A stretch of DNA of 64,000 nucleotides from assembly GCF_032062105.1 (NCBI RefSeq), contig NW_026925239.1, positions 62,001 to 126,000 on the forward strand. Direction: 5' to 3'. The notes under the pieces are model-generated. The model was not told the origin of the DNA and did not search any database. It saw only the letters and a program-made list of their open reading frames with translations. Positions 1-64,000 of the stretch are shown piece after piece (positions within the stretch are counted from its first letter, which is position 1; each line of letters starts with the position of its first letter). The DNA comes from Saccostrea cucullata. Its lineage: Eukaryota. A program made the position numbers and the translations under genes.

Positions 1-697
1 TTGAGACAGCCAATGAGATTAATGATCTACAGGGAGCGGATTTCTTTGGAATTATCTTATTTTAAGCCTTAATATCGCTGTTTACGAAAAAATGACACAT
101 GGAATGATTTTATTCATCGATGTTTAGTGTTACTATTCATCACAATTATTTATTTACCTCGACATTTGCTTTATTGAGTTATTCAAAATTTCAAGCGCAA
201 GTCTCACTACGTCACGCGTGAACTGTCATGGCTGCGAAATAAGCGAGAAGAAATCACACAGATTTATTTTACATGGTTTTCGCGTTTAACGAGCTATGAT
301 GTCGACAGTGAATAAAAATCTCGTCTTATTAGAAGTAAGTTGAATGTAAAAACAATTTATTCGGCCTGCAGTCGCTAGTATTTAAAAAATATTTTTGCAC
401 CATTACGGAGATGCTATGGAATTGTAGCCCTCTCCAGAAAATATCAGATAAAAAAAAATCGGAGAGGGCTACATTATTGCAGCTAATGGCATCCCACTGA
501 TACAATGAACAACTTTAGATATTTTTTTTCATAAATAATCAGAATTAATAAATTATCCCTATTGTTTGTTTGACTTATTTCTTGTCAATAAAGTAGCCCT
601 AGTATTCTAATTCATTAATTATTCCACCGGACGTGCCCTCAACACATGCTTGAATTTCTCAGATATTTGTTGTCGATATTCCACCCTCCTTTCTTAC

Positions 698-759
698 CTG
701 TCATTCAGCTGTGTGTCGCTCCCTGGAAGAGGATGAACAACACAGTGTATTGATGTCAT
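698..759 (-). CDS. UBR5: E3 ubiquitin-protein ligase UBR5 (EDD/hyd), first coding exon; gene continues beyond the left edge
   Basis: Minus strand reads MTSIHCVVHPLPGSDTQLND(R) then AG|GTAAGA donor. Near-identical to the human UBR5 N-terminus as I recall it ([21 protein letters not shown]). 62-nt phase-2 exon. Confidence 0.92.
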
Positions 760-839
760 GTTTTCCTTTCGTTTTTCCTCTAATTTACTCCCGGAATTAC
801 GATAATAAGTAACATAAATGTTATGAAATTAACTCCACT

Positions 840-930
840 CTTCAGAGAGTCGTCGCCATTTTTCCTCCGTTCGGATTTGCCTTTCACAGAGAAACAGATG
901 TTCTGATTGGCTTAATCGGAAGTATTTAGG
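840..930 (-). promoter_or_regulatory. Putative UBR5 promoter/5'UTR with YY1, CCAAT and ETS motifs
   Basis: AAAATGGCG (YY1; plus-strand CGCCATTTT 854-862), ATTGG 906-910 and CGGAAGT 917-923, clustered 100-170 bp upstream of the UBR5 ATG. Confidence 0.55.
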
Positions 931-1943
931 CGGATCCAGGTTAACAATATTTTTAGTGATGATTTATTTTTATTTTTTACTAAAAGTTGAGAAAGTTCTA
1001 AGATGTTCTCTACTATTCAATTATTTATTGAATTTTTGTTCAACGGTTTGTACTTTACAAAATAAAAATTGATAACTTAAAAAACATGTATTAGGCTATA
1101 ACACACAGTTTTCATTTTTTAAAAAGTTATTAATTAAACTGAGTTTTCTAGAAAAAAAAATAAGAAAACGCAAAATAAGTAATACGTGAAATCCTTTTAA
1201 GGACGTGTGCAATGTTGTCTTGAACTTGAATTTCTTATTCTCTATTCCATTTAAAAATTTCAATTATGATTATTGAAGGATTATATCAAGCCTGTATATA
1301 TATACACATAATGTAAATGAAGTATTTGGGAAATACATATACCAACTAAAGCTATATTTATGCCAATTTTTCTCTAAAAATGCTAAGATTTTCTTCATTT
1401 AATATTTTGTCAAAACTTCTGGTAAAATGCGTGCTATTTTCTGTGTAAGATATAGTTATAGAATAATCTGTGTCTCGGGACAAGCCCTCACCATGCTCAC
1501 CACAATCGTTAAACCGGGTCCGTAGGACATTTATCATTTTAACGATAGAACATTCTATCCATGTAAGACCATCTTGTGATACTCAGATACTGCTGGTGAT
1601 TTGAAAATGAGATTATCTTAGAAAATGAAATTACAATCATTTGGAAAGGTCTTTCTCTTCTCATTCAAAAGATATATGTCCAGCGTTAACGTTTTTGGTA
1701 CAGACGGACAGACTTAAAGACGAATGATATTCAATGTCCCCTCGCTTTCAAATGGTAAGAAAGTGTCAAGTTTTAAGACAGTCAAAGAGACATAACTCTG
1801 ATAACAACCAACGCAACACATCTGTGAACAGCGTCTCAATCCATGGTCCCAAATCCGCAAAAGAAAATAATTTTGGCCGTGGTTTGTGAAGATAATCAGT
1901 GGGTACCAAACTAGATTTTACACCAGTGACCAGTATAGATTAC

Positions 1944-2025
1944 AGGTGCGTGGACACAGATTTGAAGTTAATATTTTCTATATATTTATATCACGACTTA
2001 TATATTTTATAGCATTTCACCTTAA
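1944..2025. mobile_element. Kolobok-like MITE, left-arm remnant
   Basis: AGGTGCGTGGACACAGATTTGAAGTTAATATTTTC matches the terminal sequence of the family at 6620-6645, 7385 and 12495-12520. Confidence 0.55.
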
Positions 2026-3544
2026 AATGTGACAATCTTGTTGTGTATTAATGAAAAATATGCGGAAGCAAGCCTGCATACACGTAATTCAACTTTTTTG
2101 AACGATGGGTGATTTTTTCTACGAATTTTTTAAGGTGTATCATTTCTGTTGACAGCCCCCCCCCCTTTACTAAATGTCTTATGACGTACCTGGCTTGAAC
2201 AATAAAACTCGTATCTTTATCAACATGCACAATATATGTATTCCATGGGGAAAAAGACGACAAATATGAAAATATTATTTTCGGGAAAAAAGTTTTCTGT
2301 ATCTATTCTAAAACGTACTTAAAAAAGTTCGTTCCATGATGAAATACATGTACTTTCGAAAATTTCAAAGTAGTTCTAATCTACTACAAATTTTCAAGTC
2401 TGACAAAATCACAAGATTGTCGCGCTTTAGATTTAAAGGAATTCATTTCTAGCAGGAAGTTATAGGCTTTTATTTCCAATTTCCATATAAAAATATGAAT
2501 GAGGATCTTTAAATTAAAGCACCCAAATCAATGACAGAAATACTGGTCATTTTGTGTGGAAATAATGGATTATTTACTTTTGTTTCTTCACAGCTTATCT
2601 TGCATCACACAAAACTAATGAGCCTAGGTATAAGAAATATTAATCACTTTTCAAAAGAATAGGTTCGTCATTTTGAATTAAATTCTTCACTGACTGCATA
2701 GTACTTGAAAGAATGGATATCGATTGAACTGAACTTTTTTTTCAACCTTTTTTTTTTTCAAAATCAAAATTTAAGTGAAGCAGCTAGCATGCAGCTAGAA
2801 AGGGTCACAATGCAGGCTTTTGGGGGGTAAGGTGGCACAATCAATTGAAACACTTTCAGCTATCATAAATCTAATTCGATGTGAATATTATTGTATTATT
2901 ATTGAGATCCATAAAGTGGTGCTGTTTTATAAAGTATTCTGTGTATCGGCGAAAATTATAAAATTGTTCAGGGCATGACCTCTCCTAGCTCGGTCGTGCC
3001 CCCCCCCCCCCTCTTTGCGCATTCGCTTTTATTTTCGAACAGTTCAGACAGACAAAATGTATCAAGAATCGTCAAACAAATAATAACCACCGAATGATTA
3101 ATTCTTGATAATTGCAGAGTTAATCAATCAATCAATCAGTGTATATAACACTGTATAATAATACGAAAGAGACTGTAAGTAAATTGACACCCCCATGCCC
3201 CCCCCCCCCCCCCCCTCGGAAACCTCTGTTAAGTTGGAAGGAAGAGTCACATTATGAAAAAAAATGAAATTCTGCCATACTCTCCACCACCACCACGAGG
3301 TTTCTTTTACATTTAGGCTGACCTGGAATCTCTGATCTCTAAAAAAAATCCTGAATCCGCACCTGTCGACCATGCTTGAAATCCGTTCATTAGAGGTTTC
3401 TTGGATTTTTTTTGACCGATTTTTTCAAACGTTAGATTTTATTTTTGACATAGTTATAAAAGTCGCAATTAGTATGACTTTTGGGTCCATATTTTCGCTA
3501 AATTGGGCCCTGGACCGACTAAGATTAAAAATCACGGACTTGAA

Positions 3545-3615
3545 GCGCTATTTTCGCGCCATTTTCCTTTCAATCGGAAGTGAAGTAAAAGTCAAAAGGT
3601 GACAGGCAAAATGGT
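3545..3615 (+). promoter_or_regulatory. Putative CpG-containing promoter (YY1 + ETS), possibly the distal TSS of the SLCO gene
   Basis: CGCCATTTT 3557-3565 and CGGAAGTG 3575-3582 in a locally CpG-rich patch. The link to SLCO is inference only. Confidence 0.35.
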
Positions 3616-3952
3616 AATACTCTGAGTGGTGCGTGATAATATGTGCTAAAGAAAGGGGTTTGTATAGTTAGTATCAAATGGATTGTTTCCATTAACATTG
3701 ATTAAGGTTTGTTAATCTGAATTCACTGACTGACAAATGATTCTGTTTCATTATAAGAAACTAGCTGAGTAGTTCATTTAAAAAATGTCATTGTACAAGT
3801 CGTTTTCCATTTCTACAAGGAAAGCCTCTTCACAAATTTAAATTTTATTCTTAATACTTAAGAAAAGTGGGAATTTTGTTGTGTATTAATGAAAAAAAAA
3901 ATTAAATCTATAATACAGAAAATTCAGAGTAGAAATATTCGAAAGTAATAAC

Positions 3953-4627
3953 CAGGTCCGGCACAATCTCTTGATTAAGCTATATAGCTTTAAAAAGCTA
4001 TATAGCTTTATTAAGCTATTCAAAATAGCATGATAAAGCTATTTATATGCAGTTTTTCACAAAAACGGTTTTTGAAAGAAATAAACAAAAAGTCGCAAGT
4101 ATTTGACTATTCATATATATATGTACTATGGACTATCAAAAATACAACCTAAATAATAGAAAGTTCTAACATTGCTGCTGTTGAATACTTTAAGCAAAAT
4201 ATGAATTTCCATTGTTTGAGTAGCTGTGTGTGCGGTGAGGCGTGGGTAAGTATGATTGCTTCTCATTGTGATGAACTGTAACTAATCAATTATACTGTTG
4301 GCCATAACTGGCCTCCTTTATAATTTCATTCAAGAAATAACTGTGTGGTCACTCATCAATAGCCCCAAAACTGTTAAAACTTTGAGTACGAAGTCTCTCA
4401 ATGAGACGCAATTTGGTGAGTGATATTTACATGCATTGTATTCAGAAGAGAACAAAGTTTAATATTTCCACTGCACCTAGGTGCGACTTTTTGCACATGT
4501 TGAAAAAATAACACATTTGAGAAAAAAGTCTGAGAAAATAGCTTAATCAAGCTATTCTGAATAGCTTAATAAAGCTATATAGCTAAATCAAGCTATATAG
4601 CTTAATCAAGAGATTGTGCCGGACCTG
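3953..4627. mobile_element. Non-autonomous DNA transposon (MITE), CAGGT termini, 5-bp TSD
   Basis: 38-bp perfect TIR CAGGTCCGGCACAATCTCTTGATTAAGCTATATAGCTT, ATAAC on both flanks, repeated subterminal AAGCTATATAGCTT palindromes. Confidence 0.9.
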
Positions 4628-5000
4628 ATAACACTATCACTAGTATCATCACTCAGTGCTCAGTGTACTATACAGAAAATATTGAATACACCCGTGAAAC
4701 AAACTGTTTTTGTAAACAGGGCACAAGCTCTGTTATTGTTAATGTTTACAATTCACAGGGTGTGTTGACTGTGTTCAATTTTAAAGTCTGAAAACACCAC
4801 TGAGAATGGACTGACATTATACTTCGAGTTTGTTTTCCTTTTACATTTTTATTCTGAATTTTTAGATTATAGCCTAGTTTTAATTTTTTCATGAATATTG
4901 AAGTCAATATTTTCTCTATAATATTACGACTTGCATATTTTAATAGCATTTCACACAAAAATGAGAAATATTAAAACTTTTATCCAGAAAGTTAATTTTA

Positions 5001-5932
5001 TTAGCTCTACTGGTCAGAGACCAGAAGAGCTTATGCGATAGTCATGCGTCCGGCGTCCATCCGTCTGTCTGTCTGTCTGTCTGTAAACAATTTTTCAAAA
5101 TGCTACTCCTCCTACAGTTTTGGTTTTATTTCAATATAACTTGGCACACAAGTAGACTACACTAAGATACATAATTCTGTGTATCAGATTTTGATTTCGA
5201 TGAACGGTGTTGCTGTGGTTACTAAAAATAGAAATTTCTGTGAAATTCTTTCAAAATGCTACTCCTTCTACAGTTTTGGTCTGCTTTCAATATAACTTGG
5301 CACACAAGTAGACTACACTAAGATGCATAATTCTGTTTATCGGTTTTTGATTTCGATGAACGGTGTTGCCATGGTTACTAAAAATAGAAATTTCTGTGAA
5401 ATTCTTTCAAAATGCTACTTTTCCTACAGTTTTGGTCTTATTTCAATATAAGTTGGCACACAAGTAGACTACACTAAGATACAAAATTCTTTGTGTCAGT
5501 TTTTCACTTTATTGAACGGTGTTGCTGTGGTTACTAAAAATAGAAATTTCTGTGAAATTCTTTCAAAATGCTACTTTTCCTACAGTTTTGGTCTTATTTC
5601 AATATAACTTGGCACACAAGTAGACTACACTAAGGTACATAATTCTTTGTGTCAGTTTTTCACTTTATTGAACGGTGTTGCCGTGGTTACTAAAAATTGA
5701 AATTTCTGTTAAATACTCTCAAAATGCTACTCCAAATACAATTTTAGTCTGATTATAATATAATTTGGCATGCAAGTAGACTACACTAAGAACATAAGGA
5801 GACTTAATCAAGGATCATAATTCTATTTATTGCTGTTGTAAAGTTTCAATTCCCAACTGCTTAAGTACTTTTCTCTTCCTTTTTTGTAAGTGCAAACCAG
5901 TAGAGCTTCAGTCTCAACAGAGACTTCTTGTT
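5001..5932 (+). mobile_element. Helentron-associated non-autonomous element (HINE family A) with 156-bp tandem array (~4.5 units)
   Basis: 5' subTIR AGCTCTACTGG, (GTCT)n microsatellite, 156-bp units at 5096/5252/5408/5564/5720, 3' CCAGTAGAGCT plus AGTCTC-N4-GAGACT hairpin, TT insertion site. Confidence 0.88.
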
Positions 5933-6269
5933 TAGAGTAGAAATGTTAAAATTAAGCAAAACTCCTTCACAAGTATCGTTATTCCGAACTAAGAGTTGCG
6001 TACAGAGTTTAGCAAATCGAGCACACTCGTGTTATGTACACAGTTTTTGTAAACAGGGCACGAGTTCTGTTATTGTTGATGTACAGTTTACAATTCACCG
6101 GGTGTGTTCAATCGTCACAGTCTGCTTACCACAACTGCACGGACTGACAATACATTGGGTGTTTGTTTTGCTTTCGAACATATATACTCTGAATTTTCTG
6201 GATTATAGTATTAATATTTTTCATTTATACACAACGAGATTGCCACTTTTCCTAAGGATTAAGAACAGA

Positions 6270-6649
6270 ATTAATTTGTGAAAGAGCAAGGATGTGTCAA
6301 TCAAACCCGCCAAAAAATTTGAAATTTTAATATCTTTTATATGAAATACGATTTTTAATTAATTTTTGTGTGAAATGCTATTAAAATATATAAGTTGTAA
6401 TATTATAGAGAAAATAATAACTTCAAATCTTTGTCTAAGTACCTTTATGGATGAAATTATAACTTGTGAAATTGCAAGGATATGTCGATCAAACCCGACC
6501 AGAAATTGGTACTTTCAATAACTTCGAAATGAAATAAGATTTTTTTTATTATATCTTATTGTGAAATGCTGTAGCAATATATAAGTCGTAATATTGTACA
6601 GAAAATTTGAGAAAATATTAACTTCAAATCTGTGTCTATGCACCTTTAA
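6270..6649. mobile_element. Two tandem right arms of Kolobok-like MITE
   Basis: Two diverged ~190-bp copies ending CTTCAAATCTTTGTCTAAGTACCTTTA (~6448) and CTTCAAATCTGTGTCTATGCACCT-TTAA (6645-6649). Confidence 0.6.
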
Positions 6650-7167
6650 CTGCAAATATCCTGGTCTTCTAAGGCAAATCCTCAGATCTACTTGTATTGC
6701 TTTTGTATTCTAAAACTGGAGAAATACTCGTTCATGTAAAATGTGACACCAGGAAACAAAATGTTGATGTTTTGACCCTGTTGGTAAATTTTGGAAATTG
6801 GAAATGATGTATTCATAATTACAACAGAATTGACCTATTGGAGAGAAAAAGTCACATTTAAAAATCAACGTCTCTAGTAGTATTCTATCATATATTTGTT
6901 TAAATTTTTAAATTTGAAAGTTAAGTAAGTTGATTTCCGTTGATAATTCTACTGGAATGTAAATTTCGCCAAGCGAAAGGTCAGGAGCTAAGAAGGCCTA
7001 ATATGCTTGTAAATCTAGTGCATCAGTCTTGGTGTCTGACATCAGTGGCCAGGTACTATATGTATTAAAATTGACATGGGAGCTCGGCCTCATGTAATTT
7101 AAAGAACTACTTTATTAGTCAAAATATTTAAATCTAAATTTACAATTTCATTTCTTAATGAAATGGA

Positions 7168-7341
7168 AATATAAGGAATCACTGTCTAGTTCGGTGGGTA
7201 CCGGTATGCCAGATACATCAACGATGGTTGGAAACATGGGATAAATGTATAACCATTGCTGTTATGCAAATTATCCCACATTTCCAATTATCGTTGATGC
7301 CCTGGCATACCCAACAAACTAGACAGTGATTCCTTTTATAT
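7168..7341. mobile_element. Palindromic MITE
   Basis: AAGGAATCACTGTCTAGTT ... AACTAGACAGTGATTCCTT, with imperfect complementarity continuing to the centre. Confidence 0.75.
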
Positions 7342-7723
7342 TTACATGGAAGTGTTCCTTTAAGGACTTATACTTCAAACTTAAAGGTGCATAGACAGAG
7401 ATTTGAAGGTAATTTTTTGTATAATCTCATGACTTATAAATGTTATAAAGTAAGTAAGTAAGTAATTTATTATACAATTACATTCTTTTGTCAACAGACT
7501 GTATAAAATAACAATAAACACCCGGCCCATCGGGCCTATATGCCACTTTAAACACAAAATAGAAATACAATATACAAAGAAAATAAAGAGCAGAACGTTA
7601 AGAAAATAACAAAAAAGTGAAAGATTGTGATAAATGTTTATATTAATATGCATTTTGTATGCTGAGATTGGAAGTGTCTTTTATAAAGATTATTGGTAAA
7701 TGATAATGACATTGAAATACGTT

Positions 7724-10700
7724 TTATTTTCTATACATAAAGGACTGTCTTCGCATAAATGAAAAATACAAATACTTTGCTACCTGTCTAGGATGATTTG
7801 AAATAAGTTCACATAGTAAATCTATATCTGACCACTCCGTTGGATTAAGACCAGTGTTTTCAAAAAGTTTTGATCGATATTCAGAGTATAAAGGACAGTG
7901 CAGTAAAAAATGAATTTCGTCTTCTACATTGTTTCTAATACAAAGTGTACAAATTCGATCCTCAACAGATTCACCATGACATCTACCGGTTTCTATTCGT
8001 AAAGGTAAAATGCCACTTCTAAATTGTGCTAAAATTGAACGTAAATATTTGGGCATATCAAGTTCTAAATAATTTTCTCTACCAAACGTTGTTTTAAAAT
8101 TAACATAGGTCCTCAGTTTTGGAATGCTTAAAATCTCATTGCACCAAAGGTTTGAGTAATAATTGTGTATTTTTAATTGAACCATATTTATATCTACCAT
8201 AAGCTTTGCCTCGAAATAGTCATCCAACCCTAGTTGGTGTAATATGTCTTTCAAATCACTGCACCAATTATTTTTACACTTATTGTAGTCAACTTCAAAA
8301 ACAATTCTTGTAATTCGATCATTGCCAAAGGATAAAACTCTATTCCAATATCTGATTACACTTATCCAATGTCTATACTGACTTGGAATCCATCCAGTGT
8401 CCCCATAAACCCCTAATGTAGGAGCAAAACGGTGAACCCCAATAAAATACCTAATAGCTCTGTTCTGTATATTATCTATAGGCTGGAATTTTTTGTAACC
8501 CCAGACACTGGATGCATAATCCAAAACAGGTATGACACAAGAGTAAAACAGTTTTTCATAAGCATTAAACCTGAAATCTTTATTACTATGAATCGAAGAT
8601 ATAATTTTCCCTAGTGCACGTCCCCCTGCTTTAGCAAGATTTTCTGCATTTTTCATGAAATTACCAGTGTGCGTAAATGTTATACCTAAATACTTATAAT
8701 TTTCAACTGTTTCTAACTTATTTAGTCCTATAGTGAATTCACAATTGGCTGCCCTTGACCTAGTTTTATTAAAATGTACACACTTAGATTTTTTGGTGTT
8801 TATAAGAACTCTCCAACGTCTACACCAGCTATGTAGTTTATCTAGCATAATTTGTAAATCTTCAGGAGACTTGGCTATTAAAGCGATGTCATCTGCATAT
8901 AATAAGATGGACAATTTTCGATCAACTAGTTCTATGCCTAAATTAAGATTATTAATATCCTGTACCAGATCATTAATAAAAATTGAAAACAGGGTAGGGG
9001 ATAAATTATCTCCTTGTTTAACACCAGTTTTGCAACTAAACCAATTTGTGAGCTTATTATTCACTCTTACACAGGATTCTGAACTTTGGTAAATATTCTT
9101 TATCGAATTATAAACTTTTCCATCTATATTATGTAATAAAAGTTTGTAAAGCATCATATCCCTATCAACAAAATCAAAACATTTTTGAAGGTCAATAAAT
9201 GCAACATAGAGATTTTTATTGTTTTGGACTAAACTATTCAATGTAAATAAATGATCTTCACACGATCTTTCCTTTCTAAACCCATTTTGTTCATCTGCTA
9301 AAATGTCGTTATTCTCTAAATAACTCATAATTCTTTTGTTTATGAAGGAACTGTACAGTTTGCTAATGCATGGCAACAGGCTCACTCCACGGTAATTCAT
9401 TGGGACACGTTTGTCTGAAGAGGGATCCTTAAGAATAGGGCATATTATTGCTTTCCTCCACACCGAGGGGATCATGCTTGTATCGATAATATATTGAAAA
9501 AGACGACATATTGTGTTGATAACAACTGGATATTTCAAAACACTGTAAGGAATTTCGTCGAATCCACAAGCCGAATTGGATTTTGCACGCATCACTATAT
9601 CAGAAATTTCCTGAAACGATACATCACGATTAATTTCTTCGTTACACTGGTACAATTCTTCATCCATCCGGCGTTCTCTGAAATCTTTATCTGATTTTGA
9701 TTCGTTGTAGTGGACGTTATCAAATTCGGTACTTCCACACCCGTTATACAGATTTTCAAAATCAACTCTCCATCGTTCCAAGATTTCCTGTTCGTTGAAT
9801 ATACTATTTCCTTCATCATCCAAAACCTCCATTGGTATATTGTGTTCATTTCTAGGGCCAAGGTTTCGAATTTTATTCCAGAATTCATTTGGATTTGTCG
9901 AACTCATATCTTCTATTACATTAGCAAATGATTTCTTATAGGTGCGTTCAGCGCGTCTAAGAGTTTTATCAAATAAATCTCGTGCTTCGATATATTCCCG
10001 TCTAAGAGCAGATTTGACTTTTCTTTCCCCCTTATATCGTATGAAATTATTTTCTTTTTCTCGTGTCACGTTCCATAGATCTGTTAATTGGTCTGTCCAA
10101 TATGGTTTGCTATTTTTAAAACGTTTCTTATTACTTCTTGTTAAAACTTTTGGAAGTTTGGATTCCATTTCAGCATAAATTATTTCACATAGCTGTTCAT
10201 AAATCTCGTCAATACTTTCTTGTGTTTTTCGGCTGTTTTCAATGAGATCGATTGTCGCTATCAAGGCAGACCGTCTCAACTCACTTGACATAAAATCATG
10301 TGGGATCTTATTAAATTGAAAACGATTTTGACAGTGTGCACTTTTTGGGATACTAGGAACTAGACAACAATCGGATAAATTAAATTCACACATGATGACG
10401 GAATGATCAGGAAGTTTAGATTTTTCCCCGACAAATTTCAATAGTTCAAATTCCGCTACAATATTCTGTATAGTTAAAACCGTGAAGTTCTTGATTCGTC
10501 TAAATACATCTATTGGTACACATATATAATCTACTACAGATTTTCCCTTCCTTGAAATGCATGTGAAGTTATCATCTGGGAATCTACCATTCAATACACA
10601 GAAATTTGCTTCATTGAGAAAGTCAATTAATTCATGCCCGTGTTGATTAACAGTGTTGTCTATAGCTGTGCGATTAGGGATATGATCAATGTCTTGAAGT

Positions 10701-11209
10701 ACGTCATTCGAATGGCCAATTCTAGAGTTTAGGTCACCCATCACAAAAATAGCGTCACTTTCGCAATTCAAATAAATCTGTGTTAACAGATGTGTATAGA
10801 AACCTTGAGCATCTCGCCCTCTGTTAGAATATTCGGGTGGTAAATAACATGCAAACACAGTGAATTCAAAATCAGAACTACGGTTTTTCAGCTTTATTCC
10901 AAGTATACCATCAACCTTTTTGTCAATCACTAATATCTCAAACTGATCAGATAACCATTCTTTTATAAATATACCGACGCCACCGGAAGGTTTGGGTGCA
11001 TTTACATGTATATTTCTTCTATTAAAACCAAACCACCTATAACCTGGAATTTCGATATTATTTTCTTCTTTTAGATGTGTTTCACTAACGGCAATTACAT
11101 CATAACTTAGTGCACAAATAATTTGGTTTCTAAGTTCACCGTTTTCTTTTGTCCAACCACAGACATTTAAATGACCTAATTTAAGACTGTCAATAGGCCG
11201 GGAAAGTCC
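7724..11209 (-). CDS. LINE ORF2: AP endonuclease + reverse transcriptase + C-terminal CCHC (1161 aa open frame, no AUG at its start)
   Basis: Frame is open 93 codons upstream of the tracked GTG start and carries APE motifs HLNVCG, VSETHL, SGGVGIFI, followed by GDLNS, VVDY, LPDH; RT motifs QNGFRK, FIDLQKCFD, QGDNLSP, YADD, YKYLG. Confidence 0.93.
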   Translation of the reverse strand, partial: GLSRPIDSLKLGHLNVCGWTKENGELRNQIICALSYDVIAVSETHLKEENNIEIPGYRWFGFNRRNIHVNAPKPSGGVGIFIKEWLSDQFEILVIDKKVDGILGIKLKNRSSDFEFTVFACYLPPEYSNRGRDAQGFYTHLLTQIYLNCESDAIFVMGDLNSRIGHSNDVLQDIDHIPNRTAIDNTVNQHGHELIDFLNEANFCVLNGRFPDDNFTCISRKGKSVVDYICVPIDVFRRIKNFTVLTIQNIVAEFELLKFVGEKSKLPDHSVIMCEFNLSDCCLVPSIPKSAHCQNRFQFNKIPHDFMSSELRRSALIATIDLIENSRKTQESIDEIYEQLCEIIYAEMESKLPKVLTRSNKKRFKNSKPYWTDQLTDLWNVTREKENNFIRYKGERKVKSALRREYIEARDLFDKTLRRAERTYKKSFANVIEDMSSTNPNEFWNKIRNLGPRNEHNIPMEVLDDEGNSIFNEQEILERWRVDFENLYNGCGSTEFDNVHYNESKSDKDFRERRMDEELYQCNEEINRDVSFQEISDIVMRAKSNSACGFDEIPYSVLKYPVVINTICRLFQYIIDTSMIPSVWRKAIICPILKDPSSDKRVPMNYRGVSLLPCISKLYSSFINKRIMSYLENNDILADEQNGFRKERSCEDHLFTLNSLVQNNKNLYVAFIDLQKCFDFVDRDMMLYKLLLHNIDGKVYNSIKNIYQSSESCVRVNNKLTNWFSCKTGVKQGDNLSPTLFSIFINDLVQDINNLNLGIELVDRKLSILLYADDIALIAKSPEDLQIMLDKLHSWCRRWRVLINTKKSKCVHFNKTRSRAANCEFTIGLNKLETVENYKYLGITFTHTGNFMKNAENLAKAGGRALGKIISSIHSNKDFRFNAYEKLFYSCVIPVLDYASSVWGYKKFQPIDNIQNRAIRYFIGVHRFAPTLGVYGDTGWIPSQYRHWISVIRYWNRVLSFGNDRITRIVFEVDYNKCKNNWCSDLKDILHQLGLDDYFEAKLMVDINMVQLKIHNYYSNLWCNEILSIPKLRTYVNFKTTFGRENYLELDMPKYLRSILAQFRSGILPLRIETGRCHGESVEDRICTLCIRNNVEDEIHFLLHCPLYSEYRSKLFENTGLNPTEWSDIDLLCELISNHPRQVAKYLYFSFMRRQSFMYRK

Positions 11210-12103
11210 CTACAGGTGGTCCTCGCGATCTTGATCATGAAAGTCGGGTGAGTTGTTTTGTTGTGTGTTTTGAGTTTTTTTCACGATTCTTCCATTGGAA
11301 GTTATGCGAAATTGGTTGCCGTTTGGAATCTGATTCAGGATAGTTTTTGCGTTAAGCTCTATCAATCTCTCTGTGTGTGATTTTGAGGATCTAAGAAAGA
11401 CCGATTTATATGCTTCAACATTTTGTAGATCCCGTTTCTTTCGTAGAATTTCTATTTTCTCGTCAACTGAGCGGAAACTAATTTTGACTAGACCGGGTCT
11501 GCCGAAACCTCTGCTCTTTAGCCGTGCCGCCGCAACTACTTTGACAGAATCACTTAGGTGACTAATAATATCATTAGCAATCTCGAAAATATTCTCATCC
11601 TCACACTGCCTAACGTTATTTGCAATTATCGTGAGCTCGGGATCAAAAAGCGTGTTCGCCTGACTTTTCTTGTTTGTACCGCTTGCCAATTCTTGTTCGT
11701 ATTCAGGTCGTTCTAGATTCTCAACCTTTTGCATTCTTTCAATGAGTGCGTCAACCGACCGTGACAGCGAATCGATTTGTCCCTGATGTCTGCCAAGTTC
11801 AAGGTCAAAATCTGATTTCATTGCTTTGAATTTTTCGTCAATGCTTGCCATGAACTCGTTACGAAATTTATCTAATTTGCTATCAAACGACGACCTTAGT
11901 TCTTTTTGACCTTTCTGAAGGCTGCTTACCGCGTCTGCTATAACAGTCATCTGATCAATTATTTTCGTTTCAAAATCTTTGACATTCGATTCATCCTTTC
12001 CATCCGCCATTTTGATCATTTTGCTGGGGGGCTTCTCGGTTTGCCCGTCTGACGAAAGCCTACGCCTCTCCCTTTCCCATATTTCTGCCATTTTCTCTTT
12101 CAT
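11210..12103 (-). CDS. LINE ORF1 protein (coiled coil + RRM/CTD-like), 297 aa from first ATG
   Basis: Heptad-rich central region, then RPGLVKISFRS..K..IL.K..L...VFLR motif typical of L1-type ORF1p; lies directly upstream of ORF2. Confidence 0.85.
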   Translation of the reverse strand: MKEKMAEIWERERRRLSSDGQTEKPPSKMIKMADGKDESNVKDFETKIIDQMTVIADAVSSLQKGQKELRSSFDSKLDKFRNEFMASIDEKFKAMKSDFDLELGRHQGQIDSLSRSVDALIERMQKVENLERPEYEQELASGTNKKSQANTLFDPELTIIANNVRQCEDENIFEIANDIISHLSDSVKVVAAARLKSRGFGRPGLVKISFRSVDEKIEILRKKRDLQNVEAYKSVFLRSSKSHTERLIELNAKTILNQIPNGNQFRITSNGRIVKKTQNTQQNNSPDFHDQDREDHL

Positions 12104-26438: not shown

Positions 26439-26768
26439 AAAAAGCTTTTACCTTGGCCATAACTTTAGAACAGTTAGGGCTAGGACTTTCATAGTTCACA
26501 TATATAATCCTTTTGACAAGTCCTTTCTTTTAAAACCAACAACTTTGACCCTTTGACCTTGACCATGGAGTTTGACCTAACTTTAAAATACTTTAACCTT
26601 GGTCATAACTATGAACAGATGGTGCTTATTAATTGGGCTTTTTGAAATCTGTATTTCTTGTGAGAAGGCCTTACTTTGGGTACCAACATATTTGATTTGC
26701 ATTTGAGAAGTTCAACCTTCACTGTGTTGTCGTACAGGGGCATCAGTGTTTCACAAACACATCTTGTT
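26073..26768 (+). mobile_element. HINE-type element (family D) with ~147-bp degenerate array
   Basis: TTATGCCC 5' end, GTCC/GTCT microsatellite, repeated TTTGACCCTTTGACCTTG units, 3' GGGGCAT + GTGTTT-CAC-AAACAC hairpin + CTTGTT. Confidence 0.75.
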
Positions 26769-28747
26769 TTTTTTTTTTTGCAACAAAAATTTGTTTCAGG
26801 GGGTATTTGTCCCATTAGGACCGCCAATAGATCTATTTTGAGACATTTTTTCCTACGTAATACTCTGTATTTCCAAGTACTACAGACTGATAAAATCTTA
26901 CTCAATGCTGACAGTATTAGTCTATATGTATAATTACACCATTGTACAGTTACATAAGAATTATGAATTATGATGCAAACAAAGAATAAAAACTCTTGAA
27001 ATGTATACTTGTAAAATGTATCTGAATAAGTAGTACCTGGTACCACTGGTAATTGCCTTACTTCCTTCAGTAAGAACATGTATAATCTATCAAATTAAGG
27101 AAAATGTGGTGTTATTTAATTTTTTTTCAAATGTCATATCATATATTGCATCATTTAAATAAGATCAAGCACACTTTATGATTTCTTGGAGCATGCTTAA
27201 TGCCATCTTTTTTTTTTTTTTTTTGCATATTTTTTTTATCTTGTGAAATTAACCTACTTTTGAAATATAAAGATCAGATGTAGGAAGGCTATGTTCTTGG
27301 CCTTCATTATACATCATTTTCATCGTCTTATCAAATTTTGCAAGAGAGACAACTCTGTAAAGTCTATTAGTAATACAGTTTTAACAAATTACTATAAGAA
27401 TGCCCACCCTTTTCTATTTAAAATATAGATATATTTGCAAAAGCACATTTAATTTACTCTGGTACTACAATACATGTATGTGATATGTAATCTTTTTATT
27501 CATGCACATAATGTCATGTATATGTCTAACTTGAAACTCGGGGAATTATTTGGTTTTTTCTCCGGTTCATAAATATTTTGGATATTCTAGACTTGCATTT
27601 AAAATAAGTGTAATATTGATTTAGTTTCTATAGATTGACCCTTTCTTCACATGCATACAGATGCTGGTATGTCACTAATATTACCCAAAAATTTTTATTA
27701 CATTTGTATTTCAATGATAATTTTCAAGAAAAATAATGCATTAAAATTTCCCTTGCCTAATCTTTCAAGATGGGCAATGCATGCAAATTGGAGAGCATTA
27801 ACCTATAGATCTAAGTTTGGTTAAATCAGAATTTATTAATCTCACCAAGATATCCCATGCAAAACCTTTGATCTTAAGAATCTTTAATCTACAAGACTAA
27901 CTCCCTTGAGTTTTTACATTGGACAAATTCCTAAAATTATGATTGGCATTTTTGATTGCCATTTTAATTTGAAGGCTGAATAAACAAACCAAGCACTTTG
28001 GCCAAGTTCCATCTTCCAAGAAAAAAGATAAATGAATTGGAGACTTTGTAATAGTCAGTTCAGAGTCGGATACTGTTGTCAGGCAGGCATCAAGTCAGCA
28101 TCAACTGGGATCTGATGAATGAGACAAAACTCTAGTTACAGTTCACACCTGATTACTTCTCCATCACAAGCTAAAACTTTCTGTGATATATGGAGAAAGA
28201 TATTGAGAGATGGAGAGAAAGACTCAAAGTATATTCCATAGATCTTATACAATGACATAAAAAAGGGGGCTAAAAAACTGCTTCTTATTCTGTTATCAGT
28301 TTTACCGTTTCTTGTATTTCTAATTTATCAGAACAGTTCTGAATTAAGTCTTTACTCTGGATGTAGGTCAGTGTATCTTGCATCTTCAAGATAAAACTGT
28401 CCTGGTTAATTTAAACAAATTATTTCATCTGTGATTGCATCTTTTTCAGATGGTGATCAAAGAATGCCATTGAAAAGATAAAAAACCTTGCAGCAACCTA
28501 ACTGACCTCAATCATTAAGGTAATTAGCATATGCCCTTACCAATACAAGATTTACCATAAATTAAGGTTTAAAAAAATATTTACTTAAGAATCAGGAAAA
28601 AGTGAAGGGTGAGCATAGGAAAGAGATATAACATTGGCTGTGAAACTGGCATGCCTGTGTACCTGTTGTTATAGGGAGAGATTAGGAGGTAATTAGAGGG
28701 TACAGAAATATTGTTGAAGCTGTCGTGGAGGAGACTGGGTTCTTTTT

Positions 28748-30220
28748 GGCACCGTGTAATTCATGGACTGGAGTCTTGGAGTGGAGTTATGGAGTGGAGT
28801 TTGGAGTGGAGTTTGGAGTCAATTTTTGGAGTCTGAGATTTTCTTTAAACATAATTATGCAGATTTTTTTTCAGAAATGGCATTTGTATGATTGTCTTTA
28901 ATATTCTAAAATAATCTATTGGCAAGATAAACCTCTAATTTAATAAATATTTGGTACATTTGTAAAAACATTGTAAGTATGTTGAACATCATTATTGAAC
29001 TAATAACCACCTAAATCAAAATTAATTGATAACTTCCTACAACTATTAACCTAAATAAAACTGATTGGTAATGTGGTCAAAGACCTAATAATTCTAACAA
29101 ACCGTTGTAATTTAAAATATCTAAGAACAACAAAATCAGCTAGGGGTCATGTCACTACATGTAAAAAATAAGTCAATTAAAGCAACGTAATATTTTTTCA
29201 ATTTAATATACCCCTCTTAGAAACCAGGAGTGTATGTAGTAATGGGTTGTCTGTCCGTCCATCTGTCTGTACCTCAGTCCGTCTGTTACGCTTTGTTGTA
29301 CCCTCAGAGAATCTTTATTATATAATGCCATTGTGCACTTCCTATTTTACTTTTTGATCCGGCACATATTTTGGGTTTCCCATTGCAAAACATGGAGACT
29401 GCCATTATATTCATATGTGAGGCAGGGGTATCATTTATGTCTGGAATAAACAAAAAAAAATGAAAAGAGGGTGCGGTGTGTTCTGCTTAAATGATTTTTG
29501 ATGGTTGTAAGGCACTTGCATCTTTATGCAATACTCTCAGAATGTTTAGGGTATTATTTTATAAGAACTACATAAAAACAATAGAGGTTATTATGTATGT
29601 GTACAAATTTGCAAAAATCAAACAACCTTGTAACAGTTTACTAATCTACATATACAGCTGTGTGGTCCAAATCCTGTGAAAGTTTCAACAGACATAACAG
29701 AGATGTGACAGAAAGATATAATTTAGATTAAGGGTTTTTATCACCTTCCAATTATGCACTGAAAGCAATAGGGTTCATAATTGATATAACAGTTAAATTT
29801 AATTAAACAGGATATACTGTCACTGTTTTAGGTAACATACCAGTAATAATTAATAATGAAAGATCTTTCAGTTACATAATCTCAAAGAATTGTTATTCTA
29901 AGTGTTACATAATTATGTTTAAAGAAAATCTCAGACTCCAAAAATTGACTCCAAACTCCGCTCCAAACTCCACTCCATAACTCCACATACTTACAATGTA
30001 TATACAAATGTACCAAATATTTATTAAATTAGAAGTTTATCTTGCCAATAGATTATTTTAGAATATTAAAGACAATCATACAAATGCCATTTCTGAAAAA
30101 AAATTCTGCATAATTATGCTTAAAGAAAATCTCAGACTCCAAAAATTGACTCCAAACTCCATTCCAAACTCCACTCCATAACTCCACTCCAAGACTCCAG
30201 TCCATGAATTACACGGTGCC
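28748..30220. mobile_element. Non-autonomous MuDR/foldback-like element with long TIRs
   Basis: TIR GGCACCGTGTAATTCATGGACTGGAGT... (~235 bp, GGAGT subrepeats), 9-bp TSD GTTCTTTTT (28739-28747 / 30221-30229). Confidence 0.9.
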
Positions 30221-31817
30221 GTTCTTTTTAGCCCTGTAATAGAGATGTATTAACTTCTGTGGAGTTTGGCACTTTGTGGTCGAGGAGAGCAGTGAGAGGG
30301 GGCTTTGTTGATGTCACTGTCATACAGGGTGGCTGTTTATAGTTTCTGTAGGATTTTTTCTGTTCTGAAAGAGGCAGAGAGAGTAAAGAAGTCTAGGCAT
30401 AAACAGCAAGTGTGCATATCTGCAATTCAGTATAATCAGCAAAATTTTATGGTATTTTTTTCTAATTTGAATTTGCTGATAAAAAATTTTATAAAAAATA
30501 AAATTTTCCATTGTCGTTAACAGTAACTTTTAATATTTTCGTCTTTTTCTTAAGAATTTCAGCACAAATTGCCACTATGCATCCTTGGATGAAGGGGATT
30601 TAAGTTTGTTCAATTGAAGGGAATCTTTCATATGGAGATAATTAAAGTGAAACCTGTCTTATCTGGTTTGCAAAAGGAGACAAACTTTGTGTCGGAATAG
30701 ACAAGGTATCGAATTGCACTGTGAGTGTAAAAACTTATTGAAAATTATAAAATTGGAAAGAAACCTTATATCAGATTTCACAGTGTTTTGGATTGTACAG
30801 GTGTTGGATAAGACAGTTTTCACTGTAATGAAGAATGTCATATTTTTAAAAAAAAATTCCCCTTGTGAATAAGCTAAGGAGGCATCAATAACCTTTAGTA
30901 GAAACAATTTTCTTCCGAATCAATGTAATTTGTCATCAATTTATTTTTTGGAAAAATTCAACTAATATCATTATTGGCTTATAAATAACACATTACAGTT
31001 TATTTTCAGACAGTTAATTTCTTCTTATGTCCGCAAATGACAAGTGGTTTTGTGTAACACAAATTGATGGCTTTAGTTGTTTATTAAGCTTATTTATCAT
31101 CAATAAGGTTTTTCCTGTTATTGCTGCAGCCAGATAATAGCTCAGTCTTCTCTCCATATGGTCTGGTATTTTTTCTGCTGAATCAGCATTGTCCAGGAAT
31201 GGATTTTTATCCTCTCTGTCGAGTTCAGAGTCTTGCTAGATCTTGGTAACCTTCCCAAACTCCTTACAAATCTATACTGATGCAATTTCTCTTTGCACTG
31301 CAAGCTAAGCACTTTAGTGACTGATGAAAGAGGAAATGGCTGTAACAATCCCATTGAATACATCCTAATGCAAGGTCATCTTGATTTGATATTCTATTTC
31401 TTATACCTTGTAAACCAGAAATATTTGCTTAACTGGTTAACAATGTCTTCTCTTTTGTATTTAATAATAAAATTTGTAACTAAATTAATTGAAATAACTT
31501 TAAGTAACTTCAGTTCATAGTCTAATTTAGCATATTCACTATGTTCTCTTTATAATCTTTTTCTCTGAAAGTACATGTTTTCTTAACATTTGGACTTAAT
31601 GAAAGCAATGTCATTGGTCAATTGGTTGCTTAATGACTTTATTTGTCTGTAAAACAACTTTAACCTGATCAGTGTTTAAGTCTCTTCTAAGTGCACAATA
31701 TTGATCAGTCTTGTAACCGCATTTTGATTTTTTCTTCCTATAGAGTTAAGGAGGGCAGATTAGGAGCAATAAATCAGTGGTTATGGTTTGATATTTCTGT
31801 CACACTATTGATTGTAG

Positions 31818-32060
31818 ATGACGAGAGAGGAGAAGTCACACCTGAGTGACTCTACACAGTATTCTTACATGCCTAATGCCTCCAACGTAAACACACCAGA
31901 CGAGAAGGTCTACTTAAGTCCCTTTAACAATATGGAGCCTGGGTCAGGCGAGACGGAGGAGGAAGCCTGTGGGTGGCTGGGGTGCCGCCACGCGGCCCTA
32001 AGGAGGTTCCGACACCCCACCTGGGTCTTGGTGTTTCTGTGCTGGGCTGGGGCTATACAG
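31818..32060 (+). CDS. SLCO4A1: SLCO4A1-like OATP, alternative first coding exon 1a (81 codons)
   Basis: MTREE...ACGWLGCRHAALRRFRHPTWVLVFLCWAGAIQ then CAG|GTGAGT phase-0 donor; matches the pre-TM1/TM1 region of OATP4A1. Confidence 0.88.
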
Positions 32061-33486
32061 GTGAGTTAATTACAGGTATTATAAGGTGTGATGTGACTTT
32101 ACAAATATTATTAGATGTATGTGTGAATAAAGGATATATTTTTCAAATCAGAATGGAAATAGGAGGGGAAGGTTGTAGTTTGTTATTTTGTCATCTGTAT
32201 TGGACAGGTGTTAGTAAATGGGGGAGTACAGACAGCGTAATTAGTTTCTTGAGGGGGAAAGAGGAGGAGATGCTTAACATATTGCTCCCACCTTAACAGA
32301 AAGGAGTAATTTGTTTTGAAATGGGGTATGGAAGTGGTTTAGGTTGATTAACTAGAAAATAAAAATTAAAGTTTTCATAATGTACAGGTATAAGATTATG
32401 CAACAGGTGTTAAATGTCAACTCATGTAGAAAAAAAGGAATGGTTTAGTTGTGATCAGCATAAGAATTAATCACAATGCTTTTTTTAAAAACATTATATT
32501 AAAGGCAAAGTAAATTTTATTACGCCTTATGTAGACCTATAGAGCTTATGTTGAAAACTCAGGTAGTATAAATTGCCCATAAATCATCCACCCCAAAATA
32601 ACCTGAGTTGAATTGAAGTCCAAATGGTTCCCAATGTTTGCACATTTCTAGTGTGCATTCATAGATTCATTTTATTAGCATATTTTTCTCAGTTTAGAAT
32701 TTATTTTTCCATTGACTGATAGAAGGTATTAGGGTAATGATCCGCACTGATTGGTCAGTTATCGGTGTACCATACATCATAAGGGGGTGTATTAAATTTA
32801 CCGTGAAAGATGGCTCTGTATTGATGTTTTCTCAGCCTTTAACCCTGTTCACTGATGCTTTCTGCATTTAATTTTTGTGCTGTTTGCTGAGCAAACATAG
32901 TTTCCTTTAAGATAATCTGATCATCCCTTCTTTCACAGCTGAGTTTTTACTTGTCATCATTGTGAAAGTTGTTGTTTTTTTTGTTTTGTTGGGAGTTATT
33001 TGCCTGTATGGTTTTCTGACAGGTACTTGTGTATTTTAACGCTGTATTAAACACTTACTACAAAAACACAAAAATAAACTCCTCCAAAGAAGATCACATA
33101 TGTACGAGTATAGCATGCATGTCTCCTATAGGGGGATCCGTATATACTTAAATGAATTTATTCAGATTTTTAAAAAATTGAAATGATACACATAAAAAAA
33201 AGAAACTCAAAAGTTTATTAAAACCCAGAAAGACCGTCAACATTATAAATAAATAAACAGAGAAGTAATTTTCATTTCCTTTAGGTTTCAGACAAATTAT
33301 TTACATAACTGAGTATAAAGATGTTGCATAAAAATGTTCCTAGCACTTCAGTAAAAACATGTTTTACTGCAGTGATATGCAGCTTAATTTATATCTGTAT
33401 GGAAATCATGCTTCACATTCAGTTAAGAAAGGAAACTGTCAGGTATAATCAAAAGAAATGCTCTGTCAACCCAAAAATTGTCATTT

Positions 33487-35240
33487 TTAGCTCTACTGGT
33501 CAGAGACCAGAAGAGCTTATGCGATAGTAATGCGTCCGGCGTCCGTCCGTCTGTCCGTCTGTCTGTCTGTCTGTCTGTCTGTAAACAATTTTTCAAAATG
33601 CTACTCCTCCTACAATCTGATTTCAATATAACTTGGCATATAAGTAGACTACACTAAGATACATAATTCTGTGTACGATGAACGGTGTTGGCATTGTTAC
33701 TAAAAATAGAAATTTCTGTGAAATTCTTTCAAAATGCTACTCCTCCTACAGTTTTGGTCTGATTTCAATATAACTTGGCACACAAGTAGACTACACTAAG
33801 ATACATAATTCTGTCTATCGGTTTTTGATTTCAACGAACGGTGTTGACGTTGTTACTAAAAATAGAAATTTCTGTGAAATTCTTTCAAAATGCTACTCCT
33901 CCTACAGTTTTGGTCTGATTTCAGTATAACCTGGCACACAAGTAGACTACACTAAGATACATAATTCTGTGTATCGGTTTTTGATTTCAACGAACGGTGT
34001 TGACGTTGTTACTAGAAATAGAAATTTCTATGAAATTCTTTCAAAATGCTACTCCTCCTACAGTTTTGGTCTGATTTCAGTATAACCTGGCACACAAGTA
34101 GACTACACTAAGATACATAATTCTGTGTATCGGTTTTTGATTTCGACGAACGGTGTTGGCGTTGTTACTAGAAATAGAAATTTCTTTGAAATTCTTTCAA
34201 AATGCTACTCCTCCTACAGTTTTGGTCTGATTTCAATATAACCTTGGCACACAAGTAGACTACACTAAGATACATAATTCTGTGTATCGGTTTTTGATTT
34301 CGACGAACGGTGTAGGCGTTGTTACTAAAAATAGAAATTTCTATGAAATTCTCTCAAAATGCTACTCCTCCTACAGTTTTGGTCTGATTTCAATATAACT
34401 TGGCACACAAGTAGACTACACTAAGATACATAATTCTGTATATCGGTTTTTGATTTCAACGAACGGTGTTGGCGTTGTTACTAAAGATAGAAATTTCTGT
34501 GAAATTCTTTCAAAATGCTACTCCTCCTACAGTTTTGGTCTGATTTCAATATAACTTGGCACACAAGTAGACTACACTAAGATACATAATTCTGTGTATC
34601 GGTTTTTGATTTCGACGAATGGTGTAGGCGTTGTTACTAAAAATAGAAATTTCTTTGAAATTCTTTCAAAATGCTACTCCTCCTACAGTTTTGGTCTGAT
34701 TTCAATATAACTTGGCACACAAGTAGACTACACTAAGGTACATAATTCTTTATATCCGTTTTTGACTTCAATGAACATTATTACCTTGGTTAATAAAGAT
34801 AGCAATTTCTGTTACTCTCAAAATGCTACTTCAAATACAGTTTTAGTCTGATTATAATATACTGTATACAGGGAAATTTTCGCTCCCGTTTTATTTTCGC
34901 CCCTTTCGCCCTCTCCTTGATTGGACGAATTTAAAACGGGGCGAATTCAAATTAAACCTCATAATTTCTTGAGCAGAACTGTGACTGGACAAATTTAAAA
35001 GGGGGGAAAACTGTGCATAAGTTCAAAAGGGCGAAAATAACACGGGGCGAAAATAACCCTGTATACAGTAATGTGGCATGCAAGTAGACTATACTAAGAA
35101 CATAAAGAAACTTATTCAAGGATCATTATTCTCTTTTTTGCTAGTGTAAAGTTTCAATTCCCAACTGCTTAAGTACTTTCCTCTTCCTTTGCTATAAGAA
35201 CAAACCAGTAGAGCTTCAGTCTCGACAGAGACTTCTGGTT
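33487..35240 (+). mobile_element. HINE family A with 156-bp array (~8.5 units)
   Basis: Same termini and unit as the other two copies. Confidence 0.9.
34862..35068. mobile_element. Tc1/mariner-like MITE nested in HINE
   Basis: TA-CTGTATACAGGG...CCCTGTATACAG-TA. The empty site (ATAATATAATTTGGC) is visible in the HINE copy near 5755. Confidence 0.85.
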
Positions 35241-35455
35241 CACAAAGTATTCAACAATAGTCAAGACAATGGAAAAGTTGGCACTGTATTTAAAGAGTGC
35301 AGTTTGGCTGTTCTCTAAGTATGGTCTTTATTTTGCTCTGTGCAACTGTTCATACGGTAATTACTCTTCAAACCTTGTTCTATGTACCCTAAATTCTTTA
35401 AAATAATTTGATGGAAACGTGGTGCATACATAAATACATTTCATCTTGTTCCAAT

Positions 35456-35671
35456 GCTGTGAAATCACTAATTTTCGTGGGGATTTAATTTTCGTGGTTT
35501 TTGAGGTATGAAGAGATCCACGAATTTATGTCCACAACAAAATGCAATTTTATACATATATTTATACTACTGAACAATTCATCAACCACGAAATCAAATC
35601 CTCATGAACCAATATATTTTCCTCAAACCAAGAAAATTTTACCCCCTCGAAAATATGTGAATTTTACTGTA
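35456..35671. mobile_element. Degenerate mariner-like MITE
   Basis: CTGTGAAATCACTAATTTTCGTGG ... GTGAATTTTACTGTA with TTTTCGTGG subrepeats; a related remnant lies at ~54925-55088. Confidence 0.55.
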
Positions 35672-37048
35672 TTTAGAGTCACCGAGAATTATAAAAAACA
35701 GAAAAGTAGGAAATTCTATACAAATGAATTAAGCCATTTGTTAATGAAGATTAATAATGAAATGATGCACTTTAAAGGGCAGTCATTTTACATCCTGCTT
35801 TTCAACAGAAGAAAGTTGTAATGAAATTAGTATCCTAATTGTATAGAGTGTAGTAAATAACTTAATGGGAATAAGATTACACAAATAGTAAGGATTTTAA
35901 ATAAGTAAAATATGTATCTTTTAAGCCACTGAATAAATAGAAATTCACTTAATAAGGGTGTTGCATATATCTTTATTGAATCTTAACAAAAGACCTATTT
36001 GAGGAGAGAGTATGTGAAAGGAAACATTAAGAGAGCAGTGACATTGTAGGGATCTGTAAATATCTAAGGGATTTAGTTTTTGTGTGCTATACCAGAGGAC
36101 TCCAAATATTCCGCTGATTTATTGAAGCTTGATGTAGATCCATCACCATACTTCTTTCGGAGGTTTGGCCATCTTGGACTGAAGGCAATTTATTGTAGAC
36201 TTCATAGTTATGTCTTTTGGGATTCTGAGCATTTTTGTCATATTACTGGTGCAAAATTGCTAATTTCACGGATAGTGGTCCACTTTTTGCGGACACAATT
36301 GGAAAAGGAAGAAATTCAATACTATAAAGGAAGTGTGTTGTGTGAAGTCGCATTTTACGTCATATGCTATATAACTGCTCTTTTGACAAACAATATTGTG
36401 CTGATTTGAACAAATAATATTGGCTGTTTTATAAGTCATCCTTTGGTAAATGGAGTGGATGAAAATATATAACTGTTATGTGCCTGCATATTGTATTACT
36501 GACTCTGATGACTGACGAGGGAATTGGTTTTGTGCATTATTTGTAATTTACTGAATGAGTTTGACGAGTTGGGAAGATTTGTACAGATTATATTGCCATA
36601 TTGACGAGTTTATTTCATTACATCGAGAGATTCATTTCCATATGAGATCAGAATAAAAAAAAGTGACCGTTGGTGCCAGGACACAGGCATGGTCAGACGA
36701 TATAATATATGCTCAGTGGCCAGCGAACATGATAAGCGTATCATTTAGTAGTCACTATTAATGATGACACCCTGGATCAGGATATAGGTACTTTGCACTG
36801 CATTCACCGACACGTTATTTTCACCGTTACATGAAAATTTTCCTGGTTACACTCGGCTGAGTCCTACGGAGGATCACCCAACTTCCTTTATATTTAGGAC
36901 GTTGCAAAAACCACTTGCGCATCACCATGTGAAGAAAAAAAAATATATAGCAAGGAAAAGAGTGAGGTTCATGGAAAGGTTGCACTGTATTAGTGCACAG
37001 TATCAATAATTTATATTTTTATGAGTGGTGTTAAATTGCTGGGAGAAG

Positions 37049-37447
37049 ATGAGTAAGAATTTAAAACGGTGCCTTTCTGGAGATGTGGACAGCATAGAGA
37101 TGTACATACTGCCAGAGTCAGGCCCCGGGGAGGGGCTGAAGGGGTCATACCAAGGAGAATCTTACAGCTCTACATTAGACTCGACGACAGGTGGCAATAC
37201 CTCAGGTGTGTTTGGTAATACAGAAGATTACAATAAAACTAAAGTGTCTGATATGTACACAGAGGTATCTGACGACATGGAGGGTGGATTTGACTTCTCG
37301 AGGAAAAAGTCTTCGCAGGGAAAGGATTACGATCTCGAAGAAGAGCCTGCCTATTGCTCGTACTGTGGCTTTCGTTTTCTGAGATTTACCCCCACCAGTT
37401 TCCGAGTCCTCATACTGCTAGCTCTTTCTGCGGCGGCCTTTGTACAG
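37049..37447 (+). CDS. SLCO4A1: SLCO4A1-like OATP, alternative first coding exon 1b (133 codons)
   Basis: MSKNL...YCSYCGFRFLRFTPTSFRVLILLALSAAAFVQ then CAG|GTAATG phase-0 donor. AAAFVQ matches the OATP4A1 TM1 segment CAAAFLQ|GM. Confidence 0.82.
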
Positions 37448-37567
37448 GTAATGTGTTCTAACAAGCATTTCAAACTTCTGGGTTTTTTTTTTTACTTTCA
37501 TTCTTTTTGATAAAAATGTGTGATATTTTTTGTCCAGATTTAAGATATACCTGAAGTCATTGACTTT

Positions 37568-37685
37568 TTAGGTCACCTGAGTAAACTCAGGTGACCTATT
37601 GCTATCCGTTTTCGTCCGTCGTCGTGCGTTGTGCGTCGTGCGTTAACATTTGAACATTTTCAGCTTCTTCTCTGCAACCACTGAA

Positions 37686-37716
<31 letters not shown>

Positions 37717-38601
37717 TATGGGTGAAGGGGAACAAAAATTGTGAATTTCATGATCCCTGCCCCCCTGGGGCCTGAGGGGTGGGGCCAAAACCACTAAAAT
37801 TAATGCAATCTTAAAAAATCTTCTTCTTTACTCCTGGAAATCAAGCAGTCAAACTGTTTGCATGATTGTAATTTCCTCTACCAAAATTGTGATATATTCA
37901 TGGCCCTGGGGTCAGGGGTTCTAGTGCTAGGGTGGGGCTAAATAATTAGGTAGTGAAAATGCATTATTTCTTTGAAATTCTTCTTTTCTGCTCCTGGGTA
38001 TTAAATAAACCAACTAAATACATAGTTATGATGAGCAAGAGTGCCTCTACCAAAATTGTGAATTTTATGGCCCCAGGGAGGGGTTCTGGTGTTAGGGCGG
38101 GGCTCTATTGATTATATAGTAAAAAAACATGAATGAAAATCTTCTTCTCTGCTCCTTATTTACTAAGTGCATAGTTATGTTGAGCTAGAGTGCCTCTACC
38201 TGAATTTTAAGGCCCCAGGGTCAGGGGTTCTGATGTTAGGGCGTCGCTCTATTAATTATGTAGTAAAAATACATTAATTTTTCGAAAATTTTCTTCTCTG
38301 CTCCTGGGTATTAAATAAACTAACTAAGTGCATAGTTATGATGAGCAAGAGTGCCTCTACCAAAATTGTGAATTTTATGGCCCCAGGGTCAGGGGTTCTG
38401 GTGTTAGGGCGGGGCTATATAGATTATATAGTGAAAATGCATTATTTCTTTGAAAATATTTTTCTCTGCTCCTGGGTATTAAATAAACCAACTAAGTGCA
38501 TAGTTATGATGAGCAAGAGTGCCTCTACCAAAATTGTTAATTTAATGGCCCCAGGGTCAGGGGTTCTGGTGTTAGGGCGGGCCTATATAGATTATAGAGT
38601 G

Positions 38602-38635
<34 letters not shown>

Positions 38636-39411
38636 GCTCCTGGGTATTAAATAAACAAACTAAGTACATAGTTATGATGATCAAGAGTGCCTCTACCAAA
38701 ATTGTGAATTTTATGGCCCCAGGGTCAGGGGAAATGATTATATAGTGAAAATACATGAATTCTTTGAAAATCTTCTTCTCTGCTCCTAGGATTTAAATAA
38801 ACTAAGTACATAGTTATGATGAGCAGGAATGCCTCTTCAGAAATTGTATATTTTATAGCCCCAGGGTCAGGGGTTTGGTGTCAGGGCGGGGCTCTATTGA
38901 TTATAAAGTGAAAATACATTAAGTCTTTGAAAATCTTCTTCTCTGCTCTAGGGTATTAAGCAGATGAACTACCTATGTAGTTATGATGGACAAGGGCCCT
39001 AATCTTCAAGAATTGTGAATTTCAAGGCCCCAGGGTCAGGGGTACCATAGAAGAGGGGGGTGGGGGCTCTACTAATATACTGAAAATGAATGAATGGTTT
39101 GAAATTTGCTCCTTGATATTAATCAAATATCAAGGCCTAAGGGTCGGGGGTTCATGTGTGGTAGGGGCACTACTGATTATTGCTGAATATTACTGATTAG
39201 TTGAAATGCATTTTTTGCTCCCCTACCCTGGGTATTGGCATTAAGTTAACAAACTAAGCAACTGTTAAGTGTATTGTTATGATGATCAATGGTGCCTCTT
39301 TCAAAATTGTGAATGCCATAGCATCTGGCTTAAAACATGAATCAAATTCAATCACTGGAAAGTTTGTTGCATAATGCTCAGGTGACCTATAAGGCCCATG
39401 GGCCTCTTGTT
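37568..39411 (+). mobile_element. HINE family B carrying ~168-bp (Cg170-like) satellite units
   Basis: 5' AGGTCACCTGAG-TAAA-CTCAGGTGACCT hairpin, GTCC/GTGC microsatellite, ~168-bp units, 3' CTCAGGTGACCT + AGGCCCATGGGCCT + CTTGTT. Confidence 0.88.
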
Positions 39412-42400
39412 ATCAAGTAAGGTCATTACTTTCTTGGAATACGCCCATTCATTGCAGTGTTAGTTTTTACCTCGGACAAATATGATTAAATTTGTTGCTT
39501 AATGATTTTTCACTAATTTGATATATTTATTTACTCAATGCACTGTAAACTGTATAAACTATGTCAATACTCTTGACAGAATGGGATCAGATTGAAGTTA
39601 ACTAGCTATTTTTCCTCAGATTTTTATTGGAGTCAAATCTCTTTCTGGGGGTGTTGGATGATATTTCCCATTTACAGCTTGTAGACATTCAGACTGCATA
39701 TTGATCACTTCTGGGAAGAATTCCCAATACCCCCAAAACTTATTAACCCAAATGTGGTGGTCTTTTATTTGACATTAACGTGGATAACTTAGGCATAGAC
39801 CTTGAAAGAAATATAATGTAGTAAAAGGAATTTTGAAACCTCAAAGTTTTCATTTAGAAAGCATATTGTATTGGACAGGTGTGGTAAAGTATTTTGTGGT
39901 AATATCATTGAAGCCTTTGGGGTCCTTATATTCTGAGTTCTGGAGAATTATAGCTTGTTTTATTGCATATACAGAATAAGATCTAAATGTCATTAGGGTG
40001 AGGCCAGTGCAGGGTTAAGAGAGAGCTATAGATTGTGCTGATTAAATGCACCGTGTATCTCAGAACCACAAAAATTGAAAAACAGTTATACATAACATTG
40101 TAAAACTTTTTATCTCAAGTAACTCTGTTTCCGTGTACCCGAGGCTTGCTTTTACCCCTTCAAAGAAAGTTCTTTATTGCATCCCCTTTTTTAGAGGTTT
40201 AGATTTACGGTCCCAAAAAAAAAAAGAAAAGAAAAAAGAGGAATATGGGGAAATAATATATCTGTATGTCTGACCCAGTTTAACCTTGTATTTTTTAACT
40301 GTCTGTCTATATAAGCACTGTTTGTTTAACTCAGTGAAGATGTTCAGTTGATTACTTTGGATGCATTCTTAAAATTCATCATAACTATAAGAATTTAAAG
40401 ATCATTACACTTACAGAATATATAGGTATTTAAATATTTAGCTTGCATATATTCTATTGTAGAGTATGTATTTTTGTGTTACAGACAGGAGTAAAATGCT
40501 TTCAATGTTCCCAGCACGTTAAACGCGTTAAGCTTTAAAATCCTTCCAGGTGGTATAAATATTCCCCTAAAGCAATTTCACTGTCTGTTTGTAAGTACTT
40601 GAGGGATTTTTAATAGCGGCACATAAAATGGCTCTTATAATTACTGCTCCAAAGCTTGGAAGAACTAATGCATTAAAAAAAAAAATGTGCTTTGTAATGA
40701 AAAAGTAAATAAATGGTACTAATATTATTATACTAAAAAATCTGCTATAAAATCATCTAAATGAATTATTGGAGCTGAATTAAGAGGACAAAAATTATAT
40801 CCATTATAGAAATATTACATGTTCTGCAAATAATAAAAATATGTATATAAAGATTTTTATAAGTGTGCTTTGTAGAATAAAAAGTCTTTTAAAAATTCAT
40901 CTACACAGTAAAATCTATTTTTCCTCCAATCTGTATCATTGTAAGGTATCTAGAGAGAACAAAAATATCCTAAATCTGTCATAGTTTCGATGCTATCTAG
41001 CAAAAGATGAGAGACATAATGAACATTATTTCTGTGAAGGCATATATTCTCTGATCTATCTGGGAGATCTAGGGGATTTGAACACTGATGGGGATATATA
41101 TTTCAAAGATGTTTTGTCTGATGGTTTGCAGTGATGACATTCAATCTTTTTTTTTTTTTTTTGGTGTGATAGCAGATAAGTTTTTTTTAGTGGTATGAAG
41201 TGTTTAGTTTTTCAGAGAAAATGGAATAGGTTATTTAGCAAAAGAAAAATTTTAAATAATCAAATATCATCTTAATTATCAAGAAATTTACATCCCTGAG
41301 CATTGAATACTCCTGTTTGTTATAAAGGGCAATAACTCTCTATAATGCATAGTTTTTTTTTTGTAATTTCAAGAAGCACATTCTTCAAATTTAAATTTTA
41401 ACACAGGTCACCATAGGAATGTATTTTTTTTCAAAGTCTTTGTCTGAATCTCGGTTTGATCTCAATCCTTGAACAGAAATTAGTCCCTTTTTGTATTTTG
41501 CAATATCCTTACAAGAATATTCCAACTGAACCAGGTAATAATTGTTGAATAAAGCCATTAGCAACCCTTTTTTTTTTTTTTTTAATAAAAGGCAATATTT
41601 ATTGCTAAATCAAGTACTGAGAAAATTTTAAATACCACACAAGTTTTTTAAAAAAAAATTGAAAGAAATGTACAGTAAGAACAGTAAGAAGAAAATGGTG
41701 TTAACACATTAATGATGCAAGCATACTATATAATTCAGTTTCAGTCAATTTACTGAATTTTAAGAAGCCGAGCAATTTAAGGACATTTTGACATTGGCTG
41801 AGAGTCTCTTAGGTATCTCAAGTGTTCAAATGATTGTGAACTTAAATGGTACATTGAGATTATATATGCAGCTTAAGTGAAATGGTTTTTAGAAAAAATC
41901 TAATTTCTCTAAGTGCTGATTTAAAATTATACTAAAAACTTACCATTTAAATGTTGTTTTTTTTTAAAGCATTTAAATAGGAGTTGTGATGAAGCATCAA
42001 TTTGAATTTTCTCTAATCAAGATTTATATGCTGTAAAATGTCTTTATCACTACAAAATTTCTAAAACAGAATCATTGAATTAGTATTTGCACATTACCAA
42101 TGCACTAAAATGTTTCTGCAATTCAGAAAATTTTAATGCACTCAAAATTGTGAAAAGTATCAGATTTTAAATTCCCGAATCATTTTAACTTGAGCATTAT
42201 AGCAAGTGTTAAATTACCAGGCGATTTCCTCTTGATTTGTAATATCCTGCATGATCAAGCATTAAATTTCCAGCTGCTCTGGAAAAGATGAAGTCAACAA
42301 AAAATACCAGTATAAACAGGCCACTCAAAGACATTATTATAAAATTTTGGGGGCATTTATCTAAATTTGCAAGTTCTGTGAAGTTTTGTTTAATTGATTT

Positions 42401-43989
42401 CTTGTAGTCCTGTTCAAGGTCCTGAAGATTACAAGTTTTATAATTAGCCATTAAAGTTAACGATCAGATATACAACAGCAGAGAACATGAAAACTTCACT
42501 TAAATGAAATTAGCATGCAGTTGTGTTTAAAAGACGTACATTATCTGATGGGCTTTTTTAGATTCTAATGTGTATTTTCTTTTCATACTTTTCAAGAAAT
42601 AGTTGAACTGGAATTAGATTCTGAAATCCTTTTAACCTAATTGCACTTCATTAATGGCATTAAGAAAAAAAACTATCTTTGTAGTGTACGTGTTTGTACT
42701 TCATTTAATAGTAAAGTGGAAATGTTGTGCAGGGTTAATGAAGATGTGTCCTGATTCACGTTAATCGGAGGCAGCATGTGCCGGGACATGAGAGAGATGT
42801 TATCACAAAGTGACGACCCCTGTAGTAAACACCGTAGTATTTTATCAAATGTCAAATTTCATGCTTCGCGGTAGGAAGCTTTAAGGTTAAGGGGCTAGCA
42901 AGCTAGTCAGAAGTGTGCAGCATAGGGCAGTATATAAAACATGGCGGGACGTACGGGTCCTTTTTGTCATTTTGCTGAGATTTGAAAATGTTGGCTGCAC
43001 TGCATTCATGTACACAATTGAAATTCTCCAGAAGTGTGTAATCTTTTGACTCCTACAGATTTACACTTGATTTATCAGCCATGTGCACTATATGCTTTAT
43101 ATGCTTTTTTGATACATTGCATTTATCTTGATGTCATTCGGGTCAGACAAATCTATAAATAAATGTTTTACATATAAAAAATGAAAAGCAAACAGTCTGT
43201 GTAAGTTCTTATTTTCAATTAACCTGTATATGTTTGCTTTATCAGTGTTTTAGATAAGAAGGTATCACATTAGAAACTTTGTAATTTCACATCTGTAATT
43301 TTTACTGAGGCATCTTCATTATCTCATAGTTTTATCCTCTTGTTTTTTAATGGCCCAATTCAGCAGAATCAGATTGTTAATGTTTTCATTTAGATTTCTA
43401 GACAAAGATTACAAATATCTTCTAAGGGCAGTTAAGTCATTTCTGCTATTCAAACAATCTCTTAAAATTATTATTGGATGTACTATGTGGCAAATAAGTT
43501 TTTCATACATTTAAGCTTCTCCTGAAATTATGTTTCATACACAAATCTTTTTTGTAATGACTCAAATTATTAGACTAAGTTTCATTTTCACAAAAGACTT
43601 AGATAATTACAGCTCTTGACAGCTAACTAAGTGTAAATTCTCTGGATTCAGCAGGAAGCAGATCATTTTACAACTGTCTTGTTTCGCCTATTAGGGATTT
43701 CTGATGTAACTTGGTATTAAATCAATATTTCATTTTCTGCATGTTGCATTCTGCTTATGGTGTTCTGTTCTACTGATGAAATTAACTATCCATTTTACCA
43801 AATATCAATGATTTTATTTTAGGTCAGATTGCAAAGCAATTTTTCCATCTTTACAACTATTTACACCAAGAATTGTATTTGGTTTTTCTGTTTTTGTCGA
43901 AATATACTTTAAAAATTACATATCGGATGAAATGTTTATTATATATCATCATTAATCTTTTGTTAGTTGCTACTATCAGTTTTGAATTT

Positions 43990-44066
43990 CTTCTTGTATG
44001 TTTTTCTCTTTACTTGTAAGCCCTGATGGGCCCCAAATTGGTATTAATAAATCTTATCTTATCTTA
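43990..44066 (+). mobile_element. Probable 3' remnant of a LINE
   Basis: GCCC-TGAT-GGGC hairpin (44020-44031), AATAAA (44046) and (TCTTA)3 tail; same architecture as the 3' end of the full-length LINE. 5' boundary undefined. Confidence 0.45.
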
Positions 44067-44583
44067 TAACTGTAAATTGTGGTCTTATCTATGGTATTGA
44101 TGAATTCAATAGTTTTAAATCTGATGAAAGTGAAGTCTTCCTTATTGAGTGCATGCAGACTCAATTTGTTCAAATCATGAAACCCCCTGAGCTAGGGTGT
44201 TACTACAAAAGTTTAAAAAGGGATGTGAATAGGATTTCATTTGAAATTTTAAATTCTTCCTTTCATGAGCAGACTGTTGAATCATAATTTTTGAAGTCAA
44301 ATCAATAAGAGAATTTAGCATCCCTATATAGAGAAGATACGGGTTTCTTCACTTCATATTTTTTTAAATTATCAAATCTTTGAATTTCAAGAACAACAAG
44401 GCAACTAGTGCATTTTTAGGTACTCATATTATAAAATCAGATTTGCTTGTCTTGACACCTGTGATGTAGATTTCATGTGATTTATAAAGAAAGGTATATG
44501 GGGTATGTATATTTAAGTTATCTAATTTTAGACATATATACTTGCAATGTATAGATGTTAATGATTGAATTTTTTCTCTCCAG

Positions 44584-44755
44584 GGAATGGTGGTGAATGG
44601 TTTTGTGAATGTGGTGATTTCTAACATTGAGCGGCGGTACGACCTGACCAGTACGGAGACGGGAACCATCGCCAGCTGCTACGACATCGCCTCAGTCCTG
44701 TGTCTCATCCCCGTCAGCTACTTTGGAGGCCTGGGATGTAAACCTCGATATCTAG
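44584..44755 (+). CDS. SLCO4A1: SLCO4A1-like exon 2
   Basis: CAG| [40 protein letters not shown] |GT; classic OATP motifs; phase 0 to 1. Confidence 0.95.
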
Positions 44756-46088
44756 GTAGTCTATTACAAATGAATGTTCTCACTTCTATTTGAAGCAAAT
44801 CGCAAGGATTCACACCTTATTGAAATCACTTTGTCTATCTGTCTGTCTCTCTTTGGACTCTATTGAACCCTTAGCTCAGGTGAGCTAAAACAAATTAAAT
44901 TATTGTATATATTGCAGTATGAAATTTACACTGGAAATACGCATACATATCCCACAATGCATCTCTTGAAAAAATGACCAGGGTTTGACACTTAAGTCCA
45001 TCCAACTGACCCAGTCTGAGTGAATAATCATGTACATGTTAAATGTATGCTAATTAACAAGATTGATCCTGATAAAATGAGCAGCAAAATGAACCTTATA
45101 TATTCTTGACTGAACTATTCCAAACTACTTTATGTACATTTTTAATTACACAAAGAAAATAATACTGCAAAAATTATCCTTTTCAGGACATATAAGATAA
45201 GAGGTATAGATTGTATATGATATATGTGCTAAAAAAAATTTAAGAACAACCAGACAATAAACACAAATCTGATGTTGTTATATCTATAATACAGGACAAT
45301 ACATGTAATACAAACACAACAGTATTAAGTACACATTCAAGTTAGAAAACATGTCATCAAATAAAGCATTAACTTTTAAATCACAATTGTGCATGTACAT
45401 TACATTGAAGTAACAGTCATAAGTATTTGATGACCATGATGACATTGATAACTGTATTTAACAACTTATGAATTGTAAAATGATAAACTATTTATTCACA
45501 TAGCTATATCCTTTATACGATTAATTGTAGATGCCTAATATATGATATTTGTCATAAAACCAAAAACAAGCCAGAAAATTTCAGATGTAATTTGGTAGCT
45601 TAGATAAAAATGAAAAATGAATATAAAACTTCTTCAGAATCACCATCCCTCACTGCCTGTTCATAGGTATCATACAAGTTCATGTAGATAAGTAATAAAG
45701 TGACACCATTTGTTTGCATGGCAATAAAATACAGTGTATAGTGCATCAATAATATAAGTAAACAAGAAATACTGAATGATTATATATAACAAAGTTACAA
45801 CTAGAAGCTCCTTTAAATACCCTTAACATCAATGTAATAAAATCCACAAGTCTCTGGATGATAGGTATTATTCTGAAGTCTATCCCCCATCTATAATGCC
45901 TAATATTTACATTTGCAAATATCTTTCTTAGATAAACCTATTGAAGAGAAAATATGTTCAGTTCTGTGTGAATGTTATTTGGGGGTCAGAGGTCATAGCG
46001 CGACCGAATCACAGAGCGAGGTGATATTTTGTTCGTGTAATAAATGCAATTTAACTCGAAATGCATGTATTCGTCTCAAATGTAAATA

Positions 46089-46252
46089 TAAGTAATAAAC
46101 AACAATGTTAAAAAGTTCACTGGGAAATGAACTTTTAGTTGGTACGTGATCAAATCTACTGAGAAGCCCTTCGGGCTTCACAGGATTTGATCACGTGACC
46201 AACTAAAAGTTCATTTCCCAGAGAACTTTTTAACATTGTTGTTTATTTCTTA
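46089..46252. mobile_element. Near-perfect palindromic (hairpin) element
   Basis: ~80-bp arms AATAAACAACAATGTTAAAAAGTTC...; centre GAAGCCC-TTC-GGGCTTC. Confidence 0.8.
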
Positions 46253-46390
46253 ATTAAACCACTATGATATAATAAGTGGTCGAAGTACACCCCAAACACT
46301 TCTGATCTGGATAAGCAGGAACACTAGTTTGTACTTACAGTTCAGTTTGATTCCAAAGGAATGATTCAGTTGAGCAACATGATATTAAGC

Positions 46391-46819
46391 TTACAAAATC
46401 ACAATACTCCCATTGCACTGATCAGTACCTAATTTTTTCAGATCTCTCTGAAACTGACTGTCAATTGACAATTGTACTTCAGCATCAAGTAATGTTAACA
46501 TATTGAGTACTTCAGTGTCACTTATAACTTTCTCCACCTGTGGTCCATTGAATTCCTCGATTAGTTTGACACAATCTTTGCGATTAATCATTCCCAAGAT
46601 TTCTGATAGGTAATGAAGGTGCCTCTTCTGAATTATTTTTCTTGAGTGCAGCAACCTAAGAATGTCTGCTGAGGTTTGACATCTGGCTGTTTCTCTTCGA
46701 GTTAAGATTTTGTCCACCTCCAACAGAAGTTTGATGTTGGACAAGTCTTCCTGTGTCAGCTTCAGTGAAATATTTAGCAGGAGTTGAGCAAACTTTGATA
46801 TTTTACGTTCATCTTCCAT
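46391..46819 (-). CDS. Death effector domain (DED)-only protein 2, nested antisense in SLCO intron 2
   Basis: FAQLLLNISLKLTQEDLSNIKLLL...SADILRLLHSRKII..RHLHYLSEILGMINRKDCVKLI fits the six-helix DED pattern; ATG in good context (ATCATGG). Confidence 0.8.
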   Translation of the reverse strand: MEDERKISKFAQLLLNISLKLTQEDLSNIKLLLEVDKILTRRETARCQTSADILRLLHSRKIIQKRHLHYLSEILGMINRKDCVKLIEEFNGPQVEKVISDTEVLNMLTLLDAEVQLSIDSQFQRDLKKLGTDQCNGSIVIL

Positions 46820-47016
46820 GATGTCTGTCTCTGAGGGAATTTTGGAAATGAATTTCCCTATGGTCTATATTTAAATCACGCAATCAATAGAAACACCTCA
46901 GTTAGGTACTTTAAATACCTGTTATTATGTCCAATGATAATGATAGAGTCATGGTGCATGATTCACATGTTCTTGTATAAAACATTATTTAATGCATGAA
47001 CAATTCTGGAATACAC

Positions 47017-47562
47017 TCAAATGAAGGAGGATTTTCTCCTTATTTTGTCCTCATCACTATGGTTACTTTGGGTGTCCATCTCATCAAAATCTCCAGTTAA
47101 AGTAATACAATTGCTCGAGGGCCTCCAAGATACTTCTGTGCTTATATCCCTCCTCAGAACCACCATATCTGAAGATCTCCTCAATCTAACTTCAGAATCA
47201 TCATTGAAATGCTCTGTTTTGTCGAGGTCCTGTATTTCCAATTTCATCTTGAGGTTTTCTTGCTCCTCTTGGTATTTCTGAATTCTTTTGACACAGTCCT
47301 GGCGATGAATGCGCCCCAGTATTTCTATCAACAGGGTTAGGTCGTCTTCACGTATCAACTCCTTGTGAAACATAAACCTCAGCAGGTCGGCCATATTCTG
47401 TAGAGCTTGTCCCTCCCTTTGCCTTATGTGGCCACTGACTTCTAGCAGTAACTTGACTTTGGACAGTTCAGACTCGGTAAGATGATCATCTATGTCCAGA
47501 AGGAGCTGGGCCAGAGGTGTGATAGTTAGGGTCCTCCCAGATTGAGCAGCCATCCTTGTCAT
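47017..47562 (-). CDS. Death effector domain (DED)-only protein 1, nested antisense in SLCO intron 2 (alternative ATG at 47553)
   Basis: LAQLLLDIDDHLTESELSKVKLLL...MADLLRFMFHKELIREDDLTLLIEILGRIHRQDCVKRIQKY: DED pattern, paralogous to the neighbouring ORF. Confidence 0.82.
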   Translation of the reverse strand: MTRMAAQSGRTLTITPLAQLLLDIDDHLTESELSKVKLLLEVSGHIRQREGQALQNMADLLRFMFHKELIREDDLTLLIEILGRIHRQDCVKRIQKYQEEQENLKMKLEIQDLDKTEHFNDDSEVRLRRSSDMVVLRRDISTEVSWRPSSNCITLTGDFDEMDTQSNHSDEDKIRRKSSFI

Positions 47563-48418
47563 GTAGAATCGCACGGAATGAAGGTGCAGAAAGTAGGGTA
47601 CCTAATTCAGATTAGGCATAAACCTCAGGTGTATTGAATTGCATTTCGGTTACACAAGTCACTTTTCTGCTCCACTCATGTGTTTTATGAAGATAAACTT
47701 AAAGTTGGATTTTATAAGGATCCTCTCGGAATGAGCAGCCTACCTTATCACATAGAGACACATTAAATGAAAGCAAAGATTGCAGGGTAGTCCTGATTTT
47801 GATTACTCACAAACCTAAGGTGTATTGAATTGTCTTTCAATTGCACAAGTCACATTTTTCATCTTCTCCTGTGTAATACATGTATGAAAATAAACTTAAG
47901 GTTGACTCTCATAAGGTGCATTCCAATGTCCATAAGTTTTCACCTGTGTATAATTAGATTACAAAGAATTGTAGTTATCTTTAGGAATGTGAATCAGATG
48001 TGCATGCTCTTCTTTTATCTTGATATATTGTAATTCATGTGTGAGAGAATGTTGAAATGCTGTAGCCTTCCATTTAATAAGGAGGTGGGCTAGATGAGTG
48101 TTCAGTTTCCTTGATTGATTTATCTGATGACCAACATTTTAGGGGTGTAGGGGAGGGGGGTTATAGAGGAATCAACATGCATAGGCTACCCTATTCCTTA
48201 CCATTATAAAATTAACTCTGGCATCATCACTGGTGTGTGCAGCATGCATGCATGTTTAAGAATTTTATGCACCATCAGTTAGCCACAAATATACATTCCA
48301 ATGAATGAAAATTTAGTCAACCTTTAGGTTATTGAACCTTCTACAGTAAAACTTAGTTATAACAAAGTTCTGGGTACCTAAGAATAACCTTATTAATGTT
48401 ATATCTATCATTTTGTAG

Positions 48419-48691
48419 GTATAGGTATCCTGGTTATGGGCCTAGGATCTATCGTCTTTGCACTACCTCAGTTTACTACAGGGCTGTACTCGTTTACGGG
48501 AGATGACGTGACGTACTGTGATATCGGGGCCAATGTCACGGCATGTACCAGCAAGGACAGCCTCTCTAACTACAAATATGTCTTCTTCCTCGGGCAGCTA
48601 CTACATGGTGCAGGGGCATCGCCCCTCTACACACTGGGAGTCACATATCTGGATGAGAATCTGCCTGTCAGATCATCCTCCATGTATATAG
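48419..48691 (+). CDS. SLCO4A1: SLCO4A1-like exon 3
   Basis: GIGILVMGLGSIVFALPQF...GQLLHGAGASPLYTLGVTYLDEN; AG/GT, phase 1-1. Confidence 0.95.
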
Positions 48692-48937
48692 GTAATTGTC
48701 TGTGAAAATAAAAGTGTGAAATCAGGTATCAAGAGTTCAAATACTGAATATGTCTTAAATATGAACTTTGCTAACTAAAATCTGCTAAAATTTATTATTT
48801 GTGTTCAGGAACTTCATGACTGTCCAATTCCTTGTCCATTTATTTGATAGAGGGTCAAGTGATGTAAAGTTAAATGTAATTTACATGTTAGTATTCTATA
48901 CGTTCCTTATGACTCTTCATTTGAATACATTTTCCAG

Positions 48938-49040
48938 GTATTTATTATGCATTTGCTATCGTGGGACCAGCTATTGGATACCTCGCAGGGGGAGCATTCC
49001 TTAACATCTATGTAGATGTTGACACTGTGGACCAAGGCAG
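48938..49040 (+). CDS. SLCO4A1: SLCO4A1-like exon 4
   Basis: GIYYAFAIVGPAIGYLAGGAFLNIYVD; phase 1-2. Confidence 0.94.
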
Positions 49041-49257
49041 GTAAGGCTGTTTTAAAACAAACTTTGTACTGTGATGAAAATAAGTTTCTTTTTACCACAA
49101 GTAAACTACATTAATTTACATTAATGGGGTCAAAATGAAATTATTCTATTGAATATTCTTTTAATGTACCAGGTAGATTGATTAGAATTGCTGAGATTGG
49201 TAGAATCAATATTTTGAGATGTGTTAAAATATATAAGATATTCTTTGTTTTCTGCAG

Positions 49258-49379
49258 TATAAATCTGACCCCCAACAGTCCCCGGTGGGTGGGGGCGTGG
49301 TGGATTGGTTTCCTACTTAGTGGGGTCCTGGCTTTCCTGGTGGCCTTCCCCATGTGTGGATTTCCCACCAAACTGCCAG
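49258..49379 (+). CDS. SLCO4A1: SLCO4A1-like exon 5 (OATP signature)
   Basis: [12 protein letters not shown], the OATP superfamily signature; phase 2-1. Confidence 0.96.
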
Positions 49380-49661
49380 GTAGGTATTTCATTGCTTACA
49401 GTGTGTTTCAGGATCCAGATCTTTTATTAGCATTTGGGGATTCAGTGAGATTTTTCTGTACAATATATGAGAATTTACAAAATAATGGTACATCATTCAT
49501 CCCAGTTTTAATTTTTTAAAGGGAATTTATACATTACATGTTACGAAATGCTGAACAAGCAACTAAAAACAAATCATTGTACCTTTATGTTCAAATTTTT
49601 TTGCTAATAAATGCAAGGGTAAAAAAATTATAACAGAGACTTTATATTTTATTGACTCCAG

Positions 49662-49841
49662 GGTCAGAGAATTATAAGAAGGAGAGGGAGAAGGAGGTGT
49701 ACCACAGGAAAGCAGAGTCCGCCCATACTGAGTCTACCGACAGCCAGGCAGCCTGTAACATCAAACACATCTGGAAATCTGTCAAGACGCTCATCACTAA
49801 TCCTACCTTCATGTTCCTCAACCTCGCAGCTGCCTGTGAAG
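49662..49841 (+). CDS. SLCO4A1: SLCO4A1-like exon 6
   Basis: GSENY...LITNPTFMFLNLAAACEG; phase 1-1. Confidence 0.93.
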
Positions 49842-50096
49842 GTAAACGGGGGTCTGTTTTAGTAGTGTAGACCATTTTAAGGATTTAATGCAAAGATAAA
49901 AAGATTTTAATGAATCATTTAACTTTTAAAGAAGTAAGACTTTGTTTTTCTTGAGAGATTTCTTTTGGTTGGATTCATGAAAATGGGATCCTGTTTTTTT
50001 TTTTTTTTTCATTGTACTGATTTTTTTTGTAAATTACCTGGTAACTGTAAATTTTATAAAAAGAAAAATGAGGATAATTGAGTCCCTTTCTTTAAT

Positions 50097-50626
50097 CAGG
50101 TTGGGGGGAAACGTGAATTCCGCTGTAATAGTGGTATATCACTATTATAGTGAAATTCCGCTATATTTTCTGCCATATTTACCCTCGATATCATCAGATA
50201 ACATGCTTGCTGTTTAAACCGCAACTCATGATGGGTATCAAAATGGACGCTAATTGTCATCCTTACATATTATGAATTTTATTTAATTTTCTGCCGATGC
50301 GTTTAATAATGCGAACACACTTTGTAAAACGGAAGTTACATTTTTAGCATAGCAACCAGCGATTGTGGCAGTATTCGAGAAACACTGAATTCCAATTTTT
50401 CTCACTCATGTGCAGAAATTAATGCTTGTAATAATTTTCATTCTGCATTGAAAGGGGTTTGTTGAATTTACAGTAGAAAGGACAATCTTTATCTGAATGG
50501 TTACAGGTATGGAGGGCGTTGTGACAAATGCTAAAAAGCTCATTTCATATAAACTTTATTTTGATAGAACCGATATGTCACTATTATATCACTATTATAG
50601 CAGAATTTACGTTTCCCCCAAACCTG
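50097..50626. mobile_element. MITE with CAGGT termini and 5-bp TSD
   Basis: CAGGTTGGGGGAAACGTGAATTC... / ...GAATTTACGTTTCCCCCAAACCTG; TTAAT on both flanks. Confidence 0.85.
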
Positions 50627-50709
50627 TTAATAACATAAACATCATTTCAAGGAAACTAATTTGATTGTAAAGGAGGATACTATATATTATGAACAATGGG
50701 ACTTTGTAG

Positions 50710-50799
50710 GAAACTTGCTGGCAGGATTTGCTACTTTTGCTCCAAAGTTTATAGAAGCTCAGTTTAGTTTACTGGCCTCAGATGCTGCTCAGTATGTAG
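50710..50799 (+). CDS. SLCO4A1: SLCO4A1-like exon 7
   Basis: GNLLAGFATFAPKFIEAQFSLLASDAAQYVG; 90 nt, phase 1-1. Confidence 0.94.
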
Positions 50800-51086
50800 G
50801 TAAGAGATAAACCTGTAAAGTCTATCTCAATATTTAATACTTACAGGCATGTAAATGTGAATTGTATTTCTTGATCCTCTTACTGTTCTCTTTATAGTTA
50901 AAGAAATGAATTGCCTATTTTAAATAAGAAACTTTAATCAGAGGAGAAAGATTAAACGTACCTGACCATGAGGGATTGAAGTAATAATTATAATTTTGAT
51001 AAATTCATTTTTTCAATGCATCATAATAGTGTGATAAAGTTCTAGAAGCAGGAAACACTTAATGCATGGAATTCATTTCGTTGTAG

Positions 51087-51294
51087 GTTATGCGGCTATA
51101 CCAGCAGGAGGTGGGGGTACTTTTCTGGGAGGGTACCTGGTCAAGCGGTTTAACCTGGGAGTGCGGGGAATTATCCGATTCTGTCTGGCCATCAGTATCC
51201 CATGCTTCCTCTGTGTCCTCATTTTCCTCGTCAATTGTGAAAATGTGCTGTTTGCGGGAGTCAATATTGACTACGGAGAATTGGCCTCCAATGG
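51087..51294 (+). CDS. SLCO4A1: SLCO4A1-like exon 8
   Basis: GYAAIPAGGGGTFLGGYLVKRF...CENVLFAGVN; phase 1-2. Confidence 0.94.
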
Positions 51295-52367
51295 GTAGGT
51301 ATTGAAAAACATCATGGTGCAGCAATGGCATCTACCATTCAAACGACATAAATTAGATTTTCCACGGTGTAATCATGTTAGACAATAGAGTAGGACAATT
51401 TTGTAAATATTATAATCCACTTCTTTGAATTCTGATAATACATGTTCATATATATCATACGATAAAAAAAGTCTGGAATATTCCCTCTGCCCTACGTTAA
51501 GCATACTTGTATAATCATACATACTGTTTCTGTTAATGTCATAAAGTATACCTCCTTAATACTTCTCTCAGAATTGGAATGAATTGGCATAGTGCCTTAA
51601 TTCATATTATCATACTAGAAAAGAGCAAGAGCCATGTTATACATAAAATAGCCATGTACTTATATCAATTAATTAATTATCACCCTCTTTCCCATTTCAT
51701 ATATCAAAATAAAGTAGACACTTGGTACTTTAATTTTCTATAATAAAATTTTGGTTTTGAGAATCCACAAATTGGAAAACAGGTTTGAGAAATTGCAATG
51801 TTCTTGAAATTTGCAGAAAACATGCGTATTTGACTACCTTCAGCAAAGAATTAAAATATGAGCACAGCCCACGATCCAAAAAATAAAACATATTTTAAGA
51901 TCTTCAGAAACAGAGCTTTCATTATGTATTTGCATATTTTGGATCAGAGGTTGTGCTCTACATGAAATATTGAAAAAACGCTTCAATTTTAGGTGATTTT
52001 CAAAGGAATTTACAGGATATGAGGAAAATGACGCATTTTATGACGTCATAATGCATTGACTTGATGGGAAATTACGTTACGATTAATAGATACATGTTCA
52101 CCAACACTCCAAGTGATAAATACTGCATTTGCAACCTAGACCGAGCGGTTTTTATTTTTCAGAAATTCTCAGGGCAAAATAATGCCCAAAGTGGCTCTGG
52201 CTCTTTCATTTGTGTTGATAAAATTATATCATTATACAATTTTTCATAAAAAATATTTTGAAAAAAGAGTATTCAAGAATTTCGTTAACATTTATTGTCT
52301 TTGCAGAAATTCTTATCTGTACATGTATTATAACCAAAAAAATCACTATAATAATTTCAGAGCATTT

Positions 52368-52931
52368 TTAGGTCACCTGAGTAAACTGAGGTGACCTATT
52401 GCTATCCGTTTTTGTCCTTCGTCGTGTGTTGTGCGTCATGCGTTAACATTTGAACATTTTCAGCTTCTTCTCTGAAACCACTGAACCAATTTCAACCAAA
52501 TTTGGCATATAATATCTATGGGTGAAGGGGAACAAAAATTGTGAATTTCATGATCCCTGCCCCCCTGGGGCCTGGGGGGTGGGGCAAAAAGCACTAAAAT
52601 TAGTGCAATCTTTAAAAATCTTCTTCTTTACTTCTGGACATCAAGCAGTCAAACTGTTGGTATGTTTGTAATCAGCAATGAGTCCTCTACCAAAATTATG
52701 AAATTCATGGCCCCAGGGTCAGGGGTTCTGGTGTTAGGGCGGGGCTCTATTGATTATATAGTAAAAATGCATTAAATCTTTGAAAATCTTCTTCTTTGTT
52801 CCCGAGTATTACATAAACTAATTAAGTACATAGTTATGGTGAGCAAGAGTGCCTCTACCAAAATTGTGAATTTTATGGCCCCAGGGTCAGGGGTTCTGGT
52901 GTTAGGGTGGGGCTCTATTGATTATATAGTG

Positions 52932-52963
<32 letters not shown>

Positions 52964-54638
52964 TTGTTCCTGAGTATTAAATAAACTAATTAAGTACATA
53001 GTTATGGTGAGCAAGAGTGCCTCTACCAAAATTGTGAATTTTATGGCCCCAGAGTCAGGGGTTCTGGTGTTAGGGTGGGGCTCTATTGATTATATTAGTG
53101 AAAATGCATTAAATCTTTGAAAATCTTCTTCTCTGCTCCTAGGTATTAAATAAACTAACTAAGTGCATAGTTATGATGAGCAAGAGTGCCTCTACCAAAA
53201 TTTTGAATTTTATGGCCCCAGGGTCAGGGGTTCTGGTGTTAGGGTAGGGCTCTTTTGATTATATAGTGAAAATGCATTATTTATTTGAAAATCTTCTTCT
53301 CTGTTCCTGAGTATTAAATAAACTAATTAAGTACATAGTTATGATGAGCAAGAGTGCCTCTACCAAAATTATGAATTTTATGGCCCCAGAGTCAGGGTTC
53401 TGGTGTTAGGGTGGGGCTCTATTGATTATATAGTGAAAATGCATTAAATCTTTGAAAATATTATTCTCTGCTCCTAGGTATTAAATAAACTAACTAAGTG
53501 CATAGTTATGATGAGCAAGAGTGCCTCTACCAAAATTGTGAATTTTATGGCCCCAGGGTCAGGGGTTCTGGTGTTAGGGTAGGGCTCTTTTGATTATATA
53601 GTGAAAATGCATTATTTATTTGAAAATCTTCTTCTCTGTTCCTGAGTATTAAATAAACTAATTAAGTACATAGTTATGATGAGCAAGAGTGCCTCTACCA
53701 AAATTATGAATTTTATGGCCCCAGAGTCAGGGTTCTGGTGTTAGGGTGGGGCTCTATTGATTATATAGTGAAAATGCATTAAATCTTTGAAAATCTTCTT
53801 CTCTGCTCCTAGGTATTAAATAAACTAACTAAGTGCATAGTTATAATGAGCAATAGTGCCTCTACCAAAATTGTGAATTTTATGGCCCCATGGTCAGGGG
53901 TTCTGGTGTTAAGACAGGGCTCTATTGATTATATAGTGAAAATGCATTTATTCTTTGAAAAGCTTCTTCTCCACTCCTAGGTATTAAATAAACTAATTAA
54001 GGACATAGTTATGATTAGTAAGAATGCTTCTACCAAAATTTTGAATTTTATGGCCCCAGAGTCAGGGATTATGGTGTTAGGGTGTGGCTCTATCATGATT
54101 ATATGGTGATAATATAATACATCTATGAAAATCTTTTTCTCTACTCCTGGGTAAGAAGCAGATGAACTATTTATATAGTTATGATGTGCAAGGGCTCTTC
54201 TTTCAGAATTGTGAATTTCAAGGCCCCTGGATCAGGGATACCAAAGATTGGGGGGGAGCTCTACTTCTATATACTGAAAATGAATTGTTTGAAATCTGCT
54301 CCTTGGTATTAATTGAACATTTTGATAAGCAAGTGTGCCTTTTCAAAAATTGTGCAATGTGTAGACCTAGGGTCAGGGGTTCATGTGTGGTAAGGGAACT
54401 CCTGATTATTGCTGAATATTACTGATTAGTTGACATGCATTTTTGTTCCCCTACCCTGCTTATGGGTATTAAGTAAACAAACTAAGCAATTGCTAAGTGT
54501 ATAGTTATGATAATCAATGGTGCCTCTTTCAAAATTGTGAATGCCATAGCATCTGGCTTAAAACATGAACCAAATTCAATCATTTGAAAGTTGTTGCATG
54601 ATGCTCAGGTGACCTATAAGGCCCATGGGCCTCTTGTT
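52368..54638 (+). mobile_element. HINE family B with ~168-bp (Cg170-like) array
   Basis: Same termini as 37568-39411; roughly 9-10 units. Confidence 0.9.
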
Positions 54639-54699
54639 ATCTTATTATTTTGGGTTTTCAGAACATAACCACTGTGATAACCAGTATTTTTGTTTTTAG

Positions 54700-54859
54700 C
54701 ACAAGGGAATTCCTTGGAAAGTTCACCACCAGTGGCTGTAATGCTAACTGTGGCTGTACCCTGGAGAATTATAACCCAGTGTGTGGGATTGACGGAATCA
54801 TGTATTACTCCCCTTGTTACGCTGGCTGTAGTAACTCCATCCCAGGAACAGACCCTGTG
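54700..54859 (+). CDS. SLCO4A1: SLCO4A1-like exon 9 (Kazal-like extracellular loop)
   Basis: [27 protein letters not shown]; phase 2-0. Confidence 0.95.
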
Positions 54860-55108
54860 GTAAGTTAGCTCATAGGTTACAGGGGTTTTCAACAATTTTG
54901 GTTCTGTATGTATTACAATCTGAATGGTATAAAATCACTAATTTACGTCGGGTTTAATTGGACTGTCTTTGTGATATGAAGAGACTCGCAAATTTTTGAC
55001 AGTTTTCATAACTAATCAACACTTTTCCAATGACAAATTCCCCTGCAATCTTGAAACTGACCGTTTAAAAGTCTGTGATTTTACAGTATCCTTGCCTTTC
55101 ACTTTTAG

Positions 55109-55284
55109 CAATACGGGAACTGTAGCTGTGTGAACCACCACGCCGGCACCATGCCCCCCTACATGGCGGTGACCGGGAAGTGTGAGAGTGCCTGCTCCAT
55201 GTTACCTCTCTTCATGGCCATCTTCTTCCTCATCATGTTCTTCACCTTCGTCATCAGCATGCCTGCTCTGTCAGCCACTCTCAG
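55109..55284 (+). CDS. SLCO4A1: SLCO4A1-like exon 10
   Basis: QYGNCSCV...GKCESAC...FFTFVISMPALSATLR; phase 0-2. Confidence 0.94.
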
Positions 55285-55473
55285 GTAAGTAGAAAACAGG
55301 GATAATATCAACACAGAGGGAAAATAAATGTTTGAGGATTCTTTGAAATTGTAAAGTAATTGAGACAAAGGTAATCCATTAGAAAAAAATTGACTTTGCT
55401 TTATAAGGAAAAGATTTAAAAGCTTTCAGATACATTATATGGCTTTTAAATTTAGATGTTTATGACATTACAG

Positions 55474-55538
55474 GTGTGTTCCACAACACGAGAGTTCATT
55501 TGCCTTAGGTATACAATGGATAATAGCTAGGTGTCTAG
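55474..55538 (+). CDS. SLCO4A1: SLCO4A1-like exon 11
   Basis: RCVPQHESSFALGIQWIIARCLG; phase 2-1. Confidence 0.95.
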
Positions 55539-55728
55539 GTAAGGCTTTTTCAATGAAAGCTTTTGAATTTGCAGTTTTTCATTATTTTAACGTTTTTTTT
55601 TTCACGTAAACACATTTCCTTTTTAAAAAGGGGGGAATATCCAGGGCTTATATGTTTGATGGTATCATTTTATTCTCTCATCATTTGAATAAATTTTCAT
55701 CATCCCATTCTGTTTTGTTTTGCTGTAG

Positions 55729-56135
55729 GTTCAATTCCTGGTCCGATACTATTTGGGAAGTTGATAGACCTAACATGCCTGTTGTGGCAGAGGAAATGTG
55801 ACGACAATGAGGGATCATGTTTCTTCTATAACAACGAGAACATGAGTACTAACTTGATGGGGATAGCCCTAGCAGGGAAATTTCTGTCTATCCTCTTCTT
55901 TTCTCTTTCTCTGTTCTTCTATAAAGCACCGCCATCTGAAAAGAAGAAAGAGGAGGAGGAGGACCAATCAAAGAACTTAGATTTGAAAGTAAACAGCAAA
56001 ATGAATGGGAATGCTGGGATAGGAAATACCCAGAGTTCCAATACATCTACAACGTCCATAACTAACGGCACGACGCACGCCGACGTGAACAAAAATGATA
56101 CAAAGACAGAAGGGAGAAGCACAACTAAGTTATAG
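55729..56135 (+). CDS. SLCO4A1: SLCO4A1-like exon 12 (last coding exon)
   Basis: GSIPGPILFGKLIDLTCLLW..C...GSCFFY...TAG. Summed exons give 732 aa (exon 1a) or 784 aa (exon 1b). Confidence 0.95.
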
Positions 56136-57562
56136 CGGTGCTTATACAATCTCAAAAAGCTGTAGCTGTGATCTTATTGCATTTCAGATATTTATTTTAA
56201 TTTCATCATGTGATTCGGAAGATGTTATATTGTGTTTGTTGATGAGAACAGCAAAGACTTTTAAAATTTGTTATTAAGGTACATACGCAGGTAGTTGAAA
56301 TATTAGAATTCTGATGCTTTGACCAAATTTCAAGGAAAAAATCTCAATCTGCTGCAAAATAAGGGATTTTTTGTTGCTCACAAGAACAGCACTTGAAGAG
56401 CAGTTTATAAATGCAAAAGTTTTTCTGTGGATTGTCTGTCAGAGTGTTTTAATAGGCTTTTGTTACTGGTATTAATTTTATCCAGGTATCAGTGTACTAG
56501 TCAGAATTTCTAACTAAATACGGAAGTCAGTCATAGTCAGTTTAACTAACCCTCACTAGTCTCTATTACTATTGCTGTAAAAATTGAACTTTAAGGCAAT
56601 AAGGAGCCATTAAACGGGTCATATTATTTTGGATGAAAGAATTTAGACAGTAACATTGTATTTCTTATTATGAACGGGAAAACATTGGAGAATTTCTGTG
56701 TAATGCTCCAGCTGAAATACAAGAATTCACGACAATGGTGATTTTATATTATTGTAATATGTGATATTTGCTCTTTTGTTCATATCAGTATGCAAAGGAG
56801 TATATATAATTTTGAGATTGGAGAAGGTCATGTCACAAATGTATTTGTTTTAATGAGTTGTGAATTGTTCTTTCCATGTTTCTTGTAATTAATTTTGTCT
56901 TGGTTTGGTCCACATAGTGTCAAATACTGTAACAAGCCTTAAATATTCATATTTTGCAATTTTTTCATTCCCCCTTGTAATATAAGGGTCAAAGATCTCA
57001 TGCTAAAATGATCAAAGGGCATATACAAGAAATGTGACGATTACAAGAAGGAAAAATAAAATGTTGCTTTCATAAACGATGACTACTGGGTGCTACGGGA
57101 ATGACGTACTAACTACTTGCATGTTAAAGGCAGCTATAAATTGTGTATGTTTTCAGCACTCTCAGAAATTATGTATATTCCAACTTCCAAAAATTTCAGC
57201 ATTTCATGTTTTTTATAAACAGATTAATTGTACATGTATAGGTTTAACCCCTGCTCTCTTTAGAAAGAGATTAAATTTTCAATACTATTCATTCATCTAG
57301 AGTCTCTGTGTTTTGCTGTTATTAGTTTCATGTATTAACAAAGTATAGAATATATTTTCATAGATGTTTACAGTTTTGTTAATCATGTAGATGAGATTAT
57401 AACATATCTTGGAACCAAAGATTTTTTAATATACATTGATCATGTACACTTATGGTGGTGTCTTCTGAATGTTTTTAACAAACCATATGGTGCTATGAAT
57501 ATAACATATCAGATATTTTCATACTTAAGAGTTATGCTGTCCTCAGTTACTGTGCAGAGTAA

Positions 57563-57762
57563 GTGTATACAGGGAATTTTTAGCCCGTTTTATTTACCTC
57601 CCTTTGCTCTCATCAAATGTGAGTAATTTTTAAATTAGGTAAATTCAAAAAGAGACAGGTACAAGTCATTTCTTTTATCACATGCGAAAAAAATGGTGCC
57701 CCCCCCCCCCCCCCAAAACGTTGCATATACATAACACAGTTTTAAAATAACCCTGTATACAG
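57563..57762. mobile_element. Degenerate copy of the CTGTATACAGGG mariner-like MITE in the probable SLCO 3'UTR
   Basis: TGTATACAGGGAATTTT ... AAAATAACCCTGTATACAGTA, same family as 34862-35068. Confidence 0.7.
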
Positions 57763-58171
57763 TATATGTTTTAAGTCCGCAGTTTGTCTTTGTCTTCCAT
57801 GTTGCTCCTCAGGTTTGTAACTGTCATTTAGGTATTCATCAGTTTGCTGAATTCTGTAGAAATTGAAAATTGTTCAAAACTTTAAAAAGATTTTTTTGTA
57901 AAAATAATTAGATCAAAGATGATGGTAAATGTCATTATAGTGTAATATTGTTTTTATGCAGCAAAAAGAATCCCAAATCAAATGCAGGATTTTTTTGCTA
58001 ATGTTGTTTGAACTAGTCATGTATTTAGGGTTGATATGTTTACTGTCAAACCTGTACTGCTACAGTACATGTATTCTTTTTTTTCAATTACAAGTAAAAT
58101 TGAAATGTTTCGATGTAATGTTAATCATATCAATTTGTTGAAAAAAATTACTTGCATGTTTAGTTTCATTG

Positions 58172-58177
58172 AATAAA
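58172..58177 (+). terminator. Candidate SLCO polyadenylation signal
   Basis: AATAAA followed by T/GT-rich sequence; another AATAAA lies at 57055. Confidence 0.35.
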
Positions 58178-58933
58178 AAGTTGATAAAAATTAACATTCT
58201 TCATTTGTGAGGTGAAGGTCGATCAAGTTCTTTTGTACTTAGGTCATAAAGTCAGCAAACTTTTCAGACACTTTTAAGTGAGCTACACTACATGAAAATA
58301 TATTCATAAGACCTCTTGATCTTCAGAAGATGCTTTTTAGATCTTATGAAATCAGGATGTATGGAGATGGTACATGTATACTTCCATTGTTATGTAAACT
58401 ACTGGTAATATTGTACATGTATGGCTGACCTTGTATTAGGGAGAGGGCTTACACATGTATAGGCAATACCTGTTGTCCATTCCTTTTGTGATTTCATATT
58501 CATTATAATAGTGATACAGTGTATCTTACTCCTGCTCATAAAGAAATTTTTAACAATATTTAACCCCTTTAGAAATGCTTTGGCCCCATCTTAACTTTAG
58601 AATGGATAAGTTTGGCTGAATTTGATTCTGCCTGATGTAACATAATGCCTAGCTGGTAAATTTTGTCTTTTCTTGGTCAGCCATTCAAAGATTCTATATA
58701 CATCAGTACTACGCTATTCTCCTTGGAAAAGAAGGAGGCCATTTGAAAAATCTTCCTATTAGTGATGATTTGGTTGCACTTCAGCAATACATTTTATATG
58801 CAAGCCAAACTGATGAATTAATAAGGCACAACATGCTTTCCAAAAAAAAATTGTGTGTAAAATAAAAAAAAATTTTCCAACACCTCAATTTTTTTTCTAA
58901 GCGATCTAAAGGCCTGTGAGCCAAACTGATGAA

Positions 58934-59733
58934 TTAATAAGGCACAACATGCTATCCACACCCTCTGACAAATATGGAATTCTAAAGCACTCTTTATCAA
59001 CAGCAAAATCAGGATTTTTAACACAAATGTTCAAGTAGTTCTCCAATATGATTCTGAGACTTGGAAAGTAACTAAAAGAATAAACAGCAAATTACAGTCT
59101 TTTATCAACAAATGTTTCCGCCATATCCTTGACATCAGATGGCCTGAAACCATATCGAACAACAGCCTATGGGAGAGAAACAACCAAAATCCTATAGATA
59201 TTGACATCAGGAAGAGAAAACGGGGCTGGTTAGGCCACACTATACGCAAACCCTCGAACCACATCACTAAACAAGCTCTGGATTGGAATCCACAAGGAAA
59301 GAGGAGGGTTGGGAGACCAATCTAATTAAAATTAGATGTTTGATCCGCTCGCAGACTCACTATACTAACATCTAACAACATCCCATTGAGGGTCACATCT
59401 GAGGTCAATTTCTATCAACCAATCAAATCGTCACCTGCAAAATCATCATATATTTGCTGGAGCGAATAAGTCTAGAGTTGTTCCGAATGATCCTCTATGG
59501 GATGTTGTTAGATGTTAGCGTAGTGAGTATGCAAGTGGATCTAACATCTAATTTTAATTAGATTGGTTGGGAGACCCAAGGCAAACCTGGAGAAGGTCTG
59601 TAGAAATGGAAGCAAATGAAGCTGGATTTACCTGGACCCAATTAAAAAACATAGCCCAAAACAGAGTCGGATGGTGCAGTGTGGTTGCAGCCCTATGCTC
59701 CCCAAGGAGTGAACAGGAATAAGTAAGTCAAGT
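58934..59733 (+). mobile_element. 5'-truncated, decayed RTE-clade LINE
   Basis: Translates (with a stop and a frameshift) [65 protein letters not shown]; TAAG/CAAGT tail; TSD CAAACTGATGAA (58922-58933 / 59734-59745). Confidence 0.88.
59316..59567. mobile_element. Palindromic MITE inserted in the RTE remnant
   Basis: ACCAATCTAATTAAAATTAGATGTT... long TIRs; TGGGAG duplicated on both sides; removal restores RVGRPK. Confidence 0.85.
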
Positions 59734-59904
59734 CAAACTGATGAAACTTGATCTTCTAGCCAAGGTAAGTAAATACAGTACAAGGGTTATTGACCTTCAC
59801 TTTTCCACAATGAGAAATAAGTGTCAATTGCATATTTGCCCTCACAAATTTTTATATTCATTTGGTAGCTTAAAAAGAACAGACATTTGGCTTTCTACAC
59901 ATGC

Positions 59905-59910
59905 TTTATT
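59905..59910 (-). terminator. Candidate ZMYND8 polyadenylation signal
   Basis: Minus-strand AATAAA ~285 nt after the stop codon. Confidence 0.5.
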
Positions 59911-60195
59911 AAAAACAATATCCAACAATCATGGTATACATTATTAAAAAACATGCAGAAATCATTAACAACCATTAATGAATTGTCTTCTCATGCAGAA
60001 GACTAATACTTGTAATGAACAATGTATAATACTCAGTTAATGCCCAATCAAGGCCCCTCTCTGTCCATGTTTTTTTTTTCTGATGTGAACACCTCAGAGA
60101 ACAGTGCTTGAAGAGACTCTTCAATTATGTCTTCTGACAGAAAATGAGTACACGATTATGAAAGCATCACAAGATTCATCTGAAAAGATCAGAAA

Positions 60196-60501
60196 TTAAA
60201 ACCGTCCATGATATGCCAGATTGTTTGTCATGACCTGTTGGTGCTGGTTGGGTTGTGTGACAACCATTGGGGGGCCCTGTGGGGGGTGTTGGCCTGTGTG
60301 GGAGATGATCATGGAACCCGCTGGGGGTACTTGAGGGTTGGTCTGGGAGATGACCACTGGCCCTCCGTTGATGAGGGAGGGGCCGGCCTGTGAGATCTGG
60401 ATGGGGTAGAGGACTGAGCCACCAGGAGGTAGGATCTGGTGCCCAGGAGCCATGATTGTTTGTGGTGCCCCCTGTGGCTGAGGTCCTGGAATTCTCATTG
60501 C
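60196..60501 (-). CDS. ZMYND8: ZMYND8 last coding exon (P/Q/G-rich)
   Basis: TTGTAG| AMRIPGPQ...YHGRF*; phase 0. Confidence 0.85.
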   Translation of the reverse strand, partial: AMRIPGPQPQGAPQTIMAPGHQILPPGGSVLYPIQISQAGPSLINGGPVVISQTNPQVPPAGSMIISHTGQHPPQGPPMVVTQPNQHQQVMTNNLAYHGRF

Positions 60502-60663
60502 CTACAAGAAACATGTTCATATTTTAAATCATTTCTGGATGTAGTCAAATACGCCTGTTTTCTGCAAAATTCAAAAACATTGCATTTTCACACAGCTTGT
60601 TTTCCAGATTCCTTGATTCTCAAAAAGATTTTTTTTTTATAGGAATTGAGAGCACTAAGTCTC

Positions 60664-60848
60664 TACTTTATTTTGATAAATGAAATGGGACAAAGAGTGT
60701 TAGTCAATCAATTGATTTAAGTGCAGGGCCATTTTATGCATAAAGTACTCCTGCATAAAGTACTTTATTTTGATAAATGAAATGGGACAAAGAGTGTTAG
60801 TCAATCAATTGATTTAAGTGCAGGGCCATTTTATGCATAAAGTACTCC
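60664..60848. repeat. Recent perfect tandem duplication (~97-bp period), intronic
   Basis: TACTTTATTTTGATAAATGAAATGG...GCATAAAGTACTCC occurs twice. Confidence 0.9.
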
Positions 60849-60914
60849 TAGCTCTTTGTACATTGTACAAGTATACAAATGTACTTGCATGTATTACTAA
60901 TGTTAGCCACTTAC

Positions 60915-61046
60915 CTGTTGAGTGGAGTTGAGGGGTTGAACACTTGAGGGTGGTTGAACTAATGGCTGAGGGGGCCCCACATACTGGAACTGAACAGGTG
61001 GGGTAGAGAGAGGCTGATTTCCTGTCACTGACTGAGGAAGTGGCAT
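60915..61046 (-). CDS. ZMYND8: ZMYND8 exon (P/Q-rich, 44 codons)
   Basis: TGTCAG| MPLPQSVTGNQPLSTPPVQFQYVGPPQPLVQPPSSVQPLNSTQQ |GTAAGT; phase 0-0. Confidence 0.85.
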
Positions 61047-61229
61047 CTGACAAAAAAAATAATCTTATATAATATTATCTTCTTTCTAATAACAGAACTG
61101 ATAGTTTAAAATTTCCTCCTTTTTAAAACTTGCATTATGAGGAGAGATGCTGACTTTTTAAACAATCTCCAACCCATCTCCCCTTTCCTTTATAAAATTA
61201 TAACTCAGACTCTTTATATCTGTACTTAC

Positions 61230-61385
61230 TCTGCCTCCCACTCTCTCGGTGAGAATTTTACGGGGGACGTTGAAGATTTTGGAGGCCTTGTTGACAGACA
61301 TTCCATCCTTCAGTACAGCAGACACAGCCTGGTCCATTGTCTGATCTGTCCAGTAATAGTTTGGCTTCTTACGGCCTCCATCATC
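61230..61385 (-). CDS. ZMYND8: ZMYND8 exon encoding a Pipsqueak/CENP-B-type helix-turn-helix (52 codons)
   Basis: TTTTTAACAG| DDGGRKKPNYYWTDQTMDQAVSAVLKDGMSVNKASKIFNVPRKILTERVGGR |GTAAGT; phase 0-0, in frame with both neighbours. Confidence 0.8.
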
Positions 61386-61646
61386 CTGTTAAAAAATATA
61401 TTTACAATAAACAAGATATTTCTGTAAACAAAAGTTTACGTCTCTCTGAAGTCTTATATATAGACAGAGGTATTATAAGCAGCTACATATTGTTTTTTTT
61501 TTGGGGGAGAAGAAATTATATTTGCTGTACCTTTGGAATAACAAGCTGAGTTCAAGACAACACTGAATTGTCGAGTGTCACTTGAACATCTACAAGATAC
61601 TGTATTGTGCACCCTGAATAACAAAATTAAGAAATGAGGTACTCAC

Positions 61647-61832
61647 AATCATCATTCTCTGTTGCTGTAAATACTGAGGTGGGATGTTGGGCGGGGCCAT
61701 TGGATTAGCTCCGCCCCCTGACAGATACTGGATGTTTGCCATTGGTTGTTGTGGGGGATTCTGTATTCTCTGTTGTTGCTGTTGAAGAATGTTTGTAAGA
61801 TTCTCTCTCGAGGCTCTCCTGAAATCCTCACT
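61647..61832 (-). CDS. ZMYND8: ZMYND8 exon (Q/P-rich, 62 codons)
   Basis: CATCAG| SEDFRRASRENL...QQQRMMI |GTGAGT; phase 0-0. Confidence 0.87.
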
Positions 61833-61925
61833 CTGATGGAAAATCAAGAATACATACAGTCTTAAAAATGCAATTCCTTACTCTCATATATTGTAAATAT
61901 AAATTGAGTTGAAAAAAATATTCAC

Positions 61926-62189
61926 CTCTATTTCCAGGGGGCTCGAGGATGGAGGTGCCCCTGTCATGCTGGAGGATTGAGGTGGCCTGTCCCTCGGGTT
62001 GCTATGACTACTGGACCTCCCGGAGGCATTTGATTGGTTGTTTCCTTCTGATGTGTTTGTGTCATTGTTATTCTGGGTCTGCATACAGACTGGCATGTGG
62101 GTAGGCCAGTGTATCTGTTGACAGGGATAGTCACAATAGCTTGTGTTCCAACAGCAGTAAAATATAGCCTCCTTACCACAGTTTGCACA
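61926..62189 (-). CDS. ZMYND8: ZMYND8 MYND zinc-finger exon
   Basis: [35 protein letters not shown], near-identical to the ZMYND8 MYND finger ([28 protein letters not shown]); 264 nt, phase 0-0. Confidence 0.95.
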
Positions 62190-62278
62190 CTGTCAAATAA
62201 AAAGGTATGTTCACTGTCAGAGAAATACTGCAAGCATTATATCAGTTACTTGGCCTGGTAAATGAGAGAGTTTACAGA

Positions 62279-63212
62279 AACAAGAAATCTGTGAGCCAAT
62301 GCTCACTAGTAATACCCCCGCTCTGATGTAAATAAGCACTATCACTAATATACACAAGTTTAATTACAGACAGATGCACAAAAAAAAATATGAAGTTGAC
62401 ATCAGATTCATATCGAAATTAATCCTACTATATGGCATGCCTCAACAAAAAGTGTACTAAAATTTCAAGCATCTGCTATGAATAATTAAAGAGAAAACTG
62501 TGACAAAGCTTTGTTATATATATAAAACAGACAGACGCACAGACAAATAGGAATTTGACATCAGATTTTAACAAAAATGTATCCCACCATATGGCATGCC
62601 TCTGAGAAGATTGTGTTAAAATTTCAAGCATCTGCGATGAGTAATTGCTGAGAAAACTGCAACAAAAATTTGTTACGTATGAAACAGACAGACGCACAGA
62701 CAAACAGGAAGTTGACATAAGATTTTAACAAAAATGTATCCCACCATATGGCATGCTTTAGAGAAGATTGTATTAACATTTCAAGCATCTGCGATGAGTA
62801 GTTGCTAAGAAAACTGTGACAAAACTTTATGTATGAAACGGACAGATGCACAGAAAAACAGGAAGTTGACATCAGATTTGAACAAAAATGTATCCCACAG
62901 TATGACATGCCTCAAAGAAGATTGTGTTAAAATTTCAAGCATATGCGATAAGTAGTTGATGAGAAAACTGTGACGAAAATTTGTTATGCATGTAACGGAC
63001 AGACGCACAGACAAACAGGAAGTTGACATCGGATTTGAACAAAAATGTATCCCACTGTATGGCATTCCTCAGAGAAGATTCTGTTGAAATTTCAAGCATC
63101 TGCGATGAGTAGTTGCTGAGAAAACTGAGACAAAAATTTGTTACGGACTGACACACAGACAGACACACAAGGGGAAAACAGTATACCCCCCTCTCCTTTG
63201 GTCGGGGGTATA
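62279..63212 (-). mobile_element. HINE-type element (family C) with ~157-bp array
   Basis: Minus strand TTATACCCCCG..GGGGGTATA hairpin, GTCT microsatellite, ~5 units, 3' GCGGGGGTAT + GTGAGC-ATTG-GCTCAC hairpin + CTTGTT. Confidence 0.85.
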
Positions 63213-63262
63213 AATATACAGTTTCATATCTTGTAATTAGGTGCTGTTGTATGTATTTTTAC

Positions 63263-63387
63263 CCATTGTTTTTTCTTGGTTTCATTAACAGTTTTCTCCA
63301 GTTCTTTGGTGTGAGCAGCCTTTAAATCCACAATGATTCGCTGCTTTTCTGCCTCCCACAAAGTTTTCATCTCAGCCACAGTCAATT
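63263..63387 (-). CDS. ZMYND8: ZMYND8 coiled-coil exon preceding MYND; gene continues beyond the right edge
   Basis: ELTVAEMKTLWEAEKQRIIVDLKAAHTKELEKTVNETKKKQW matches ZMYND8 ELTMAEM...AVDETKKKQW; phase 1-0. Confidence 0.93.
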
Positions 63388-64000
63388 CTGTTGTACGAAA
63401 TATCTAGTCTGAGTGTGAAGGTTAAAGTGTTTAGGATTCGACTAAGTGCTAGGGTTAGGCCTAAGCCTAGGTGCAAGGGATGAAGAAATCATTGCCAGTG
63501 CTAAAATTTCCAATAATAATTTTTACATTGAAAAATTTCACTCTTCGATTTTTCTACCTTCCCAAAAATCTTTTAAACTGTATTTGACTTCATATACCAG
63601 TATATCCATTTTCTCAGTGCAATTCCTAGTATTCAATGATTTCCACTAAAAACTGTTTCCATCTTAAACAAAACATAGGTAATCAGAGATTACAGAGCTC
63701 ACCTTAATGAATGTTGTCTTTAAGTAAGGCAAATTAAGTCACACAATTAACCAACAAAAAGTGTACATCCAAAAATGCAAAATTTATGCAATTTTGATAC
63801 TTTGGAATAGACCTATATATTAAAAACTTAAAACTAGTTCTTCATCATGAAAATGTAATTAAAATCCAGCATCTGAAGCAAGATTGAGAGTTTTCATCCC
63901 TCGATGCATCATTTGTGCAACTTTGGTTTATATAAGCCTTATAGTTTCTTGGTGATAGACCTGCACCCATAACTTTTACGAGGTATATTATCTGGAAAAT

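Follow-up and report, generated by a model that had tools for sequence, protein, structure and literature searches.

A conserved in-frame UAG-G between ORF1 and ORF2 in a clade of Saccostrea cucullata LINEs and the predicted long-range pairing of the bases after it with the 3' end

Known stimulators of stop codon readthrough lie behind a spacer of 7-9 nt and comprise 11-12 bp, and sites built on UAG-G are classed as Type III, a class with which the tombusviruses are grouped (PMC3159437). At the gag-pol junction of MuLV, a UAG-G is followed by purine-rich first spacer bases and, from ~8 nt 3', by a compact local pseudoknot, and the product is a fusion of structural protein and polymerase in a retroelement (PMC3159437, PMC13517186). 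In the tombusvirus CIRV, p36 is extended to p95 by readthrough with two elements, PRTE and DRTE, that lie ~3.5 kb apart, the 3' element being switchable; the proximal element sits in a large stem-loop, the interaction is proven, a role in quality control and cis preference has been proposed, and readthrough was not demonstrable in a dual-luciferase context (PMC3234231). Tca2 offers a cautionary case, in which an in-frame stop and a predicted structure gave no readthrough from the junction alone (PMC2194720).

Among LINEs, reviews describe reinitiation for SART1 and L1 (PMC5972666, PMC5009743), the ORFs being separated by a 63-nt spacer in L1 and joined by an overlapping stop-start in SART1, both with an AUG (PMC5972666). 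Readthrough in a LINE nevertheless has a precedent, since it was suggested from consensus sequences for the Group 3 non-LTR elements of Paramecium tetraurelia (PMC5405496). The element studied here resembles the bivalve RTE-X/Proto2 LINEs, which are ~5 kb long and have APE and RT domains, an ORF1 and a microsatellite tail; this is a comparison by description and assigns no clade, and the covered parts of the paper hold nothing on the ORF1-ORF2 junction (PMC10294476). That paper and four others on RTE-X/Proto2 (PMC7846101, PMC11203168, PMC3905857, PMC5753468) provide context and, in the parts covered, no ground for a clade assignment, and a search of supplements turned up no RTEX/Proto2 labels.

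The window is a stretch of 64,000 nucleotides of S. cucullata DNA, in which a full-length APE-RT LINE copy of ~4.77 kb occupies 7450..12220 on the minus strand, as do all features of the element given below. It is an APE-type non-LTR retrotransposon (LINE), with APE and RT domains, interspersed copies, no LTR, and an AATAAA followed by a (TTAC)n simple-repeat tail (7450..7471). Its nearest named proteins are from bivalves (Mercenaria, 56%), and its NYRG-SLL and LRIETGR motifs presumably point to the RTEX/Proto2 group. Three sister copies are 91-93% identical to it, and an RNA-run contig that stops at 12221 bears out its 5' end. The GCGCATGCG motif at this end (12212..12220), which resembles an NRF-1 site, also precedes ORF1 in six other families and is likely part of an internal promoter, a function suggested by its sequence. 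The LINE appears to be inserted in a host repeat (7385..12520, no strand assigned) with 34-nt inverted arms at 7385-7418 and 12487-12520, which is not LINE sequence; the flank from 12258 onward is high-copy. No target-site duplication of at least 6 nt was found at the window copy. The sequence-only reading had called the LINE intact, which holds for both ORFs and not for the ends: the closing stem of the 3' UTR has lost ~14 nt here, a strand that the three sister copies have upstream of the AATAAA and tail, and 11 nt of the 5' UTR present in the RNA-run contig are lacking. Since part of the closing stem is missing, this copy may be defective in cis.

ORF1 (11210..12103) encodes 297 aa and ends in a TAG at 11212-11210. 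It is predicted to contain a coiled coil (41-128), an RRM and a CTD, with a low-confidence acidic tail (279-297), and no Pfam family scored above the cut-off. L1 ORF1p structures were the top Foldseek matches of its model (pLDDT 73), with TM-scores of only 0.3-0.4, the best being the human L1 ORF1p trimer at E 2.3e-5; ORF1 is thus predicted to belong to the LINE-1-like ORF1p class of coiled coil, RRM and CTD. ORF2 (7724..11209) has 1161 open codons and encodes an APE endonuclease, an RT (YADD at 771) and a C-terminal Cys/His motif (1087-1105). Its Pfam matches are PF03372 (APE) and PF00078 (RT), and its sequence matches in the PDB are R2 and L1 ORF2p; a PDB profile search with the APE alignment gave no match at E 0.01. 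The two ORFs form one minus-strand frame of 1459 aa with a single internal stop, which bears out the claim, made from the sequence alone, that ORF2 follows ORF1 in frame after one UAG and lacks an AUG. The first in-frame ATG (10739..10741) is indeed codon 157, past essential endonuclease residues and within the endonuclease, and its position varies between families. The HLNV, SETH and GGVG motifs stand at codons 13, 42 and 76, and the early APE Asn and Glu are presumably catalytic, as they are in L1. Because a model of the first 240 residues of ORF2 (mean pLDDT 59) matched the LINE-1 endonuclease over ~235 columns (E 1.9e-8), translation begun at Met157 would miss most of the endonuclease fold and yield no whole enzyme.

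The UAG-G, that is the in-frame stop and its +4 G (11209..11212), is a predicted readthrough site, and its conservation was examined in copies gathered from the own genome and from 50 metagenome loci. From 211 loci, 197 records with an APE N-terminus were grouped into 62 clusters at 70% amino-acid identity; the loci overlap, and records are not copies. ORF1 and ORF2 are in frame over one stop in 42 of the 62 clusters: 39 have TAG-G, one TAG-A, two TGA and none TAA, TAG-G being scored if any family member has it (four are ties with broken copies) and the families sharing ancestry, so that the counts are not independent events. Among the 39, 29 come from the own genome and 10 from the metagenome, and the TGA pair keeps the same register. 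Outside the 42 are 14 clusters of an AUG type, L079 and L081 at contig ends, and the broken copies L030, L124, L164 and L202. At least 100 codons are open upstream of the stop in 34 of the 39 TAG-G families, and the distance from the stop to the first APE Asn is 13-46 codons (246 in L083), always in frame. Two other sites served as controls: the stop that closes ORF2, read in 31 of these elements, is TAA in 20, TGA in six and TAG in five, never TAG-G, and the codon of the invariant APE Glu is GAA in 33 and GAG in six. A stop-agnostic pattern run on the own genome found 27 true junctions, all of them TAG (26 TAG-G, one TAG-A), with no TGG and no TAA; a 28th match was due to chance, and the reversed control pattern gave 14. 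Relatives sought in viral contigs and genome contigs were not found.

These observations establish the in-frame UAG-G junction as a real, conserved, clade-wide trait. An element with one ORF that carries a nonsense mutation of its own, or an arrangement due to chance, might be argued from P0043, a single sequence of 1432 aa and the only full-length uninterrupted ORF1-ORF2 protein among 220 homologous proteins, and from one decayed copy that has TTG. Five further ORF1-matching proteins are mollusc gene models of 675-916 aa and were excluded from the fusion count. Family conservation refutes this explanation, to which we give next to no credence: the stop is common to 42 families, whether drawn from the own genome or from metagenome contigs. 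The genetic code of Paramecium is reassigned; here, reassignment of TAG was ruled out, since TAG terminates ORF2 in five of the 31 elements. Our elements share with Paramecium Group 3 an ORF1 and ORF2 in frame over one stop, and differ in that the latter belongs to a ciliate clade for which, in the parts of the paper covered, neither a stimulator nor long-range pairing is described (PMC5405496).

Ribosomes might instead terminate at the UAG and restart in frame without an AUG, by L1-like reinitiation or stop-go and perhaps aided by a helix, which would release free ORF2p. Translation of L1 ORF2 is AUG-independent, and a start at the codon after the stop, which begins with G in all 39 families, would also preserve the frame. 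Termination-reinitiation is moreover described for SART1, where it needs downstream structure, and proposed for L1 (PMC5972666). Such a restart would leave unexplained the avoidance of TAA (0 of 42) and the fact that two families have a TGA in this register. Across the 39 TAG-G families no start codon of ORF2 is conserved: a spacer Met is absent from all except L083 (Met193), in which 192 codons are held open between the stop and the first Met; near-cognate codons occur in at most five families at any of the first nine positions, and so at no conserved one, six families having none at all; and CUG, GUG and ACG are absent from 25 of the 39 spacers. An out-of-frame ATG in the motif of group B was considered and rejected; in L084 its frame runs for 14 codons, groups A and C do not have it, and we take it as part of the pairing arm treated below. 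True reinitiation-type relatives are different in build. In the 14 AUG-type clusters ORF1 ends upstream, in all three frames and with TAA, TGA or TAG, the spacers are AT-rich, and an ATG stands just before APE. The layout of L1 and SART1, with an AUG at or shortly past the ORF1 stop and the frame free, is thus that of the AUG clade and not of the TAG clade, which is like human L1 and Bombyx SART1 in its bicistronic LINE RNA and predicted low ORF2 output, and like L1 in its ORF1 and endonuclease folds. We consider a restart improbable.

In an RT tree, one change divides 30 TAG rows from 13 AUG rows with a support of 93; this is a quick tree with SH-aLRT only, midpoint-rooted without an established root, and its rows are own-genome and unnamed sequences with no labelled references. 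Among the TAG rows, identity to the RT of the window is as low as 32%. As the midpoint places the root, which is not established, the TAG layout would be ancestral to the AUG-reinitiation clade.

ADAR favours the UAG triplet, and YAG|G is a 3' splice consensus; the stop could thus be removed at the RNA level, by A-to-I editing of UAG to Trp or by splicing to an acceptor at TAG|G. Alternatively, a subgenomic RNA could arise from a junction promoter, as Tca2 has one (PMC2194720). In raw reads of two RNA runs the depth was ~0-4 over the element and ~1 at the junction, too low to reveal editing, and the contigs across the junction from both runs have the TAG unchanged and no joints, although contigs drop rare variants. 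LINE proteins copy the RNA encoding them (cis preference), and some insertions should therefore derive from any edited or spliced RNAs, yet TGG occurs in none of the 27 genomic junctions. Splicing is further argued against by the purine-rich bases before the stop, which form no pyrimidine tract, and a subgenomic RNA would still be without an AUG. Taken together, removal of the stop at the RNA level is very unlikely.

With its UAG-G, purine-rich first spacer bases, predicted structure from ~8 nt 3' of the stop and putative structural-polymerase fusion of a retroelement, the junction is like that of MuLV gag-pol. MuLV uses a compact local pseudoknot, whereas we found here no compact local structure of the gammaretroviral type within ~60 nt of the stop, pseudoknots not being explicitly modelled: folding after the stop in the window gave z +0.52, not above background, and 42 elements compared with synonymous shuffles gave a mean z of -0.07, folding being at background in most families. 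The sequence-only reading had named two potential local stems (GGGA-CUU-UCCC and GGCCUA...UAGGUC), and this part of it is not supported.

The bases from +9 to +13 are strongly G/C amid AT-rich sequence, and when the best partner of +5..+22 was sought in each element, it lay at the 3' end in most. In the window, 7 nt (11203..11209) separate the stop from a proximal arm of 12 nt (+8..+19; 11191..11202). This arm, CCCGGCCUAUUG (11202-11191), is the full complement, with two G-U pairs, of the 3' UTR site CGAUGGGCCGGG (7532-7521); the duplex has -24.0 kcal/mol, the next site -14.4, and the arms lie 3.7 kb apart. Spacer and helix length thus fit those of known stimulators (PMC3159437), and the span is close to that of the 3.5-kb tombusvirus interaction (PMC3234231). 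The 16-mer +6..+21, paired with the element's own 3' region (the ends of these regions were chosen by hand), tops all or all but one of ~470 ORF2 windows in 10 of 10 group A/B elements. Eight elements of group C rank 0, 1, 3, 4, 6, 15, 21 and 29 of ~470, the pairings being individually weak in several of these families (ranks 15, 21, 29). L083 has no 3' partner and L203 an AU-rich partner only. A sliding 14-mer at +8 falls in the top 5% in 21 of 29 TAG elements, as against 0 of 13 AUG elements, and at +14 to +18 in 0 of 29; 17 of these 29 are the elements in which the pattern was first noticed, and 12 were gathered afterwards. Six of the 12 held-out elements pass, four have a local stem, one ranks 0 of 602 once its 3' end is complete, and one has an AU-rich partner only. 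The local stem of the four misses begins at +7..+9 and ranks 0, 0, 3 and 3 of 205; in the subclade L168/L169/L171/L200/L223 it replaces the distal pairing at the same offset. A further family, L207, has the predicted partner at rank 0 of 223. In terms of Type III sites, then, the in-frame UAG-G is conserved here and a predicted helix lies ~8 nt past the stop, distal in 21 of the 29 elements and local in four more.

The complementarity covaries. The pair at +18 is U-G, C-G, A-U or U-A and that at +17 is U-A or A-U, with changes on both sides; +12 is an A-C mismatch in three of seven group A elements, and L147 and L113 have one more mismatch each. Group C has the opposite polarity to A and B, its proximal arm being G-rich and its distal arm C-rich, and in some families the distal arm falls in the last codons of ORF2. 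Cognate pairing exceeded all 100000 permutations, and cross-group pairings were much weaker (mean duplex -20.0 kcal/mol for A-A, -7.8 for A-C). Within groups the permutation p values were 0.048, 0.57 and 0.011, the value of 0.57 belonging to group B, in which cognate pairing was no better than non-cognate.

It might be asked whether the helix acts on readthrough at all. The UAG-G and its local context could suffice, and the helix could serve another step, such as the hand-off of ORF2p to the 3' end, the damping of ORF2 synthesis or the folding of the RNP. The start region of the AUG-type element L137 also pairs with the 3' UTR (rank 5 of 472), so pairing between an ORF2 start and the 3' UTR need not act on readthrough. 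The minimum-energy fold of the whole RNA moreover contains the helix in one of three elements, L148; L089 and the window copy lack it, and imposing it on the latter costs 6 of 817 kcal/mol. However, a role in another step does not account for a helix start fixed near +6..+10 from the stop, nor for the subclade with a local stem at the same offset; L137 is the only one of the AUG families tested that pairs, and a test of 15 windows gave none at 5%; and ORF1-only families, described below, are without the proximal arm. Readthrough with a helix engaged elsewhere is in our opinion unlikely, if less so than a restart.

The distal arm (7521..7532), the predicted partner of 11191-11202, consists of the loop and 3' strand of a 3' UTR hairpin together with three G. 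This predicted hairpin (7524..7536) has a 5-bp stem and a 3-nt loop, and it and the long-range helix would exclude each other. In groups A and B the distal arm likewise forms the loop and 3' strand of a hairpin within a conserved closing stem. The alternative hairpin at the distal arm is predicted in groups A and B and in the L216 family and is not evident in the other families of group C. The group A hairpin motif has 238 genome copies, while the reversed control has none. We fetched 20 loci around ORF1 matches without a nearby ORF2 match, and 14 of them are ORF1-only, meaning that the 3' hairpin region comes after ORF1 with no ORF2, or that the post-ORF1 sequence is common to such loci; the remaining six comprise 5' fragments and deletions, and in four of these another repeat breaks up a TAG junction. 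Thirteen of the 14 group into five multi-copy families, whose ORF1 ends in TAG-A, TAG-T, TAA-T, TAA-G and TAG-T with a second stop, and in no case TAG-G. Loci that extend far enough keep the hairpin and closing stem; the proximal arm is lost or decayed. Since ORF1-only families keep the hairpin and lose the TAG-G and the arm, we infer that elements may retain the hairpin if they need to be mobilised, and the TAG-G and arm only if they have to make ORF2.

Considering all of the above, it is likely that ORF2 is reached by readthrough of one kind or another. The particular form that we favour, and think rather more probable than not on comparative sequence grounds, is programmed readthrough in which the long-range helix would promote decoding of the UAG-G, so that a minority of the product is an ORF1-ORF2 fusion; the 3' hairpin would be the other state of the RNA, used in reverse transcription. 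The readthrough to a 1459-aa fusion put forward by the sequence-only reading thereby gains comparative support; its stimulator, in place of local hairpins, is probably the helix between +8..+19 and the 3' end. Most ribosomes would terminate at the UAG, which frees ORF1p. With the helix at the mRNA entry channel of the ribosome, a near-cognate tRNA would decode the UAG in a minority of rounds, and the elongating ribosome would then melt the helix itself. As hairpin and helix would exclude each other, the RNA could switch between a readthrough state and one that leaves the 3' end open to reverse transcription, and much ORF2p would be made only from RNAs with an intact 3' end. The coiled coil of the fusion may tether ORF2p into ORF1p trimers on its own RNA, in the manner of Gag-Pol.

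The best reading of this arrangement is by analogy, as functioning like a readthrough switch of the tombusvirus type. As in CIRV, an element after the stop is predicted to pair with a 3' site kilobases away, the distal site may take part in mutually exclusive structures, the product would be a polymerase fusion, and the quality control and cis preference proposed there recur in our reading. CIRV differs in having its proximal element in a large stem-loop and its interaction proven. Here the predicted arm follows the stop by 7 nt, a conserved local stem is absent, and the signal is carried by a retrotransposon whose ORF1 is L1-like. A wider proposal, which we put forward tentatively and rate at somewhat under even chances, is that the RT is made as a Gag-Pol-like fusion under a 3.7-kb switch in which the hairpin recognised by the RT licenses readthrough, so that ORF2 translation, quality control of the 3' end and cis preference would be one mechanism, convergent with that of tombusviruses. 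The predicted long-range signal is unreported in LINEs, and no readthrough or long-range pairing was found for this LINE group in the literature searched, Repbase Reports and subscription journals lying outside the search and a prior remark in Repbase being possible. Since the likely stimulator sits 3.7 kb away in the 3' UTR, a dual-luciferase reporter that carries the junction only could falsely refute readthrough.

Two long-standing questions are addressed by these findings, namely how LINEs make ORF2p in small amounts and why it prefers its own RNA. A 12-bp helix joining the ORF1 stop to the 3' end would be a precise and testable answer to both, for which nature has supplied compensatory variants. 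If it is true, a readthrough switch of the kind used by plant RNA viruses would operate in animal genomes, in dozens of families per genome, and junction-only reporters and AUG-based annotation will miss such genes. It would also supply many natural readthrough signals, and the fusion would be a route by which the RT is loaded into the ORF1p particle.

Among the TAG-type families, in which ORF1 and ORF2 lie in frame across one stop, two (L098 and L112) were observed to keep the same register with TGA in place of TAG. Both retain the group B proximal arm, the bases just after the ORF1 stop that are predicted to pair with a distal 3' arm. The LINEs L083, L079 and L081, together with the homologous proteins P0016, P0018, P0024 and P0075, form a subgroup in which an extension of 100-260 aa separates the stop from the APE (endonuclease) domain of ORF2. 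TAG-G is retained in L083, and a search for a pairing partner in this member found none. An ORF1-ORF2 protein without interruption was represented by a single sequence, P0043 (1432 aa); its source is labelled as bacterial, and it is probably host LINE DNA inside a metagenome bin.

In the related AUG type, where a spacer and an AUG precede ORF2, the 3' UTR of L137 was found to be complementary to the ORF2 start region over about 19/21 nt. Comparable complementarity was absent from the remaining AUG families tested, L137 being the sole exception.

Several multi-copy, non-autonomous families (L227-L238, L241, L242 and L245) carry ORF1 only. The conserved 3' UTR hairpin of group A is retained in these families, with an altered loop.

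Two open frames on the minus strand of the window (46391-46864 and 47017-47601) each contain a death effector domain above the Pfam cut-off, and are likely to be exons of a tandem-DED host gene. Another, on the plus strand at 38278-38745, is built from a unit of about 52 codons that occurs three times in nearly identical form, and is probably a satellite.

L162 holds a pair of apparently intact elements, each from a different group C family, which are arranged back to back on opposite strands; this pair of matches was seen again on another contig. The window LINE is enclosed by a repeat of high copy number (7385-7441 and 12452-12520) whose termini are inverted arms, and a second palindromic repeat (12259-12448) adjoins the 5' end of the LINE. 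Near this end lies GCGCATGCG (12212-12220), which is also found close to the 5' end in the distant families L148, L151, L152, L069, L127 and L138, and which resembles an NRF-1 site.

Follow-up and report, generated by a model that had tools for sequence, protein, structure and literature searches.

A tandem pair of DED-only genes antisense within an SLCO/OATP intron of the oyster Saccostrea cucullata

An intron of an SLCO/OATP gene of Saccostrea cucullata contains two nested antisense genes, here called A and B, which are transcribed apart from their host gene and each of which encodes a small protein with a single DED. They lie in the window analysed here, a stretch of 64,000 nucleotides (GCF_032062105.1, NW_026925239.1:62001-126000; positions are counted from its first letter). 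The RNA data are contigs only, and the minus strand of the transcripts is taken from the ORFs, not measured. A and B are real genes: they are transcribed and conserved, the model of A has the DED fold, and both are members of a family of DED-only proteins. As a whole explanation we favour, with moderate confidence, a transcribed pair of DED-only genes, each with a single coding exon, that was duplicated in tandem within the SLCO/OATP intron and that would tune death or immune signalling through DED contacts.

Two DED genes in an OATP/SLCO intron

The host intron and the features of the two genes are as follows.

44756-48418, plus strand: OATP/SLCO host intron, 3663 nt, GT..AG; the flanking exons end at 44755 and begin at 48419
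47601-47916, no strand assigned: tandem duplication of ~191 bp in the 5' region of A, with 47601-47719 matching 47792-47916 at 72-82% identity
47563-47798, minus strand: transcribed 5' region of A as delimited by RNA contigs (47470-47798, 47576-47745 and 47435-47675), not by a mapped TSS
47017-47562, minus strand: coding sequence of gene A (ORF call), 181 aa counted from the first ATG
47263-47511, minus strand: DED of A, residues 18-100 (Pfam, AF2 and Foldseek)
47293-47304, minus strand: RQDC of A, the charge-triad motif with Cys for the Leu of RxDL, aligned to FADD RHDL and caspase-8 RLDL
47044-47067, minus strand: SNHSDEDK in the tail of A, an instance of the family hallmark [ST]-D-[DE]-[DE]-K, conserved in two family alignments
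46820-47016, minus strand: spacer between A and B, 197 bp, with a TATTTAAA-like element in it and RNA contigs across it
46391-46819, minus strand: coding sequence of gene B, 142 aa, a DED and a short tail without the family motif
46547-46792, minus strand: DED of B, residues 10-91 (Pfam, 44.7 bits; cut-off 35.9)
46571-46582, minus strand: RKDC of B, at the RxDL position in the alignment with human FADD and caspase-8 DED1

Two head-to-tail ORFs of 181 and 142 aa, 197 bp apart on the minus strand, had been reported in a preliminary description of this DNA, and the ORF positions confirm them. The same description gave each product one N-terminal DED and neither a death nor a caspase domain. Pfam agrees: A has a single N-terminal match to the DED family (PF01335) at 51.3 bits (gathering score 35.9), B has one at the score given above, and no further Pfam domain (neither Death nor caspase) is above cut-off in either protein. 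Its reading of the charge triad also holds when the two DEDs, which are 44% identical to each other, are aligned to human FADD and caspase-8 DED1: the acidic residue of helix 2 (E32 in A, D25 in B), the Arg and the Asp are all kept, and Cys is the fourth residue at the RxDL position in both. In the product of A the DED is followed by a disordered tail rich in Ser and acidic residues. The likelier start of A is Met4 (47553), which gives a product of 178 aa; we prefer it because it has the better start context and is aligned with the start of all relatives, and it is invariant in the clade alignment.

The AF2 model of A, built with the family alignment, has six helices over residues 11-105 (pLDDT of at least 94) and a disordered tail. 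This is the six-helix death fold, and the best Foldseek matches of the model are caspase-8/cFLIP DED assemblies and the FADD DED (TM 0.93, rmsd 1.1 Å), and for A the domain assignment made earlier stands in the predicted structure as well. The family profile likewise matches caspase-8 DED1 (1e-10), FADD (3.5e-6) and cFLIP DED2 (7e-5). At the surface, the helix-2 patch is Leu-Leu (KLLLEV) against Phe25-Leu26 of FADD, hydrophobic but not aromatic, and in helix 1 there is Leu at the position of caspase-8 Tyr8; with Leu at these two positions, canonical DED contact residues are altered. A complex prediction for the DED of A (residues 10-104) with the FADD DED of the same genome scored 0.00 in both runs, which is evidence neither of binding nor of its absence.

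RNA contigs from three runs splice 44752/5 to 48416/9, and the exon 3' of the intron encodes part of an OATP domain (PF03137, 73.9 bits, profile positions 76-172). The earlier placement in SLCO intron 2 is right as to the antisense nesting in a spliced OATP intron; the intron is an early one, and the number 2 would fit the OATP profile positions. RNA contigs from four runs cover ~46359-47798 inside this intron and are absent from the flanking intronic bins (44968-45800 and 47807-48307), and in one run the DED genes are covered and the SLCO exons are not. RNA confined to part of the intron, together with a run that lacks the SLCO exons, argues for a separate transcription unit rather than a retained intron. 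No GT-AG or CT-AC joint was found within the DED unit in the RNA contigs, and the coding sequences of A and B are therefore uninterrupted.

Two features of the surrounding sequence were also observed. The duplicated 5' region of A (both copies of which are listed above) contains a decayed copy of the start region. Directly 3' of B, at 46089-46252, there is a MITE-like inverted repeat with 55-nt arms that are 96% complementary and 54 nt apart; to judge from the very high contig depth over it in each of the four runs, this element is repeated in the genome. The AATAAA downstream of B falls within one arm of this repeat.

The RxDC clade and the mollusc-wide DED-only family

A single-sequence word search retrieved one relative only, and the family emerged from an alignment search and a full HMMER search. 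Against 1.84 billion representatives, the full HMMER search returned just six core representatives, all of which have RxDC. In the oyster clade as a whole RxDC is invariant (15 out of 15 sequences), and among the 144 further representative DED proteins that were checked it does not occur. The Cys that had been noticed in both DEDs is thus a fixed signature of the clade, and its invariance implies constraint. The redox-sensitive role that had been proposed for it is speculative and gains no support from these data. The tail SNxSD[DE][DE]K is found in every clade sequence (n=15) except Saccostrea cucullata B. The two tails had been called unrelated, which does not hold: A has the tail motif of the family, and it is absent only from B of this species.

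The second tier of the HMMER search contains 22 small DED-only proteins with a canonical RxDL and the tail [ST]-D-[DE]-[DE]-K, usually after SQxS[IL]. Its named members come from Crassostrea gigas, C. virginica, Pinctada, Mercenaria, Potamilus, Mya, Mytilus and the gastropod Gigantopelta. Across molluscs, much of the DED surface is less strictly conserved than this tail motif. In the tree, the DED-only clade (which includes a paralogue on contig C11115 of the same genome) is set apart from the FADD, caspase-8-like and DEDD-like DEDs of this genome with a support of 96/92, and its members have in common a two-residue insertion after helix 2. The C11115 paralogue, the third DED-only gene of the genome, has the same sequence (100% identity) as 'uncharacterized protein LOC134279497 [Saccostrea cucullata]'. 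It stands for the mollusc-wide parent family, and A and B belong to an oyster-specific RxDC branch of that family. This paralogue (L028:1327-1794(-); region C11115:200115-200345) is a single-exon gene of 156-167 aa with RSDL and a tail ending ...SLSDEEKLLLKKVAE.

An undescribed family had been proposed. This is correct in so far as no paper on such a DED-only family was found in the literature searched; however, the wider family is already in the databases across molluscs, only without a name, as its second-tier members are labelled uncharacterized, hypothetical or 'DED domain-containing' and nothing else. Two UniProt entries from Magallana gigas belong here. A0A8W8NLV0 is a 92-aa fragment of the intron-nested DED gene. 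In A0A8W8NLN0 (291 aa) a family member is joined to a C-terminal stretch that resembles a reverse-transcriptase fragment, and from its sequence this entry is probably a chimeric gene model. A and B themselves were not found in a collection of 5.8 billion proteins that does hold the NCBI-annotated LOC134279497 protein of Saccostrea cucullata. They appear to be unannotated, and their being missing from this collection means that intron-nested genes can slip past annotation.

The genome encodes FADD on contig C22775, with a DED exon (69.1 bits; L020:1387-1767(-)) and a death-domain exon (44.3 bits; L037:7938-8216(-)). The DED of this FADD has GRVDV at the RxDL position, which means that variation at the fourth residue of the motif extends to oyster FADD. 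Two tandem-DED loci are also found in the genome, and ~18 DED matches are above the cut-off when non-canonical ones are included.

Orthologues of A and B were observed in the same arrangement and in the same intron. A 2.3-kb Logan contig from another taxon (L005) carries an A-then-B pair of 168 and 171 aa, and its B orthologue keeps the tail motif. Magallana-type genomic contigs have collinear SLCO exons and, in the intron concerned, just one antisense DED gene, which resembles B (61%) more than A (43%). Nesting in the SLCO intron consequently predates the split of Saccostrea and Magallana, and an antisense DED gene would already have been present in this intron of their common ancestor. Either A is the product of a tandem duplication after that split, or Magallana has lost A. 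The tandem duplication named in the preliminary description is in line with the single Magallana gene, and the comparison of these sequences supports an origin of the A/B pair by tandem duplication inside the SLCO/OATP intron. The 5' end of the downstream SLCO exon recurs within this Magallana-type intron (contig L013) as three incomplete copies (3193-3282, 3357-3437 and 3533-3595), which correspond to 48400-48489 of the window.

At an acceptor-like CTCTTCAG located 220 nt 5' of the ATG, four Magallana RNA contigs part precisely from a 6.4-kb genomic contig. The divergence suggests that the Magallana orthologue has a spliced 5' non-coding exon, located beyond that contig; the first exon of this orthologue may fall outside the host intron. 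A search of the window for the Magallana non-coding exon gave only short matches at chance level. The term 'intronless', which had been applied to A and B, is for this reason valid for the coding sequence only. A derivation from a processed retrocopy, which had been suggested along with it, is without support: the C11115 paralogue and the other relatives likewise have single-exon coding sequences, so that this is a property of the whole family, a spliced 5' non-coding exon is suggested in Magallana, and no poly(A) tract was found in the sequence after the A or the B ORF (though the insertion is old and such marks could have decayed).

Contig C3505 (18.6 kb) is collinear with 31631-49353 of the window at 94-97% identity, with several indels, and on this basis we regard it as an uncollapsed haplotig. 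On it, A is intact (182 aa, tail motif kept), with 12% of residues different between the two A alleles. B is 129 aa on the haplotig, where a frameshift gives a different tail end and the DED frame is intact, and the RNA runs contain yet another, third variant of the B tail. Against the orthologues on the 2.3-kb Logan contig, the DED dN/dS values are low (0.14 for A and 0.11 for B; approximate, as dS is saturated), which indicates purifying selection within that approximation. Between haplotypes, the DED of B has a dN/dS of 0.59, based on few changes. A DEDD-like DED exon (…SRHDLLQYVTLRKRK…) is near-identical on contigs C7209 and C7343 (L023/L024), which are probably another haplotig pair.

Proposed role and alternative explanations

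Bivalves have greatly expanded sets of cell-death and innate-immune genes. Having no enzymatic or death domain, A and B would act by homotypic DED contacts. They may join or cap assemblies of oyster FADD, of caspase-8-like proteins or of other DED proteins, which are the candidate partners, and such capping would tune cell-death or immune signalling, perhaps as an inhibitor and perhaps as a promoter. The acidic Ser/Thr motif of the tail may serve as a phospho-switch or as a docking site; judged by its residues, it fits the consensus of CK2-type acidophilic phospho-sites (Ser/Thr with acidic residues at +1 to +3) and is a putative site of phosphorylation. B, in which the motif has been lost in Saccostrea cucullata, would act as a bare DED, and may be losing its function, given a tail that is degenerate and polymorphic. 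By analogy with PEA-15 and short FLIP, a decoy function is plausible for A and B; in vertebrates, PEA-15 and the short or viral FLIPs have a role as modulators or caps (PMC4558505, PMC5580472, PMC6651876).

We offer a broader hypothesis only tentatively. The molluscs may have single-DED regulators of their own, consisting of a DED and a disordered tail with SQxS[IL][ST]D[DE][DE]K[LIM], that fill the niche of FLIP and PEA-15, which bivalves reportedly lack. In infection or stress, assemblies of the FADD/caspase-8-like or DED-sensor kind would be capped or re-routed by a fast-evolving oyster RxDC branch of these regulators, one that became nested antisense in the SLCO intron and then underwent duplication, and whose tail would be a phospho-dependent switch read by a partner. 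No FLIP homologues were known in bivalves at the time of a 2021 survey of bivalve caspases, and a conserved and expressed DED-only family supplies concrete candidates for the FLIP-like brake on the extrinsic pathway that had not been identified in these animals (PMC7836458). The members of the family are small and easily cloned, and mutants are easily defined (the Cys of RxDC, the Leu-Leu patch of helix 2 and the Ser/Thr of the tail). The short tail motif, strictly kept from gastropods to oysters, points to a binding partner worth finding.

Several other explanations concern what the two genes are. They could be parts of a longer conventional gene of the FADD or caspase-8 type, in keeping with the one exon per DED of bivalve caspase-8 genes (PMC7836458) and with the Magallana UniProt model that extends a relative to 291 aa. 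We rejected this explanation, which is now largely refuted and very improbable, because both ORFs end in stops, no splice joints lead out of the coding regions, and the FADD and tandem-DED loci are on other contigs; in addition, the orthologues finish a few residues past the conserved tail motif, RNA coverage ends inside the intron, and the extension to 291 aa, being reverse-transcriptase-like, is apparently a model artefact. A and B could also form one transcription unit, with a common 5' non-coding exon or promoter and a bicistronic-looking RNA or alternative splicing, the two proteins being alternative products. RNA contigs run unbroken over the 197-bp spacer (one of 820 nt covers 46716-47530), an acceptor-like ccctcag is found 11 nt 5' of the B ATG, the apparent spliced non-coding exon of the Magallana orthologue joins at a point whose equivalent in Saccostrea is inside A, and both ORFs of the other taxon are on one 2.3-kb contig that has equal length in two runs. 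But contigs built from k-mers merge overlapping transcripts and cannot show single molecules, no splice joint was found in the region among the RNA contigs, the 2.3-kb contig may be DNA rather than RNA, and the spacer has an ATTAAA right 3' of the A stop and a TATA-like element ~95 nt 5' of B. We consider a single unit possible, with the odds against it.

The remaining alternatives concern function. B might be on its way to becoming a pseudogene that is still transcribed as a relic, and so might both genes in Saccostrea cucullata. B is without the tail motif that its orthologues keep in both the other taxon and Magallana, its haplotypes end at 142 and 129 aa with a third tail variant in the RNA, and its dN/dS between haplotypes is the higher value given above; on the other side, its DED frame is intact in both haplotypes and has a dN/dS of 0.11 against the other-taxon orthologue, B keeps the invariant residues of the family (including RKDC) and is transcribed, and both haplotypes have an intact A that includes the motif. 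Pseudogene drift is accordingly unlikely in our judgement. DEDs also work outside apoptosis, for example PEA-15 with ERK, and A and B may act outside the FADD/caspase-8 axis, as adaptors for other oyster DED proteins or through a tail that binds a non-DED partner in the manner of PEA-15 and ERK. The tail motif, which molluscs keep more strictly than a large part of the DED surface, suggests that it has a dedicated reader, the ~18 DED matches of the genome, non-canonical ones included, would offer other partners, and the contact residues canonical for FADD-type DEDs are altered. The closest matches in sequence and structure, however, are caspase-8 DED1, FADD and cFLIP DED2, and PEA-15 chains are missing from what the family profile retrieves at E<=10; we see a role outside this axis as a minority prospect. 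The explanation that we favour is still that of a transcribed pair of DED-only genes, each with a single coding exon, whose products would act through DED contacts, and it is this pair that we compare with known systems below.

Comparison with known DED proteins

PEA-15 resembles A and B in several ways: it is small, with one N-terminal DED and a flexible tail in which acidic residues come after Ser, and it lacks enzymatic and death domains. Language-model features also put the nearest cluster as PEA-15-like (0.89), which is a lead only. A and B differ from PEA-15 in having another tail motif, the two-residue insertion at helix 2 and RxDC, and the ERK-docking end of PEA-15 is not seen in them. 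Orthology with PEA-15, suggested by the architecture and by the language-model lead, was rejected because a comparison of the family profile with the PDB brings up no chain of PEA-15 at an E-value of 10 or less; among the Foldseek matches, PEA-15 occupies ranks 41-49 (16-19% identity). In PEA-15, phosphorylation of the tail switches FADD binding (PMC6651876).

The short form of c-FLIP and the viral FLIPs (e.g. MC159) are DED-only regulators of FADD/caspase-8 assemblies, and their fold and charge triad are as in A and B. FLIPs, however, have tandem DEDs in one chain, whereas A and B have one DED per protein and are in tandem at the level of the genes, with stops and a 197-bp spacer between the domains. 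A pattern scan of IMG/VR found no viral relative.

Caspase-8 DED1 and the FADD DED are the best matches of the A/B family in both profile and structure comparisons. The proteins that contain them are built differently: FADD has a death domain in addition to its DED and the DED caspases have a p20/p10 domain, whereas A and B have neither, and no splice joints lead out of them. The mollusc DED-only family (e.g. LOC134279497 and XP_011437045.1 of Crassostrea gigas) is the sister clade, and it shares with A and B the architecture, the helix-2 insertion, the tail motif and a coding sequence in a single exon. Its members have RxDL and their loci are elsewhere (on C11115 in this genome), whereas the clade of A and B has RxDC, is nested in the SLCO intron and has so far been found in oysters only.

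Follow-up and report, generated by a model that had tools for sequence, protein, structure and literature searches.

The gene described here belongs to the same family as ZMYND8 (RACK7/PRKCBP1) of vertebrates and other invertebrates, and has the same PHD-bromodomain-PWWP-coiled coil-MYND core. The MYND finger of vertebrate ZMYND8 recruits corepressor partners, and it is via zinc-finger partners bound by this finger that the protein reaches specific DNA. To our knowledge, ZMYND8 has been studied as a reader of histone marks without a sequence-reading domain of its own. While approximately 120 inspected ZMYND8 orthologues outside Pteriomorphia showed no HTH_psq domain, the tail of pteriomorph ZMYND8 contains an additional folded helix-turn-helix (HTH).

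Three other groups of proteins contain comparable HTHs. LCoR and LCORL (PDB 2COB for the HTH) resemble pteriomorph ZMYND8 in that a single psq-type three-helix HTH is found in a transcriptional corepressor, but the HTHs of LCoR and ZMYND8 are only about 25% identical, their host proteins are unrelated, and LCoR has the motif P-x-S-T-L where the ZMYND8 clade has VPR-x-[IKR]-[LI]. Pogo/Tigger elements and CENP-B-type derivatives share a psq/CENP-B_N-type HTH preceded by a basic stretch. Some matches in our representative search combine HTH_psq with HTH_Tnp_Tc5 and DDE_1, whereas the ZMYND8 locus is without the latter two, and its HTH, unlike that of pogo or CENP-B, forms one of the internal exons in a host gene and is single-copy in the genome. 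Pipsqueak, E93/Mblk-1 and Brinker have DNA-binding HTHs of the same HTH_psq or the related Brk class; Pipsqueak and E93 use tandem psq repeats, in contrast to the one psq copy of ZMYND8, which is placed in a chromatin-reader scaffold.

Host regulators are known to have captured transposase HTHs in other cases, and automated annotation of several bivalve proteins already shows the psq domain. Literature searches found no papers joining ZMYND8 and a psq domain. As far as could be checked, the clade-wide distribution of the domain, its genomic absences elsewhere, its constitutive splicing and the strength of its constraint are new. We believe it probable, on the joint evidence, that the HTH is encoded by a constitutive exon gained a single time on the pteriomorph stem, likely from a pogo source, and that it serves as a putative DNA-contact module.

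The HTH exon in the tail of ZMYND8

The window, which is the whole stretch of 64,000 nucleotides analysed from Saccostrea cucullata, contains the C-terminal part of the gene on its minus strand (Table 1). An exhaustive search with the 52-aa peptide of the HTH exon returned P0001, a public S. cucullata protein of 1562 aa, with 100% identity at residues 1366-1417. Pfam assigned PHD, bromodomain, PWWP, ZMYND8_CC, MYND and HTH_psq domains to P0001, and its best 120 full-length matches were all ZMYND8/PRKCBP1. P0001 thereby shows both the PHD-bromodomain-PWWP arrangement with coiled coil and ZMYND8/11-type MYND finger and the nearest relatives that define a ZMYND8 orthologue, and the HTH exon is a real coding exon of that orthologue. 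By tblastn, the C-terminal part of P0001 was mapped to six exons of the window, from 63388 down to 60199, with the N-terminal ZMYND8 exons directly upstream on the same contig. Pfam scans of the window were done exon by exon, the public P0001 serving as the full-length protein in place of a joined window model.

Table 1. Exons of the C-terminal part of ZMYND8 in the window
Feature	Position	Strand	P0001 residues	Evidence
Last ZMYND8 coiled-coil exon	63263..63388	-	1174-1215	PF23460 ZMYND8_CC 53.5 bits; tblastn
MYND zinc-finger exon and S/N-rich linker	61926..62189	-	1216-1303	PF24324 52.1 bits, PF01753 31 bits; tblastn
Q/P-rich exon directly upstream of HTH exon	61647..61832	-	1304-1365	tblastn, RNA depth, junction in 977-nt contig
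HTH_psq exon of ZMYND8 (156 nt)	61230..61385	-	1366-1417	Pfam, splice sites, junction reads
Q/P-rich exon directly downstream of HTH exon, phase 0-0	60915..61046	-	1418-1461	junctions, tblastn
Terminal coding exon, P/Q-rich, with stop codon	60199..60501	-	1462-1562	100% tblastn; junction reads 35, 25, 22

On sequence inspection, the stretch from 61385 to 61230 on the minus strand forms a phase 0-0 exon of 156 nt, or 52 codons, bordered by a T-rich tract and AG before 61385 and by GTAAGT after 61230. The sequence-only reading of this DNA had proposed just such an exon with good splice sites, and sequence, translation and RNA junction reads all agree with it; the peptide that it quoted is present in the 52-residue translation. 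Its placement of the exon after the MYND finger and between two Q/P-rich exons was borne out by Pfam scans of the neighbouring exons and by the map of P0001. The reading had also stated that the exon is absent from the program-made list of open reading frames. The exon is indeed not intact in that list, which holds just a piece of 59 aa that begins from an internal ATG, so that a piece is present, and the observation is trivial for an internal exon. RefSeq isoforms X1 and X2 of S. cucullata ZMYND8, whose only difference is 8 residues within the PWWP region, already include the HTH exon, and the exon is thus not new to public annotation.

In the exon, a basic arm (RKKP) precedes three helices. 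Pfam HTH_psq (PF05225) matched exon residues 14-49 with 35.6 bits (E = 7.5e-9) when the exon peptide was scored alone, well above the curated gathering cut-off of 20.4 bits, and orthologues scored 27-33 bits. The earlier identification of a psq-type HTH is therefore confirmed by a profile match above the cut-off, with which the fold and the LCoR match described below agree. The motif [IV]-P-x-x-T-L of the family is not intact in the exon; the deviation is of one residue only, and the profile score and three-helix fold still place the exon in the HTH_psq family. It had been noted that the T of P-x-x-T-L is replaced by I in the oyster. This is correct, and the whole clade has I, K or R there: following an invariant VPR, the position is I in oysters, K in Pinctada, Mytilus and Tegillarca, and R in scallops. 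Across the aligned sequences, the missing T is a signature of the clade and not an oddity of the oyster.

The HTH lies about 115 residues past the MYND finger, inside an otherwise disordered Q/P-rich tail, and a Pfam scan of the Q/P-rich exons flanking it gave no family match. Loose ends of RNA reads at 62190, the edge of the MYND exon, continue into the coiled-coil exon. The intron between these two exons contains, at window positions 62400-63250, several copies of a repeat of about 150-300 bp, which have similar minus-strand open frames in different phases (recurring ...SNYSSQMLE...WDTFL.KSDVNFLF...).

Source of the HTH

In the 1.17-Gb genome, the 52-aa peptide has no close copy apart from the exon itself, and the next-ranked hits are 39-48% identical; a recent exonisation from an active element was rejected on these grounds. 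Within this genome, the best paralogues are N-termini of pogo-type transposases; the ZMYND8 HTH profile matched them with 33-42 bits, and they have in common with it the helix-2 signature GMSV-x-KAS...VP, the basic arm and W-T-D. Three of these loci (L008, L010 and L011) have a psq HTH followed by long transposase frames, and in a fourth (L007) N-W-T-D-E-A-M comes after a basic arm. The similarity to pogo is about 40-50% over some 45 residues. A pogo-type transposase N-terminal HTH is, by this sequence comparison, the most likely source. We propose that the HTH was gained once on the pteriomorph stem and then kept under strong purifying selection, and that the Tc5 HTH and the catalytic domain of the element would have been either never captured or lost.

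Pfam gave no Tc5 or DDE_1 match in the HTH exon, its neighbours or P0001, and of the combination that marks a pogo/Tigger-derived gene (psq with HTH_Tnp_Tc5 and DDE_1 or a remnant of it), only the first HTH was found. Relatives outside ZMYND8 in the global search were at most 51% identical, and were a mixed set including multi-psq proteins, fungal psq proteins and transposases with Tc5 and DDE_1, for which reason no specific donor can be named. The earlier suggestion that the exon was exonised from a pogo-like transposase thus agrees with the paralogues of the same genome, while it is matched neither by a nameable donor nor by a Tc5/DDE remnant.

Instead of a transposon, the donor could have been a host psq gene (LCoR, E93 or Pipsqueak-like), with the HTH transferred by exon shuffling. 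The presence of one HTH with no trace of Tc5 or DDE and the mixed set of relatives would fit such an origin, as would the fact that the corepressor LCoR is both the only sequence-detectable solved structure and the top structural match. Against it, the best paralogues in the same genome are the pogo N-termini with their shared basic arm and helix-2 signature, and transposon remnants are expected to be lost after several hundred million years. We regard an origin from a host gene as rather unlikely, from a donor comparison that covered the paralogues of this genome and the relatives returned by the global search.

As a separate observation, L008, L010 and L011 (contigs C15311, C17083 and C19478) represent a multi-copy pogo-type element with open frames of 379-600 aa. 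Because its copies are nearly identical, this element may have been recently active in this oyster genome.

Fold, conservation and predicted function

Mean identity to P0001 was calculated for each segment of the protein, both among oysters and in a wider set of oyster, mussels and scallops (Table 2). In oysters, the conservation of the HTH core equals that of the MYND finger and is above that of the bromodomain. An alignment of 11 pteriomorph segments showed invariant residues W, A, A, V, G, S, N, K, A, K, V, P, R and R, corresponding to the hydrophobic core and to polar or basic positions on helices 2 and 3. The allele found in RNA differs from the window at 10 of the 156 nt of the exon, and eight of these differences are synonymous. 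By codon arithmetic, the changes at 61263, 61293, 61305 and 61338 fall on third-codon positions in P41, V31, D27 and T16 and are all synonymous; the start of the exon has four further synonymous changes, together with one codon that turns the Gly of residue 3 into Ala; this residue is not part of the domain. All differences between RNA and window in the 41 codons of the HTH core are synonymous. These comparisons indicate that the HTH is under strong purifying selection.

Table 2. Mean identity to P0001 by segment of ZMYND8
Segment	Oysters (Saccostrea, Ostrea, Crassostrea)	Oyster, mussels and scallops
HTH core	0.99	0.52
MYND finger	0.99	0.89
PHD	0.97	0.84
Bromodomain	0.95	0.84
PWWP	0.95	0.83
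Coiled coil	0.87	0.56
Flanking Q/P exons	0.77-0.90	0.16-0.37
Whole protein	0.69	0.41

AlphaFold2, run with the alignment of 11 sequences, predicted three helices (segment residues 20-32, 37-44 and 48-55) with a core pLDDT of 91-93 and disordered flanks. The HTH of LCoR (2COB) was the only solved relative detected by sequence (E = 3.4e-5), and was also the top Foldseek match to the HTH model with a probability of 1.00, followed by homeodomain-type DNA binders with weak scores. The HTH core has 10 K/R against 4 D/E and a pI of 10.2, and the basic arm before it is RKKP in oysters and KKKP in Argopecten. On helices 2 and 3, the surface has the invariant residues S, N, K, K, R and R. The HTH probably contacts DNA directly. 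It would thereby give ZMYND8 direct contact with DNA in cis, in addition to the reading of histone tails by the N-terminal cassette, and this putative contact would help position the corepressor partners recruited by the MYND finger. ZMYND8 has a coiled coil, and if the protein dimerises, as has been reported, the dimer would present two HTHs. Psq-type HTHs often occur in tandem (Pipsqueak has four, and CENP-B and pogo pair psq with Tc5); since they often act in this way, the lone copy of ZMYND8 may bind weakly or non-specifically.

The main rival to the predicted DNA contact is a role in protein interaction, in which the HTH would be a conserved surface of the tail for a protein, for example a corepressor partner, or for RNA, and would not bind DNA. 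A single psq copy without a partner Tc5 HTH, the replacement of the canonical T in the motif of the recognition helix, and the setting among disordered Q/P-rich exons that are typical of interaction tails would all be in keeping with such a surface. We consider it unlikely, however, given the strongly basic character of the domain, the conservation of its basic N-terminal arm and the invariant K, R, N and S residues on helices 2 and 3, and because both its nearest solved relative and its neighbours by structure are HTHs that bind DNA. DNA binding is also reported for psq-like HTHs that occur singly, such as those of Brinker and LCoR.

Other DNA-binding domains were observed in bivalve ZMYND8 proteins. 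Scallop ZMYND8 has a second, N-terminal pair of pogo type (a BrkDBD-like HTH and HTH_Tnp_Tc5) before the PHD finger, at residues 123-244 of P0144, 107-228 of P0154 and 123-166 of P0111. In Ylistrum, isoform X1 includes both members of the pair, X2 the first only and X3 neither. No domain comparable to the scallop pair was found in the N-termini of oyster and Mytilus coruscus ZMYND8. A ZMYND8-like isoform X2 of Mytilus edulis (P0153) has an N-terminal THAP domain, another transposase-derived DNA-binding fold, at residues 4-90 (51.5 bits). THAP was absent from the N-terminus of M. coruscus (P0152) and gave no match in the M. edulis model P0105, and the M. edulis THAP may be an alternative first exon or a fusion of models.

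A stronger form of the DNA-contact reading is that pteriomorph ZMYND8 is a sequence-specific DNA-binding corepressor, whose HTH was domesticated from a pogo transposase on the pteriomorph stem, several hundred million years ago, and continues to recognise terminal repeats like those of pogo or a derived motif. We put this forward as a speculation that is quite unlikely to hold. If it did, the reader and its NuRD-type partners would be steered in cis to transposon-derived sites, the vertebrate counterpart being separate zinc-finger partners that act in trans, and the scallop N-terminal pair and the mussel THAP would be further rounds of the same process.

Splicing and distribution of the exon

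Transcription was examined over window positions 59400-62300 with three oligo-dT RNA-seq runs (X21, X22 and X23) of one study, for which the tissue is not given, and with the RNA contig set X1. Reads were filtered at 95% identity, and junctions were listed from 3 reads with 2 different starts. The junction at the donor of the HTH exon (61046|61230) was covered by 49, 35 and 33 reads in X21, X22 and X23, or 117 in total, and the junction 60500|60914 by 35, 25 and 22 reads. At the acceptor of the exon (about 61385|61647-61648), the three runs gave 0, 1 and 0 spliced reads, together with one contig of 977 nt. The low count is explained by a variant exon start (DDAG... in RNA versus DDGG... in the window), which caused reads to fall under the 95% identity filter. 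Eighteen reads with loose ends at 61648, nine each in X21 and X22, run into this variant start when reverse complemented, with a consensus that matches the beginning of the HTH exon at 98-100%. What looks like an extra letter at the acceptor junction comes from the final base of the upstream exon, where T>C is a synonymous change.

The sequence-only reading had treated the exon as a cassette that could give isoforms with and without the HTH. Both inclusion junctions that it named for counting (61230>61046 and 61647>61385) are supported, but the skip junction 61647>61046 did not reach the listing threshold in any of the three runs, compared to 117 inclusion reads. Additionally, the exon was kept in all five RefSeq isoforms checked (two of Saccostrea and three of Ylistrum), and cluster P0151, in which the HTH is included, represents 656 members taken from Logan assemblies of public runs. 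The exon has the symmetric phase of a cassette (156 nt, 0-0), while transcripts that skip it were not found; the suggestion of two isoform classes was not upheld, and the HTH exon is effectively constitutive in the sampled RNA. It could still be a regulated cassette, with HTH-less isoforms made in tissues or stages outside the RNA sample. Its phase symmetry means that the reading frame survives skipping, the adjacent exons are likewise in phase 0, and scallop ZMYND8 includes its N-terminal HTH exons alternatively. This possibility is nevertheless very unlikely in view of the inclusion reads without a listed skip junction in three runs, the loose ends at 61648 that match the exon start, the retention of the exon in RefSeq isoforms of two species, and its inclusion in the 656-member cluster.

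RNA reads under the same species label were nearly all 95-99% identical to the window over 59400-62300, and not at least 99% identical. As the reads are only this similar, the RNA sample and the assembly seem to be different haplotypes or cryptic lineages of the S. cucullata complex. The DDAG start of the HTH exon in RNA is the variant found in the S. echinata protein. RNA depth was zero over 61825-62018, which covers the S/N-rich part of the MYND exon and an intron of 93 nt (61925-61833), across which no junction was listed. The two Saccostrea proteins differ in the S/N-rich linker by clustered substitutions and two indels, and the zero depth is probably due to a diverged allele failing the 95% filter.

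Pfam detected HTH_psq after the MYND finger in Saccostrea (two species), Ostrea, Crassostrea, Mytilus (two species), Ylistrum, Argopecten and Pinctada. One in-frame HTH exon after the MYND finger was present in all five pteriomorph orders sampled, namely Ostreida, Pteriida, Pectinida, Mytilida and Arcida. HTH_psq was not listed in the ZMYND8 proteins of unionids, Ruditapes, Mya, Solemya, gastropods, a chiton and cephalopods, nor in those of the annelid Owenia, amphioxus, a hemichordate and vertebrates; the inspected proteins left out arthropods, echinoderms, cnidarians, brachiopods and others. When the last 500 residues of ten non-pteriomorph ZMYND8 models were scanned, the coiled coil and MYND finger were found, with no HTH_psq at E <= 1. 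A word search with the HTH region returned only oysters, but such a search needs shared 5-mers and is therefore uninformative on absence.

Because an exon may be missing from a gene model, a profile built from the pteriomorph HTH was run against all six reading frames of genomic loci; the MYND exon, included as positive control, was found in every locus. The HTH exon was detected in Pinctada (Pteriida; L016, 22836-22982, 98 bits) and Tegillarca (Arcida; L015, 37471-37611, 68 bits), in both as a single in-frame exon with the same boundaries. None was detected in Sinanodonta (Unionida; L012), Solemya (Protobranchia; L013), Haliotis (Gastropoda; L014), Ruditapes (Venerida; L017) or Mya (Myida; L018). 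These five loci are gap-free (no N) and were extended by 10 kb on either side of the gene; on both strands, nothing HTH-like scored above 9.2 bits, while the MYND exon scored 56-70 bits. The search can be taken as sensitive, since the divergent Tegillarca exon was detected at 68 bits. An artefact of gene models behind the absences was rejected, as the five complete loci gave at most 9.2 bits in six frames.

The simplest history suggested by these sequences is one gain on the stem of Pteriomorphia, whose split is placed in the early Palaeozoic, on the order of 450-500 million years ago. The gain had been proposed as lineage-specific, to be checked across molluscs and annelids; the exon is conserved in related bivalves and absent outside Pteriomorphia where checked, while the level of the gain is all Pteriomorphia, a clade wider than one oyster lineage. 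An ancestral psq exon lost repeatedly outside Pteriomorphia, for which one can cite that absence may reflect loss and that several phyla lie outside the sample, is extremely improbable, as it needs separate losses in Heteroconchia, Protobranchia, gastropods, cephalopods and chitons and further ones in annelids, hemichordates, cephalochordates and vertebrates, versus a single gain.

Two public gene models were seen to be incomplete at these loci. In Tegillarca granosa (L015:32509-37611), annotated ZMYND8 ends at 872 aa with bromodomain and PWWP only; this model is truncated, as the exons for coiled coil, MYND and HTH are found further downstream and are not part of it. In Pinctada imbricata (L016:1-24709), ZMYND8 is split into two adjacent models, one of 857 aa with bromodomain and PWWP and another of 628 aa with coiled coil, MYND and HTH. 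The HTH exon is useful in exposing such truncated and split models, and it is a molecular character uniting Pteriomorphia. Several bivalve orders, including the main farmed species, keep a DNA-binding-type HTH in ZMYND8 that is as strongly constrained as the MYND finger. Should the HTH bind DNA, these bivalves would offer a natural experiment on the addition of cis targeting to a reader/corepressor scaffold, and the exon would be a clean and datable case of a single transposase-type HTH captured as one exon.
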